From the NCBI GenBank assembly GCA_004764695.1, contig SMSO01000025.1:806001-870000 (forward strand): 64,000 nucleotides of DNA, written 5' to 3'. The translations under genes were made by a program, and so were the position numbers. Numbering within the stretch: the stretch's first letter is position 1; each line of letters begins with the position of its first letter. This document shows positions 1 to 64,000 of the stretch, in pieces. This stretch comes from Schizochytrium sp. TIO01 (lineage: Eukaryota; Protista; Bigyra: Labyrinthulomycetes). The notes under the pieces are model-generated. The model worked only from the letters and a program-made list of their open reading frames with translations. It had not been told where the DNA came from and did not search any database.

Positions 1-1631
1 TTGAATTGCTCTGTTCTCATTCGCTCTTTGATTAAAACTTTCTGTAATAATATTTTAATTACAAACGAAAGCCCATGTCTCATCAGAGATTTATCAACAA
101 CGAGCGCGCTGTGTCTCACCTTTCAATTCAACAACTAAAATTTAACCAGAATGATCAATACAACAGCAGTACTTTTTTGGACAAAATTAAAAATAAATAT
201 ATATTTACATCTTCTTTTATTTTCCAACAAATAAATGCTGCTTGCTACCCCTGTAACTTCGAAACTCTCGAAAGTGCGGAGCCCTCAGAGGAAACAGGTT
301 AACAGAAAGAACACGCGCAGCAGCCTCGCCAATAAATAACATGCACACCATACTTGATCGAAACCTGCATTATTTTGTTTATTTATTTGTTTATTTATTT
401 ATTAATCCCTCGAATCAAACCAAATCCGCCCCTCTCTCTCTCTCAGGCAGCCGCTGCGATGCGAGATCTTGGGCGCTCCTGCTTGGGACCCCACGGAAGG
501 TCCACCCATCCATCCACGCGATGACGTTGTTGCGGTAAGGTGTCTGTCTGCCTCCACAGGATCTCGGCACCCCCCGAAGAAGCTAGAACCCCCTCGCAGC
601 TTCGCAGGTGCGCGAGAAAGAACTCTTTACGGGCGGCGGTGGCTCCAATTTCGTTGGCCAGGTCTCGAGATTCCTTGGCTCGCCTGCTTCCTCTTCGTTG
701 AGTTTGCTCGTTTTTCTTTGGGCCAGCCAGAGAGTTTCCACTCTGCTCTGCTGTGGACGTCCGCCATGCGCACTCATTCAGCCGCTGCGAGTAGATCGCT
801 TGGCCGCATGGAGGCTTGCTGCGCTTGGAATCGCAATGAAGGTTTTCTATATTTCTAAATCTACGTTATCAGAGAAAAAAAATAAATGCTGTCTTGTTTA
901 TTGATTTACCTTTTCTTTTCTTTTTAAATTAACAATATGGAGGTCTGTAGAAAGGAAAAGGAGCGAGCTAGATACATTCATTTATTCATTCATTCATTCA
1001 TTCACTCATTCATTCACTCATTCACTCATGTCTTCTTTCTTTCTTGGAGCTGGCTGGCTGGCTTGGGCGCAGTTGCCTTTGCTGATTTGCCACCTCTTTC
1101 ACACGCTCCCGTGAGTCTGTGAGGAGTCAAGGAGGCAGTCAGTTAGGCTCCCCTCGTTCTGTCTGGGAACACAGAGAGGCGGCGAACTTGGCATGGCCCA
1201 TCTTTTAACTGTAGCTCCCTATCTACATCCTAACTAGCAATCTCGAGAGCCGAGGATTCCCGATTAAGATCATCTGGAAGCAAGCAAGGACAAGCAGACA
1301 AAGCGTAAACATAGGAGCAAACAGATGACCAACTGATGATCCATTGAGCAAAGAAACAAGCCAAAGTCTCTCTGCTCCTGGAACTCGTGCTCTCTGAGGA
1401 GTTAGTTACCTGTCTACCGCACCCTCCTCAAGGCAGGCAGCCAAAGAGATCGATCGACCTATCTACGTTGACCCGATCGAGGGTAGATTTTTTAGTTGAC
1501 TGGCATTTTGGCATTTGTGCGCTCTGCGCCATTCTTCCTGTATTCGACAGCCGCAGATACTCACAGGCTGCTTATTTTAGAGTGGTCTGGGGAGTGAAAC
1601 AGTGGCATTTCCTCATTTACTTTTTATTCAA

Positions 1632-1694
1632 TCATTCATTCATTCATTCATTCATTCATTCATTCATTCATTCATTCATTCATTCATTCATTCA
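1632..1694. repeat. (CATT)n microsatellite
   Basis: Perfect tetranucleotide run read directly from the sequence. Confidence 0.95.
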
Positions 1695-1788
1695 CAAGTT
1701 TGTTCACTTGTTTCCCTGTTTACTTGTTCAGAAAAGGCAGTTGAATGTCGACGGGTTAGAATGAATGAAACATCTTTTGCTTGAAAAG

Positions 1789-1874
1789 CAAACAAACAAA
1801 CAAACAAACAAACAAACAAACAAACAAACAAACAAACAAACAAACAAACAAACAAACAAACAAACAAACAAACA
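1789..1874. repeat. (AAAC)n microsatellite
   Basis: Perfect tetranucleotide run. Confidence 0.95.
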
Positions 1875-3244
1875 TACCAGACAGGAATGATTCAGAGAAA
1901 ATGACACTTGATTCTTTTATTTTAAATTGCTATTTTTTCTTTAGAATACTATCTGTTATTTTATCATATAGCGAATGACGGTAATAATGACGGTAACATA
2001 TGTTAAAGCGCAACCAGGCACCGTCGAGGAGAAGCAACTCGAAGCACGGGCTCCTGGGATGAGCACCCCGCAGGAAAGGGGAAAGCAGCAGCTTCCCTTC
2101 TGCCCCCGCCGTTCACGAGGGCCGCTCTCTATCTCCGCGTGGCTGGGGTTCCCAGGTCGGGCCGCCTTCCTCTTTCCCCTTTCCTCTCCCGCTTCGACGC
2201 AGAAGCTTTTTGCTTGTTTCAAGTTCGTTTAGTTAGATCTTCGACTGTAGAATCCGGAGAGAAACTCGTCCATCTTCGGGAGAGCGCGAGTGAATGGAAT
2301 GAAAAGAAGAAGAAGAAGAAGAAGAAGAAGAAGAAGAAAGATTGAGTGAGTGAGTGCTCTCTTTAGCGCAGGAAGACTTTTTAAAGATTTCGTGAAAGGC
2401 TCTCCTGCGGACACTTGTGTGGGTTCGATCCACAGGGCCGCTTTGGTTGGTCTGCCTCAAGAGGAAGCGCCGAGAAAGAAAGAAACAAACAAAATGATCT
2501 AATATAATATATTTAATTTAAATTTATTTAAAATAAAATAAAAAAGAGCAATTCAACTTAACTTAGCTTAATTTAACTCGACCTGATTTTATTTGACTGA
2601 CTGCGACGCGGCGCGAGTTTCCATTCACCCCCCTCACTCGATAGCCGTCCTCCCTTTTCATGCGAACTATGCTGTGTGATGTACCGACGAATACACATCA
2701 CCGGATCCGTCTTCTGAACAAAGAGTGTTGGCTCAAACGAGGACTCTTTGCGTTGGAGCTTTTAAAAAAAACTTGCCTGGAAACGAGCTGCCTGAAAGGC
2801 TTCTCGGGAAGGGGCTTTGGGCTGCCTGAATGTCTGAGCAAACAGACAGTCTGAGTCTGTCTGCAAAGCAAAGCAAAGCAAAGCAAAGCAAAACGAAGCA
2901 AAGAACAAACAAACAAACAAACAAACAAACAAACAAACAATCAAAGAGTAGCAGCAGTGTCAGGTGTGGAGAGGTGTCGCCTCACGCGGACTCTTCCCAG
3001 TGCGCTGCGAAATCTTGGCCTCCTGCTTCTCTTGGGATTCGTGCTTTGTGTTAGCAAGTTTGTTAGTAGGTAGGGAGGTAGTACGCGCCCGTAGTCTGAG
3101 ACCCCCTTTCGCTCTCTTGAGACGATCGAAAGCAGGTCATTCTAGTTAGTCGCCATTCCATTGAACATTGAGGAGTGGGTTCGACAGGCGCCGCGAGGAG
3201 GGAGAGGAGAAGCCGAGCCCGTGAAGGGCTGCCAATTGGATTGG

Positions 3245-3473
3245 TTGTTTGTTTGTTTGTTTGTTTGTTTGTTGTTTGTTTGTTTGTTTGTTTGTTTGTT
3301 TGTTTGTTTGGTTGTTTGTTTGTTTGTTTGTTTGTTTGTTTGTTTGTTTGTTTGTTTGTTTGTTTGTTTGTTTGTTTGTTTGTTTGTTTGTTTGTTTGTT
3401 TGTTTGTTTGTTTGTTTGTTTGTTTGTTTGTTTGTTTGTTTGTTTGTTTGTTTGTTTGTTTGTTTGTTTGTTT
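3245..3473. repeat. (GTTT)n microsatellite, ~230 bp
   Basis: Near-perfect run; it is the source of the spurious FVCL-repeat ORFs. Confidence 0.95.
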
Positions 3474-6400
3474 ACTTGTTTGCTTATTTGCTTATTTGCC
3501 TCTCAAGGCCTGACGAAAGAAGTGCTTGCTTGACCTGTGGAAAAGTTAATAGACCTGCGCGGCCAGGAAGTTCTTTGAGGCCTGCGAGTTAGCTTTGATT
3601 TCGTGATTTCTTTTTATAAAAAGCAATCAAAGTAACTCCTCCTGCTCCTCGCTCCATTGCTTGTTTCGGTTGGTAAATTCGAGAGACTAATTAGGGCCAG
3701 GATGCCACAACTTTTGGTATACTAACGGAGACCCTAAAAGAAAAAGAAATTCGTTGCACCAGCGCTCGTCTATTTGGGAACAAGAAATACTGATATGATT
3801 TTGGTTGGTTGATTGGCAGGTTGGTTGAATTCTGAACCCAAACAAATAAAGTGGTTGAGCTGGCTTGTGAGGGGTGGCCCTAATAAAATGCAAGCAAACT
3901 CCCTTTGCAGTGATTGGTCATCGTCCCAGTCCAAAACTGACGGTCCTTCTAATAATATTTAAAACAAAAAGAAAAGAGAAGCTGCATCGGCTTCACTCGT
4001 GAAGGATGCCCTAAAAGGAAGCGTCTTTTCCTTTCTCTCGCCCTCGCCAGCATTCATTCATCCACGCAAGCTCTCCTCCCCTTTGAAAACACTTGCCTGA
4101 ACCAATTACCACAAAACTGGATACCACAAACAAATCGCAAATTAACCCGCCCCACTCCAAACGACGAAATGCGCCCAATGCTCTTTGCCAAATTCTTTGG
4201 CGCATCCGCCGAAGAGCGTCCACCTCCGCCACTTGTTTACATTTTAGATTTAACTCCCACCGCTTCTTGCAGGGCTGCAGCTAGCGCCTTATACCCTCAG
4301 GAATATGCCAAATCGCACCCGAGGTCTCTGCTTTGTGCTCACTTCTCGAGACCACGTCGGCGCCCTTCGAGTCGTTGCGTCCGCCGAGAACAACTAATCA
4401 CAATCGGCGCCTTTAACACTCGCTATGCCCACACGAAAAGTGTCCCTGCTTCCTTTCTTTCACTTGCCATGTCCAAAACCTATTGTAAGAAGCTACTTCG
4501 TGGAACCTAAGTTTCACTTTTCAAATTTCTTCCTGTTTTTTTATTTTAAAGGGAAATACAGAAAACAAAACAAGTTTGAAGATGCGCTCTTTTTTAAAAT
4601 AAGTACATAGATTGATTGATTCCTTTGTAAGTGGCGATCTAGCACCCCTGGGCACTCACTGCCTACCTAACGAGGTGTTAAAGACAGTGTGGCAGGCAGT
4701 CAGTCAGTCAGATTTTTAGTTTAGGTACCTGGAGGCGCTAGGTCCACACTACGGCCCTGCGAGAGGAAGCCCTGGCACCAGGCCATGGTAGGAGTACTAC
4801 TGGCAGAACGTCGGAGCAGACACTCACTCACCTCTGCTTCCTCTCACCCTGGGCCAAGATTCTGTCTGCGAGGGTTGGAGGGCCTTCTTGCTTCGTTTCT
4901 TCGTTGCTTTGTTTATTTCTCTCTTCTCCTCCAAGCTCCTTTGGCGAGCGAGAACTTTGGGGTTCTGCGGCTCTCGGCGCAAGAGAGGAACACCTAAAAG
5001 CGTCCGCTCAACACTCGGGTTCCAAGGTTAGGATGGAACACCGTCGGTGGAGGAGGAGGAGAGAAGAAAAGAAGAAGGAAGGAGGGCTTGGAGTGGTTTC
5101 GCGCTGGACGCTTCTTCTCCCTCTCTGTGTTCTCGAACAGCCAGCAACAAGAATGACAAGCGCAGGTCTTTTCTCTTTCGCCAAGTTGCTTGCCTTGTTG
5201 GCTTGTTTATTTCTTTGTCTTATTTTGTTGAGAATTGTGGCTCATGGAGGAAATCGAGTCGAAGAATAATTTACGGGAATCTGAGGGTGGTATGGTTTCT
5301 TTCAAAGAAGAAGTTGACGTGCAAAATAGGTAGATCGACTCAGTCGATCTCTTTCTTCTGCATTTCTCTTCGTCTCCTGCTCGAGAAGCCTCTGCCGCTC
5401 CAAGATGAATGGAATCCTGGCGACCAAGCTTTGAATAAAGTGCTGTTGAAGTCGTTTGTTATCGTTCAGTTTCCTGGCGTCTGCAGTCTGTCGGTCTGTC
5501 AGTGAGTGAGTCACCAGATGAAGTGGAGGCCCTTCCTCTCGTGTTCCTTTCTGTTAACGCTTTCCCTCCATTTACCTCAATACGCCATGCTCCATGTCCA
5601 TTTAGAGAAACTTAGGCGCAGGGTTGCGACATGCGCTGAGTCTTTTTATCTTTTTGCTTGGAAATGTATGGATCATCAAATAGTTAATTGATCGCTTCGG
5701 TGAATGAATGAATGAATGAATGTAAAGATAGTAAAAAGAGAAATGAATGCACGCACGCACGCATGGAATAGACGGACGGATGGACGGAGGTATAGGCAGC
5801 ACAAAGAAGCACTACGAAATCCCTTGACTCTGTCTATAACACGAAAACCAATGATCTTTTGTCCCCGTTCAAACACCGGTAGACAGCAGGCATCTTTCTC
5901 CTTTAGACTAAGCCTCGTCACCCACAGCTAGAATCAGTTATTCATCATTTTTATTTTTTAAAATAATTAAATTAAATATTCAAAATCTTTAATTTAAACA
6001 AGTAAGATAAACATACATATAAATCACTCGAAAGAGGAGACCACCCATGATGATGAATTAAACACCAAAGGACCATCGATGCCAAGCGCAGAGCAGAGAG
6101 AGCATGGAGCTATGGCCGTGTCGAGGGGCCCTGAGGCGCCGCCAGACCAGATAAGGCCAGGCTGACTGGACCGATCCGTCGAGGTTCCTCCTCGGATCCT
6201 CCTCCACTGTTGAGCTGAGAGGACGGAGGAGAGGCAGGCTTCCCGGCGGGCACGAGCCGATACCGAGTACGTTCTATGGGTGATATTACAATCAATGATG
6301 AACAACTTGAGCTTTTAGATATATATATATACCAAGAGACAGACAGACCCTTTGGGCGCAGTCAGTATCTATGCAAGTTGGATGTCTGTTTGCATTCATT

Positions 6401-6759
6401 CAAAGATAAGCCCTCTTCCTTTGATAAACCTCTCTTTCATCCGAAACCTATTAGGGATTCGTCGGTGCGTTGCTTGCCTTGTTTGATTGTACGCCCGGGC
6501 AGACAGGTACTTCGAGCGCGCCACCACAGCAAGAGTGACCTCAGCCAGCCAGCCAGCCAGCCAGCCAGCCGCCAGGCTGCTTGCCAGGAGATGCTGGCAG
6601 TCCCCGAAGAGGTCTCCGGGTGGCTTTTTTAAAAAACATTGCATTTCACGGATAAAGTGGGAAATATAAAACTAGACAGAGAGAAACTAGCATGATATGC
6701 GAGCGAGGGAGCGAGCGGGCCTTTCAAGGTGCATTCGCTGCTCGCGTACTTATAATTAT

Positions 6760-6840
6760 TGATTGATTGATGAGTTGATTGATGAGTTGATTGATGAGTT
6801 GATTGATGAGTTGATTGATGAGTTGATTGATGGGTTGATT
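6760..6840. repeat. 12-bp minisatellite (TGATTGATGAGT), about 6 copies
   Basis: Direct tandem copies visible in the sequence. Confidence 0.9.
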
Positions 6841-9110
6841 TAGTTGTTGCGAGGATACCTGCGCACCAAAAGACGCAGGCCGTCATGCTTGCATCTGACT
6901 TCTTTGTTGTAAATTATTTTTATATCCAACTGAGAGTAGCTATAGATATAGCCAAAGAGCTAACTATACAAAAATACTTTTTTCTCAATTATACAATTTC
7001 TAATTTCGTTGCCCTCTTTGACAAGATCGAATGGGATGAAACCAAGTGAGATCGATTTAGCACGTGGAAGTAAGTAAATAGTTATCTGGAGAGGGCTTCA
7101 GATTAATCATTTCTTATCTTACGAAAGGTCAATTTTCTGAGAAAACTCGAAGCAATTTTTTTAAAAGAGAGAATGAGAGGCAAAAAGGAAGCCTGCTACA
7201 GACAGTGCTTCGAACATATCATCTTTCCTTTATATAATTTCAATCAAACGTTCTTTTTCTCTTTTTCTTTTTCTTTTTTATAATTATATACAGGTATGAC
7301 AAACTACCTTTGATTTCAAGCTTCTGAACACGCAAAGGGATAGCAAGAGCCAGCAGTGCCGGCGCTCACCTGCGGTATACAGCGCTCTATCCGCGCCCCG
7401 AAGCAGAAAGTCTTTCGTCTCCTCCTCCTCCTTTCATGCGGCTGCCCTTTCTGCTGCTGCTAGTGGGCGTTCCGTATCTGTTCTTCACCCGTTCCCCCTT
7501 ATTTAAAACTATCCCACTTACTCGCCTACTTATCCACTTGTACCTCCTTATCTACTTACTTACCTCCTTACTTACCTCAAGTTGCTTACTATTGATTGCA
7601 TTGCCTGAGGAGGAGAGAGAGAGAGAGAGAGTCCGGGGTCAGGCGAGGTCAAGGCCAGTCAGGCGGCCGCTCGAGCGGAACCTGGGCCACGCATGGCCTG
7701 AGGCGCGGCGCTGTTTGCTGCGGTGCGGCAGAGGCCTCGAGGCGAAGCAGGCCGATCGACTGACTGGCTGCTTTTCATGGCCACGACCGTGTAAATGCAG
7801 GCATCCTCGAGCTGGGTGTCCTCGAGAGATTCCGGTGCTGCGTACCCTGCGCTAATCAATAGCAGGAGGTCGAGCCTGGTGAAAGCTAACATCGAATTCG
7901 AGAGAAGACAGGCAGGCAGGCAGGCAGGCAATCCATCCATCCATCCGTGCATCCACCTGTGCTTGCGGGCGCGTTGAAGTTCTTCGGCAGCGAACGGCGC
8001 TCTCGCTCTTGCGCGCTTCTCGAGCAGAAATCGCGATGGAAGTCCACCAAAAAAGATCCGCCGCTCAAAGCTCAGTATTCAAAGAAGACAAGAAAGAAAG
8101 AGAGGAAGTCCATCCATTTTCCGAATGCTTTCTCAGTAGTCTGTCGGTGTCATGTTATAAAGCACGCAAGTTGAAAACGAAACGAAGCGGGAAAAGGAGA
8201 AAAGAAAGAGGCAGGTAGGTGGTAGGTATCTATTTATTTATTCATTTATTCATTTATTCATTTATTCATTTATTCATTTATTCACTTATTCATTTATTGC
8301 CGAGAAGGAAGGAACTTGCTTGCTCGAAAGGGAGAGCACAAAGAGAGGAAGAGACAAACGGGAAAAGGCGGCGGTGGTTCGGAGTCGAAACGAGATTGTG
8401 GAGGATCGGAGCAGGCTCCGGGATGCCTGCCTCCCAGCGAAACTAGCGGCGACCACACCGATACGCGGCTGCCCTCCTGCCTGCCTGCATGCCTGCCTGC
8501 CTGCCTGCCTGCATGGCTGGCCGGCTGGCTGACCTGGCCCGCCTCAGAAGCCCGCCTTGTCGAAAACCTCAGGCTTCGAGGCACGCTGCTTCGCAAAGGC
8601 CTCAGGAGACCTCGAAGAGGTTGGGTATTCGCAGTTTAGTTTAAATTCGTTTTTATTCGCGTTCGTTCATTCATCAAAGGAGGAAGAGTGCTAAAAGAAG
8701 ACCAGGCAGGGAAGCAGCCCCTCCTTTCCTTTTTCCCTGTCTGTCTTCGTTCGCTCTTTGGCTCGAAGGTAGTAAGGAAGTAGAAAGAAAGAAAGAAAGG
8801 AAGGAAGGAAGGAAGGAAGGAAGTAGTTCTCTGGTTTCCCCATCGCTGACTCGAGGTGCTGCTCACACAGCACACGCGCGACTCGCGCAGTAATTGATTA
8901 ATCGCTCGCTCGTTGCTTGCTTCCTTTTACTTTGTCTTCTTTTGGCTCTTTGTTTGTTAGTTAGTTAGTTTGTTTGTTTGTTTCCTTTTGCTTTTGCTTT
9001 TGCTTTTGCTTTTATTTGTTTGTTTCTTTGCTCGTTGTCTGCTGGTCTGTTGGTTGGTCTGCTCGCTTGCCCCGAGTTCGTGACGCTACATTTGCTTGAA
9101 GGACAGAGAT

Positions 9111-9159
9111 GATCGTGGACCACGATCGTGGATTACGATCGTGGATCACGATCGTGGAT
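9111..9159. repeat. 13-bp tandem repeat with a palindromic core (CACGATCGTG)
   Basis: gatcgtgga-ccacgatcgtgga-ttacgatcgtgga-tcacgatcgtgga. Confidence 0.9.
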
Positions 9160-9613
9160 GGATTTGCAATGGTGGCAGCCCGAGAAAGGAACAAACTAAC
9201 CAAGAAACTGTACGAGGCCGACGGAACTGTATGATGCACCGTTGCGGCACGGCTGCTTGAGTCTGCCTCTTCGGCTGTATGGATGGCTATTCGTTCGGCA
9301 TTCGCCTTTCAAGTTCTTTTATTATAATGATAACTGTCACTTGACATTACTTTAGCGCAAAATAACTTACCTTCAAGTGTTTCTTTCATACAAAGAGATC
9401 AAAGCTGAGGTTTAGAACTGTGGTGGCGAATAAACAGATAGACAATCAAACAAACAGACAACCAAACAAACAGACAGACAACCAAACAAACAGACAATCA
9501 AACAAACAGACAAACAAACAAACAAACAGACAGAGAGACGAACGAACGATCTATCTGTCTGTCTATGATTCGCCATACGCGATCTCATCCGTCAGTTTCG
9601 AGAGATTTCGTTC

Positions 9614-9677
9614 GCTCTGCTCTGCTCTGCTCTGCTCTGCTCTGCTCTGCTCTGCTCTGCTCTGCTCTGCTCTGCTC
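9614..9677. repeat. (CTCTG)n microsatellite
   Basis: Perfect pentanucleotide run. Confidence 0.95.
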
Positions 9678-10755
9678 TTCTTTGGAGTCCTTGAACCATC
9701 GCGACCGTGAGTCCCATGCTTGCGTGAGAGATTCTCTCGCATCGCTTTCTGCTTTCCTTGCTACCTACCCGAACCACCGATGTCGAGTAACGAATGAAGC
9801 GCTGCGGGTTCAAGTTCGGCAGAAGAGCGGAGAATAAGTCCTGTCTGTCCTTTGCGCTCTCTGATTCTTGTCAACTTCGGCCTTCCTCCTGTTCATCACC
9901 TATAAAAGTTCGTTTCCAACAGGGTTGCGTAGGGTCATCATCCTACGAAGGAATTTAGGGGACGTTATTACCAGTGCCAGTGTACCAGCACCACTACTAC
10001 GTACTACTCAGCCACTCCGCTTCAAGGCGAAAGAGCAGCGAAGGGAGATCAATTGAAAAAGCAAAGCGATGGAGGCAGTCTAATATATAACACACAGTAG
10101 TTCGTGTTTCCTTCTTTCGGGCTTCTCTGCGCCTTCTTTATTTTATTTGAGCGATGTTCTGGTGGAAAACATAAATGTGAAAGATAGATAGATAGATAGA
10201 TACCTGTGGTCGCGCCTTCTTTTCCATAGAAAGAACACTCACTCGTGCTTCGCGGTGCCTCTGCTGATCTCTCCAGTACGTGAAGGTCTGCGGCGCCCAC
10301 GCAGCTCCCATCCCGCCTGAGCTTGAGCCTGAGCTTGAACCTGATCTTGGCTTTGGCTTTGGCCCTAGCTTGAAGGTGTTCTTGTTCTTGTTCTTGTTCT
10401 TGTTCCCGTTCCCGTTCCCGTTCCCGTTCTCGTTTTTGTTGTTGTTCTCGTTCAAGCTCGGGAATCTCGATCTTGAGCCCCTTCTCCTCTTCGGCTGAGG
10501 CGGCGTTGGCAGAGCCCTCGGGATTCCGCGGCGCAGCGCTCGGGATTGAGCCACAGACCCTGAGCGCTCAGGGCAGCTTGTGGCCAGCTGCCTGGTCCTG
10601 CTCCAGCCTGGCCAGGGCGCAGTTCTCGATCACAACGCAGTTCCCAGAGCTTTGTGAAGGCCACCAAACTATGAAGAGGAGGCCTGAGCGAAGTGAAGCA
10701 CAATCGTTCAAAGAGGCCCAACTCTTGAAAAGGCCCAAAAGAGAGGGCGGCCCTA

Positions 10756-10907
<152 letters not shown>

Positions 10908-11906
10908 GCAGGCAGGTCAGCCAGAGGCGAAAGAAGAACTCAGCTAGCTGGGTAAGCGCTGTAGAAGCGCGAGTGAAGAGCTGAGGAACGACGGGGCCTG
11001 AGCTGAAGATCGAATAGAGCTTCGGAAGGATGCAAGCTCCAGGTTGTCGTCAACCTTTGCGCTCTTGCATCAATATTAACCTTAGTTTTAGCTTAATTTA
11101 TGATTTTATTTTATACTTTTATACTGCTTTTAGTCTGCTTTTAGTCTGCTTTTATTCTGCTTTTATAAAATGACTCGGAATGAATGAATGAACCAAACAA
11201 GCGATGAGAGAGGCAGCACTTTGGAAAAGCCAAAGCTTGTCTTATCTTAGTGTGCGTACGTCTGAAGAACGCAGCTGAAGGAGCAGCATCCTTCGCTCTG
11301 AAGTTGCACGGACTGCGCTCGGCTGGTTGCCAACTAGCTTGCTCGCAGCCTTTCTCAGGACTACCGCTGGTAGGTCATACGACTACGCACGGTGCTCCTT
11401 TTTCGCTCCTTCCTTTTGCTTTGATTGTTTATCTTTGCATTTTGTGGTTACTTTTTCCCCTTTAAGCAAATGCTCATCAAATTTTTGAAAGAAAACGGAG
11501 AAGCTCCTTCTCCTTGAAAGTAGTTTTATTTTGTTTCTTTATAAAATGTACTTTGGAAACTTCAAAATGAAATCGAGGTAAGAAGATACACACGAATTGC
11601 GATGATATGAGCTGTCTATTTTCTTAATTTCTTATAAAGTTGTCAGTGTTTGGAAAGTTCGCACAAAGAAACAAGGAACGTGAAACATGGAGAATAACGT
11701 GAAGTGCCTTTTATGTCCAGGTACCGGATCCCCACAGTCCATGGCGGTCTGCTTGTTTTTCTTTCTTTCTTTCTTTGCCTTCTTGTCCTAGCTAGGTAGG
11801 TACCTGCTGCTCACCCAGCTAACTACTAAAGCGGCACTTGTTTCTTTGTTCATTACACCCACCCACTGAGTGACCAGACTTTCTCCTGCCTCCTCAAAGT
11901 CTCTCT

Positions 11907-11937
<31 letters not shown>

Positions 11938-12108
11938 AGTTAAAGTGGCTCTCCTGGCTTTTTCCCTCGCCTGCGCTATCTGCCCACTAGTACCTGCTAT
12001 GGAGCGAATTAGTTGCTGTGTCTAGGTCTCTGGTAGCTGAGGTGCTGCTCTGCTGAGGCCAACGGCAAACGGGCCAAGATCCTGTTAGTGGCCCCGCACT
12101 GCAGGCTA

Positions 12109-12157
12109 TGAAGAAGAAGAAGAAGAAGAAGAAGAAGAAGAAGAAGAAGAAGAAGAA
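12109..12157. repeat. (AAG)n microsatellite
   Basis: Perfect trinucleotide run; similar runs at ~2304-2338 and, as CTT, ~11907-11936. Confidence 0.9.
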
Positions 12158-12737
12158 GGGACATCTGAGAGAGGGCTGAGGATGCTGAGGCCCGTTGTGG
12201 TACGCGTGAACAAACAATGATGGTCTCTTTAACTTGATTATTGCTTTTGTTTGGGTTTTTATTCATAGTTTTATTCAACGAGTAAAAGGTCAAGTTTTTT
12301 AAGTTTCTTTTTTTTTAAGTTTCTTTTTATAATTAATTATTTAAAATATAAGGTATGAAACTTTAGAGATTCATTTTTATCTTTCTTTCTTTCTTTCTTC
12401 TTTTCTTAAAGAACTTGAAATAGGATATCATCGTGCAGCAGTAAAAAGGTACCTTCATTGTCTATCTATAAAACCATCGCGATTCTCCTTCTTTTCTTGG
12501 AATGGCAATCAGCTGTCTAGAGACAAACTGTGTGAGTGAGGAGAATGAAGAAGGGAGGAAAGAAGGAAGGAAGGAAGGGAGGAAGCAGGCAGAGGAGTCC
12601 ACGACGGTACGGACACTGTGCGTGTTCAAGTTGGCGCGAGGAAGCAATGGGCAAAGGGAACCAGGCGAATGCACCCACCGATCTGCGACTTGCTAGAGAG
12701 AGTTTTTAGGCAGAACAAATAGCAGGTGCGCATGATC

Positions 12738-12866
12738 TGTTTGTTTGTTTGTTTGTTTGTTTGTTTGTTTGTTTGTTTGTTTGTTTGTTTGTTTGTTTGT
12801 TTGTTTGTTTGTTTGTTTGTTTGTTTGTTTGTTTGTTTGTTTGTTTGTTTGTTTGTTTGTTTGTTT
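12738..12866. repeat. (GTTT)n microsatellite
   Basis: Perfect tetranucleotide run. Confidence 0.95.
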
Positions 12867-15531
12867 GGATCCAAACAAACAAAAAAGTTTGCACAATTCT
12901 TTTGGCTGGCTTGAGTTGTTTTTAAACCCGAGCCAAAAGACTTCAACTCTTCTAGCTTGCTTTTCTTTACTCCTTCATAATAGCAATAGGCAGGCAGGTT
13001 ATGGTTTTGAGGAGAAAAGCTTGGCCTTTTGATTCTCCCCGTGCCATCCTGATTGATGAGTGAGTGAGTGATTCAACTGTAATGGAACCAGACAACCTTT
13101 GACTCTATCTTTGGATTTTTAGTTTTTTATGAATGGATATAATCTTCAAACCATTTTTCCAAATAGAGAAATGAGAAAGAAATACAATGATGAGAGAGAA
13201 CTTGTAAACTGATGAGCTGGCCAACACAGGACATGGGTGGATAATGAATGCCATTGCTTCATCGAACAAAAGTTCTAACCGATCGTGAATAAAGACGGCA
13301 CCACTAGCACCACCCGCAATGAAATGACAGCTCCCAGGGGTCAGGGGGTGAGCTGGTAGGTACCTACGTACCTAGGTATCATTCGCCAGCCAAATGTGGA
13401 GGAGCGGGTGAGGGAATGAATTGAACACCACGACTTGAATTGAATTCGAATTTCATTCGTACCATGAGTACCTCATACTACTATCTGCGACTCACTCCCT
13501 CCCTCGATCCCCCACTCGATCATTCGCCCAACCTCTTAGAGAACCCGTATCGCGCAAGAACTCAAGGTCTTAACTTAAGCTGCAGCGACAACTCTTCATA
13601 GGGAGTGAATCCTTCTGCTCCAATCGACTGTTTCAGAGCCGACCCTTCTACGAGGTGGCCAGGCAGCCAGGATAATGCATAAATACGTTGTAAACAGCAA
13701 GGATCTGAAATGATGTGCTGTGCTGTGTTGTGCTGTGCTGCTGTGCCTGCTCAAGGCAAGCGCAGGTTCTTGATCTTCATAGCAGGATAATTACAACAGC
13801 AGCATCGTAATCGAATCGGCATCGTTGTCGGCATCATCTTCAAGAACAGTGATTGGCTTACTTACGAAAGAAGAATTCCTCGTGATGTAGGCCATGGGAA
13901 CGCATCGATTGTTCTGTGATATTCGCATTGCATCGTTGGAGTTTGCATTCTGCCTTGTTGTATTATATTACAGTGCAGCACCTTCTTCTTTCGAACAAGA
14001 AATTATGCAAAAGTCACGAAAGGCAACGAATCAAAGGTTAAAGAAAGCCGCGAAGCAGGAGCCATCGGACAGTCGTCTGATCGATAAATAAGAACGATTC
14101 AGCGAGGACCCACCAGAACTCAGAGTATGTTTTCGCGCCTGATTGCAGACCCGTTTGGGTGAATATTCATCACAAAACCACAGCGAGGAATTTAACTTTA
14201 AACCATCAATGAGCGCAGATCTCCAGAAATGGAAGGGAATTTGGAGAACTTCAATTATATAATAATGTCAGGGCACTTCAAAATAGAAGAATCATTGCGA
14301 CAATCACAATTAGTCTTTCTCGATAATGGTGCTCCAGTGTCTACGAACTTAAAGCCTTAGAATGATGAGCACAAAAGAAGTCCAGCCAACTAAGTTTGGG
14401 CATTTGGTATATTTAAATTACGTAGCTGCAAATGTTTCGTGGAGGACTGAATTGACAGACAATCTTGCACAGTCGAGACTTGTAATAATAAAGAACTTGG
14501 AAATACAAACAACCAAAAGCCACCAATGTCAACAACTGTTCGATGCTGCAGTTGTCAATACGTTCTAAGGTATGATAAGTAAAGATGATTAATAAAAAGT
14601 ACATTTCAATCTATGATAGAAAAAATATGTCCTATCTTGGAGCTGTGATTTAGGCAGATTCCCTCCAAAACACGAGATGCGCGTTCTAATCTGAGCCTGC
14701 TTAGTTGGCTTTGACTCTACGCATCGAGGCCCACAACAGACGAAGGAAATGAATGTCCAAGATAGATGAATTTCTAAAACGACCACGAGCTATCAATCAC
14801 ATGGCGAGCAACTGATGAAAATGACTTGCACAGTAGCCACGAACAGGAGGGTGACTATGCTCGTGATACAATAATCGATCACATCATTGAAAACTATTGT
14901 AAGACGTTTCGTGACCATGCTACCTGAAATATATATATATATATACATATATTTCCAAAGAGTGTCCGCAGAGATTCATATATTCAATTCAAAGAAAGAT
15001 CATGTAGATCACCCTTTCATCCATCCCAAATTTGTTTGAGAAAGTAGTACCCAAATGTCATTGTCATTTTCGTTGCGTCGCATTAGTATCTATTGGATCA
15101 GGAAAGTGTTTCTTAAACCCTGGAACTAGTGGCTCTCTCTGCATCTGAAACCGCCCCTTGCAACGTCACATGTATCTCGCAGGCTGGCGTGTGTTAGGGT
15201 CAAGAATGTGTCCCATGAAGAATGATAGAACTAGAGCATTTATATAGAGTACTCTAGTATTGCTGTGATTGTACCCAAATTCACTGTTAGCATAGTATGC
15301 AGCTAATGATAAGGGTAGTACTAGACAATAGCAATGTGGCCAGCACTCTTCAAAAACCCACTGCAACGCAAGCAAAATCCAAGCCAAGCATTGTGAAGAG
15401 CACCATTAAGGACCTACCTTCATAGCTGGCTGTGGTGTAACTGCGTGGAACGCCACGGTAAAACGGAAAGAAAGCTGTCCAAGTCAATAGGCAGGCATTC
15501 AAGCAAACCAGCAAAAACACTAGGTACCAAG

Positions 15532-16758
15532 ATGACGAAGGATTCCTGTACTTCTGGCTTGTTGGCAAGCTTCGAGGAGCAGCGATTTATCTTCGTGGGT
15601 GGAAAGGGTGGCGTAGGCAAGACCACGACCTCAGCTAGTATTGCGCTTGGGCTTGCCCAAAAGTATGAACGAGTGCTAATTATTTCAACCGACCCAGCGC
15701 ATAATTTAAGCGATGTCCTCCAAAAGCCTGTCAGTAAAGAAATTGCTCCTGTGGCAGACTGCCCGCATTTATGGGCTGTGGAAACAGACCCTGCACAGAG
15801 TATCGAACGGTTTCTGCGTAAACATATGACACAACCACAGTCCGCCAGCCTCGGTCAAAATCCAATGACGGAAGTTCTCGACGAGGTTCGCGAATGGCTC
15901 AGCAGCTTACCAGGTATCGACGAAGCCATCTCTTTGATGCAGCTCTTTGAAGCAGAAAAGGCTCTTCATGAACGCTTTGATAAACTTGTCATAGATACCG
16001 CCCCCACTGGACACACTCTGAAAATGCTGCAACTCCCCAAGGTGCTTGAGGTTGGGATTGCCCGTCTTGAAAGCTGGAAGACAAAGTTAAGTGGGCTTAT
16101 TGCTATGGCTTCTATGTTCCTCGGTGGTAATTCTCAAGGCCAAGCTGCACAAATAGCTAGTCAACAGCAACTTGCAGAGAAACTTCGACAGCTCAAGTCT
16201 GGAATTCAACTTCTTCGAGGTCTGCTTCAAGATCCAAAACGTTGTACCTTTGTTTGTATAGGTATCGCTGAGGCCCTCAGTGTTTTAGAAACGGGCCGTC
16301 TTGTTGACTCTCTCCATGAATTCCAGATTAACTCTCATACAATGGTTATCAACAAGCTCCTAACTGAAAAATTCTCGATGCCTTCAGAGCGTTCTAGTGA
16401 GCTTGACATTGACCGTCCAACAAAGCTCCCACGGCGGGAGGAGGTGAAGCAGAGTTTGACTGATACGGTTAAAACAGAGGCTATTGTAACCAGCGAAGCT
16501 GAACTTGCAAGATTAGCTCTTGAACTTTGTCGTTCACGAGCCCGAATTCAAAATAAGTACCTACATAAATTGATTGCCTCGCATGGAGCCACGCATTCTA
16601 TCTTCGCCGTACAGGACCTCGCCTATGAACCTACTGGTCCACAGAATCTTCTGAGCTTCCTCAGCTCTATCGCCTGCGTCTCCACGCCCCCTGCATCATC
16701 TGAAACAGATAGAGCATCAACAGCGCCGGCTGCCCTTCTCAATGAAACCCAGAGCTAG
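15532..16758 (+). CDS. GET3: ArsA/GET3 (ASNA1/TRC40)-family ATPase
   Basis: Deviant Walker A GGKGGVGKTT, switch I STDPAHNLSD, PGIDEA and switch II DTAPTGHTL. First in-frame ATG is at 15532; the ORF track start at 15445 is a GTG. Confidence 0.9.
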   Translation: MTKDSCTSGLLASFEEQRFIFVGGKGGVGKTTTSASIALGLAQKYERVLIISTDPAHNLSDVLQKPVSKEIAPVADCPHLWAVETDPAQSIERFLRKHMTQPQSASLGQNPMTEVLDEVREWLSSLPGIDEAISLMQLFEAEKALHERFDKLVIDTAPTGHTLKMLQLPKVLEVGIARLESWKTKLSGLIAMASMFLGGNSQGQAAQIASQQQLAEKLRQLKSGIQLLRGLLQDPKRCTFVCIGIAEALSVLETGRLVDSLHEFQINSHTMVINKLLTEKFSMPSERSSELDIDRPTKLPRREEVKQSLTDTVKTEAIVTSEAELARLALELCRSRARIQNKYLHKLIASHGATHSIFAVQDLAYEPTGPQNLLSFLSSIACVSTPPASSETDRASTAPAALLNETQS

Positions 16759-17776
16759 GAAACATCTTCTTAGCTTCCTAAGCCATCGATCTTTATTTAG
16801 ATAAGTTTATACCAGTCGACCTTTCTTGCAGCTCAGAGTAATTCCTCCTGTCACATCACATCTCTTTTTGACAGCTCCCCATGCTGCCAGAAGTATAGAT
16901 GCCAGAGGTCTCACAAAGCAGTCCATATTTACCCAGTTTTCCTTTTCCATAATTTCCCCATGCTGCCAGAGGTATGTAGGCCTAAACCAGAAGTTTTACA
17001 AAGCAATGTGCAAGTACAAAACACATAGTGCACATCCAATCATTTTATGTTTTCCTTTAATTTTTTGCAATACTGTTACCGAGATACTCGTAATTTGAGA
17101 ACATCTTTACAAGAATATGAATCAGCGAACAATTTTCACAAACTGTGAAGTTCCTTTGATTGTTTAGTTCTCTTGATTGTATAATCATTTGTGACATTTT
17201 TTGGTTTTGAAATTACAAAGTCATTAGCTTGTAATTTTGAGCTTTCTGGCCAAAGAAAGTGAGGATTATGGATACAAAATTGAGTAATGTGTAAGGTGAA
17301 TTAATGGGCAAATATCTTACCAATCAAGATTGTTTCGCTATGATCGTAGACATATTAGGCAGCATTTAGAAGTATCTACACTTTCACTTTTCACAACTAT
17401 AATAGTAATCCCAAGAATGACACTGCTGAGGCCATGGACATCGGGATCTGATTTGCATTGATGGAAGTAATGAAAAAAAAAAAAAAGTGCTCAAATCAAT
17501 TCGACAATAAAGGAAAATGAACTGTGCATCATACATGTCTTCTACAATACATTAAAGTTGGTTCATCACCCTGAATTTTCTTGACTATATCCCTATGCAA
17601 GAGACTTAGATTAAGTGAGTTGGATTTCGTACGATTGTATCCAAAATAAAAGAGCATCCAGACAATATTCTGCACAAGCCAACTAGGTGTTGAGACGATT
17701 TCTGTAGAAATATGTAAACCTATGTACTCACAGAAACGCTTGACTAGGAGGAACGCTACTCCTTAATTACAAAACG

Positions 17777-18784
17777 TCAACTGTATTGGTGCAACCCACG
17801 CGTGCATGAAGCCTTAGCTTTTGTTAAAACTGCTTGTGGGAAGAAGTAGTCATCCAGGTAGCAGAAGAACTGTTGATAGTATCGGATACCTGTGCTGTGA
17901 TGCTCTTCGTGACGGCGCGGGCCACCAAGAATGTTAAAAGGCACAACACGATGGATCATCCATGGGCAATCAAACCCAGAATGGATTTCGGTGAGCATAT
18001 AGGTGATGACCGAGTTATACACCATTCGTGTCATTGGATGCAAGCGAAGCAAATTAATCACCAATATATTTGTACCAACTTGTAGGCTTCCATCTATCAA
18101 GGAATGTCGGAGAACTTCTGTAGAGTATAACGCCTTCACTGTATGGTGAGCTGCATGCAGCTTTCGAAAGTATTTTCCGTGATGCATTGCTACATGCATA
18201 GGGAAAAAGAACGCATCATAGAGAATCAATCCAAGGACAACACCAACTACAATTTGCCAAAGCGAACCAGGACCATCGTCAGGAACCTGTCGCCGAGGAT
18301 AAAAATAATCATACCCCATAATTATGCCAAGATATACGACTCCTGCGCGATACGGAACGCCAGTGTGATAATCCACATGCCGCTGCTCAGCATTAATGAG
18401 ATATTGCTTCCAAACTTCCAATCGATCTACCACGGTAAACCAGTTAAGCCAAACAGCAAAAGACAAAGTAGCCCATACAGGTTCAAATGAATCATGCCTG
18501 AACCACCACTTTGAACGCATCCATTGCCAACAGGATTCTACGTAATCATCAACTATTGGAGCATACAGGTACCAGTTTAGCAAGACAAACAAAGCCACGC
18601 CTCGAGCCACCCACGTTTTCCTATTTAAGCTTGCCTGTACATCAGCATTAGCCAGCTTCTTTCCTAACTTCGATGTCTGTTTTTCTTGCGTTCTCTTTGA
18701 TGGAAAACTGCGTCGAGGATCATGATGCCCTAACCCCTGCCAAGTCAACGGGTTCCAGCTGTCCCAAGAGCTTCGCTCTAGCAT
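17777..18784 (-). CDS. Fatty acid hydroxylase / sterol desaturase superfamily protein (cholesterol 25-hydroxylase-like)
   Basis: Histidine boxes HVAMH, HAAHH, EIHSG and HEEHH; several hydrophobic segments; YQQFFCYLD tail typical of the family. First ATG at 18784. Confidence 0.85.
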   Translation of the reverse strand: MLERSSWDSWNPLTWQGLGHHDPRRSFPSKRTQEKQTSKLGKKLANADVQASLNRKTWVARGVALFVLLNWYLYAPIVDDYVESCWQWMRSKWWFRHDSFEPVWATLSFAVWLNWFTVVDRLEVWKQYLINAEQRHVDYHTGVPYRAGVVYLGIIMGYDYFYPRRQVPDDGPGSLWQIVVGVVLGLILYDAFFFPMHVAMHHGKYFRKLHAAHHTVKALYSTEVLRHSLIDGSLQVGTNILVINLLRLHPMTRMVYNSVITYMLTEIHSGFDCPWMIHRVVPFNILGGPRRHEEHHSTGIRYYQQFFCYLDDYFFPQAVLTKAKASCTRGLHQYS

Positions 18785-20044
18785 CTCTTCTCCCAACCTG
18801 ACCCTCAGACCCAAACAGACAGAGAACCCGGCAGCTTGAACAGGTTGCTAGTTTGCTGATCACCAGCAGCACTCGAAACCATTGATGGAGCATACATGCT
18901 TAGATCTCAAGCTCTCCCGGCCTGAGCAAGTTCAACCGATGCTGGATTCTGATCCCAGCACAAAATTGCTAGTTCCATATTTGCCTAGCAGACTCTTATG
19001 ATAATTAGGAAAGAGTGACCACGGAGCATTTTAAAAAGCATGCTATGGATTATAACGAGACACGCAATGCATTTGTAGTGGACTTACGCTGGGAGACAGC
19101 CGGCCACGCTCCCAACATGAATAGAAGATTGCCAGTGATAGAACCACTGAACCTAAAAGGGAAGTTTGTATAAAACTAGTAGCAGCCATAGCAGTCGTTA
19201 TGGTAAATTTACTAGGCCTACTGGTAGCGGTTCATAATTGATGCACCTTGGCACATGCACGCCACTGCGGACACTTTGGTGGCCGATCTTTTTCTTAAAT
19301 TGAATATTTTCCTTAATGCAAAAATGAGGTTTACCCGAGCAGCAAATGCTCCTAGTTGTATCACATGATTTTTTAAAGCAGGTGCTTTGGTTCAGTAAAG
19401 TACATGTGTGCTGTTTGAGTGATTACGAAACTATCAGTCCTGATAAGTAAAGAAAAGAGAAACCTGCTGTTTCTTCAGAATATAGATTATGCCTGGTATT
19501 TTCACTTGTATAGCATACCAAGCTATTTGCGTGAGACTTATTCCCTTTCTCTTATTCTACGGATGTTATGTGAAAGGTTAGAAAGTAACTCCTTGCAGAA
19601 GCGAAAGATCCTTTATCTGAATTTCGGGTGCTTTTCCAAACGCCTTATCTTTAATAGTGGGTGGGTCTTAGGGGAGTCCAAGAGTGACCAATGTATCAAG
19701 TCAAGAATTGTTATCTATTTAAGCAACTCTGCCCCATAGGATTCGCCAAGAACATTCAAATAGAGAATAATATATCTTCATATAATTCACAGATACTCAC
19801 AATCGCAAAACCCTTGCCAAAATATACAGGCTTGCTTTGGGGGCTTAGCAAGGAAAGGTGTCTCATGCGTTGAAAACCTATGATATTTCATCTTAATAAA
19901 ATGGTCGGTGAAGCCATGGAAATATTAAGGTTTTTGCTTCGAGCGCAAGAACGATTCCAAGCATAATCTTGGCTTATGGACACACCACGTACGTACGTCT
20001 ACACCCGGTTTCAATGAAGATATCCACCAGTACAAGCTTACCGA

Positions 20045-20901
20045 CTACTGACTAAGCTTATCAATTTGCACGATGATCTGGCAAGCAGCACGGACATCTT
20101 GATTTACCCACTGTCGTCGCCAAGAACGTGCAGTCTTTGCGTGCTGCAAAGCGTAAGCAGTTTCGACAGCTCGTGCGATGTAACGGGCTCTAGTCTGCAA
20201 AATTTCAGCTTCACGAGATTTTTCAGGCACCTGCTGAAGAGGAACAAACTTCTCCTTCTCTATCTCCTCGACATCCTGCACAACTTTACTGACCGGACAG
20301 CCCATAGTATCCAACTAAAGAGAATTAGTTTCACCTCAGCACGTTTGACCTTTATTCCAAACCTCGAGATAGCGCTGTATTCCTGTGCTGGACGCCACGG
20401 CTCACCTGATGAAAGAATATGTTCTCCACGACTACCTGGTCATCCAACAACAACTTGCAACCTTGACAACAATCTGCTTTATTTATTTACTTTCGTCACC
20501 GCCCGTCTAGCTCTCGCACACCTGTTCTGCACTGTGGTCCTTTGCCTCCTGCACGAGCCGTTGATATCGTGAGGCAGCAATGACCAAGACACATGGAATA
20601 AGTACCATGAAAAGAATGGGGGAAGGTGTGTACATGAGACAATTTGAGAACGCCAGTTTGAGAAGACTTTCTCTGTTTTAGCTGTAGTTAGACGCATCTG
20701 CACGCGCGTAGCATGAGCGTACGGTCAACTACTGCCCGTGTTCGCCCTGCACGTGCGACTCTTAACCTTTGCTTCTTTTATCCCCTTTTTCTCGTCTTCT
20801 GGTCTGTGCAGATAGGTTAGATTCACCCAACTCCGCATCGTTGCTCGTTTGGTTCGTTGAGGCGCCAGTGCCAGAGCTTGAAGTTCGGTACGGCGCCTCA
20901 T
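20045..20901 (-). CDS. Putative multi-exon hypothetical protein
   Basis: The last exon (20314-20045) follows a ctaat..ctttag acceptor. An upstream exon LLLDDQVVVENIFFHQ ends at a GTGAGC donor in compatible phase 0. Further coding-like pieces are ESLLKLAF...RYQRLVQEAKDHSAEQ and an ATG at 20901 (MRRRTELQALALAPQR...). The 5' exon junctions are uncertain. Confidence 0.5.
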
Positions 20902-21020
20902 ATATACGAGTAGAGATCAGGGTAGTACTATCGGAAACACAGGAAAGGGTGCTCGGGAAGGTTTTGCCCCATCGCTTCGGGTTGGAAAACAACAATATAT
21001 AATCTTTCATTGCCTGTAAA

Positions 21021-24000
21021 ATGAAAGCAAATTTAGCACGTGCGCCCCGTCGAATACGCAGGAGAAAACATAGTGACCAGGGAATCCTTGTGGGCTCGGC
21101 ATCCAAAGATTTAGAGGAACGTATTGCTCTGCAACATCGTGTTCACGCATTGCGAGGCCTAGCTAAGACCTGTGCCACAGCAAAAGCGTTCGGTGGATCA
21201 TACTGTACTCGTGTAGAGAAAGCAGCGTTTGCAATCCTCCGTGCAATGCTCTGCACAAGCAACCAATTCGATCACACTCGAAAAGAATCAGAACCAGATG
21301 CACTTCGTGCATACACAATTACATTCAAACAATGGTGTTTAGATTTGAGTAGTCAAGTCAAAGATTCCACAGATCGTGTTTGTCTTGCTGCAGAGTCTTC
21401 TCCTCTCTACCGTTGTGTACGTGTAGTGGCAATGCGGAAAAACTTAGCTAGAGCTGCACAAGAGCTCGAAACCCTTTTAACTCGATACATGCAGGATATT
21501 CTTCCCTGGCTTGAAGCTAGTGAGCAACGTCGCGTGAAGCAAGTCCTCGAATGCGTCCACGTCCAGTATGCCACCTACGAAGTAGAAAGAGACATGCGCG
21601 TGCGCGATATGCAAGAGGAAAGCTTAGCAAACTCTCTTCGCGCAGAGCTACAAGTCCTTCACCGACTCGTTCTTAAGCGGGGAGAGGAACTCCGAAAGCA
21701 ACACGAAATGGAAGAAGCACGCTGTGCACGAATTCTGAAACGCATGGATTGTCTCGGTGTCGACCATAGTGAAAAACAGAGTGACAGAGATGAACTTGCT
21801 CATGAGCGTGCAATTATTAAACTCCAACCTCTCCCTTACTCCCCGCGACTTTTAAATCTTACTCATGCCGACGTAAATATGCGCAGACGCGCAGAAATTG
21901 AACGCTTTCGAAGTATACCAATTGACTCTCGGCTGCGTTTCTATCACATAAATAATCATTTGTATCAAGACACAAAGGACGCGAACAGGAATGAACTGCA
22001 TCTGCTGTCAGGTACGCATTTAAGTCAAGAAGAAACCAAAGAAGGTGATGCAACTAAGAGTTATCGAGATAAAGAGGGGTCAAACGGAATCGTTATGACA
22101 GAAAAAGCTGTCAACGAACTTCCTAGACGTAAAGCCCTAGATGATTTTTGGAAATGTACAGATTGGAGCCTAGCTGAAGAGCATCGTCTCGTTCTTGATG
22201 CTTTGGCAACAATTTCTGCATGCAATCCTGTTGAAGTTGTCAGGGAGCTTCAGCGCCTTCCACTGGGGGAGCTTGGATTTCGCACGGAACATCTAAGCAA
22301 CATTAAATTAAAAAGACGACCAACCAAAGGTGTAGTGTTTGCATATCTTCATTTTATTGGATCACCAATGAAACACGCTATTGCTCTTAGCCATCAACGT
22401 GAAGAGCGCCCTGATAGCATTCAGAATGCCGATGATGACGCAGATCATGACCCATGGGCAATACATGATGAAGTTGACAACCGGGACGAAGTGATTGTTC
22501 AAGCGGAAATGAACCGTGCTCGTCAGATTATTTGCCATACACTCCACATCGAGCGATTTTCCAATTTACTTAATGAATCTCGAAACAACAAACTTATACG
22601 CCGGCTCACTGATGTGAGACCTGGTGATACGATAGCTGTGGATGCAGCGGAAGATTCTTTGCGTGCTTCAGTAAGAGTATTCATGGCCTCGTCAAATGTA
22701 CACAATATTATGGACCTCCTAGCTCGTCATCTGGATGATGCTAGGTTAGTTAGGGTATGCTGTATGGCGCTTACGGAATTACTCGCAGCTGATGATTTTG
22801 CTGGGTCCGCAGATTCTGTTCGGTACTCCTTCATACAAGAGGGAGGAGTTAACATGCTTCTCAGCGTTGTAGATATATTCCGGTCAGAGAGTGTTGACAC
22901 TGCAGGTACAGCCTTGCATGTTCTTCATACAATATGTCGTTGGCGAAATCCATCTCTTCTTGCTGAACTACTCGTTCACAAGGCTGTCGCTAGATGTGCA
23001 ATATCTTTGTATGATTTTGAAACCCACCCATACGCTTTGGAACATGCATGTGGTATCCTTTGCATCATTACCGAAACAGAGCCAGGGCGAGATGCAGTAA
23101 CAAAGCTACCATTCGGAGCTTCTTACATTTGCAAAGCGATGCTTGCAAGTCCTGTTAAAAGAGCGTTTGCTCCAGCCCAGCGACTCGGCTGCGAGTGTGT
23201 AGCAAACGCATTGCTCAATCATCCTATCAATGCCCACTTAATTGCTCAGGACCCAGAAGATGGCGGCATTCGCTATCTCAGCGAAGTTACAACAAGGGCC
23301 CCAGGCAACCTCGTAGTATATCGCACGGCCTGCTCAGCGCTTGCACGCCTCGCTCGATATGAAGGAAAATCCCTTCTTAGACGACGTGCTATTGCGCTTG
23401 AGACTACAATTCATGCCATGCAGCGATTCCATGCCGACGAGCATATTCAAGCTCATGGACTTCTTACGCTAGCATACACAGTGGAGTCTGCTCAATCTCA
23501 ACGCTTCTATATCCTGTGTGAAAAAAAGGGATTTGAGAGAATTACTGGATGTCTGAGTCAAAAGGGCCTTGCCAGAGTGCATTGGCGTGCACCATATGCG
23601 CTTTGTGAACTTGTGCGAAGTCAGCACCCCCGCAGGAGATGTACATGGCATGTTTTTCGAGCTATGCAAGAGGATGGCGTGTTAGCGAAGCTTATTGAAA
23701 TTGCCTTCACATCATCTGCAGATTCGCAAATGCTTTTCTGGAGTTTTCGCTTTCTACGTTTACTTTTGCGGTCATGCACCCGTATCAACCTTATACGGCC
23801 TACATTAGATGGACTGGAGAATCTCGACAGCTCGGATTCAGAAGATGAGGGAGCAGGCGAAACACATGAACAGGAAAGCGGAGGTGAGGATGGTGAGCAT
23901 GCAGAGCAAGATATCCAAGTTGAAATCCCTGATCCCCCTCCAGAGCCAGAGGTTTGTAAACGAGAAAAGGACGAGAGTTTGGCAAGCTTCCTTAAAAGGC

Positions 24001-24731
24001 AAGCAGAAGCAGAAGCAAAAGCGAAAGCTCTTCAAGATGCATATCTGAAGGCTGTTGAGGAGGCTAAGCTTCCGCCTATTGAATTGCGGGAGGCATGGAG
24101 AGCTACACTAATATCACTAGGGCAGGATAATTTGAAAGCTTTTGACAAAGCAGTAAGTGCGCTAAAATTCGTAGAATTTGACCCTCCAGCCGCAAAAGAA
24201 GCCTTGCATCTTATTTTTGTATGGCTACAGGCTGTAGATGATATTATGTGCGCTGCGAAGCCTGCAGAAGAGCTCTCCTTTCAGCTAGGCCGCTTTCTTT
24301 ACACGTGCCGGCAGGAAGAGACAGTCATGGAGATGCTCACTCAAACGATGCATATTGTGATTGATTTTCTTGAAGAAAACCTCGGCGAGCGAATTAAGCT
24401 TCAAAGAGAGTATGAACAAAGTTTGCGCAGGTGGCAGCGAGAGCAGGAAGAAGACTTGGCTTTTGACACAAACTCGGTGTTTGCCGATATCTTTCGTCCA
24501 AAGCGAAAACCGATGCCACCTACTTTGGATTCTCTACCCAGCTGGGTAACAGCATCTCTTATTGGATTTCAAAGATCTTTTGCCATAGACCATCTCGAAA
24601 CAGCGCGAGTTCGTTTTGCAGTCTCCAGCAAACCTCTTGCTGCCTCTTTAGATTGTTTGCAACAAACCCTTCAGAAACTTTTTGCAAGTCTCCCGCCCTT
24701 GTCGAAGAGCTCAATTCCCTGCGAAGCATAG
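21021..24731 (+). CDS. Large hypothetical protein with armadillo-like helical repeats, coiled coil and an acidic linker
   Basis: 1236-aa uninterrupted ORF with ARM-like segments (FIQEGGVNMLLSVV, HAMQRFHADEHIQAHGLLTLAY, ALEHACGILCII). Confidence 0.75.
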   Translation: MKANLARAPRRIRRRKHSDQGILVGSASKDLEERIALQHRVHALRGLAKTCATAKAFGGSYCTRVEKAAFAILRAMLCTSNQFDHTRKESEPDALRAYTITFKQWCLDLSSQVKDSTDRVCLAAESSPLYRCVRVVAMRKNLARAAQELETLLTRYMQDILPWLEASEQRRVKQVLECVHVQYATYEVERDMRVRDMQEESLANSLRAELQVLHRLVLKRGEELRKQHEMEEARCARILKRMDCLGVDHSEKQSDRDELAHERAIIKLQPLPYSPRLLNLTHADVNMRRRAEIERFRSIPIDSRLRFYHINNHLYQDTKDANRNELHLLSGTHLSQEETKEGDATKSYRDKEGSNGIVMTEKAVNELPRRKALDDFWKCTDWSLAEEHRLVLDALATISACNPVEVVRELQRLPLGELGFRTEHLSNIKLKRRPTKGVVFAYLHFIGSPMKHAIALSHQREERPDSIQNADDDADHDPWAIHDEVDNRDEVIVQAEMNRARQIICHTLHIERFSNLLNESRNNKLIRRLTDVRPGDTIAVDAAEDSLRASVRVFMASSNVHNIMDLLARHLDDARLVRVCCMALTELLAADDFAGSADSVRYSFIQEGGVNMLLSVVDIFRSESVDTAGTALHVLHTICRWRNPSLLAELLVHKAVARCAISLYDFETHPYALEHACGILCIITETEPGRDAVTKLPFGASYICKAMLASPVKRAFAPAQRLGCECVANALLNHPINAHLIAQDPEDGGIRYLSEVTTRAPGNLVVYRTACSALARLARYEGKSLLRRRAIALETTIHAMQRFHADEHIQAHGLLTLAYTVESAQSQRFYILCEKKGFERITGCLSQKGLARVHWRAPYALCELVRSQHPRRRCTWHVFRAMQEDGVLAKLIEIAFTSSADSQMLFWSFRFLRLLLRSCTRINLIRPTLDGLENLDSSDSEDEGAGETHEQESGGEDGEHAEQDIQVEIPDPPPEPEVCKREKDESLASFLKRQAEAEAKAKALQDAYLKAVEEAKLPPIELREAWRATLISLGQDNLKAFDKAVSALKFVEFDPPAAKEALHLIFVWLQAVDDIMCAAKPAEELSFQLGRFLYTCRQEETVMEMLTQTMHIVIDFLEENLGERIKLQREYEQSLRRWQREQEEDLAFDTNSVFADIFRPKRKPMPPTLDSLPSWVTASLIGFQRSFAIDHLETARVRFAVSSKPLAASLDCLQQTLQKLFASLPPLSKSSIPCEA

Positions 24732-25272
24732 TTTGTTGACTCCATCTCGAAATTTCACAACTTCACAGATTTCCCTCTAACTCGGACCTAGGGGAGCAGC
24801 TGTGAAAGATACTGTACATAAGCCCCTCGACCTTACAACAGCACATCAGATGTTTGCCTTGATATCCAGAAAGAGTATCCCAACATATTAAAAAAAATTG
24901 GTTTACGTCTCTATCAAAGTTACATATATTAACCGCTTTTCCGAACTGTTTACGCGACACAGCTTGATATTTTCTCCAAGGTTATTGGCACAAGGTAAAA
25001 TTAGAGGCTCTCTCCTGCGCGCGAATCTGAATCGAGGGTTTCCTTTCTAAATTGTTGTTGGAAGAATCACAGTGACTTTTTTGTGCATATATCACTCTAG
25101 CTCGTAGAGGTTCCATATCCACTCCTACCAGTCATATGTATGCTTAACCGACTACGGATAAGATTGTCAAGAGGAGAACGGCTTTGGCTTCAGCAGAGCC
25201 GGATTGAGCGACCCTTTGGTCTACAAGACGATTAAGGTGGGGTGAACCTGTGAACCTTTGTGCATAGGCACG

Positions 25273-26943
25273 ATGGAAGTGGCTCTATTTAGCAACCGCT
25301 TCACGACCCTGACCTTCTGCGTGCTGTTGGACTCGATCTGTGGTCTTCAATACATCTATGGCACCTTTTCTGTTCCTATCAAGAACCGCTTCCATCTGAG
25401 TCAGACCGTCATCGACAATGGCGGCCTCGCACAAAACATCGGTAACAACTTTGGTATTTTCGCCGGTCCTGTTCTCGATGCGATTGGGCCTAAGCCAGTC
25501 ATTGTCACGGCAGGTCTGATCGGCGGTCTTGCGTATCTTGCCATGTTTCTCATGTATGATGAAGCGTGGGCCATCGCAGAGCACCCTTGGATGCTCTATC
25601 TCATCCTCTTCTTTCAAGGTCAAGCCCAAATGCTAGCCGACATGTCTATTGTTGTCACTGTCTCACGACGCTTTCAGGATACGCGAGGCCTCGCCATTGG
25701 TCTTTGCAAGTCCTTCTTGGGTCTAAGCGGGTCGATCGCCGAGCAGATCCAAGTGACTTTTTTTCCAGGTGCTGCGGATTCTGATGACCCAAAGGAGCTC
25801 CCATTTGTTCTCTTTTTGAGCATCTACTTCACTTGCATTTGCTTTTTGGTTGCGGTTTTTGTACAGGCAGGTGAACCCTATGAGGGCCTCAGCGCAACAG
25901 AGCGTTATCAGCGTAGAATTGCGGCAACGGAGGTCATCACTACGGCTATTCGCTTCATGCCGACAATTATCTTGCTTCTTTTGGGCTCGATTGCATGGAA
26001 GTACGGACACGGTAATTCTCGAGCAGTCGAGTTAGTTTTCTCGATTTGTATCTTTTGTGCAATGGTCTGTTTATTGACTTTGATTTCTCGCGGTTCAGAT
26101 GAGCGAAAAGCTCTTGATGATGAAGAGTCTGATGATCGCACAGGATACAGCGAGCCCTTTACAGGAGACGACAACCAGTTCACAGAAAGTTTGCTTCGAG
26201 ATGGAGATCATGAAGATGATCTCCATCAAAACTCCTCTAACGACCACGACCGGGCCAATACAAATAACCAAGAGGCTCTGCCTGCTCCTGACATGACAAT
26301 GCGGGAAGTCACACGAGACCCTGCGTTTTGGATTCAAACAACTACTTTACTCATTGCCTGGGGTGCAGCACTTACCGTGATTAATAATGTTGGACAAATC
26401 AGTGAGGTTGTTGGCATGTCCAAGGGAGCCAAGGATCTCGTCCCAAGTTTGATCTCTATTTTTAATTGTCTTGGACGACTAACTGCTGGTTTGACCTCAG
26501 ATGATCTGGTGCGAAATGGAATCCCGCGTCCAGTAGTTTTTGGATCTGTAGTGGCACTGCTTGGCGTCATGATTTGCATCCTCATCATTTCAACTCCGGC
26601 TGCTGTGTATACGAGTGCTATTCTTGTGGGCTACTTGTATGGCGGCCTTAATGTGCTGAGTCCTGCAATTTTAGGTGATCTCTTTGGTGTCAAAAACATT
26701 GGCGTTGTTTACTCTTCATCTATGCTTGCCGTTATTGCTGGATCTTTCTTTATTGCTAATAAGTTATTCGCAATAGTCTACGAGGCGCACGCACAGCGTG
26801 ACGACCAGGGGCGCGAATACTGCATTGGTGCTCCCTGCATCCGACTATCCATAGGAATTACTTCAATTCTTTGTGTTGGGATTGGCCTTATTCATACTAC
26901 ATATTTTTACCGCCGCTTTGCGCACAAACCAACCACAATTTAG
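25273..26943 (+). CDS. MFS transporter, nodulin-like (Mch1/NFD4-like)
   Basis: About 12 TM segments; motifs RGLAIGLCKSFLGLSGSI, INNVGQI, FNCLGRLTAGLTSD, LGDLFGVKNIG and C-terminal CIGAPC. First ATG at 25273. Confidence 0.88.
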   Translation: MEVALFSNRFTTLTFCVLLDSICGLQYIYGTFSVPIKNRFHLSQTVIDNGGLAQNIGNNFGIFAGPVLDAIGPKPVIVTAGLIGGLAYLAMFLMYDEAWAIAEHPWMLYLILFFQGQAQMLADMSIVVTVSRRFQDTRGLAIGLCKSFLGLSGSIAEQIQVTFFPGAADSDDPKELPFVLFLSIYFTCICFLVAVFVQAGEPYEGLSATERYQRRIAATEVITTAIRFMPTIILLLLGSIAWKYGHGNSRAVELVFSICIFCAMVCLLTLISRGSDERKALDDEESDDRTGYSEPFTGDDNQFTESLLRDGDHEDDLHQNSSNDHDRANTNNQEALPAPDMTMREVTRDPAFWIQTTTLLIAWGAALTVINNVGQISEVVGMSKGAKDLVPSLISIFNCLGRLTAGLTSDDLVRNGIPRPVVFGSVVALLGVMICILIISTPAAVYTSAILVGYLYGGLNVLSPAILGDLFGVKNIGVVYSSSMLAVIAGSFFIANKLFAIVYEAHAQRDDQGREYCIGAPCIRLSIGITSILCVGIGLIHTTYFYRRFAHKPTTI

Positions 26944-29900
26944 ACTGTACCTGTATCAAAAGTTTTGTCTGTAATTTTGTGCTTTCTGTTGCCTTGAACT
27001 CACCCGATATTACTTAAGTTTGAAAAACAAAAACTGTATATCCTCCTACCTACTGCCTATCAATCACCAGAAATGGAAATGGTATCTTCAGTGAAAGGGC
27101 CGAAGCTTCTTGTACCATTAAGTTGCTAAATACTTGTATACCTCAAGTAAAGAGGTGCTTACATAATGCCCAACAAACACTTTTTCTGCCGTTTCTTCCA
27201 CTCTTCCTTTTCGTTTCCTGAGTTGTAGAGTTGCGAAACCTCAAATTTGAACGCATGCACACACGGTTTTCCTTCTTCTGCATAGAGAGTCTTATTTGTG
27301 TTGTAGTAGTAAGACGGTTTCAAAATTAAGTACGAAGTCAAATAATTGACTAAAAGACGCATTCAAAGTCATTTTATTGTATTTCTCCATTGACTGTGTA
27401 GTCGTAGCCCATATGTCACGTTCCAAAGTGTTTTAGAAATGATGTCTTTTCCTATACACCGATCAGACCAGCTTGTTATGGACGATCAAGTTTGCATTGC
27501 ATTTTATCTTCTATGATATCAACTTGTCTCTGGAAAGAGATGAAAGAGACAATGATAATTCTGCTCTAGCTCCGATGATTTGACCTGTTTCGAAGCGCGT
27601 GTGATGATACATGATAATCGCATCACGTGATGGCTATACGATCACTTCTTTTTTGCCGCTGAAAGGATCATCGAAACACGCGAGGAAACCTTGCATCGGC
27701 CTACCTTTATTTTTGCTGCTTATTTTTGTTTTTGTTTTTTCAATGGTTGGCTGCTAAATCTCGATTCAACAGCAAACTCAAACGCTTGATTCCAAGTTGC
27801 TCGGCAAAGCGGGCTCCCAAATATTTACTCTCTTCCGCTCGCTGTGTCGTTTATCAGGTGTACAAACTCCATGCCTTCGCATAGAGGTGCATTATATGCT
27901 CATTATGATAGCTTGAAAATGTATGGTTTCGTCTAGCTAAACTGTCTTGCAAGAACAATAGACGAAGTGACCCTGTTGAGGTTATAGGCAAGCCTGTGGT
28001 GGACACACTATGTTTAATTTGCAATGCAATGCGTCATTATCCCAAGTCAATTAAAATAGCCACTCCTATGTTGTAGATTAATTTCGCTTACTCTTAGAAA
28101 AACCAGTAAAGCGCTTCTCTCCAACGAAGCTTCAAAGTATGCGACTCTGTTAACAAATCAATGTTCGTCTCCATCGTGAATTGCCTCTTCTTCCGGTTGA
28201 CTACGTGCTCAATTCGCTTTGTACCAACTCAAGCAAGTCCTTTCGAGCCATCTCAAGGAACAAAGGTAGCCTTCATTTATATATTATTCCTCCATTAGTG
28301 TGCAGAATTTAGATGGTGAGAGCATATAAAATAAATCCACTTAGACAATATGGCGCTCCCTTTCAAACAAGTAAGAACTTTCAATTCTTTGACAAATGCA
28401 ACTCTTTATTACAATATTACTCAAGGTACGAGCTGGAACTCACAGCGCAGCGAAACCTTTCACTAGGCTTTGGAAATTGAATGCCTAAGTACTTTCTCAA
28501 TGTCCCGAGTGTGCTGTCGTGATTGCTCAAAGGGCGGCTACTTTTCAGCTATTACCACTATCATTAACAACCCTTATTTTAAAAAAGTAAGTTCTTTCTT
28601 TTCCTCACTTTTTCAACAAATCAATTCTATTTAATAATATATAAGATAGAATTTACAAGCAGAAAAATCCCTATTTTTCACTATTATGATCAATGGTGAG
28701 TAGATCGACGTCGTGATGCCTGATCTCTGAACCTGTAACTGGGCCTTAAACACGCTCTGGTTGGCATTGTGGCTCAAAGTTGCTGCTACTGCAAAATGAG
28801 CAGGCGCATCATTTATTGTTCTCTTAATCTAGTATATATACCTGTTGATACACTCGAGCAAGCCCATAGCAAAGCACAGCATTCTGGAGGTGGACCGGCA
28901 GTGCGTTTTACATGCTAGCTAGAACAGACTCCTGGTGCGCACCCTCACCACGGCTATGGATTTATCATTAGTCCTTTCAACGGGTTTATGAAACTTGGAT
29001 AGTACCTACTCGGAATACGCCTTTTCAACAATTCTCCCAAAGGGCATCATTATCCACTGAGATGAGAATAAATGTTTTTGTTTTTAAAGCTCAGTGGATG
29101 CCTGGTAGGCTCTGTCTACCAGAAACTCGATTTCCCTCAACCATTCCTCCCTCACTTCCGAATCCAAAGTCTGAAACTCAGACTCCCCTCACAGCCTTAT
29201 ACCTAGCATCTCCTATGCCGCTCTAATAGTAGATATAGATAGCTTGCCCTTGAAAGGACGTTCTCTGTCCAAGATGGCCTTCTTATAAATCCAAGATGGC
29301 ACTCCATCGCTCTCTTGACTAGCGCCGCGCCTTGTATTCTCGTTATGCCTCATTGATACCAATGAGGCGTGGAAAGTATCTCACAAAGGTAAAGCGCGCT
29401 GACGCGGTCCCTTAAAGCAAAATTTTGACCGCAAAGCCACCGCGGCAAGACAGTCGGCAACGCTTCTGGGGAGCTTGACCGCTTAAGCAATTAGCTTCTC
29501 CTCTCTCTCTCTCTCTCTCTCTCTGTTAAGGACCAGATGGCGTCGGCCACACCGCGGCTATGTCTTCGTAGATAGAAATTTGACTAATCATGGCACTAAG
29601 AGGCTGTCAGTTCTGCCTTACAGTTACCTATAAGCAGCAAACCCAATTCTAATTTTATAGTCTCTTTTCATTTCTTCATGCTTTATTTCAAGTTGTTGAT
29701 TCGTTTGCAGAGGTTTAGCATATAAGGTACTTAGTATGGAGAACAAGAGTTATAAGTCACTTTTCCTGCATCCCTAAGTTTTTTTTGTGATGAATGAGGT
29801 GGTCGCCAAAAAGTCGCGGAGACCGGCTACATGCGAGGTTACCCGCTTCGGGATGTGCTGGAAAGCTGGGAGGTCAGGTTGAGAAGAGAACTATGATGGG

Positions 29901-30843
29901 GGTAAATTTGAGGCCCTGAGAGCTCACTTGGGGCTGTCAAGTATATATAGCTGATACATCTTCAGGCAGGGGAGGAATGGCGAGGTCCTGGTTCCCGTAT
30001 GTTAAAATTAACGAGATTTCTGTGCACGATCCATGTTTTTCGCTCATAAAGAGGTAACTTTGTCAGTTGCTATTTCTCTCCTCAGACAATTCAACAAAAG
30101 AACATGTTTTGTTTGACAAAGACCGCACATATACCTGACTGTCTGACTGACTGAGTAGTTTTTATCGGGAGAAAAGAAACAGCGAGCAAGGTTCTATATA
30201 GAAAGTTGAACGATCAAAAGCCACTTTCTCTTCTTTTTCAGCTTGTAGTGTTAATATAGGTAGTGGTGCGATCAGAGCAGAGGAAGAACTTTTCTTTACT
30301 TCTATACATATTACTAGGAGACACTAGTGGCACTAGTGTTTTTTGTTTTATTTTACTTTATTTTTGACAAATGTTTTTTTTTTGTTTTTTTTACTTTCTT
30401 ACTTGACTAGTGAAGAGACCGCGGCGTGAACTCGGCTTCTTCGCAATTGTTTTTGTCACGTCAGCAAAACACCAACTGAGAAGGCCAGAAGCTTCGAGGC
30501 TTCAACGTTGGTTTGTGCTGACTTGGCTTCTGGTATCCTGTCGGGGGCCGAGGCGTTGTATCACATCCTTCGAAGTTGCTGCTGCGTCAAGGTCGTTATC
30601 CAGTGCGCAGCAGGCTTTCCGGGTAGATTCACAAGTCAGAATCCAGGTTCTTGCCAAGAGAAGGGGGGCTTGCTTCTAACGTGGTGTGGTGCTTCTGTCT
30701 TTCGAAATTTGCAAAGGTTCACTTCGCACGGGAAGGGAGCAGTAGAAAAGTACACCGTGCAATAAATTCACTTTAGGGGCGTTGTAAGCTCCATATTTAC
30801 GTATATACTTTTTTTAAGAGTGCTGTTTGAACTGCACGTGATA

Positions 30844-33800
30844 ATGAATCTCTCACAACAGGCTATGCATGTCGCGCTTTTTTGCGTTATTCTGGCGCAA
30901 TTAGTAAGTCAAGCCACAAGCCGTCGAGGTGCCATGCTTGTAGTTTTGCAGGACTTTGGCTACGATGATTTCTCACTCTTAGAGGACGATCAACAAAATG
31001 ACCTCGAGGATATTCTGCCATACTATTCAGAGACTTTTCGCTCAGCAAGTCCTGATTGGACGCCTAGTTTAGCATCAATATTGACAGGCCAACGACCAGC
31101 AGAACTTGGTATTCATCGCTCATACCCTCTTTACGAGGAGGAGCACGAGATTAAAGACAAATACCTTGAGCCAATGAGCACGTTAAAAGAAAACAATGTC
31201 ACGATTGCTCATTTTGGCCTTTGGCCATTTGTGAATGATCCAGATGATATTTTCGACTACAGCTATACAAGCAGCGATTACTCAGATGTTCGAGCTGCTG
31301 TTGAGTCCTATGTTTCAACCCTAGGGGATGACGAGGATTACCTCATCAATGTTTGGCTACCCCGCATCGACGCCACAATCAACTTTGGTGGTAATTATAC
31401 AGATGATGACTGGAGTGCAGGTATTAGTGGAGTTTACGAACGTAGTGGCTCAGGGGATGGCGAGTGCCCGGATACCTTCCGTGGAGACGGTACATATGTT
31501 GCACGGTATAAGAGCTGCCCTCGGCAAATTTATCGAGCCAACCGACAGCACGAGAGTATTCAATTGGTGACAATGTTACAAAATGTCCAAGATACCTTGG
31601 AAGGCAGTGGTGCCAATATCATGATTCTCACTTCTACTAACGGTCCTGAAAGTGAACAAGCTGATTCCCACTCGCGCGGTCGAACACGCTTTCGTGGCAT
31701 TAAGCGTTCCATTTATGATGGTGGAGTTCGCGTTCCTCTTAGATACGAAGTTTATGGCCCTAACTCAGATACGGCTGCCGCGGGATGGGGTTCGCCTTCT
31801 GAAGACGACTTTGAAAGCGCCCCCATTACTGGCGTTGATCTCTTGCCCACCCTTATGTACATGATTGGGAACAACTCTGCAACAGAATCCGTCGCTGATG
31901 GACTTCCTGGCATGGACACTAGCGCATGTTGGTTTGGCGGCGACAGCTGTGATGGCGGCACCCTTGTACGAACCAAGCCTATGCTTTGGGAATGGCGCTA
32001 CTTGACCCCTGGTCACTGCGCCTTGGAGTCACCGCGTTACGCAATCATCATGGGTGATTATAAACTATTACATGAACCTGGAATGCGCACAGAGCTGTAC
32101 GACCTTAGTCTTGAAGCTTATGAAGTTGTCAACATGTACAATGCTACACTATCAGACAGCGATGCGCAAGATCGCCTGGAGATTATTAAACTGGTGATGA
32201 TGAAAGAATTACAAGAGTGGATTGACTACCTCGCTGCTCTCGAGGAGGTAGTTGAAACCCCTGACCCGACGGCACAAAGTCATCCTGGATGCTATGGTAG
32301 AGGTGAGCCCCAGTTGTCTGATGGTCCTTCAGAGGCAGGAGATGAACCTAGTGTGGCACTTAACGCCACCGAGAGGAATAAAAAATTGGCTGGTATCATC
32401 TTTATTCTCACAGACGATATGGGAGTCGGGGAGATGAGTGGCTATCTCGCGAACCGGACTAGTGAGCTTGAGGCTGGTCTGGCAGATCCAATCGCATTTG
32501 AGCCGAAGACCCCTATTCTGGATCGCTTGAAAGATGAAGGCACTACCTTATACCATTTCTATGCAGGAATGCCGGTGTGCAGTCCTAGCCGTACCACCAT
32601 TATGACTGGTCGCCCTCCTTCCCATAAGCAGAACTGCTTTCACAATATTGTTGCCAAAACAGCATCTGCGAACGCCAGAACGGGTGTTCCAAATTTCCTA
32701 GGAGAGAATATTGATTACGAAGAGAAACTCACTACGCTCACAAAATTCTTCCATGAGCAAGGGTATGTTACTGGTCACTTTGGAAAGTGGCATATGGGCT
32801 ACGACTACACGGATAATGAAGATTATAATACTGGTGGTGCCATGTGGGGCATCGATGAGTACATGTTATATGGTACACTCGCAGAGTACCAAGAGGACAA
32901 TGTTACCTTCCCCACGGCAAGCAAGCCTCACAATAACTACTTAGACAATGATGATCTCTTGTTTGCATCTTACGTGCAGCACGCTCTCGTGAACCGTACA
33001 ATTGACTTCCTTGAGGACCGTGCGGCGCGTAACGAGACATTTTTTGTTAATCTCTGGCTGCAAAACCCCCATGCGCCGCTCAATCTTGCAGAGTCTTTTG
33101 ATCAACCTGCTGCCATGGGGTATCCTTCTGAAGACAACCCGATGCCGAACTCGGACCCTGGCTACGAACTGAAGAGTACTGTTGATAAGGATGTACCGCT
33201 GCAGATTTACCGTACTTTGATGCACGATCAAGAGGTACAGATCGATCGTCTTATCTCTGCAATTGGGGATCTTGGCTTTGGTAATCGAACTTTAGTTGTC
33301 TACATGGCAGATAATGGACCCGAAGATCGAACTCTTAACTTTGTTACTGTCGGCAACAACGACCCATTTAGAGGCCAGAAAAGATCCTTATATGAGGGTG
33401 GTATCCGTGTTCCTCTCTTCATGTGGTGGCCTGGTGTTGTTCCTGCTGGACGCAAGGTGACATATCCCGCAACTGGTGCTGATTTGTTCTACACTCTAGC
33501 TAGTATTGCTGGCTTATCCGAGGAATTTGAAGCTCTACCTGATTATAAGCAACTTGACTACAACTACTCAAAAGATTTGAGTTGCCTAGCTGTGGGTGTA
33601 TCTCAGGAAGGAGGTTACGAATGCGCAGAAGAATGTTCTACCTTAGAGTGTGCAGAGGAAGCCCTCGGGGAGCGCCCTCTGTACTTTGAGTTTCGTGACT
33701 ACACCCTAGGAGACTGCTTAGGTCGATCTCCGCGGATTGCGCTTCGCCGAGGCCGCTACAAGGCCCTTTGGGAACCTAAGAACAAGAATGATATGTTCCC

Positions 33801-34497
33801 AACCTCAAGCACTGGTACTATTCGCCTCGAGCTTTTTGATCTGTTGGCAGACCCTTACGAATCAAATAATCTTTTGCTGACGCAGGAAGGAAACTCCTCG
33901 TACACCGAAATTGCAGAAAGTCTACACGCTGACATGCTTTACTGGATTCAAGATAGTGGACGCTATGACCAAGAATATACACCCAAGGCTTCTTACTGTA
34001 GAATCCGATACGACGAAAGCTTTTCCACGTTCTATCTCCAAGAGCAGTGCACTTCACCCCCTGAAGATGCGAGCGCTCCTACTTCTATTACAGTGTCTTC
34101 TACAAAGCTTGAAACAATGTCATGCTCTTTGAGCTATTGGTGTAACGCAACTGATAACATTTACTCCACAAACCAACCTACTTATCCTTTTGTCAGTATG
34201 GCTCCTACTACGAATCCTTCAGGGCAACCAACCAAGGAGCCTACCCCACAGCCAACGGGCAAGCCGACAGTCTCCGGCACAGACAAGGACCAATCTGGTA
34301 GCAGCCCAACTTCATCTCCTACCTCCGCTTCAGCAGAGGAAACAACGCCTTCGCCGACGACCGGTGACACAACAGCGTCGCCTACCCCTGCTGAAGACGC
34401 AAATGCAAAAACACCATCTGCTGCCACAAAATGGCATGTGTCCACGGTAGGTATTCTGGTGTTTGCGATCGGTATGCCACATCTGATGATGAATTGA
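30844..34497 (+). CDS. Secreted/surface tandem two-domain sulfatase (degenerate N-domain plus intact C-domain) with PT-rich stalk and GPI-like tail
   Basis: Signal peptide; domain 2 has ILTDDMG, CSPSRTTIMTGR, GKWH, DNG and KRSLYEGGIRVP; domain 1 is a diverged copy; P/T/S-rich repeats and a hydrophobic C-terminus. ATG at 30844 or 30865. Confidence 0.9.
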   Translation: MNLSQQAMHVALFCVILAQLVSQATSRRGAMLVVLQDFGYDDFSLLEDDQQNDLEDILPYYSETFRSASPDWTPSLASILTGQRPAELGIHRSYPLYEEEHEIKDKYLEPMSTLKENNVTIAHFGLWPFVNDPDDIFDYSYTSSDYSDVRAAVESYVSTLGDDEDYLINVWLPRIDATINFGGNYTDDDWSAGISGVYERSGSGDGECPDTFRGDGTYVARYKSCPRQIYRANRQHESIQLVTMLQNVQDTLEGSGANIMILTSTNGPESEQADSHSRGRTRFRGIKRSIYDGGVRVPLRYEVYGPNSDTAAAGWGSPSEDDFESAPITGVDLLPTLMYMIGNNSATESVADGLPGMDTSACWFGGDSCDGGTLVRTKPMLWEWRYLTPGHCALESPRYAIIMGDYKLLHEPGMRTELYDLSLEAYEVVNMYNATLSDSDAQDRLEIIKLVMMKELQEWIDYLAALEEVVETPDPTAQSHPGCYGRGEPQLSDGPSEAGDEPSVALNATERNKKLAGIIFILTDDMGVGEMSGYLANRTSELEAGLADPIAFEPKTPILDRLKDEGTTLYHFYAGMPVCSPSRTTIMTGRPPSHKQNCFHNIVAKTASANARTGVPNFLGENIDYEEKLTTLTKFFHEQGYVTGHFGKWHMGYDYTDNEDYNTGGAMWGIDEYMLYGTLAEYQEDNVTFPTASKPHNNYLDNDDLLFASYVQHALVNRTIDFLEDRAARNETFFVNLWLQNPHAPLNLAESFDQPAAMGYPSEDNPMPNSDPGYELKSTVDKDVPLQIYRTLMHDQEVQIDRLISAIGDLGFGNRTLVVYMADNGPEDRTLNFVTVGNNDPFRGQKRSLYEGGIRVPLFMWWPGVVPAGRKVTYPATGADLFYTLASIAGLSEEFEALPDYKQLDYNYSKDLSCLAVGVSQEGGYECAEECSTLECAEEALGERPLYFEFRDYTLGDCLGRSPRIALRRGRYKALWEPKNKNDMFPTSSTGTIRLELFDLLADPYESNNLLLTQEGNSSYTEIAESLHADMLYWIQDSGRYDQEYTPKASYCRIRYDESFSTFYLQEQCTSPPEDASAPTSITVSSTKLETMSCSLSYWCNATDNIYSTNQPTYPFVSMAPTTNPSGQPTKEPTPQPTGKPTVSGTDKDQSGSSPTSSPTSASAEETTPSPTTGDTTASPTPAEDANAKTPSAATKWHVSTVGILVFAIGMPHLMMN

Positions 34498-35098
34498 GCT
34501 ACTTGAGTGCTCGAACGTATAGAAATTTTAGAGGCCCTGTGCCTAAGCCTGATCCTATTAATAATATGTTAGATTCTTTGAAATAGTGATATGAATGTGG
34601 TGATACGAAAACTGCAAGCTTTAAGAATTAAACATCTAAACTAAGATCTAAAGACACTTGGGTCATAGAAAGTACACGCTTCTTGAATGATTATTAGGAA
34701 ATATATTTGAACAACTTAGCAGCATACAGAATATGCTTATGCTGCCATAGTACTGTAAACAAAAAATCAAATAAAGAACGAGTTTGTTTGCAAATCAAAT
34801 AGTGTCCCTAGCATATCGAAAATGCAGACCTAGAATGGAATATATTCGAGATTCAACATGAAACGTAAAATTTTTATTTTAATCACACGGATGATGGCGT
34901 AAGAAGATGAAAAGCAAGTCTGTTCCATATTATCTGAACACACGAGAATAGCATGCTTAACACTCTTGTAATTATCCTATGGCATGACCAACGTAAGGTT
35001 AACAACCTGAGTCAGCACCATTGTAAAACATTAGATTGGTAGGAAAGGGGTGTTAAACGTCCACCTTTCCTAACTAGAACAAGAAGAAATGGATCCAT

Positions 35099-35899
35099 TT
35101 AGGAAACGACGCACTTTTTGGGTTTGGGTGTGCAGTTAGCAACAGCTGTATCGATCGTAATCTCTTCACTTTGCGGACCTTCTCCTGCGCTGGTGACAGC
35201 GGCAATCCGAAACTGGTAAGTTGAAGTGGGTTCAAGGTCCTCGAGCGTGAACTTTACCTCAGTACCGGGGATCGTCGTTACATTAGTGGCAGACCAATCG
35301 TCAGGGATCTTTCGGCGGTACAACTTGTATGAGGTCGCACCAGAAACCTGCTTCCACCTGTTGTGCACAAAGATAAGACACACAAAAGAACACGATCAGA
35401 TGCATCCGAGTTTCGTTAGTCATAACTTCATCCAAAATATTCATGCACCATCTATCCACGCCAAGCGAAAGAGGCACCACGAGATCAACAGAGCTATCTT
35501 TCTTGCATTTTTGCTCAGAATATATACCTAATATCGATATATAGCAGGACTATATACTAAGGTTATGCATAAATTCCGATCAGACAAAGGCGAGCAACTC
35601 TTTGTTACAAACTCAGGTTGTATAGCCATATTAAGTGGCTCTACCATGTTGCCTCAAAGACAATCTGCGCTGCTGTGCTTGAACAACTTGCTCTCCGCGC
35701 TCCTTACAGTACGAGGTGCACGCATGTGTGATTCCCATTTAGGTCCCTCTTTCGCTGCGTTCATCGGCACTTTCTTTGAACCATCAGATTCCACTTACTT
35801 CACGTCAACAGAGAACTCCGTTGGATTAGTGACCTCCGGGCGCTGCATGCGCGGAGCCCCGGACGAGCCTTGATCGATGGGGTGGCCGACGGTGGTCAT
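35099..35899 (-). CDS. Small single fibronectin type III domain protein with C-terminal CaaX (two exons: 35899-35799 and 35357-35099; 119 aa)
   Basis: Donor AA|GTAAGT and acceptor caacag|G join in frame (DVKWKQV). FN3 hallmarks W..Y and LEPTSTYQFRIAAVTSAGEG; the protein ends PKPKKCVVS. Confidence 0.85.
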
Positions 35900-37228
35900 G
35901 GTGAGTTACTCTTTTTCCAGCAGCAGCTAATTTTGTGTATGCTTTGATCGATCACATCGATTGTAGAACAGAGGCTTTTTTCATTCATTTCGCGTAGTAT
36001 ATTGATAAGCATAAAACCCTAAGAGTAAATAAAGGAGAACTCTTTTAACTTGGGTAAAACCCCAAGGTGCACGTAGGTAGGTACTATTCTCAAGGAGGCA
36101 GGAAGACACTACTACATCGGCACTACAGAATCAACCATCGTACTGAGGCTACCTGCAAGTCTATGTTATGTCTTGACCCGCGCCATAGCTCCGGAACTTA
36201 AATGTAGTTCACCCTCTTCATATGCCCATTTGCTTGTGTGCTTTTCCGTCTACCGCCTCGAGAACAGCAACTTGGAAAGCCAAAATCTTAGGAAAAGATA
36301 TTAATATCAAGAGCGATGTTGATCGCGGCTGAAGGTAATTTTATACGAAGGCTCTGATTAGATCTGATTAGTGGAGGGGATTGATCGAAATGGTTAAATT
36401 AGTCGTATCTTTTGGTTAATAATGAAGAAAAACGGGGCGAGTACCCGATGAATTGTTCGTGCAGTAATGCAACATGTGGCTTGCCTCCTCTAGAACTTGA
36501 ATAGTTGTTTCAGAGAAACTCTAAAACATCACGTCACTCATTTTGCGTAGAGTATGATGGTGATCATGATTGTACCTAGTACTCAGCAAATGAACAGCGC
36601 ATATCCAGCCGTGGATATGAGTTATTTCAAGGGATAGCAACACAAACCTAACATTTGGATGTCTCCTAATTTATTTTTAAAGGTCAAAGCCAAGCACTCA
36701 CAAATTAAAAAGTACTAGCATTGTGTGCAACATTAATATCAACAAATTCTCTGTTGCGATTCTGATGTCTTTATTTGATCAAATCAAAGCCTTGAAAGGT
36801 TCCTTCAAGTTAGCTCTTGTTTTTCGTTTTCTCTTTCCTACAAGCTGAAAAAAAAGATAGTCAAAGAGTTAGACGTCTACGTAGCTACTCATGATGCTGA
36901 GACATAGCATAACAGAACAACTACGCTGGTTGTATTTGACATTAAGGAGTAGTGCTGTTCCTGGTGGCCATGACAATTAGCAGTTTTTCTATGAAGGCTA
37001 CCTCGGAAGAAATATCGCAACCCCGGCAGATCATTCATTACATATCGGCTTTTTTTAATAATTTATTTTTATTTTTATAGATAAAATAAATAAAGTTTTA
37101 AAACTCCTTCTCTATTGCACAGCCTGAAGTAGGTACTCCCCTCCTTTCGGTTCCGCAGACCTTTTGCGAGATCAAGGGGTCACGTATCCCTGTACATCGA
37201 TTCTTTCTATCAATAAGTTTTCCGCCCT

Positions 37229-38599
37229 ATGTCAAACTCAGGCGCCTTGAATACTGGAGAAGATCAAGATCACCTTGCGTTTATTGCCATGAACGATAAT
37301 CGTGACGGTGAGCGTCGCCATGGCAGTTCTGGTGCCACCTCTGCCTCTGCTGTGAGTCCACCCATTCTGAGCAGTGCGTTCGCATCAAGAAGTCTGTCAC
37401 GGAGAGATTCGGATGTTCCTACTGCACGTGTGGCTGATCCTTTATTGAATGGTCACGAGGACGATGACAGCCTTCTTGCCTCTGTCGCAGAGCCTCTTCT
37501 TACTGTTCAAGAAAGTAAGAAACTTAGTAAAAGTGGTGGGCACGCAAGCGCAGCAAGTAAAAATGAGGTGCCAAGACTTGGACAAACAGACTCTTCGCAA
37601 TTGCGAGACACGTCCTTGGCTCATGGGTTTGTGGATAATGGCTCCGAAAGGGATGTAGAAGCCAGGCTTGTGGACCCTCCTGTAGAGGTGGCATCATATG
37701 GGATTCCAATGGCGAGTTCGACTTGGGAACCTGAGGTTGTGCAATACACTCGTCCAGGACGGCACCTTGTATCACTATTTCTCACAATTGGCACAGCGCT
37801 CATGGCGATCGGCTGCCTGGTCACAATAGAAGCGCCTCAAGACGAGAAAGAACCGTGGCAGATTGCCCTAGTTGTATTCGGAGCCTTGTATCTTATTGAA
37901 GCCTTTATTGCACCTTTTCTCACTCGTTCAACGCTAAAATTTCTCTGCAATATGGAACATACCGGAATGTATGACTTTGAACACAATTTTTTTGTCACCT
38001 TGCGTCAGATGCCACCGAGATTATGTATGCATATCGAATGCTATCATTATGAGACCAGAACCAGGGTTGTTCGAGAGGCTTACAAGGACTCTCATGGCAA
38101 CACACATCACAGGGATAAATTTGAGTCGTATCAAGAAAGGGTGGTGACATACAGGAAATCTGAAGATAAAAAGTATGCTAGCTGGATAGATTTGAGTGGT
38201 CCGGGGCCGAGACTCAGTGATGTGGATCCAAAATATGTAGGAATTCTTGTTCACGTTGAAAAACATGTTGAACCTGCTGATGAGGCAACGGAGGCAGACC
38301 TGGCACAGCAGGCCCGGACTTTCCAAGAGAACTACCGTCTTTATGACACGCATTTTGACTACAGCGAGAGCGTTGAGCTTCAGGACTACCGTCCCACGAT
38401 ATTTCTTCACGATGCAGAGCGTACGCCTTGGTATATTGGACCTTGGACTTATATTTTTGCTACTCTGTGCTTGTGTTCATGGCCTTATCGTGTTTATCTG
38501 CAACGCCATGTGATGGAAGGGCATTTCAAGGTTCGATCCCGCATCTCTGTCTTCAGGGATGCCTTTATGCCAGTTAGAGACGCAACCATTCAAGAGTAA
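37229..38599 (+). CDS. TMEM151-family membrane protein
   Basis: Two N-terminal TMs, then MHIECYHYETRTR, ERVVTY, WIDLSG and C-terminal SWPYRVYL, matching the TMEM151 pattern. Confidence 0.75.
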   Translation: MSNSGALNTGEDQDHLAFIAMNDNRDGERRHGSSGATSASAVSPPILSSAFASRSLSRRDSDVPTARVADPLLNGHEDDDSLLASVAEPLLTVQESKKLSKSGGHASAASKNEVPRLGQTDSSQLRDTSLAHGFVDNGSERDVEARLVDPPVEVASYGIPMASSTWEPEVVQYTRPGRHLVSLFLTIGTALMAIGCLVTIEAPQDEKEPWQIALVVFGALYLIEAFIAPFLTRSTLKFLCNMEHTGMYDFEHNFFVTLRQMPPRLCMHIECYHYETRTRVVREAYKDSHGNTHHRDKFESYQERVVTYRKSEDKKYASWIDLSGPGPRLSDVDPKYVGILVHVEKHVEPADEATEADLAQQARTFQENYRLYDTHFDYSESVELQDYRPTIFLHDAERTPWYIGPWTYIFATLCLCSWPYRVYLQRHVMEGHFKVRSRISVFRDAFMPVRDATIQE

Positions 38600-39151
38600 C
38601 CCACCCATCACTTAAAAGCCATGAATCACCAGCCACAGTAATTGTTCTTTTATTTTGAAATCCATTCTAACCTTTTTTATGCAAATTCTAGAGTAACTAA
38701 AAACATTTAAATGCAGTGCTACCCAATTGTAATACATTTATTTTACTCTCCTTTTAGGGCAGGAAAGTTAAGCTCACCTCCTCAACCAAAAACCCAGCAC
38801 AAAGTTCCAATAGCTTGCATGCTATATGGATTGTGATTTGCGCCCCTGTTTTCTTTTTCTTTCATTTCTTAGGACAAGACATAGCCCTACATAGCTCCTG
38901 GCACATGTTTGTAGGAGTTCTTATTTGTTCATTAGTTAGACCTAATTTCGTCTTAGTACACACCTAATCAAGACGAATTGAGAACATCATAGATTAGTTC
39001 GCCAATCCTCATCCTTGTCGATGCTTTCGCTTCGAGGAACTCGAGAAAAGACATCCTTCATTCTAAACTTTACATATCCCGGGCAAAGTTATTGCGTTTG
39101 CAGCGTGAGACCAGGACTTGGATCTCCCTCTGCGCGTGGGACACTCACGCC

Positions 39152-40015
39152 ATGCGAGGTCAACCAGAGCGAGATCCCAACGAGACCGAAGAGTTTGTTG
39201 CTATTCGTGTGTTCCCAAGCTTGCTAGAGGCGAGGCAGTCAGGTGCAAACAAATGCGAAATCTTTGTAGAGGATGAGCAACTCCGTGCCAAGCGAGCAAG
39301 TGCAATTCTTGCGAAGGAGAAACGAAGAGGAGCTATTGCCAGACATCGACAGGTGCTGTCTGGATTCAGACCGACCACAGAGCTGACATGTCTGGCAGAC
39401 TTGCGCGAACAAATAAAACGCCGTAACACTAAAGTCAAGGCTTCGCGAAAGAAGGCAGAGGATATTCGTTCTGCAGCTTTTGTGCATCAACAGGGAACTC
39501 CATTTCGCCCTTGCAATCCGATCGAAGCTAGAGAGACCCTCGCTGCTCCACTTGGAGGCCTCGCGAAAAATCCGTATGGGCGAGATATAAGTTTTCCAAG
39601 TGGCACCAATAATTATGACCCTGCAGCAGGTCCCGGTACCGACGTGCTGCGCCCATCAAGGCCCTCGAGCGGTCAGCCTCGTCGATGGCTACCCCCATCA
39701 TCCCGAGTGACAGAACGCAAGGACGTTTTCTTGAATGCTCCAGACAGCGAGTCCGCTTTGAGGGATCGGAAACGTATTGAGCGTCTTCGCTCACGTATGC
39801 TCGTGGAATTTATGGACAAACTCATGGTGCGTAATGCGTCAGAACGCACGAACACATTGATCGGTTACTTAGCACGCGTGGAGGCTCGCATGATCAGAGA
39901 CCAGCAAGCTCGCGCACTAGAGCAAGCAAGAGCAAGAGCAGAGGCAAATTCAATCAAGGCAGGCTTACGCCGAAACTATAGATCAAGGCACGACGAGCGA
40001 ACTGAAGTACAATGA
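39152..40015 (+). CDS. Hypothetical basic coiled-coil protein
   Basis: ~287-aa ORF from the ATG at 39152, R/E/A-rich helical segments, no recognised domain. Confidence 0.65.
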   Translation: MRGQPERDPNETEEFVAIRVFPSLLEARQSGANKCEIFVEDEQLRAKRASAILAKEKRRGAIARHRQVLSGFRPTTELTCLADLREQIKRRNTKVKASRKKAEDIRSAAFVHQQGTPFRPCNPIEARETLAAPLGGLAKNPYGRDISFPSGTNNYDPAAGPGTDVLRPSRPSSGQPRRWLPPSSRVTERKDVFLNAPDSESALRDRKRIERLRSRMLVEFMDKLMVRNASERTNTLIGYLARVEARMIRDQQARALEQARARAEANSIKAGLRRNYRSRHDERTEVQ

Positions 40016-40143
40016 CGATTTAGGTTCTTTTTCTGTTTTCTTGTTTACTAAGCTTTTGGCTGGATCAATCTTGTTCACCTACAGGGCGAGAGAGCTCGCA
40101 GCGAAACAGGCACGGGGTGCCAGCTCGCCAATCTTGGGTGAGC

Positions 40144-40591
40144 TTACTGGTCCTTGGAGGCCTTGAGCTTGAGGTTGAACTTGTCCATGCGGCTGAACTC
40201 AGACTTGGCCTTCATGAGCCACATGCCAGCGCCGACTGTAGATTTAATTTTTATAAGAAAAGAAGGAAACACTTGTCAGTCATACACCATTTCGTTGTTT
40301 TTGATTCAAATAAAGAATTTCCTGCACATGCCATTGCAAGGTACATAATGGCAAGAGACAATCAAATATCTCCTAATCAGGACTTTCATGAATCTAGCTA
40401 GATCCATTCCAAATGTAGGCCCAACCATGAGTGTATCCTATATTTCAGAAGGACGATAACTTACCAGAGGCGATGACAAGGCCAGCGGCGATCTCGTTCA
40501 CGAGCTTGGGCTTGGCGGGCTCAGCAGCAGCAGTGGCAAAGCCGCGGGCACCAGCCACGCGGGGGGCGACACGGGTCACAAGAGAGTTCAT
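40144..40591 (-). CDS. Small mitochondrial single-TM protein, cytochrome c oxidase subunit 5c/6C-like (two exons: 40591-40465 and 40235-40144; 72 aa)
   Basis: G|GTAAGT donor and ctacag| acceptor give MNSLVTRVAPRVAGARGFATAAAEPAKPKLVNEIAAGLVIASVGAGMWLMKAKSEFSRMDKFNLKLKASKDQ; presequence with RGF-A; strongly biased codon usage. Confidence 0.8.
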
Positions 40592-42492
40592 TTTTGAAGG
40601 TTATGTGAAAGGGTGTAGAAGGCAAAAGAATCTGTATTCAGACAAAAAAAAATCAGTGCGCCGCAGGAGAAGTCCATTAAACCCAATTTTGTACAAATAC
40701 GCATAAACATTCAAAACAAAGTTGTATGAGGCATTGTGATCGTTTATTGAACATGTTAGTTTTCCCTCTTCATCGCACTCAAACCTCATCGAATGAGCAG
40801 CTCAACAAATATATATAACTAGTACATATATACACATGCTTTGGCAAACACCATAATTATCCGAGGATAGAAGGCGAGCGGGCGGCATGTCTTTCAGGTC
40901 GCGCGAAAGGAGCTTGAGCGCGCGCCACAAAGACTTTCAATCATCCCCTCCTCCCCGCCTGTCGAGCACTTCTCCTCCACGGATGCTTATGGAGCTCGCG
41001 GACGCTTCGAAACGTCCGCGAAAGTATATATAGTATAATATGTAAAAGTAGATGCCTGCCTGCTCTTCATCGATCTAGACGCCCATTTCGCTCAGTGCCT
41101 GCCGCTCACTCTTTCTACAGCACCGGCAGACGTTCACAGTCATAGGCGCGTGTGGAAAGGCTCTGGCGGAGCGCAGGGGCTCCGCAAGCGCGCACATCGG
41201 CGGCGCTTCGAACGTACGCAGTGAATTCGTGATGGTTTGTTTGCTGGCGATGGCTTGGCAGGCGCAGAGCAGAAAGCCGTCAGTGCCGATTTCAGAGAGG
41301 TACACTGGAGTTTTATGTGAGGGTTACTCTTAAACATTTTGTGTGTAGTTAGAGGACATTTGTTATTTATTTTTGAAAAATCACATTAAAACATAGAAAC
41401 TTGCCCACTGTTAGCACTGTAGCTTTTAGAGGTAGTGTTATCAGAGGTAAAAAGTATCAGTGTATACAATGGAGGATCATATGGCTCGTAATTAAACTGA
41501 AGGAGAGAATAGTAGCAGAGTGAAGGGAACCCAGGGAAACGGCAGGGACTCGACGCGTGAGAGGTGTCTCGCAGCAACTCGATACTAGTAATATCAGTAG
41601 ACTAGGAAGATAGGAGTGGGCTTACCATTTGTGGTAAAGTCGCTTATAAGATTAAAAGAACGTAAAAGAAACAGAACATCTATAGAAAGTACCCTCACTT
41701 AGGCCTATCTACTAGAGCTACTACACTGGGTGTGCTAGATGCAACCCTAGCCATAGGGGTATCAAGATATCCGAAAAAACTGCTTTTTGCTCTTTTGCTT
41801 TTTGCTTTTCTTTCTTTCTTTCCTTCCTTCTTTCTTTTTTTAAATTATAAATAAATAAACAAATGAATGAAATGAAAAACATGAAGTACTAGTAGCTTGA
41901 AGTAGATTTGTATATCTATTTATTTCGAAAAGTTGGATCAATTAGGTAGGTAGATAAGTTCACAGTACGTAGATTCATAACTAAACTAGATGATCAAGAA
42001 ACAAAGAACTTATCGAAAGACAACGCATGATGATAGGCACACTGCAGCAGCGTTCCCAGCTGGCTAATGCCGGGTCTTATCATTGAGAAAGCGTGGGGCC
42101 TGAGAGTCGCAGATAAGCACTAGGTAGGTACATCAAACTATTGGTAGATGAAACAAACCACTAGGCCTTCTACCCACCTACCTATACCATCAACAACATC
42201 TTCAATTCTTACCTTGCATCCCTGAAGTGAAACGTGGATAGATAGGTAGGAAACTAGGTAGGTACGTACTTCCGTATTTTTCTGGACCAGGTACATACCT
42301 ACCTCGGTAGTACACATAGAAGCGTCTGAGACTCTTTGTAATGCAGATTATGCTGCTCTGCGCTTATGGCTTGGGGTTGCTTCAAATCCCCAAGCTCACT
42401 TTGGTTTGACATGAGCGTGGCAGCAACGAATTCTCAGAGAGTAGACGCGTCGTAATTAAGGTTCAAACTTTTCAAAACAAGGGCTTGCCAGG

Positions 42493-44562
42493 ATGGGGGC
42501 TAAAACAGCCTCCCTAGCGATCCTGAGCGCTGCCGTGGCAGGCGGAACTCTCCGATTGCTGTTATATCCCCAGTTTGTATTTGGCTTAGGTCTAATAGTT
42601 GCGAGTATGTTGATTAAGCTTTCTCGCAACCCAGCTGATGCAATCGTAGCAACTATTTGTATAATTGCGGTCGCTCTGGTCTTGTTTGTTTTCCATGATC
42701 CTCTGGTCCATGCGTTGCGACGTAGCGCGCCCAAGGTCGCCAGGTTTACAAAAGTGCAAGCTCGAAATGCACAGGAAGGCCTTACAAAAGCTGTGCAAAT
42801 TACACCCTTGTGGATTTATACCCTGCTTGGATTTGCTGTACCAGCACTGGCCCAATTCTTGGGGTCTATGAGTACTGTACGAATGCTTTCGAGCGTAGAT
42901 GTCAAACCTACAACATTACCTGGTGCAAGCTTTATTATAATGTTCTCTCTTGTGTATCTGGGTACCCTGACCCTCGGAATTTCTGAATCTTGGCTCAAAC
43001 CAAGTAAAGTCAGTTTCCTTTTGCAGTCTGTTTGGGTCATTGGCGCACTCTTCAGCTCGTCCGCGGCTGATCTTCGTTTCAATGAAAACCTCCCATCCGT
43101 TCTCGCTGGCTGGGGGGGCTTTATCATTGGGCTTACCCCGGGGGCTGCTGTTGTAGGCGCTCTGAAAACTGCAGCAGCGTCTGCTGCACTCGCAGGGGCT
43201 GGCGTGGCTATTCATATGCGGGCAATCGGATCAGCAAATCGTGTGAGTGTAGGCAGCCAAAATCCGGAAATGGTTGACTTTGAGGATGAGGTAGACCAAG
43301 TTGATCAGGCTGAGGTTGCGCAAGAAGCTGTTGAGTTAAAAGAGCTAGATAATGAGCTACACGAATTCTCGAAGGGGAGGCGACACCTTAGTGTGAATGA
43401 CGTAATCAATGAATGGAAAATGTGGGCCGACAACAACATTGCACAACTTTGGGAAACCGGAACCTCAATGTCGTTGAACAACTTACGCAAGCGGCGTGGG
43501 TCGTCTAAATCATCTAGGTCACCACGTCAAAGTTTAAAAGGGAAACAAAGTATTAATGGCAGTGAGCAAGAAGGCCAACTAGCAGATGCATCAGAAATAA
43601 TTGAGGCAGAGACTGAAGAAATCGAAGGAGATCTAAGAGAAAGTGGCCTTGATGCAAAGGACTTTGTTCCCCCGATGAAGTATGCAGCGCTGATCACATT
43701 GTTCCGAGCGACCCCTACTTGCTTGTCTTTGACTATTAGCCTAGCCTTGAGCTTATTGAGCACTGCGACAGGGAAATTTAGGGTAGGAATGCTGATGACA
43801 CCTGTAGTATTGGCTCCTTTCGCACTTGGAGAACTTATAAGTCTCAAGCGTCGCATTGGCTTATGGGACCTTGTGCAGAGCAGTGTCGCCCCTACTGGTG
43901 AAGAGTCGGAGCTCAACAAGAGTTTTGAGGATGGTGTAGCTCTTTTATTGTGGGAGTCTCCTTTTCTATTGCGTGCTTGGAAATCGTTGGTGTCCTTAAG
44001 TGAGCATGCTCAAAACCCGAGTTCTTTAGTTGAGGCTATCAAAGAGGCGCCAATACAATTTCTAGATCCAGACCAGGAAGCAATGGATATCGCCCCACCT
44101 CTGACCAAATGGATTGTTGGCAAATTATTGCTTTCAATTGTCTTGGATATAATTGGTGCTAGCTCCTATGCTATCCCTATGCTCGGTGAAATCACAGATT
44201 TTGCATATGCCCCTCTACAAGCCTACTTGGTTCACCATATGTACGGTATCTCTTGGCTTTCATGGGTGTCCATGTTTGAGGAAATTCTCCCATTTACAGA
44301 TGTGCTGCCCTCAGCAACTCTTGGATTCGTCGTGACCTATGGGCCATATTTCCCCGTGTGGTTCAAGCGAGGTATACGTATGACACAGGAATATCTACCA
44401 GCCATGCATGGATCCGGACTTTTGTGGAACTATGGGAAGCACTCTGCAGATAAGGATTACTCTTCCGAAAGAATGACGAGAAAGTCTTCTAGTGAAAGTC
44501 GAGCGTCAGAGCGCCGCTCTACATTAGACGGGGGAGCAGCAGCTTTCAACAAGGAAGATTGA
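42493..44562 (+). CDS. Multi-pass membrane hypothetical protein
   Basis: 689-aa ORF with several TM segments and a conserved-looking C-terminal module LDIIG..SY.IP.LGE..D..YAP...EEILPFTDVLPSATLG. Confidence 0.8.
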   Translation: MGAKTASLAILSAAVAGGTLRLLLYPQFVFGLGLIVASMLIKLSRNPADAIVATICIIAVALVLFVFHDPLVHALRRSAPKVARFTKVQARNAQEGLTKAVQITPLWIYTLLGFAVPALAQFLGSMSTVRMLSSVDVKPTTLPGASFIIMFSLVYLGTLTLGISESWLKPSKVSFLLQSVWVIGALFSSSAADLRFNENLPSVLAGWGGFIIGLTPGAAVVGALKTAAASAALAGAGVAIHMRAIGSANRVSVGSQNPEMVDFEDEVDQVDQAEVAQEAVELKELDNELHEFSKGRRHLSVNDVINEWKMWADNNIAQLWETGTSMSLNNLRKRRGSSKSSRSPRQSLKGKQSINGSEQEGQLADASEIIEAETEEIEGDLRESGLDAKDFVPPMKYAALITLFRATPTCLSLTISLALSLLSTATGKFRVGMLMTPVVLAPFALGELISLKRRIGLWDLVQSSVAPTGEESELNKSFEDGVALLLWESPFLLRAWKSLVSLSEHAQNPSSLVEAIKEAPIQFLDPDQEAMDIAPPLTKWIVGKLLLSIVLDIIGASSYAIPMLGEITDFAYAPLQAYLVHHMYGISWLSWVSMFEEILPFTDVLPSATLGFVVTYGPYFPVWFKRGIRMTQEYLPAMHGSGLLWNYGKHSADKDYSSERMTRKSSSESRASERRSTLDGGAAAFNKED

Positions 44563-44891
44563 ACCTACACTAGACTACATTTGTATGTGATACATCCGGA
44601 GGAAGTATTATCTTTTGATAATGTGTCATCCACAATCCACAACACTTCTTGTGGAAATGTAAAGAAGTAATTATGTAGGAAACAAAACAGCTTTCGTGAG
44701 AGTATGAGATAAAACCTGGTTCGAACAGAAGAGTCGAATCCGATGTTGCTAGTATGAATGTTTTCGTTAGGAATTGGAAGGCAAATAAATAAACTACCAA
44801 GGATCAAGTCGATTATTCTATTGTATCAATTTTAAACATGTTACATACCATATAAAATGTAGGGTTTCACACAATCATTGAACAACGATCA

Positions 44892-46736
44892 TTAGAGAAA
44901 GAGAGCTTCGTCAGACATAACATGCGGGCCATAGCCTCGTTTACGAGCCTTGCGCATATACGTCTGATTCTTGCGGTTCTCAAGAACGTATGGTTCGCGG
45001 CGCTTTACAACAGCCGCTACTTTTTGTACAGAGCCACGAACACGGGACGCGTCAACCCAAGGGTGTCGCATGACATCCTTAAGAGAGAAGCGGGTTTCGG
45101 GTGATAGGTACAACATACTGGACAACAGATCTCGCGCTTCATCCGAAATTGTGACGTCACGCTGGAGAAGATTAGGCAGTGTCCATGGAACAAGCGTGAG
45201 ATCATCCTCAGTCTGGAGATCGCCATCTGAATCGACATCACCGGGTGAACCAGAATCATCGCTAACGCGACCAAGACGCTCATAAAAGTCACGACGACGA
45301 ATCCACTCACCCTCTTCGTATGGAAGCACACCAAAAAGCATAACATGTAGGACGACGCCAAGACTGTACACATCCGCTTTGGATCCACAATAACGGCCTT
45401 TAGCAACCTCAGGAGCCTGATAGGAAAGTGTGCCGGACCTTGAGTTAACAACAAGCTTTGGCGTTTTGTAGCGGGCCACACTGCGGCTTCCGCTACCGTG
45501 CGAGTTAACACTGCCATCACTGTCAAGACTAGACATGCTATGATAACTAGCTGTTTTAGCACCCATACGCGAAATACTCGAGCTGTGGTGTAAAGATGAG
45601 AGGTTATTTAACGACATAGACTCGTGGATCCTTTGTGACTTCGCAGCGGAATCAAAATCCTGGAAGTCAGGTTCACTGGTGCTCCCTTGGCGGGTTCTAC
45701 CCTTTGAGATCGCTGCAAGAAGTTGTTCATCGTCTTCTGGATTGGGAACTACACTTCCTTCGTTTGATGTGCTTCCAGAGGATGTGTTGGTATCCATATC
45801 ATAGATACCATCTCCACCGAGGCTTAATTTAGCTGACACCAGATGCCCAGCCTCATCAAATGATGAAAGAGATAGTGACGGCATGCGTCCCATAGAGGGC
45901 GAGGAGCCGAGTTTAGAATTTGGCGGGAAAAAGTTTACAAGAGGCGACGGGGATGGAGAAGGTGAGTCAAGCGAGGCATTAGATGAATTCATGCTCTCCA
46001 AAGAGGTGAGGGAAGCAACTGTACGAATGTCATTGTAGCCTGAGGGCAAGCGACGGCGGCGTGACCGATATCCACTGGAGCTTCCACTCACGGAGCGCGC
46101 ACCAGATTGGTGCTCCGAAGCCCGAACATCAGCAGAAATAAGACGAGGCCGACGAGACTTGCCATTTCTGGAACGTGTGCGCAGTGGTTTTACAACTTCG
46201 GAGAGACCAAAGTCGGCAAGCTTAACAATGCCATTCTTTCCCATGAGAATATTTTCGGGTTTGAGATCAAGATGTACAACTCCGTGCTTGTGAAGATGTG
46301 ACAAACCCCGAACTACTTGCTGAAAAACGGCGCATGCTGTTTCTTCGTTAAACGGAATACCGGAGCTCAAATATGAAAAGAGGTCGCCACTGTCCATATA
46401 TTCCGTAACAATGACGCTAACCCTCTTTGAAATATAAGAGGACTTGGCACCGTGTTTGCTGCAAAACTCAACATCATGAAGCACGGTGACAAGGCCACTT
46501 ACATTAGGATGTCTATTCTGAGGTTCTCCAAAGTAACGCAAAATCTCCAACTCCCGCTGCACTTCGCGTGTCTTGAAGATTTTCGGATCCATAATTTTGA
46601 GGGCCACAAGCTGGCCAGTTTTGCTGTGTTTTCCACACTTCACCTTGCTGCTCATTCCCTCCCCAAGGGTCTCGCCTACCTCAAATTCCCCAAGCATACG
46701 CTTCTGTGCTCCGCTCGCCTTGAAAAGAAAATCCAT
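44892..46736 (-). CDS. Ser/Thr protein kinase (CAMK-group-like) with a large Ser-rich activation-segment insert
   Basis: LGEGMSSKV, VALK, HLDLKPEN, DFG, GTLSYQAPE and DVYSLGV. Confidence 0.92.
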   Translation of the reverse strand: MDFLFKASGAQKRMLGEFEVGETLGEGMSSKVKCGKHSKTGQLVALKIMDPKIFKTREVQRELEILRYFGEPQNRHPNVSGLVTVLHDVEFCSKHGAKSSYISKRVSVIVTEYMDSGDLFSYLSSGIPFNEETACAVFQQVVRGLSHLHKHGVVHLDLKPENILMGKNGIVKLADFGLSEVVKPLRTRSRNGKSRRPRLISADVRASEHQSGARSVSGSSSGYRSRRRRLPSGYNDIRTVASLTSLESMNSSNASLDSPSPSPSPLVNFFPPNSKLGSSPSMGRMPSLSLSSFDEAGHLVSAKLSLGGDGIYDMDTNTSSGSTSNEGSVVPNPEDDEQLLAAISKGRTRQGSTSEPDFQDFDSAAKSQRIHESMSLNNLSSLHHSSSISRMGAKTASYHSMSSLDSDGSVNSHGSGSRSVARYKTPKLVVNSRSGTLSYQAPEVAKGRYCGSKADVYSLGVVLHVMLFGVLPYEEGEWIRRRDFYERLGRVSDDSGSPGDVDSDGDLQTEDDLTLVPWTLPNLLQRDVTISDEARDLLSSMLYLSPETRFSLKDVMRHPWVDASRVRGSVQKVAAVVKRREPYVLENRKNQTYMRKARKRGYGPHVMSDEALFL

Positions 46737-48921
46737 CTTTGCTTAATCAAAAAAGCAAGGGAGAATACAAAATGGTAACAAATACACCAACAAACAGGAG
46801 CGTCTGTTTTTACCAAACCAGCGGAGCCAAACTAGGCCCGCGCTTTATTCGCGCAGGCCTTAGGCTCCGCGAACACCTCAACCTGAGTGAGATACCCCAC
46901 TCTTGGTCTATGTATTAAGTAGATGACAAAAAGCGCACGTTTACTGTCTAGCCCAGACTTGGGAATCTCTCGCAACTCTTTTGACTTTTTCGCGCCTTTG
47001 CTTTTTTACTTCAAGTGCTTCCCAGGAAACCTCGAACGGTTGAAGAGCTTGCAGGCAAGTGAAACTTCAAAGAGATAGCTGAAGATTTGCCTCGGATAGG
47101 TCGAAGAGTTCTGTCGTATCGTAAAGGCTGTGCCTCCGTCTTCTATATAACAGAGAGCCCGGCGCGAAGACGCTTACACGGAGAGGAGAAAGAAACTGAA
47201 GAGCACTTACGCAGAGCCCTACTGTTCAATCTGCAGAGAAGAGAGGGTCAAAACGCCAAGGTCCGTGACAGAAGTTCAAGACCGCTGGGAAGGATTTGCG
47301 GAATAGAGGAATAAACAAAATGAAAACAGGAGACAGACCAGACGCTCAGATGTTTGCTTTATCTCACGTACTTGTTGTCCTATGATAGCCTGACGTGGCT
47401 ACCTCCCTGGGTCGGACACCCTGCTTCTTACGCGGTGCCTGCAGAGCGTGCGCCTGCCTTCCTCAGTTGGTGAGCCACAACGACTGTTGACTGATTCAAG
47501 TTGAATGTTGTTTGTCTGACGATTTTTTGTTTCGATTCTTTATTGATTCATCACTTGTTCTTATTTGCTATCTCCTCCTCAGTCAATTCTTTATATAGGA
47601 CCTATACATTTATTATGGTCTACAGTTAAAAAAGTAAGACTAGTTCGTCTTGTTTGCTTGTTGGTTGGTTGGTTAGTTAGTTAGTTTAACTAAGTGCCCT
47701 GGCTATCAGTTGATTAGTTAGTTAGCTAGCTAGTTAGTGGCTAGGTACCACCTACCTACCTACTTACCTTACTTACCCAATAGGTTTCTCGAGTTCTGTC
47801 TTCCGCGTCGGAGAACTTGAATTCTATCGCTGCCGCTGCTGCTGCTGTTGCTGTTGCTGCTGCTGCTGCTAATGGTGGCTCTTAAGCCAGTAGCAGGGTA
47901 GACATTGTGCTGAGCGAGACGCCGCAATATAGTGAAAGCAGCAGTGAACGAGCCTTTCTTTCTGTCTTTCTGTCTTTCTGCCCTTCTGCCTTTCTTCTGC
48001 CTTTCTGTCTGCCTTTCTGTCTGTCTATCTGTCTGTCTATCTGTCAGGGAGAGAGAGAGAGAGAGAGAGACAAGAACTTTGAAAGAGAGGAAGAGCTCGA
48101 ATGAAAGAGTCTGGTCGAAGATTACACCCAAAGAACTACCTGAAGCAACTAACAATTCTTATCTTTCTTCTCAGGCCCGAATAAAAGCCAAAGAAAGAAG
48201 AAAAAGAAAAAAGAATTAAAGATTTCATCATCATCGTGATGGTACCTGGGCAGTAGGCATTCGTAGTAGACATCGAGGGCTGGCTAGGCTAGCTCTACAT
48301 TCAATAATATTACTATGTACAACTACTTCTTCAGGAATCATCACGGTTCCGGTTCTCTTCTTCTTCTTCTTCTTCTTCTTCGTCTTCTTCTTCGCCTTCT
48401 TCGTCGTCTCGTGAGTATCTTCTGCTCCTCACACGCAATGGTGAAGGCGAGCAAGAACAGCAATCAGGCAGCTACGTACGGCTCGGGCTGAAGCAACGTG
48501 AAGGGAGAGAGCGCCTTGACGGCCATGAAGATGACCTCGCGAGCGTTGCCGAGGCGCCTCCTAGGGGCTACCTACTCCTGACTAGCCTCTCTCTCTCTCT
48601 CTCTCTCTCTTCGCTCGCTCGACTCGGATTGTTAAAATCCGCGACGAAAGGCGGAAAGAGAAAGCAGAGCCAAAGCCAAAGCAGGGCTGATTCTCGAAAG
48701 CGGAGTTGGCGATGGATGGTATGGTATGGCTGGAATGCAACTAACCATCCTACTACCAGAGGTGGGGCTGTAGTCTCTGCGGCCTTGAAAGAGTTTCGAG
48801 GGGATCCTACCCACAGCCGAAGGACTTCAGCCAACGCATTCACACGTATGCAGGAACTCGGAGTGAGCCAATTTTTGATGTACCTGACGGAAAGGGAGAG
48901 AAAAGAAGGCTGGGATGGATG

Positions 48922-49194
<273 letters not shown>

Positions 49195-51241
49195 CGCATG
49201 TCACTCACAATTTCACATTCAAGTTCAAGTGGGTTAGTGGCAAGTGAGCGATCGACGTATAGAGCGACCAAGGTCTGAATGCTAGGTGGGCATCCTCACC
49301 AGTCAGACGTAGTAAGTTAAAATCGTTTAGCTACTAGTAGGGTAAAAACTCAAGCCAAACATTCACTCATGCTACCTGTGCCCACCTCCCATCCTACTAT
49401 CAAATAGGTACAGACTCATTGTCGTGGTGTGCATTGGTGTCGCGTGGCTTTTATCAGCTCGATAGGAGAAAAAAATGAACAGCGGAGTGCAAGTTCAATT
49501 CAAGACGTTCGGAAATGAGTCTGCACTCAGAACAGTGATGCAGGGATGCGAAGACGACTGAGTGAGCTGCTGGCCCCGAAGACAAGGCAGCCACCTACAG
49601 GCCTCAGGCCCCTCCCTACCTAGAAGAATTTGAAGTAACGAATACTACAATGAAGGCCGCTCTCAGGAGGCAGGAAGGTAGTTCCACCCGCCTACCTACC
49701 AGATGAAAGCCTCTTTCATTTGATTTGCTGCATAGGACCTACCAACTTCTCTACTGATGACGCCGATTACGAACCTCCTCTCGGAGCATTGGAAGCAAGC
49801 CAGCATGAAATTGAATCGTAGATGGCGTAGCTAGGTAGTATTGTGATATACTACTACGTACTAGAGCCTGGGGTCGCTTTAAAATTTATATATATATATA
49901 TATATTCTTTTAAGGCCAGAGCTCCAGATGTTGCTCTGCAAGTTCAAGTTGCTGCACCGCACCTGAATCAGGCAACAAGGTTTGCTTACACTCCAACTTA
50001 AGGCGAATCTGTCTCGCAAGCAACGCTGGCTTCTGAATACTCCAGGGAATAAATTAGAAAACAGGAGAGAGAGAACAATCTTAAATTACACATCAGTGTG
50101 CACAACTTGATAATCAAAACTCAGAAGGCTAAAAGCAAAACCAGGAATGGTCAAGTAAAACCGCATCAAGACGAATTGAGGCCATGGCAGTGGCGCTGGA
50201 GGATGAGGATCGGGCTTATCTGCGTCTGACCGGGGAACCCTATGGAAACATCACGTATGAACGAAAATACCCACCGCAAGATTTACAATTTTTGGAAAAG
50301 AGATCTGAACAGAAAAGCAACCGAGTTTTCAAGTCTTGCTTTCTTGCTAATGATTATTAACTTTGAATATTATCATTAGATTTACCTTTCTTTTTGGCGG
50401 CTGTCATCATCAGTGTTTTAATCACTGAATTCAGAACCAAAGATACGGCTTGCACTAACAAGCTTCTGCGTTCGTGATGAACACACGGTCTCTCATTGTG
50501 TAACTCCTTCAGAGTTTTCTGTCGAGGTAGGTACTCCTAGTATTGTTGAAAACCTACAAAGTAATGAGGTAATACTTTGAGTAACTTACACTTTCGAAAG
50601 AACTTGATGAAAACATTGGAATAACTCTTCTTTTCTTTCTGAGGTCCACACACAATTTCACACGCAATCTTCATAATGCTGCGAAGATTAACGAATTCAA
50701 GAGAACCAATACTAACTTCTCAGGTCAATTGGTGCTGAGAAATTCTGCCTGAGTTTTAAACACGGATAATTCTCCAAGCACCGTGTAAATTCTCGGCATT
50801 GATTGATATTCAATTATTATCATTAACTAATGCAGATATGTTACCTCATCGAGCAGCTGTTTATTCTGCTGGTTAGTTTATTCATAGATGTTTACAAACA
50901 GCTCCCCTCTTGGTGTCGTACAGCGTATCAGACTACAACATTCGTATCGTGATTGTCAAATCAGCATAGTACTTTTGATGAATTTGCAAGGTTTAAAAGG
51001 GTGGAGGGTGGAATCTCAACTAATTTTTATTTTTATCATGCATAAAGTCATACAGCTCTGGTTCTCATTTATTTATCCTGAACTTCACGTTCAAGGAAAG
51101 GCTCAATCGGTTTTTGACGACGACTAAGTTTGTAAGGAGCACGAATCTACTTTTTAAAAGACCACCTTTCAAAAGTTGGAATGAAACACTTGCCTTCTAT
51201 ATTCACATTTGTAGCTGGATGCGATCGAGATCTTATTTATC

Positions 51242-52813
51242 TCATCTAGTTACAATACTCAGAACGAACCATGATAAAATCAATAGAACTATTTTCAGTG
51301 GTGAGACCCTCATGGATGCTGCACTAATATCAGGTGTGGTTGATTTTACTTCGCTAGAAGGAACATTTGCGAGACACCCATATGGATAGTACCCAGCGCT
51401 GGATGCTGTAGAGGCTAAGACAGACTGAAATGTATTCACACTACATGATGAGAAACTACCTACGTCTGTTCTATTGCTAGTATCTACATACGGAGACATA
51501 ATTGCTCCTAAACACGAGCTGCCTTGAGCTTGAGAGTCATGAGAAAAACTCAGCTGATGCCCAATTTCATGTGCGATGATTTCTGCCGATGGTACAATCG
51601 TCCACTCAATCTGAGATATCGACGCTGCATTTCGCACACAACAACCATAGGCTGTATTCGTGTAGCAATAACCGTTCGGGATTTCGTCACAAGCAGTAGT
51701 ATCATCGCATACCGAGCTTAAGTATGCGAGCCCCACCGTTGAATTGTCAAAGTCATATCCACTCATCAGGTGCAGAACATCATGCTTAGGAATTTCGTCC
51801 AGGGAATTTACCCTCCAGCTGTTGATTTTTTGTAATAATGAAAGAGAGCTGATCTCTGAAGCGCTTACACTGCTGGGAACGTAAGGGTCGCTTGAATTGA
51901 AATGAATTTGCCCTGCAAGTACTATGCGAACGTCAACGTCAACGCCCCAGTTTTGGGTCGAGTAAATTAGATCCACCATATTGAATATTGCTACAGTTTC
52001 TTCCGTGGCGTTTGCACTATCTGCAGTTAGTAATTGCAATCTCTTGAAGTCATTGACAGCTAAGACTTCCACATACAAAACTTCGGTCTCTCTTGGATCT
52101 TGTGTTGATGTGTTGGTAGACGTTGACACAGACGACTCCACAACTTGTTCAGTTTGACTTATAGTGGATGAGCTTCTGCTGCTCTTTTTGGAGGATGATG
52201 CGTCAAGTGTCTTTGGTATATCAGGGAATAAGCTGTTGTCTAAAATGTACGCACCATCTGAGGGAAGACTGCTGTTATTGTCTAACATAGTCAGTGATCG
52301 AACTTTTGCTCGAGCATCACCAAAGTGATAGTCGATATAGTGATGGTCTGTTCCATCAAGAACAAGTCCGCGGACGTTATGTTTGAAAATTGAGAAGGCA
52401 GCTAGGCGACGTCCACGATACAACTTTCCTTTCTTTTCGATATTGATTGCATGATAAACACTATCGGCCAAGCTCCTTCGTTTTTCATCATTGTTCCAGT
52501 TACTTGAATCCTGCATTTCATCAGTACTATATATATCTGCGTATGTTGGAGACAGAAGATTACGGTTTGGTATTAACTCAAAGTGGGTCCAATCATCGCA
52601 GCCTGGTAGCTTCACTTTGATCGATTGAAAATCGTTAGAAGGTAGATCAGCGAGACTTTGCAGATCACGTCCATAAACATGCGCCCCTTGTATAATCAAT
52701 GCGGGAGCAGCGATAGTTGATTCCACAGCTTGCTGCATAGGCGAGCACCGCACTTGAGACATAGATAATGTGATGACGAAGTAAGAATACAAACACGACA
52801 AAGAAAAACGCAT
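51242..52813 (-). CDS. M12B (reprolysin/ADAM-like) zinc metalloprotease, probably GPI- or membrane-anchored
   Basis: Signal peptide, prodomain, YVEVLAVND, HDVLHLMSG, TVGLAY, HEIGHQLSFSHD, Met-turn IMSP, FSSCS and a hydrophobic C-terminus. First ATG at 52813. Confidence 0.88.
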   Translation of the reverse strand: MRFSLSCLYSYFVITLSMSQVRCSPMQQAVESTIAAPALIIQGAHVYGRDLQSLADLPSNDFQSIKVKLPGCDDWTHFELIPNRNLLSPTYADIYSTDEMQDSSNWNNDEKRRSLADSVYHAINIEKKGKLYRGRRLAAFSIFKHNVRGLVLDGTDHHYIDYHFGDARAKVRSLTMLDNNSSLPSDGAYILDNSLFPDIPKTLDASSSKKSSRSSSTISQTEQVVESSVSTSTNTSTQDPRETEVLYVEVLAVNDFKRLQLLTADSANATEETVAIFNMVDLIYSTQNWGVDVDVRIVLAGQIHFNSSDPYVPSSVSASEISSLSLLQKINSWRVNSLDEIPKHDVLHLMSGYDFDNSTVGLAYLSSVCDDTTACDEIPNGYCYTNTAYGCCVRNAASISQIEWTIVPSAEIIAHEIGHQLSFSHDSQAQGSSCLGAIMSPYVDTSNRTDVGSFSSCSVNTFQSVLASTASSAGYYPYGCLANVPSSEVKSTTPDISAASMRVSPLKIVLLILSWFVLSIVTR

Positions 52814-53851
52814 CGTATAGTCAGAGTTTGCGTATCTTTGACGTGGATGCAAGAGTTACTGATCTAGGTCCTCCATACAAAGCTACTTTAAAATAGTAGT
52901 GCTTTTGATGTTTGCTATTTTAAAAACAAATAGATTTGGATTGTTGAACCTAGAGGGCCGCTAGCATATCCTTTCTTGAATGTTGTGTTTCCGTATTTAG
53001 AGCAACAAATAAATCGACAACATACAACCTGAAAGATGTTTGACTGTGGTCTTCTCAAAGAGTCTTAGAATTACTCGTTTCGCAGCCGCTCTTCGATTGA
53101 GTTAAACCATAGTGTTCCTAGGATGCACTTGTGTCTATGAGTATCCGCAGAATCACGTATGGTATAATTTAACATATTTTACACACGTTCGCACTTCTTC
53201 ACGTGCAACTTATATTGCACACATTTCCTGTGCTCATTTTGTAAGAAATAGTTTAAATCTTTTTTCATGTTTGACTTTCTTGGTATGTGTATATGTGGTA
53301 TGAGGTCTGCTAGCACAATGTTTATTTACTTCGTCCGTTTTGATACATCATCCTTCTTCAAACAATAAATCTTCTGAAAGACGAATTGTATTTTAACGAC
53401 TCAATACAACTTTAGCTCCTTTGCAATTGCTTTGGAATATCTTATCTAGTCTCGGTTTTAAACATGCCCTGCCTTTGTTCTCAGCAAGAGCACTCTATTG
53501 TTCTTTTTCAATATGCAGCTTAGTTTTATTACAGTCGATGAAGCTTCTCATCATCTTCTATCTCCTTTATTTCTTAAGAAGCTCTAGGCCTATGTTCAAT
53601 ATTCACGCAGCAACGGATCTTCTACTATCGCTCCAAGCGTGCTATTAGTTCCGTAAGTTCCATAAGTTCCTAAGTCTATGTTTTCTCTTTAACGGCTGAG
53701 CTATCAGAGCGTTAGCCGCCAACCCCTGAGTTGATGTGCGTTGATTTCATAGATAGTTAGATTGATAGATAGATATCTAATAGTAGTAGTAGTAGCAACA
53801 CTACTTTCAATAAGTTAGAGATAAGCGAGTGGATGATTATGTAGACGAATA

Positions 53852-53903
53852 AATGAATGAATGAATGAATGAATGAATGAATGAATGAATGAATGAATGA
53901 ATG
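53852..53903. repeat. (GAAT)n microsatellite
   Basis: Perfect tetranucleotide run. Confidence 0.9.
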
Positions 53904-54419
53904 ATAAGTGATTTGTTAGGCCTTATAATTGATAATTTATAAATTAGTATATATATATATATGATATACATATTTAGAAAGAGAAGAGAAGCAGAACAAA
54001 AGAAGTTGTTCGAGTCAACGCTCGTTGCCGCGAAGACTGTCTCAGACGCCCACGGAGTGCCGCGTGCGTCTCTTGCGCTGCACTAGTGTCTATTTCCTCG
54101 TTAGCACTTGCTTGTTGAACTATCTTTCCTCGCCTTTCACGATCTCAGAGAGGATAGCATCGAGTGCCACGGCGGTTGCCTAAGTGGTCAAGCAGAAGAG
54201 GCAGCAGCTTCACAAGTACAAGGACTTTTGGGCCAGCAAAGGTCCACGCACGCTATCTAGCTAAATACGCAGCGGATACTATTTGGAGCGTGACAAGTAC
54301 TTTACTGGTGGACTATTGAGTCGCTGATTTGTTGATTATCCTAAACCCGGTAGGAGTTTATCAATTCAGGCACAAGATTTAAGCACCAAGAGCTAAACTC
54401 TTCTATTCCCACAAGCAAG

Positions 54420-55043
54420 ATGGCATCCGGAGCAAGCGCTAACACCGCTTCTAGTGGCGAGGGTCCCACATTTAAGCAGTACCCGTTCAACCTTGTAGAG
54501 AAGAGGAGCGAACGTGGTATTCCCATGGTACACTTTATCTCAGACGTGCCAGGTTTTATGACTCAACCAGGCGCTGAACTGAAATCCGTCATGGAGGCTT
54601 TGGACAATCTCTACAACGAACTCAAGCAGCTTGAGTCACGGTGCGTGAACATGCGTCAAATCCATAAAATGCGAATTCCGGAAATTGAGGAGACTATTTC
54701 TGTTGTGGAGTTTTTGCAAAAGAAGGCCGAGGATGGCGAGGAGACCCCCATGATCACAAACTTTCAATTATCTGCAAGTATCTTCGCTGAAGCCAAGGTT
54801 GACTACAGCGCCGGAAAAGTTGTCCTGTGGCTTGGTGCATCCACTGCAGCAGAGCTTACATTTGAAGAGGCTCTCGATATTCTGCGCACTAACCTCAAGC
54901 GCAAGGAGGAGCAGCTTGAACAGTGTGAGGATGACTTACAACTGACCAAGAGGCAAATCACAACTGCTGAAGTGTGCATGGCCCGAGTGTACAACAACGA
55001 CGTTAAGGAGCGCCGCGCCGCTGCCGCTAAAAACGAAGAGTAA
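54420..55043 (+). CDS. PFD3: Prefoldin subunit 3 (VBP1)
   Basis: RGIP..FI.DV, IPEIEETI, VVLWLGA and QITTAEVCMARVYNNDVKERR. Confidence 0.93.
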   Translation: MASGASANTASSGEGPTFKQYPFNLVEKRSERGIPMVHFISDVPGFMTQPGAELKSVMEALDNLYNELKQLESRCVNMRQIHKMRIPEIEETISVVEFLQKKAEDGEETPMITNFQLSASIFAEAKVDYSAGKVVLWLGASTAAELTFEEALDILRTNLKRKEEQLEQCEDDLQLTKRQITTAEVCMARVYNNDVKERRAAAAKNEE

Positions 55044-55387
55044 AATCATCAGCTTATTCAGTTCCCACTTTATTAAAAAAATCAAAAAATCTTTATACAC
55101 TGACAGAGCTAAGCAAGCTCCTAGGTGCTCTGCTTGGGAGTATTTAAGTTTGTCTGATTATTTAATCTAATTGACCTGTTTTAGGCAGTCACTGTAGCAA
55201 GAATACCACTAATTCGCGGTGGCATCGTGATCTTTCTATTTTTGTAGTTCCCTGTATTCCCTCATTCAAATTTTACAACTACCTCTGGTGTTACATACCT
55301 CTATAGTAGTACCAACTATTTATTCGAAGGGCGCAGAAGCTTTCCTACAGCCCATCACCAAGCCGTTTTCGTCGACGTTGTCTCACG

Positions 55388-58183
55388 ATGGAGGCTCTCA
55401 CGAGATGTGTTGAGGAAGACACGAAGCGCTGTGAAAAGGCTCAACAGTCAGGTACAGACCATGAACGTGTTTTTCGCTTCTTCGACAAGAACGGGGACTA
55501 TTATCAGGTGATTGACGATGACGCTCGCCAACTCGCTACTCGGTTCTTTCACTCTACATCGGTGCTCAAATTCGCAGAAGTTCAAGGTCGAACGATACCA
55601 TTCCTATCCCTTAGTCCTGCAGTATTCACGAGCGTTGTCAAGTCTCTTCTAGCCGAGAAAAACACAACGGTATGTACATTTGCATTTAGCGCAGGCAAAT
55701 GGACCTTGAAGCGGGAGGGCTCCGCTGGGCGTGTTAACGATTTCGCAACTGAAATGAACTCACTCAGCGATGTTGACCGTGCAAGTGTTGAGCAAGCGTG
55801 CATTGCATGTGCGTGGGTTGCCACCCCGTCAGCGAACACTGCTGGTGTAGCAATCTTGAATACAACATTTCGCACTCTCGGCGTTACAGAAGTAGGTCTT
55901 GATGCTCTTGAGGGCCTTCTCGTACAGGAGAATGTGACACAATGTATTGTTGCGGGATCGCTAGGCAATGATGCAGTACTTAAGAAGGTTGAGCTTTCTC
56001 TTCGAGCTGCAGGAACCAGGCGTTTATCAGCTAAGAAGCGCCCTGGAGACAACATGACACCCGCTTTTGTGTTGGAGCATGTAGCAACGCTTTTCGGTCT
56101 TGAGTCAGTAGCGCAAGTTGATAGCTTCTTGCACAGCTTCATTCAGGAGAATGTTCGGGCTGCTAATGCTCTTTTCTATCTTTTAAATGAGGAAGGACTT
56201 GCCTCAAACGTGTCAGGGTTCGATGGGTCCTTTCCTTATCGTGCTGTGCATATCTCACTTGACAATTCCATGTATATTTCGCCGAGTACACTACGTGCAT
56301 TGAGCCTATTTCCTCGCGCAAACTCATTTGATATAGACCGATCGACCAAGTCCGAGTATTCTTCAGTATATCACCTTCTGGGAAAGGCTTGTCGCACACC
56401 AATGGGAGCTCGTTTATTATCCCGATGGTTGCGGCGACCAAGTAAAGATATCAATACAATTAGGCTTCGCCACGACGTTGTTTCCTCTTTGGTGAATGAT
56501 GAGTCGCTAGAAGGATCTATTGAAAAGTCTATATATCACCTTCCTGATGGTGAGCGATTGGCACTTTCTCTCGCGAGTTTACACATCAAAGAGGAAGATA
56601 GCTTACTTTCAGTCAAGCAGGCTTTAAACACTCTAGTCAACCTTTTTAAGCTGACCTGTGCAGCAGATCAATTCTTTGACATTTGTAAGAATTCTTCCTC
56701 ACTGCATTGCCTTTCAGAGTCACTGGATTTACCACGTGTACTCGAACAGGCACGGCCATTCTCAGAACACATTGCTAATATCATCGATACAGAAACTCTT
56801 CGAGCTGCATTTCGTCAACGCGGTTATGATGCTCGTGTTGCAGCTCACTGTTCCCCTCGGCTCAGTGAACTTCAGACTTCATTGCAACAGATCAACGCTA
56901 GCATCCGTGCACAGGCTATTAGCTTTGCAGGCTCAATTGGGGCCGATCAAATTCGAATTCGAGGTCATGGGCAATTTGACGAAGCCCCGCAGAGTATTGA
57001 CGTGGTTGCCTCGGAATCTCCGGTAGCTACGTCTTTCTCGCGCTTATCATCGAGAGGCAAGAAAGCAGCGGGAAGTCGTTCGTCAACTAGCCGTAAGCGT
57101 AAGCGAGCCGTCACCTTAAATTTAGAGCGGAATGCTGTGCACGGTACACTTTTCCGCATGACACGAGCTGACAGCCAGACGATCTTGCGGAAAAATGGTC
57201 CTGCTCATAGTCACAAACCTCGAATTATCTCTAGAGACAAGCAAGGAGTCAAATTCACCATCGAGGCATTATCCCAGCTTGTCGAACGGCATGATGCACT
57301 GGATGCCGATTATCTCCAGGCACAGATTCACATAGTACAGCAAGCACTGGTTATTTCAAAACCTGCAGTAGATGCACTTCTTCATCTCGCGCATGCAATG
57401 GCTTCCATTGATGTTTTGATTGCATTTGCCAAACTTTCTCGTGCTAATGAGTACTGCAGACCAATGATGTTGGACTCAACTAACCAGGAGATCCAACATA
57501 ATATTGAATTTACAAACTTGCGCCACGTTCTCGCTGAGCAACGTCTTGGTCGTGATTTATACATTGCAAACGACTTTCGATGCAAACAGCCGTCAGTAAG
57601 TATTGTATCAGGCCCGAATATGGGTGGTAAATCAACCTACTCAAACAGTGTTGCGTTGGCTACGGTGCTAGCCCAAGCTGGGTGTTTTGTCCCTGCTGAT
57701 ACTGCCCAGATCCCTGTATTTGACTCCGTTTTGGCTCGAGCAGGTGGTGCATTAGATGACTCAAGCACAGGTGCGTCAACTTTCATGGTAGAAATGCGAG
57801 ATATTGCTAGCATTCTGGCCGTAGCAACATCTCGGTCTTTAGTAATTGTTGACGAGATTGGAAGAGGTACAAGCACTAACGATGGCTTTGCACTTGCTAA
57901 AGCTATTACGGAGCATTTTGTGAGAGATGTATGTTGCACTGTTCTGTTTGCAACACATTTCCACGAGCTAGCTCACCTTGAAAAAGAGTTCCCCCAAAGC
58001 GTACAGAATCTGCAGCTCACAGCTAAAGTTCAAGGAGATGATGTAGTTATGCTTTACAAGGTCAAGGAAGGTGCTGCAGATAAATCATATGGAATATCTG
58101 TAGCCAAAATGGCAGGCTTTCCGACTGAAATTCTCGCAAATGCGGCCCAAGAACTTCAACACCTGGTAGCGAGCTCAGAGTAG
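55388..58183 (+). CDS. MSH2: MutS homolog, MSH2-like DNA mismatch repair protein
   Basis: RFFDKNGDYY N-terminus, CRTPMGARLLSRWLRRP, GPNMGGKST, STFMVEM, DEIGRGTST, FATHFHEL and SYGISVAKMAGFP. Confidence 0.85.
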   Translation: MEALTRCVEEDTKRCEKAQQSGTDHERVFRFFDKNGDYYQVIDDDARQLATRFFHSTSVLKFAEVQGRTIPFLSLSPAVFTSVVKSLLAEKNTTVCTFAFSAGKWTLKREGSAGRVNDFATEMNSLSDVDRASVEQACIACAWVATPSANTAGVAILNTTFRTLGVTEVGLDALEGLLVQENVTQCIVAGSLGNDAVLKKVELSLRAAGTRRLSAKKRPGDNMTPAFVLEHVATLFGLESVAQVDSFLHSFIQENVRAANALFYLLNEEGLASNVSGFDGSFPYRAVHISLDNSMYISPSTLRALSLFPRANSFDIDRSTKSEYSSVYHLLGKACRTPMGARLLSRWLRRPSKDINTIRLRHDVVSSLVNDESLEGSIEKSIYHLPDGERLALSLASLHIKEEDSLLSVKQALNTLVNLFKLTCAADQFFDICKNSSSLHCLSESLDLPRVLEQARPFSEHIANIIDTETLRAAFRQRGYDARVAAHCSPRLSELQTSLQQINASIRAQAISFAGSIGADQIRIRGHGQFDEAPQSIDVVASESPVATSFSRLSSRGKKAAGSRSSTSRKRKRAVTLNLERNAVHGTLFRMTRADSQTILRKNGPAHSHKPRIISRDKQGVKFTIEALSQLVERHDALDADYLQAQIHIVQQALVISKPAVDALLHLAHAMASIDVLIAFAKLSRANEYCRPMMLDSTNQEIQHNIEFTNLRHVLAEQRLGRDLYIANDFRCKQPSVSIVSGPNMGGKSTYSNSVALATVLAQAGCFVPADTAQIPVFDSVLARAGGALDDSSTGASTFMVEMRDIASILAVATSRSLVIVDEIGRGTSTNDGFALAKAITEHFVRDVCCTVLFATHFHELAHLEKEFPQSVQNLQLTAKVQGDDVVMLYKVKEGAADKSYGISVAKMAGFPTEILANAAQELQHLVASSE

Positions 58184-58768
58184 ATATAACTCCGAGGTCT
58201 AAGCCAAAGCACACGCTAATTCAATGTTTTTGTAAGTCGAATAAATCAACTTAATTTCCGTTTCTTGATGATACGATGGATCTTACAAATCGCAATAATG
58301 AAACATTTTGGCAAGTTTTGGAGAAATCCTCAACCTCTGCAAGTACCTCCTTAATAAAAAAAAAGAAACATATCTGTCCTGACTCCGTGCTGAAAAAAGG
58401 AGCAGGTATATAAGGTATTTGTTTTTTACTTGTTTATTTCTTTTCATCATTTGATTTCGGTAATATTTGAGGTTGGCAAAGTGTCAAGTGATCTCTGCCC
58501 GTCATGTAGTTGAAAACGAGCCTCACTTTCACATGGTAGTCAGATCAATGAATAGGAACTCCTAATGTGCATAGATAGATATTTTCCCTCATCATTATTC
58601 ATTCTGTGACTTCAAGCACTGGTTGGAGAAGAAGCTTATCACGGATACACATAATTGTGGGATAATATAAACTAGACCTGGGCTTCAACATTGATCTCAT
58701 TTTAATTTCCGTATTGACCGCTTGGTCGCTCGTGCGAACCATCTCCCGCGACCACAATCCACAACCTC

Positions 58769-59359
58769 TTACTTAATTAGGTCTTTGTTTTCAGGCTCAG
58801 TATACATTGCGTTGAGCGTGTAACCCAGGACAAAGAGGCAAAAAATGAGAAACAGAATGATATCAAGCTTACCATGGGAAGGTGCGTCCTCTGCAGCTAA
58901 GAGCTCCACTTCGAATTCGAGGGTTGCATTGGGTGGAATTACACCACCCGCGCCTGAAGATCCATACGCAAAGTCAGGGTGGCAGATCAGAACAGCCTTC
59001 TCGCCAATCTTCATAGATGCAACACCAAGATCCCAGCCCAAAATGACCTGACGCTGGCCAACGTTAAACTGGAGAGGCTGTCCTCGATTCAAGCTCGAGT
59101 CAAAAACCTTACCATCTGGAAAGCGACCAGTGTAATGCACAAGCACAGCCTTGTTTTTGCCAATAGGCTCTCCAGTGCCTTCCTTCAAGATCTTCTTGCG
59201 CACCTTCCCGTCTTGGTTCGAAGTAAGGTCTACAAAGTTGCCTTCGTCAGACTTATTCCCACCGGTAGCTCGTTGCCGGAGGCCTGCTCCAGAGGCCTCT
59301 TCAGCACTGATGTCCTGCTCTGAAGTAGTATCGTCAGGAATCTCCTCAATTTCAACCAT
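58769..59359 (-). CDS. FKBP-type peptidyl-prolyl cis-trans isomerase with C-terminal TM
   Basis: VHYTGRFPDGKVFDSS, VILGWD, AYG and IPPNATLEFEVELL; hydrophobic tail IILFLIFCLFVLGY. Confidence 0.92.
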   Translation of the reverse strand: MVEIEEIPDDTTSEQDISAEEASGAGLRQRATGGNKSDEGNFVDLTSNQDGKVRKKILKEGTGEPIGKNKAVLVHYTGRFPDGKVFDSSLNRGQPLQFNVGQRQVILGWDLGVASMKIGEKAVLICHPDFAYGSSGAGGVIPPNATLEFEVELLAAEDAPSHGKLDIILFLIFCLFVLGYTLNAMYTEPENKDLIK

Positions 59360-60170
59360 CTTTTGTTGCTTTTGTGCTGCGTTGCCTTCTTGCTGATCTA
59401 CTTAATATATATATATATAGAGATATATATATGTCCGTCGATCTCACACAGCCTGCGTTCTGTCTCTACAAGATACTTGCGTACACTGCAAACAACCAAG
59501 CTTTTCTGACTCTGCTGACGCGCACGCTCGGGCGACTTTGGTCCGAATCAACGAAATAAACTGCTCTCAATGATGCTTTTAGATTAAGTCTTGTGAGGCC
59601 ACTAAGTGTACCTATATACTAAGCGACACCTAGATAGCATTACTTATTGATAGTAGCTGCGTGCCTAGCTAGTAAACAACTAAATTGAAAATTGGAAAAA
59701 ATTATATACGTACATGGTCATCGCTGATCTATAAGGACTCTTGATCTGATTTTGATAGGTGACACCACAAAATTGGGCGTCTTTATCTAAATATCAAGAG
59801 AGAAACTAGGGCAGTTTGAAAATTAAGAGTAAACCTTAACCTGAAGGCTTAAAATCAAAAGATTAATACTGCTACTTCAGTCAACAGTTTTGTTCTAAAT
59901 CAATTTTTAAGACCAACCCATGCTACAGCAGAGGTCCAAAACTTATTGCCACACCTAACATTGTGGTGCAAATTGCTCTTTCAGATAAAGTGTGCGGCAT
60001 TCCTGCCCTACCCACAAGAACAACGATTTCTTTCATTTGAAAAACAAGGTTTTTACGTTGGTCGACGCGTGATTCGCCATGCCGATGCAGCATTCCAAAC
60101 ACAATCAAGGCCAGAAGATCAAGAGAATGAAACAAATAATGTAGGTAAGAGAAAGAAAGAGTGTATGCAA

Positions 60171-61131
60171 TTAAACAATGCGCTCAAGTTCGTGTGCGTA
60201 GTTGAGCGAGCTCTGAATGAGCGAGTGTGAGGGAATCTGGTCAGCAAGGTCCTTGACAGGCTCACCCTTAAAAGTAATTTTGGATCCATTGACCTCCCAG
60301 TTTTCCTTCATGGCCATGTAGTCTTCAAGGGCCTTCTGGGAAGAAAAGTTCATGAGCTTTTGAGCAGCACTCTGTAAAGTGTAAAGACCCAGGAAATAAA
60401 AAACAGTCAGTCTCATGGCGAACCTTTCAAGTTGACACATAAGCCTCTCTCTTCAGAGAATATAATCGTATGCGAATTGAGCTTCAATTATATAAAGAAA
60501 GAGAGGGAGACAGAGGGGTGGTATACAAGGTAGGGATTTGATAACTTACAATGCTCAATGTTGAATAGGAAACCTCAACACAGCTTGCGATTTCCTCACG
60601 AACAGTCTCCTCCAAGTTTTCGAGAAGCGAGGAGTATGTTTTGCAGGGAGTGCGCTTCCGGGCAGCCAAGACTTTGTTGTATGATCCCTCACTGAGGAAC
60701 TGCTCAAGCTCAGTTACAAAGGTGATACATTTGTCCGCACGCTCCTCCATGGAGACAAGCTCAAGGAGAGAGTGGAACTCAGCGAGCTCCTGTTGCACGA
60801 GAAGCACGAGAAGCTCGAGACCAATCATCTCTCCGCGCCTACTGGAATCACCAATTTCTGCCCGGTATTCGAAGTTAAACGGTCTCAGAAGCTGGAGGTG
60901 ACGAGCAAGAGCAGCCTTATCCTGAGCAGCGACACTGAGAACAACAGCGGATTCGTAAATATCTCTGGCCAACTGACGTTCCTTCTTGGAGGACCTTGTC
61001 GTCTCCGTATTAGGAGGCAGTGATTCGAACTTAATCAGCTCCAGCTTGGCCTTGCGCAGCACCTCCTCGCCGCTGCTGACCTTGCCGGCCTCAGCCCATT
61101 TGCGAAGCTCCTTTGCCAAAGACTCTGCCAT
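60171..61131 (-). CDS. RPN12: 26S proteasome regulatory subunit RPN12/PSMD8 (two exons: 61131-60550 and 60371-60171; 260 aa)
   Basis: LARDIYE, LAEFHSLLE, LEQFLSEGSYNKV, TVREEIASC and C-terminal YAHELERIV; ATT|GTAAGT...tttacag|AGT in-frame intron. Confidence 0.93.
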
Positions 61132-61766
61132 CTTTCCACTCAGTCCTTAAATTTCTACGAACGCTTCCGAACGTTGCCAGGGCCCTCGACGATATTATCG
61201 TTCCGAGAGAGCTATGGCCACGCCTACTCAGTTTTGCTTGCGAGATGCGTAGTGATAGCTTCTCCAACTTTGTTGTTGAAACAAAGAAACAAAGACAGAG
61301 TATCGATGCTTACCCAGGAGTACTAATAAAATAATGGGCAAGACTGAGCAATAACTATCTATTTACACGAGCACAAGAGAAGCCTGACGAAGCCAAATTC
61401 CACTCTCAAGAAAAGAACTTATACAGCTATACCCTATAGTGCCGAAATACAACTTCACTGTAGAATAATTAAACTCTATAGAACAAATGGGTATACAATA
61501 GAACTAATCCGGCGAACCTTCCTTCTCTCCCTTTCGCCGTTTAGATTTTGTGAGTACATAAGCATAGGAGTATGCTATGCTTAGCTATATTTTAGCAATA
61601 GTCCTATATAAGTGTTGGATGGAATTTCGATTACTTACACGGAAATCCGGAAGATTCTGAGATTACAGGGGTAATGAGATTCCGCAAAACTTGCATTTCC
61701 TATGGTGACGTGGGGAAAGGCCCAATCATGGGTTTCACAGCTAGCCCTTCACTCAAAGACATAAAT

Positions 61767-62110
61767 TTAAATTATGTCCTTAGACAGGTAGCGCAAAAGG
61801 GTGCCTCTAGCGGCGTGGATATCACGATCTGCAATGTGTTTGCACTTGGGGCATTTGAAAACCTTGCATTTTCCAAGCTTGTTGTAAATGTCAAGTACCA
61901 CATTGATTGCATCTTTTAACTGTACAATGCTCTCGGCAAAGGACCAACTTACACTACTGGCAGGGGGGGAGCTCAGCTTTGTAAATGAGCGCTAACCACA
62001 AGCCAAAGAACGACACGTCATTCGAGCTGTCCTGATTTTGATTCATCTTTGTTAACTTTTTGAGGTTTGAAATTTAGCAAAAGGATAACACAGTAGTTTT
62101 CACAGTACAA
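61767..62110 (-). pseudogene. tnpB: TnpB/Fanzor2 RNA-guided nuclease 3' fragment
   Basis: CxxC...CxxC zinc ribbon (CNQC, CPKC), RuvC-III DRD and stop at 61769-61767; several frameshifts. Confidence 0.85.
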
Positions 62111-62139
62111 GCCTGCAGTGAATCCCGGTAGTCCAACAT

Positions 62140-62495
62140 AGGGCGCGCAAGCCCGGCCTTTTGAAGTTGACCCCTCCAACGATGTCTTTGTAGATGGTGG
62201 AAGCGTCTGGATGGGCACACCAATCTAGCGTTTGAAATTCTCTTTCTGCTTGGCGGAGGATACTCTGGCATATATAATGGTACGGTCAGTGCAGCATTGC
62301 TCGCGGCCGCCGGGGCAAACCATAGCCACAGATGCACTCAACGTTGTTACTTGGGTACATACGATCGCCTCCGGGAAGCGCCTGCACGGCATTTGCTAAG
62401 GTGCCAGACTTCCGGCTGAAGTGCTTTGCTGGCTTGTATTGAAGGTTTCCTTCACTTGTAGTGTTTAGAGCTTGGTAGTTCCTTAAGCGTGCCAT
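62140..62495 (-). pseudogene. tnpA: IS607-type TnpA (HTH plus serine recombinase) 5' fragment
   Basis: YARVSS catalytic motif at 62272-62255; KDIVGGVNFKRPGL at 62189-62148; contains stops and frameshifts. Confidence 0.8.
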
Positions 62496-64000
62496 TTTCT
62501 TACCTGGCCTCAACTATCTTTACAAAGACCTAAATAATTATAACATATCATTTAGATAGAATCGTCACTACCATTTGGAGGTTATGTAGGTTGTAACGTT
62601 TTCATAAGTACAGTACTAGCTGTCGTTGCTGGACAGAAGTTATGAGTAATGCTCTAAACGTCGGCTTCGAAGCTCTCACGCTTATGCCCGAAAAGGCTAC
62701 TAGTATTTCCGCAAGCCATAGCTTTTTCTTGCATGCAGTCTACTGAAAAGGCATCATGACGTATAGCTTGAAACAAGTGAAACCTATATGTCGCTCTCTA
62801 TGTGCTAATTATTAGGGTTTTCACGATTGTAGTGTCTCACTAGAAACGCATTTCCGAGTTGACAGAAAGTTGAAATTTTAAATTCTAGCTCAATGTATCT
62901 CGAGTCTGGTCTAGTCATCGACTAAAGCCAGCTTTCAATCTTATGAACTAGTTTAGTTTTCGAATCTGTAAGACACCATGGATGCTAACGGCTTGGTGCA
63001 AATTTATATATTCTAGCCTCGAGTCATGGGTCAAGAGTTAAGGTTTGATTACTGCCGCCTTTTATAAGCTCCCCTCTAAATAATTGCGTTTACTAAATGT
63101 TCGCGCAGAAGATCTCAATTTTTCCACGCGAAGATTTTGAAGGCCTTTTGTTTAACGATCTTTGTGAAGCGAGAGAGCATCGTTTGTACGATGTGGCAGG
63201 GTCCTTTGAGGCTAACAAAAAAGTATTCTTACCATTTACATTGAAGTTAAGAGGGATTACTTGTGAAACAATAGCGATTTATTGACTCTTTCGATCCTCA
63301 GCTCAAGTAATATTCATAAAGAATTGAACGCATGCTCGAATTATTGAGCAATTCTACTTTGCTTCATTTTATGTATTTACCAAACCCAGTATTGCAAATT
63401 TGACGGCTAGCATTATGAGAAAGACTGCTAAAATGATACTCGAATATTGACGTTCGCTCGTTCAACAACTTCAAAAGAGCAACAGACTTTAATTCAAGTT
63501 ACTTCAAATTCATTGTGCCAGTAGAATATTATTCGTTCATACACAAATTTTCCGTGGCGGCCGGGCCCGGCGTCTTTCATTTTCATAGAATAGGGAGAAG
63601 CAAGCCAATACGAAACGTTCTGATTAAGTAATTGGTTGGGCATCTACCGTTTTCGTCCTTAATAATTGTTCGTGAACATTATAGGGTTCCAGCGAATACT
63701 CGCCAAGAAACCAGAAAATTTCAATTCTGAGTACGCGACGGCAATTGTGTCCCTGGGTTTTACTCTTTCATTTTAGGACTGCAGAAGAGCAGCAATCCCT
63801 AACAGCATCACTTTGCTCTGGTGGTGATATCTCAAGTCAAAGAAAAGTACTCGTGTTTCTCAAATTCGAGTGCTCATTTTGCGATGTTCACGGCTGGAAA
63901 ACTTTAAAAACACGTTTATGTCATCGGTAGAACGTTCCATCACCTTTCCACTGTTTGTTCGGAATCAAATTTACATATCCTCCGAATGTCTGTCTTGTAC

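Follow-up and report, generated by a model that had tools for sequence, protein, structure and literature searches.

A dead short copy of an IS607-Fanzor2 element and its dispersed family of deletion derivatives in a thraustochytrid genome

IS607-type elements carrying a Fanzor2 nuclease are known from eukaryotes, stramenopiles included, and from giant viruses (PMC3627910, PMC10530073), with ISvMimi / ApmFanzor2 L79 of Acanthamoeba polyphaga mimivirus, ISvNY2A_1 and ACa-1 as named examples (PMC3627910; PMC10530073; doi 10.1101/2023.08.09.552727). The serine-recombinase TnpA works on the left and right ends, and strand exchange takes place at a short shared motif (doi 10.1101/2023.08.09.552727). 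The elements reported here, of which one relic lies in the 64-kb stretch of DNA that was analysed (the window), resemble these eukaryotic and giant-virus cases in having a serine-recombinase TnpA followed by a TnpB-like nuclease (HTH_OrfB, RuvC, zinc ribbon), in a structured 3' non-coding region that runs to the right end, and in the lack of a target-site duplication. They differ in their thraustochytrid host and in an extra N-terminal nuclease region of ~130 aa that is encoded over tnpA, while the flagged locus itself differs in being only a deleted, dead derivative. With the bacterial IS607 elements (Helicobacter pylori IS607, ISXfa1) they share the gene order, the recombinase class, a 3' guide RNA (presumed here) and insertion by recombination at a short shared motif, and the ...cTG at the left junction of the short copies and ...gTG at their right end are consistent with exchange at such a motif. 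Unlike the bacterial elements, they reside in a eukaryotic nuclear genome and encode a nuclease of 601 aa as against about 400, and the GGG target motif was not seen, the left flank here favouring ACT(G).

A further comparison is offered by MITE-like families and the bacterial IS200/IS605 PATEs, which retain both ends, have no transposase of their own and lie in unrelated flanks, as do the short copies described below. A single ancestral deletion followed by amplification to ~100 copies is a further likeness. In contrast to those families, the short copies have neither terminal inverted repeats nor target-site duplications, and at ~0.95 kb they retain recognisable coding remnants of both genes. 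Our literature search found no paper linking Fanzor to thraustochytrids, which is no proof of novelty, and within a limited collection of papers it found no earlier amplified IS607 deletion family in a eukaryote.

An earlier note, made from the DNA letters, had proposed a hidden IS607-Fanzor2 relic at 61767-62495. Three-frame translation of the minus strand recovered all of the peptides it quoted, each in its place: RTIIYARVSSAKQKENFKR terminates an open segment at 62228-62395, with YARVSS at 62272-62255 on base-by-base reading, HPDASTIYKDIVGGVNFKRPGLRAL lies within 62103-62285, YCENYCVILLLNFKPQKV within 62021-62224 and CKLVLCREHCTVKRCNQCGT at 61894-61953, and ...KCKVFKCPKCKHIADRDIHAARGTLLRYLSKDII reaches a stop codon at 61767-61769. 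The pieces are split among frames, with stops between them and in all frames of the window copy, and for that reason they are absent as one unit from the list of open reading frames, as the note had remarked. When the TnpA fragment of an intact element and a 601-aa Fanzor were compared by tblastn with the whole window, significant matches were returned at the relic only; every one was to the minus strand, in collinear order (TnpA, E 3.9e-7; Fanzor, E 3e-13 and 3.4e-9). The proposed serine-recombinase motif accordingly matches the TnpA of the full-length copy L031, and the proposed order of an IS607 TnpA followed by TnpB/Fanzor2 was borne out by the translated search that the note had suggested. 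At the nucleotide level (blastn), window 62277-62139 aligns with L031 1-149 at 73% identity and window 62104-61684 with L031 1384-1817 at 68%.

Profile searches, also suggested in the note, gave less. Seven stop-free pieces of the relic yielded one Pfam match, to the zinc ribbon PF07282 (E 2.3e-5), which at 24.9 bits falls below the cut-off of 26.3; no match was obtained to the resolvase or MerR HTH profiles. As the Pfam evidence was sub-threshold, homology was established through the genome's own intact copies. The MerR-like HTH remnant that had been proposed is rightly positioned and is non-significant by itself (E 0.27 against a viral IS607 TnpA, with no Pfam match); one viral relative (L061) does carry HTH_17/MerR. 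RuvC-I is deleted in the window copy, and the zinc ribbon and RD part are all that remains of the nuclease. With its frameshifts, its stops, the loss of RuvC-I and a decayed 3' fold, the window copy is dead. The relic is real and the note had its kind right; as a locus it is ordinary. The true unit, ~61655-62611, exceeds the span first flagged (Table 1). Its last ~25 nt are degenerate, and the right end, at ~61655, is placed to within a few bases.

Table 1. Features of the window copy and its neighbouring gene, in window coordinates.
Feature	Position	Strand	Evidence or remark
Whole short (S), non-autonomous IS607-Fanzor2 copy	61655..62611	-	~957 bp; blastn boundaries and 32-copy alignment
Left-end terminus GTACTTATGAAAACGTTACAAC	62590..62611	-	2 mismatches to the family 22-mer
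ACT just outside the left end	62612..62614	-	partly conserved in the family
Putative TnpA N-terminal HTH remnant TLANAVQALPGGDRMY	62355..62402	-	position upstream of the catalytic serine
TnpA serine-recombinase catalytic motif remnant RTIIYARVSSAKQKENFKR, then stop	62228..62284	-	homologous to the start of the L031 Resolvase
TnpA remnant in a different frame, ...HPDASTIYKDIVGGVNFKRPGLRAL..., up to the deletion junction	62131..62216	-	tblastn E 3.9e-7 against L031 TnpA
Family-wide deletion junction ...TTGGAC / TACCGGGATT...	62130..62131	-	L031 ~150-1383 missing, ~1.23 kb
Fanzor2 C-terminal remnant: RuvC-II region, CxxC...CxxC zinc ribbon, ADRD RuvC-III	61770..62130	-	tblastn E 3e-13 against the 601-aa Fanzor P0001; broken by frameshifts and stops
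3' structured-region homologue (presumed omega/fRNA scaffold) and right end	61655..61790	-	decayed in the window copy
Rpn12/PSMD8 26S proteasome subunit gene	60300-61131	-	~520 bp from the element copy

The same genome (64 Mb in 37 contigs) was searched at the DNA level with 61700-62560. Of 205 first-look candidates 42 gave scored matches, which span essentially the whole query at 69-84% identity. This search of the assembly was another check put forward in the earlier note. When the window locus was compared by blastn with 29 other loci, the same two boundaries were found in nearly all and the flanks were unrelated; the flagged repeat is a dispersed family with defined ends. A probe from the left end added 22 loci beyond the first search, and a 22-mer from that end, allowing up to 3 mismatches, occurred 53 times in the genome (one of these being window 62590-62611) compared with 0 times for its reversed control. 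The short family comprises at least 60 loci, and probably 100-200, spread over most contigs as discrete units.

The ends were defined from an alignment of 32 copies. The left end starts G/TACCTATGAAAACGTTAGAAC, corresponding to the G at 62611 in the window, and it is at this G that column conservation rises from <40% to at least 75%. Composition outside the end is random except in the three columns immediately before it, where A is found in 16 of 32 copies, C in 19 of 32 and T in 19 of 32; this ACT may mark a preferred target, TAM-like in kind, or may consist of weakly conserved terminal bases. The right end reads ...TGCAAGTTTTGCAAATTTTATAGGTTAATCTCTAAGTG, and short (…TCTAAGTG) and full-length (…TCTAAGAG) elements have homologous right ends. 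No flanking direct repeat of 4 bp or longer was found in 21 short copies with clear ends, a lack of target-site duplication that is expected for IS607. None of the 53 matches to the left-end 22-mer lies at a full-length copy, so the ends of the short family may have ceased to be recognised by the autonomous lineage of today.

The deletion junction is common to all 32 aligned short copies, with TnpA '...SLLD' fused to Fanzor '...TEIHRKLALWLCENY'. It reads ...TACTGGAC/TACCGAGATT... in the family and falls at 62131/62130 in the window, where the copy departs from the family junction only by an extra 9-nt loss common to L002, L003 and L030. An old full-length relic, L050, retains ~1.09 kb where the short copies have ~10 nt, and this retained interior together with the shared junction shows that a single deletion took place, after which the deleted element multiplied. 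The abrupt switch from TnpA to TnpB described in the earlier note is therefore real, but it is not the private decay of a unique relic. We regard it as extremely unlikely that a full-length IS607-Fanzor2 element was inserted at the window site and lost its middle during its own decay: although deletions of that kind do occur in this genome, the examples have other breakpoints (L053 lacks L031 ~232-1088, and L054 lacks the TnpA part), whereas the same junction recurs in every aligned copy at unrelated sites.

When the short family is reduced to a majority-rule sequence, the stretch matching Fanzor residues 13-77 is followed directly, at nt 490/491 and with no change of frame, by that for residues 475-601, and the TnpA frame meets a stop 16 codons past the junction. 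The family deletion leaves the long Fanzor frame in register (...ACAPYW-TT-EIHRKLALWLCENY...), and the junction would link the N-terminal extension to the part containing RuvC-II, the zinc ribbon and RuvC-III, an outcome expected by chance in one case out of three. No long ORF is present in the majority-rule sequence, and for this reason we claim no ancestral 'mini-Fanzor' beyond the in-frame junction itself. Every short copy has stops, and the open stretch over the junction ranges from 24 to 181 codons.

Relative ages were estimated from K2P distances over the shared 3' 460 nt. Full-length copies differ from one another by a median of 0.034 (range 0.002-0.123), short copies from one another by a median of 0.287, and short from full-length copies by a median of 0.351. 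On these distances the present full-length family is a much younger lineage than the short family. The divergence between short copies is uniform, at ~29%. The relic L050 lies at 0.265 from the short copies, about as near to them as they are to each other, and the short family and its then-autonomous partner thus go back to an old burst; this contemporaneous full-length partner was seen as dead relics only, such as L050.

The nearest relatives of the window copy, L003 (C24:878037-878957, minus strand) and L002 (C24:885253-886043, plus strand), sit 10 and 17 kb past the window end on the same contig. They are 79-84% identical to the window copy, with K2P distances of 0.19 and 0.20 compared with the family median of 0.29, and all three have in common a divergent right-end tail, ...TACC.... 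Given that their flanks are unrelated, L002 and L003 look like local secondary insertions.

In our reading, which we hold with high confidence, an IS607-Fanzor2 element long ago gave rise to a non-autonomous derivative of ~0.95 kb, and window ~61655-62611 (minus strand) holds one of its dead copies. One internal deletion of ~1.23 kb in an ancestral full-length element joined TnpA codon ~115 to the last ~125 Fanzor codons, leaving a short element made up of the two ends, the 5' part of TnpA, the 3' part of Fanzor and the guide-RNA-like 3' region. As RuvC-I is missing, this element had no capacity for an active nuclease, and a recombinase could likewise not be encoded. The short element would then have been copied to ~100 or more unrelated sites, with no target-site duplication, and the structure, the distribution of copies and established IS607 biology suggest that TnpA was supplied in trans by full-length elements of the same age. 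The copies have since decayed neutrally, the window copy marking an ancient burst and having no present function. As a fossil, the window locus changes nothing alone, and its value is as a pointer: an IS607-Fanzor2 lineage has long been resident in this thraustochytrid lineage, represented by an old burst, to which a non-autonomous family of ~100 copies belongs, and by a young, apparently active full-length family.

The young family consists of ~20 full-length copies in the same genome, and the expectation in the earlier note that intact copies may exist elsewhere in it proved sound. At least 10 of these copies have the TnpA frame (in the part read) and the Fanzor frame both open, and a search of the genome with PF07282 gave 17 places at which a frame is open for ~615-682 codons. 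Five copies (L034, L035, L037, L040 and L044) have one TAA in common, at codon 79 of the part of tnpA that was visible, and keep a Fanzor frame of 558-559 codons open; they look like a subfamily in which TnpA is dead and Fanzor intact, and which multiplied nonetheless. The young copies outside the 10 open and these five are broken.

The full-length copy L031 encodes the C-terminal part of TnpA (Resolvase PF00239, 6.1e-16) and a 559-codon frame overlapping tnpA, in which we found HTH_OrfB_IS605 (1.7e-9), OrfB_IS605 and a Cas12f1-like TNB zinc ribbon (PF07282, 1.9e-13). In an alignment of the nuclease from intact copies (A2), D357, E505, C512/C515/C530/C535 and RD541-542 are invariant. The best match of the L031 nuclease among solved structures was the mimivirus 'TnpB-like protein L79' (9b0l, E 1.7e-18), a Fanzor2, with Cas12m/TnpB-type entries ranked below it. 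On these sequence features the nuclease of the young copies classifies as a Fanzor2, and RNA-guided cleavage of DNA is predicted for it. A complete ORF of 601 aa, 91% identical, is present in an MMETSP transcriptome, which shows transcription, in a related strain, of an element close to the young family. The younger full-length lineage looks active in this genome even now.

The tnpA gene is nested in a second frame within the 5' part of the Fanzor ORF (L031:1-452, C32:2841116-2841567). The Fanzor N-terminal region of ~130 aa encoded there carries the motif ...C.PFW...LWSCT.T...SW[FY]T... and is conserved in relatives at 36-49% identity, and the same nesting was observed at two giant-virus MAG loci (L061:2610-4476 and L063:2728-4605, 31-35% identity). 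The overlap is the least variable segment among the young copies, with a pi of 0.022 compared with 0.034-0.062 elsewhere. A keyword search of PMC3627910 and PMC10530073 gave no description of it. The flank following the right end, ...CTAAGAG, begins TACCTGTACCTATG... in L035 and TGTACCC... in L048, both resembling the left-end terminus of the short family, TGTACCTATG; these flanks may reflect insertion beside end-like sequences.

Giant viruses are enriched for Fanzor2 and IS607 (PMC10530073), and when viral contigs were scanned 132 stretches were found to encode relatives, so that the window segment might be taken for debris of an integrated giant virus carrying an IS607-Fanzor2 element and not for a member of a cellular transposon family. 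We find this scarcely credible. The best of the viral relatives are only 25-38% identical in protein sequence, whereas non-viral relatives reach 45-49% and the MMETSP transcript 91%; the window copy stands as a discrete unit of 0.95 kb, with a host proteasome gene ~520 bp away, and the family to which it belongs is dispersed over most contigs. No close giant-virus donor was found in the scan. The earlier note was thus correct in supposing that this genome carries an IS607-Fanzor2 family, but the associated large DNA virus that it had named as another possible home of intact copies did not emerge as a close source.

The 3' region was compared between live and short elements. In two intact subfamilies the terminal 129 nt form four hairpins, with z-scores of -4.7 and -5.9, while short copies fold no better than their shuffles (z -0.13 and +0.46, and -0.83 for the window copy). 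In a 34-sequence alignment, a hand-drawn structure had 83.7% of cells paired compared with 37-50% when partners were slid; its covariation was not above that of shuffles, RNAalifold predicted no structure from the same alignment, and Rfam held no relevant family. The 3' region is thus a plausible omega/fRNA scaffold for the live elements; the short family has kept its sequence, and in the window copy it has decayed.

RNA-like contigs were found over the window copy in four runs that are not recorded as RNA, and which we treat as RNA-like because all skip the intron of the neighbouring gene (60372-60549). Contigs ~99% identical to the copy cover 61685-62168 (or 61639-62153) at a depth of 3-9, compared with 72-1245 for the neighbouring gene in the same four runs; these contigs break at k-mers common to other copies and show neither strand, ends nor level. 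The low-depth RNA is most simply explained as background or read-through, although the locus is not demonstrably silent. The same copy was observed at the same site under four organism labels, and the insertion is therefore fixed among these strains.

Three of the observations above could be taken to mean that the copy, or the short family, still functions, either as a guide-RNA gene acting in trans for the full-length Fanzor or as a 'mini-Fanzor': the deletion preserves the Fanzor frame, the structured 3' region is kept in full, and RNA contigs cover the 3' half of the window copy at low depth. We think this very unlikely, since an in-frame junction has a chance of one in three, the majority-rule sequence lacks a long ORF, stops are present in all copies, the RNA region of the short family folds no better than shuffles, and the copies have diverged from one another uniformly. 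The reading we prefer, of a trans-mobilised derivative that has since died, leaves room for a more specific proposal about the time of the burst, which we consider doubtful and put forward as speculation. The short family would have been a eukaryotic counterpart of guide-RNA-bearing mini-elements, with both ends and a complete Fanzor guide-RNA module, and would have reached its ~100 or more sites with two proteins borrowed from full-length elements: TnpA to move it, and Fanzor to secure guide-directed retention or homing at its own donor sites. If this were true, thraustochytrids would be a natural system in which to study the benefit of Fanzor2 to its eukaryotic transposon. To our knowledge, the biology of Fanzor in its native eukaryotic hosts is still poorly understood, and a protist that can be cultured and transformed, and that has TnpA and Fanzor intact, a presumed guide RNA and natural mini-elements, would be a usable model.

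The gene next to the window copy encodes the Rpn12/PSMD8 subunit. Its identity to the counterpart in Hondaea fermentalgiana is 89%, and to that in Mucochytrium quahogii 62%, which marks the genome as that of a thraustochytrid. The gene contains a 178-nt GT..AG intron (60372-60549, minus strand), for which spliced contigs were observed in the four runs, and the program-made ORF at 60484-61131 runs into this intron. Two long contigs of 7.5 and 9.8 kb, from the RNA-like runs X1 and X2, extend over window 62149-63900 and past the window end at depths of 409 and 210, 3 times that of the neighbouring proteasome gene. This stretch is ORF-poor, and runs X5 and X7 cover it only in patches at a depth of 2-13; it may give rise to a strain- or condition-specific long transcript.
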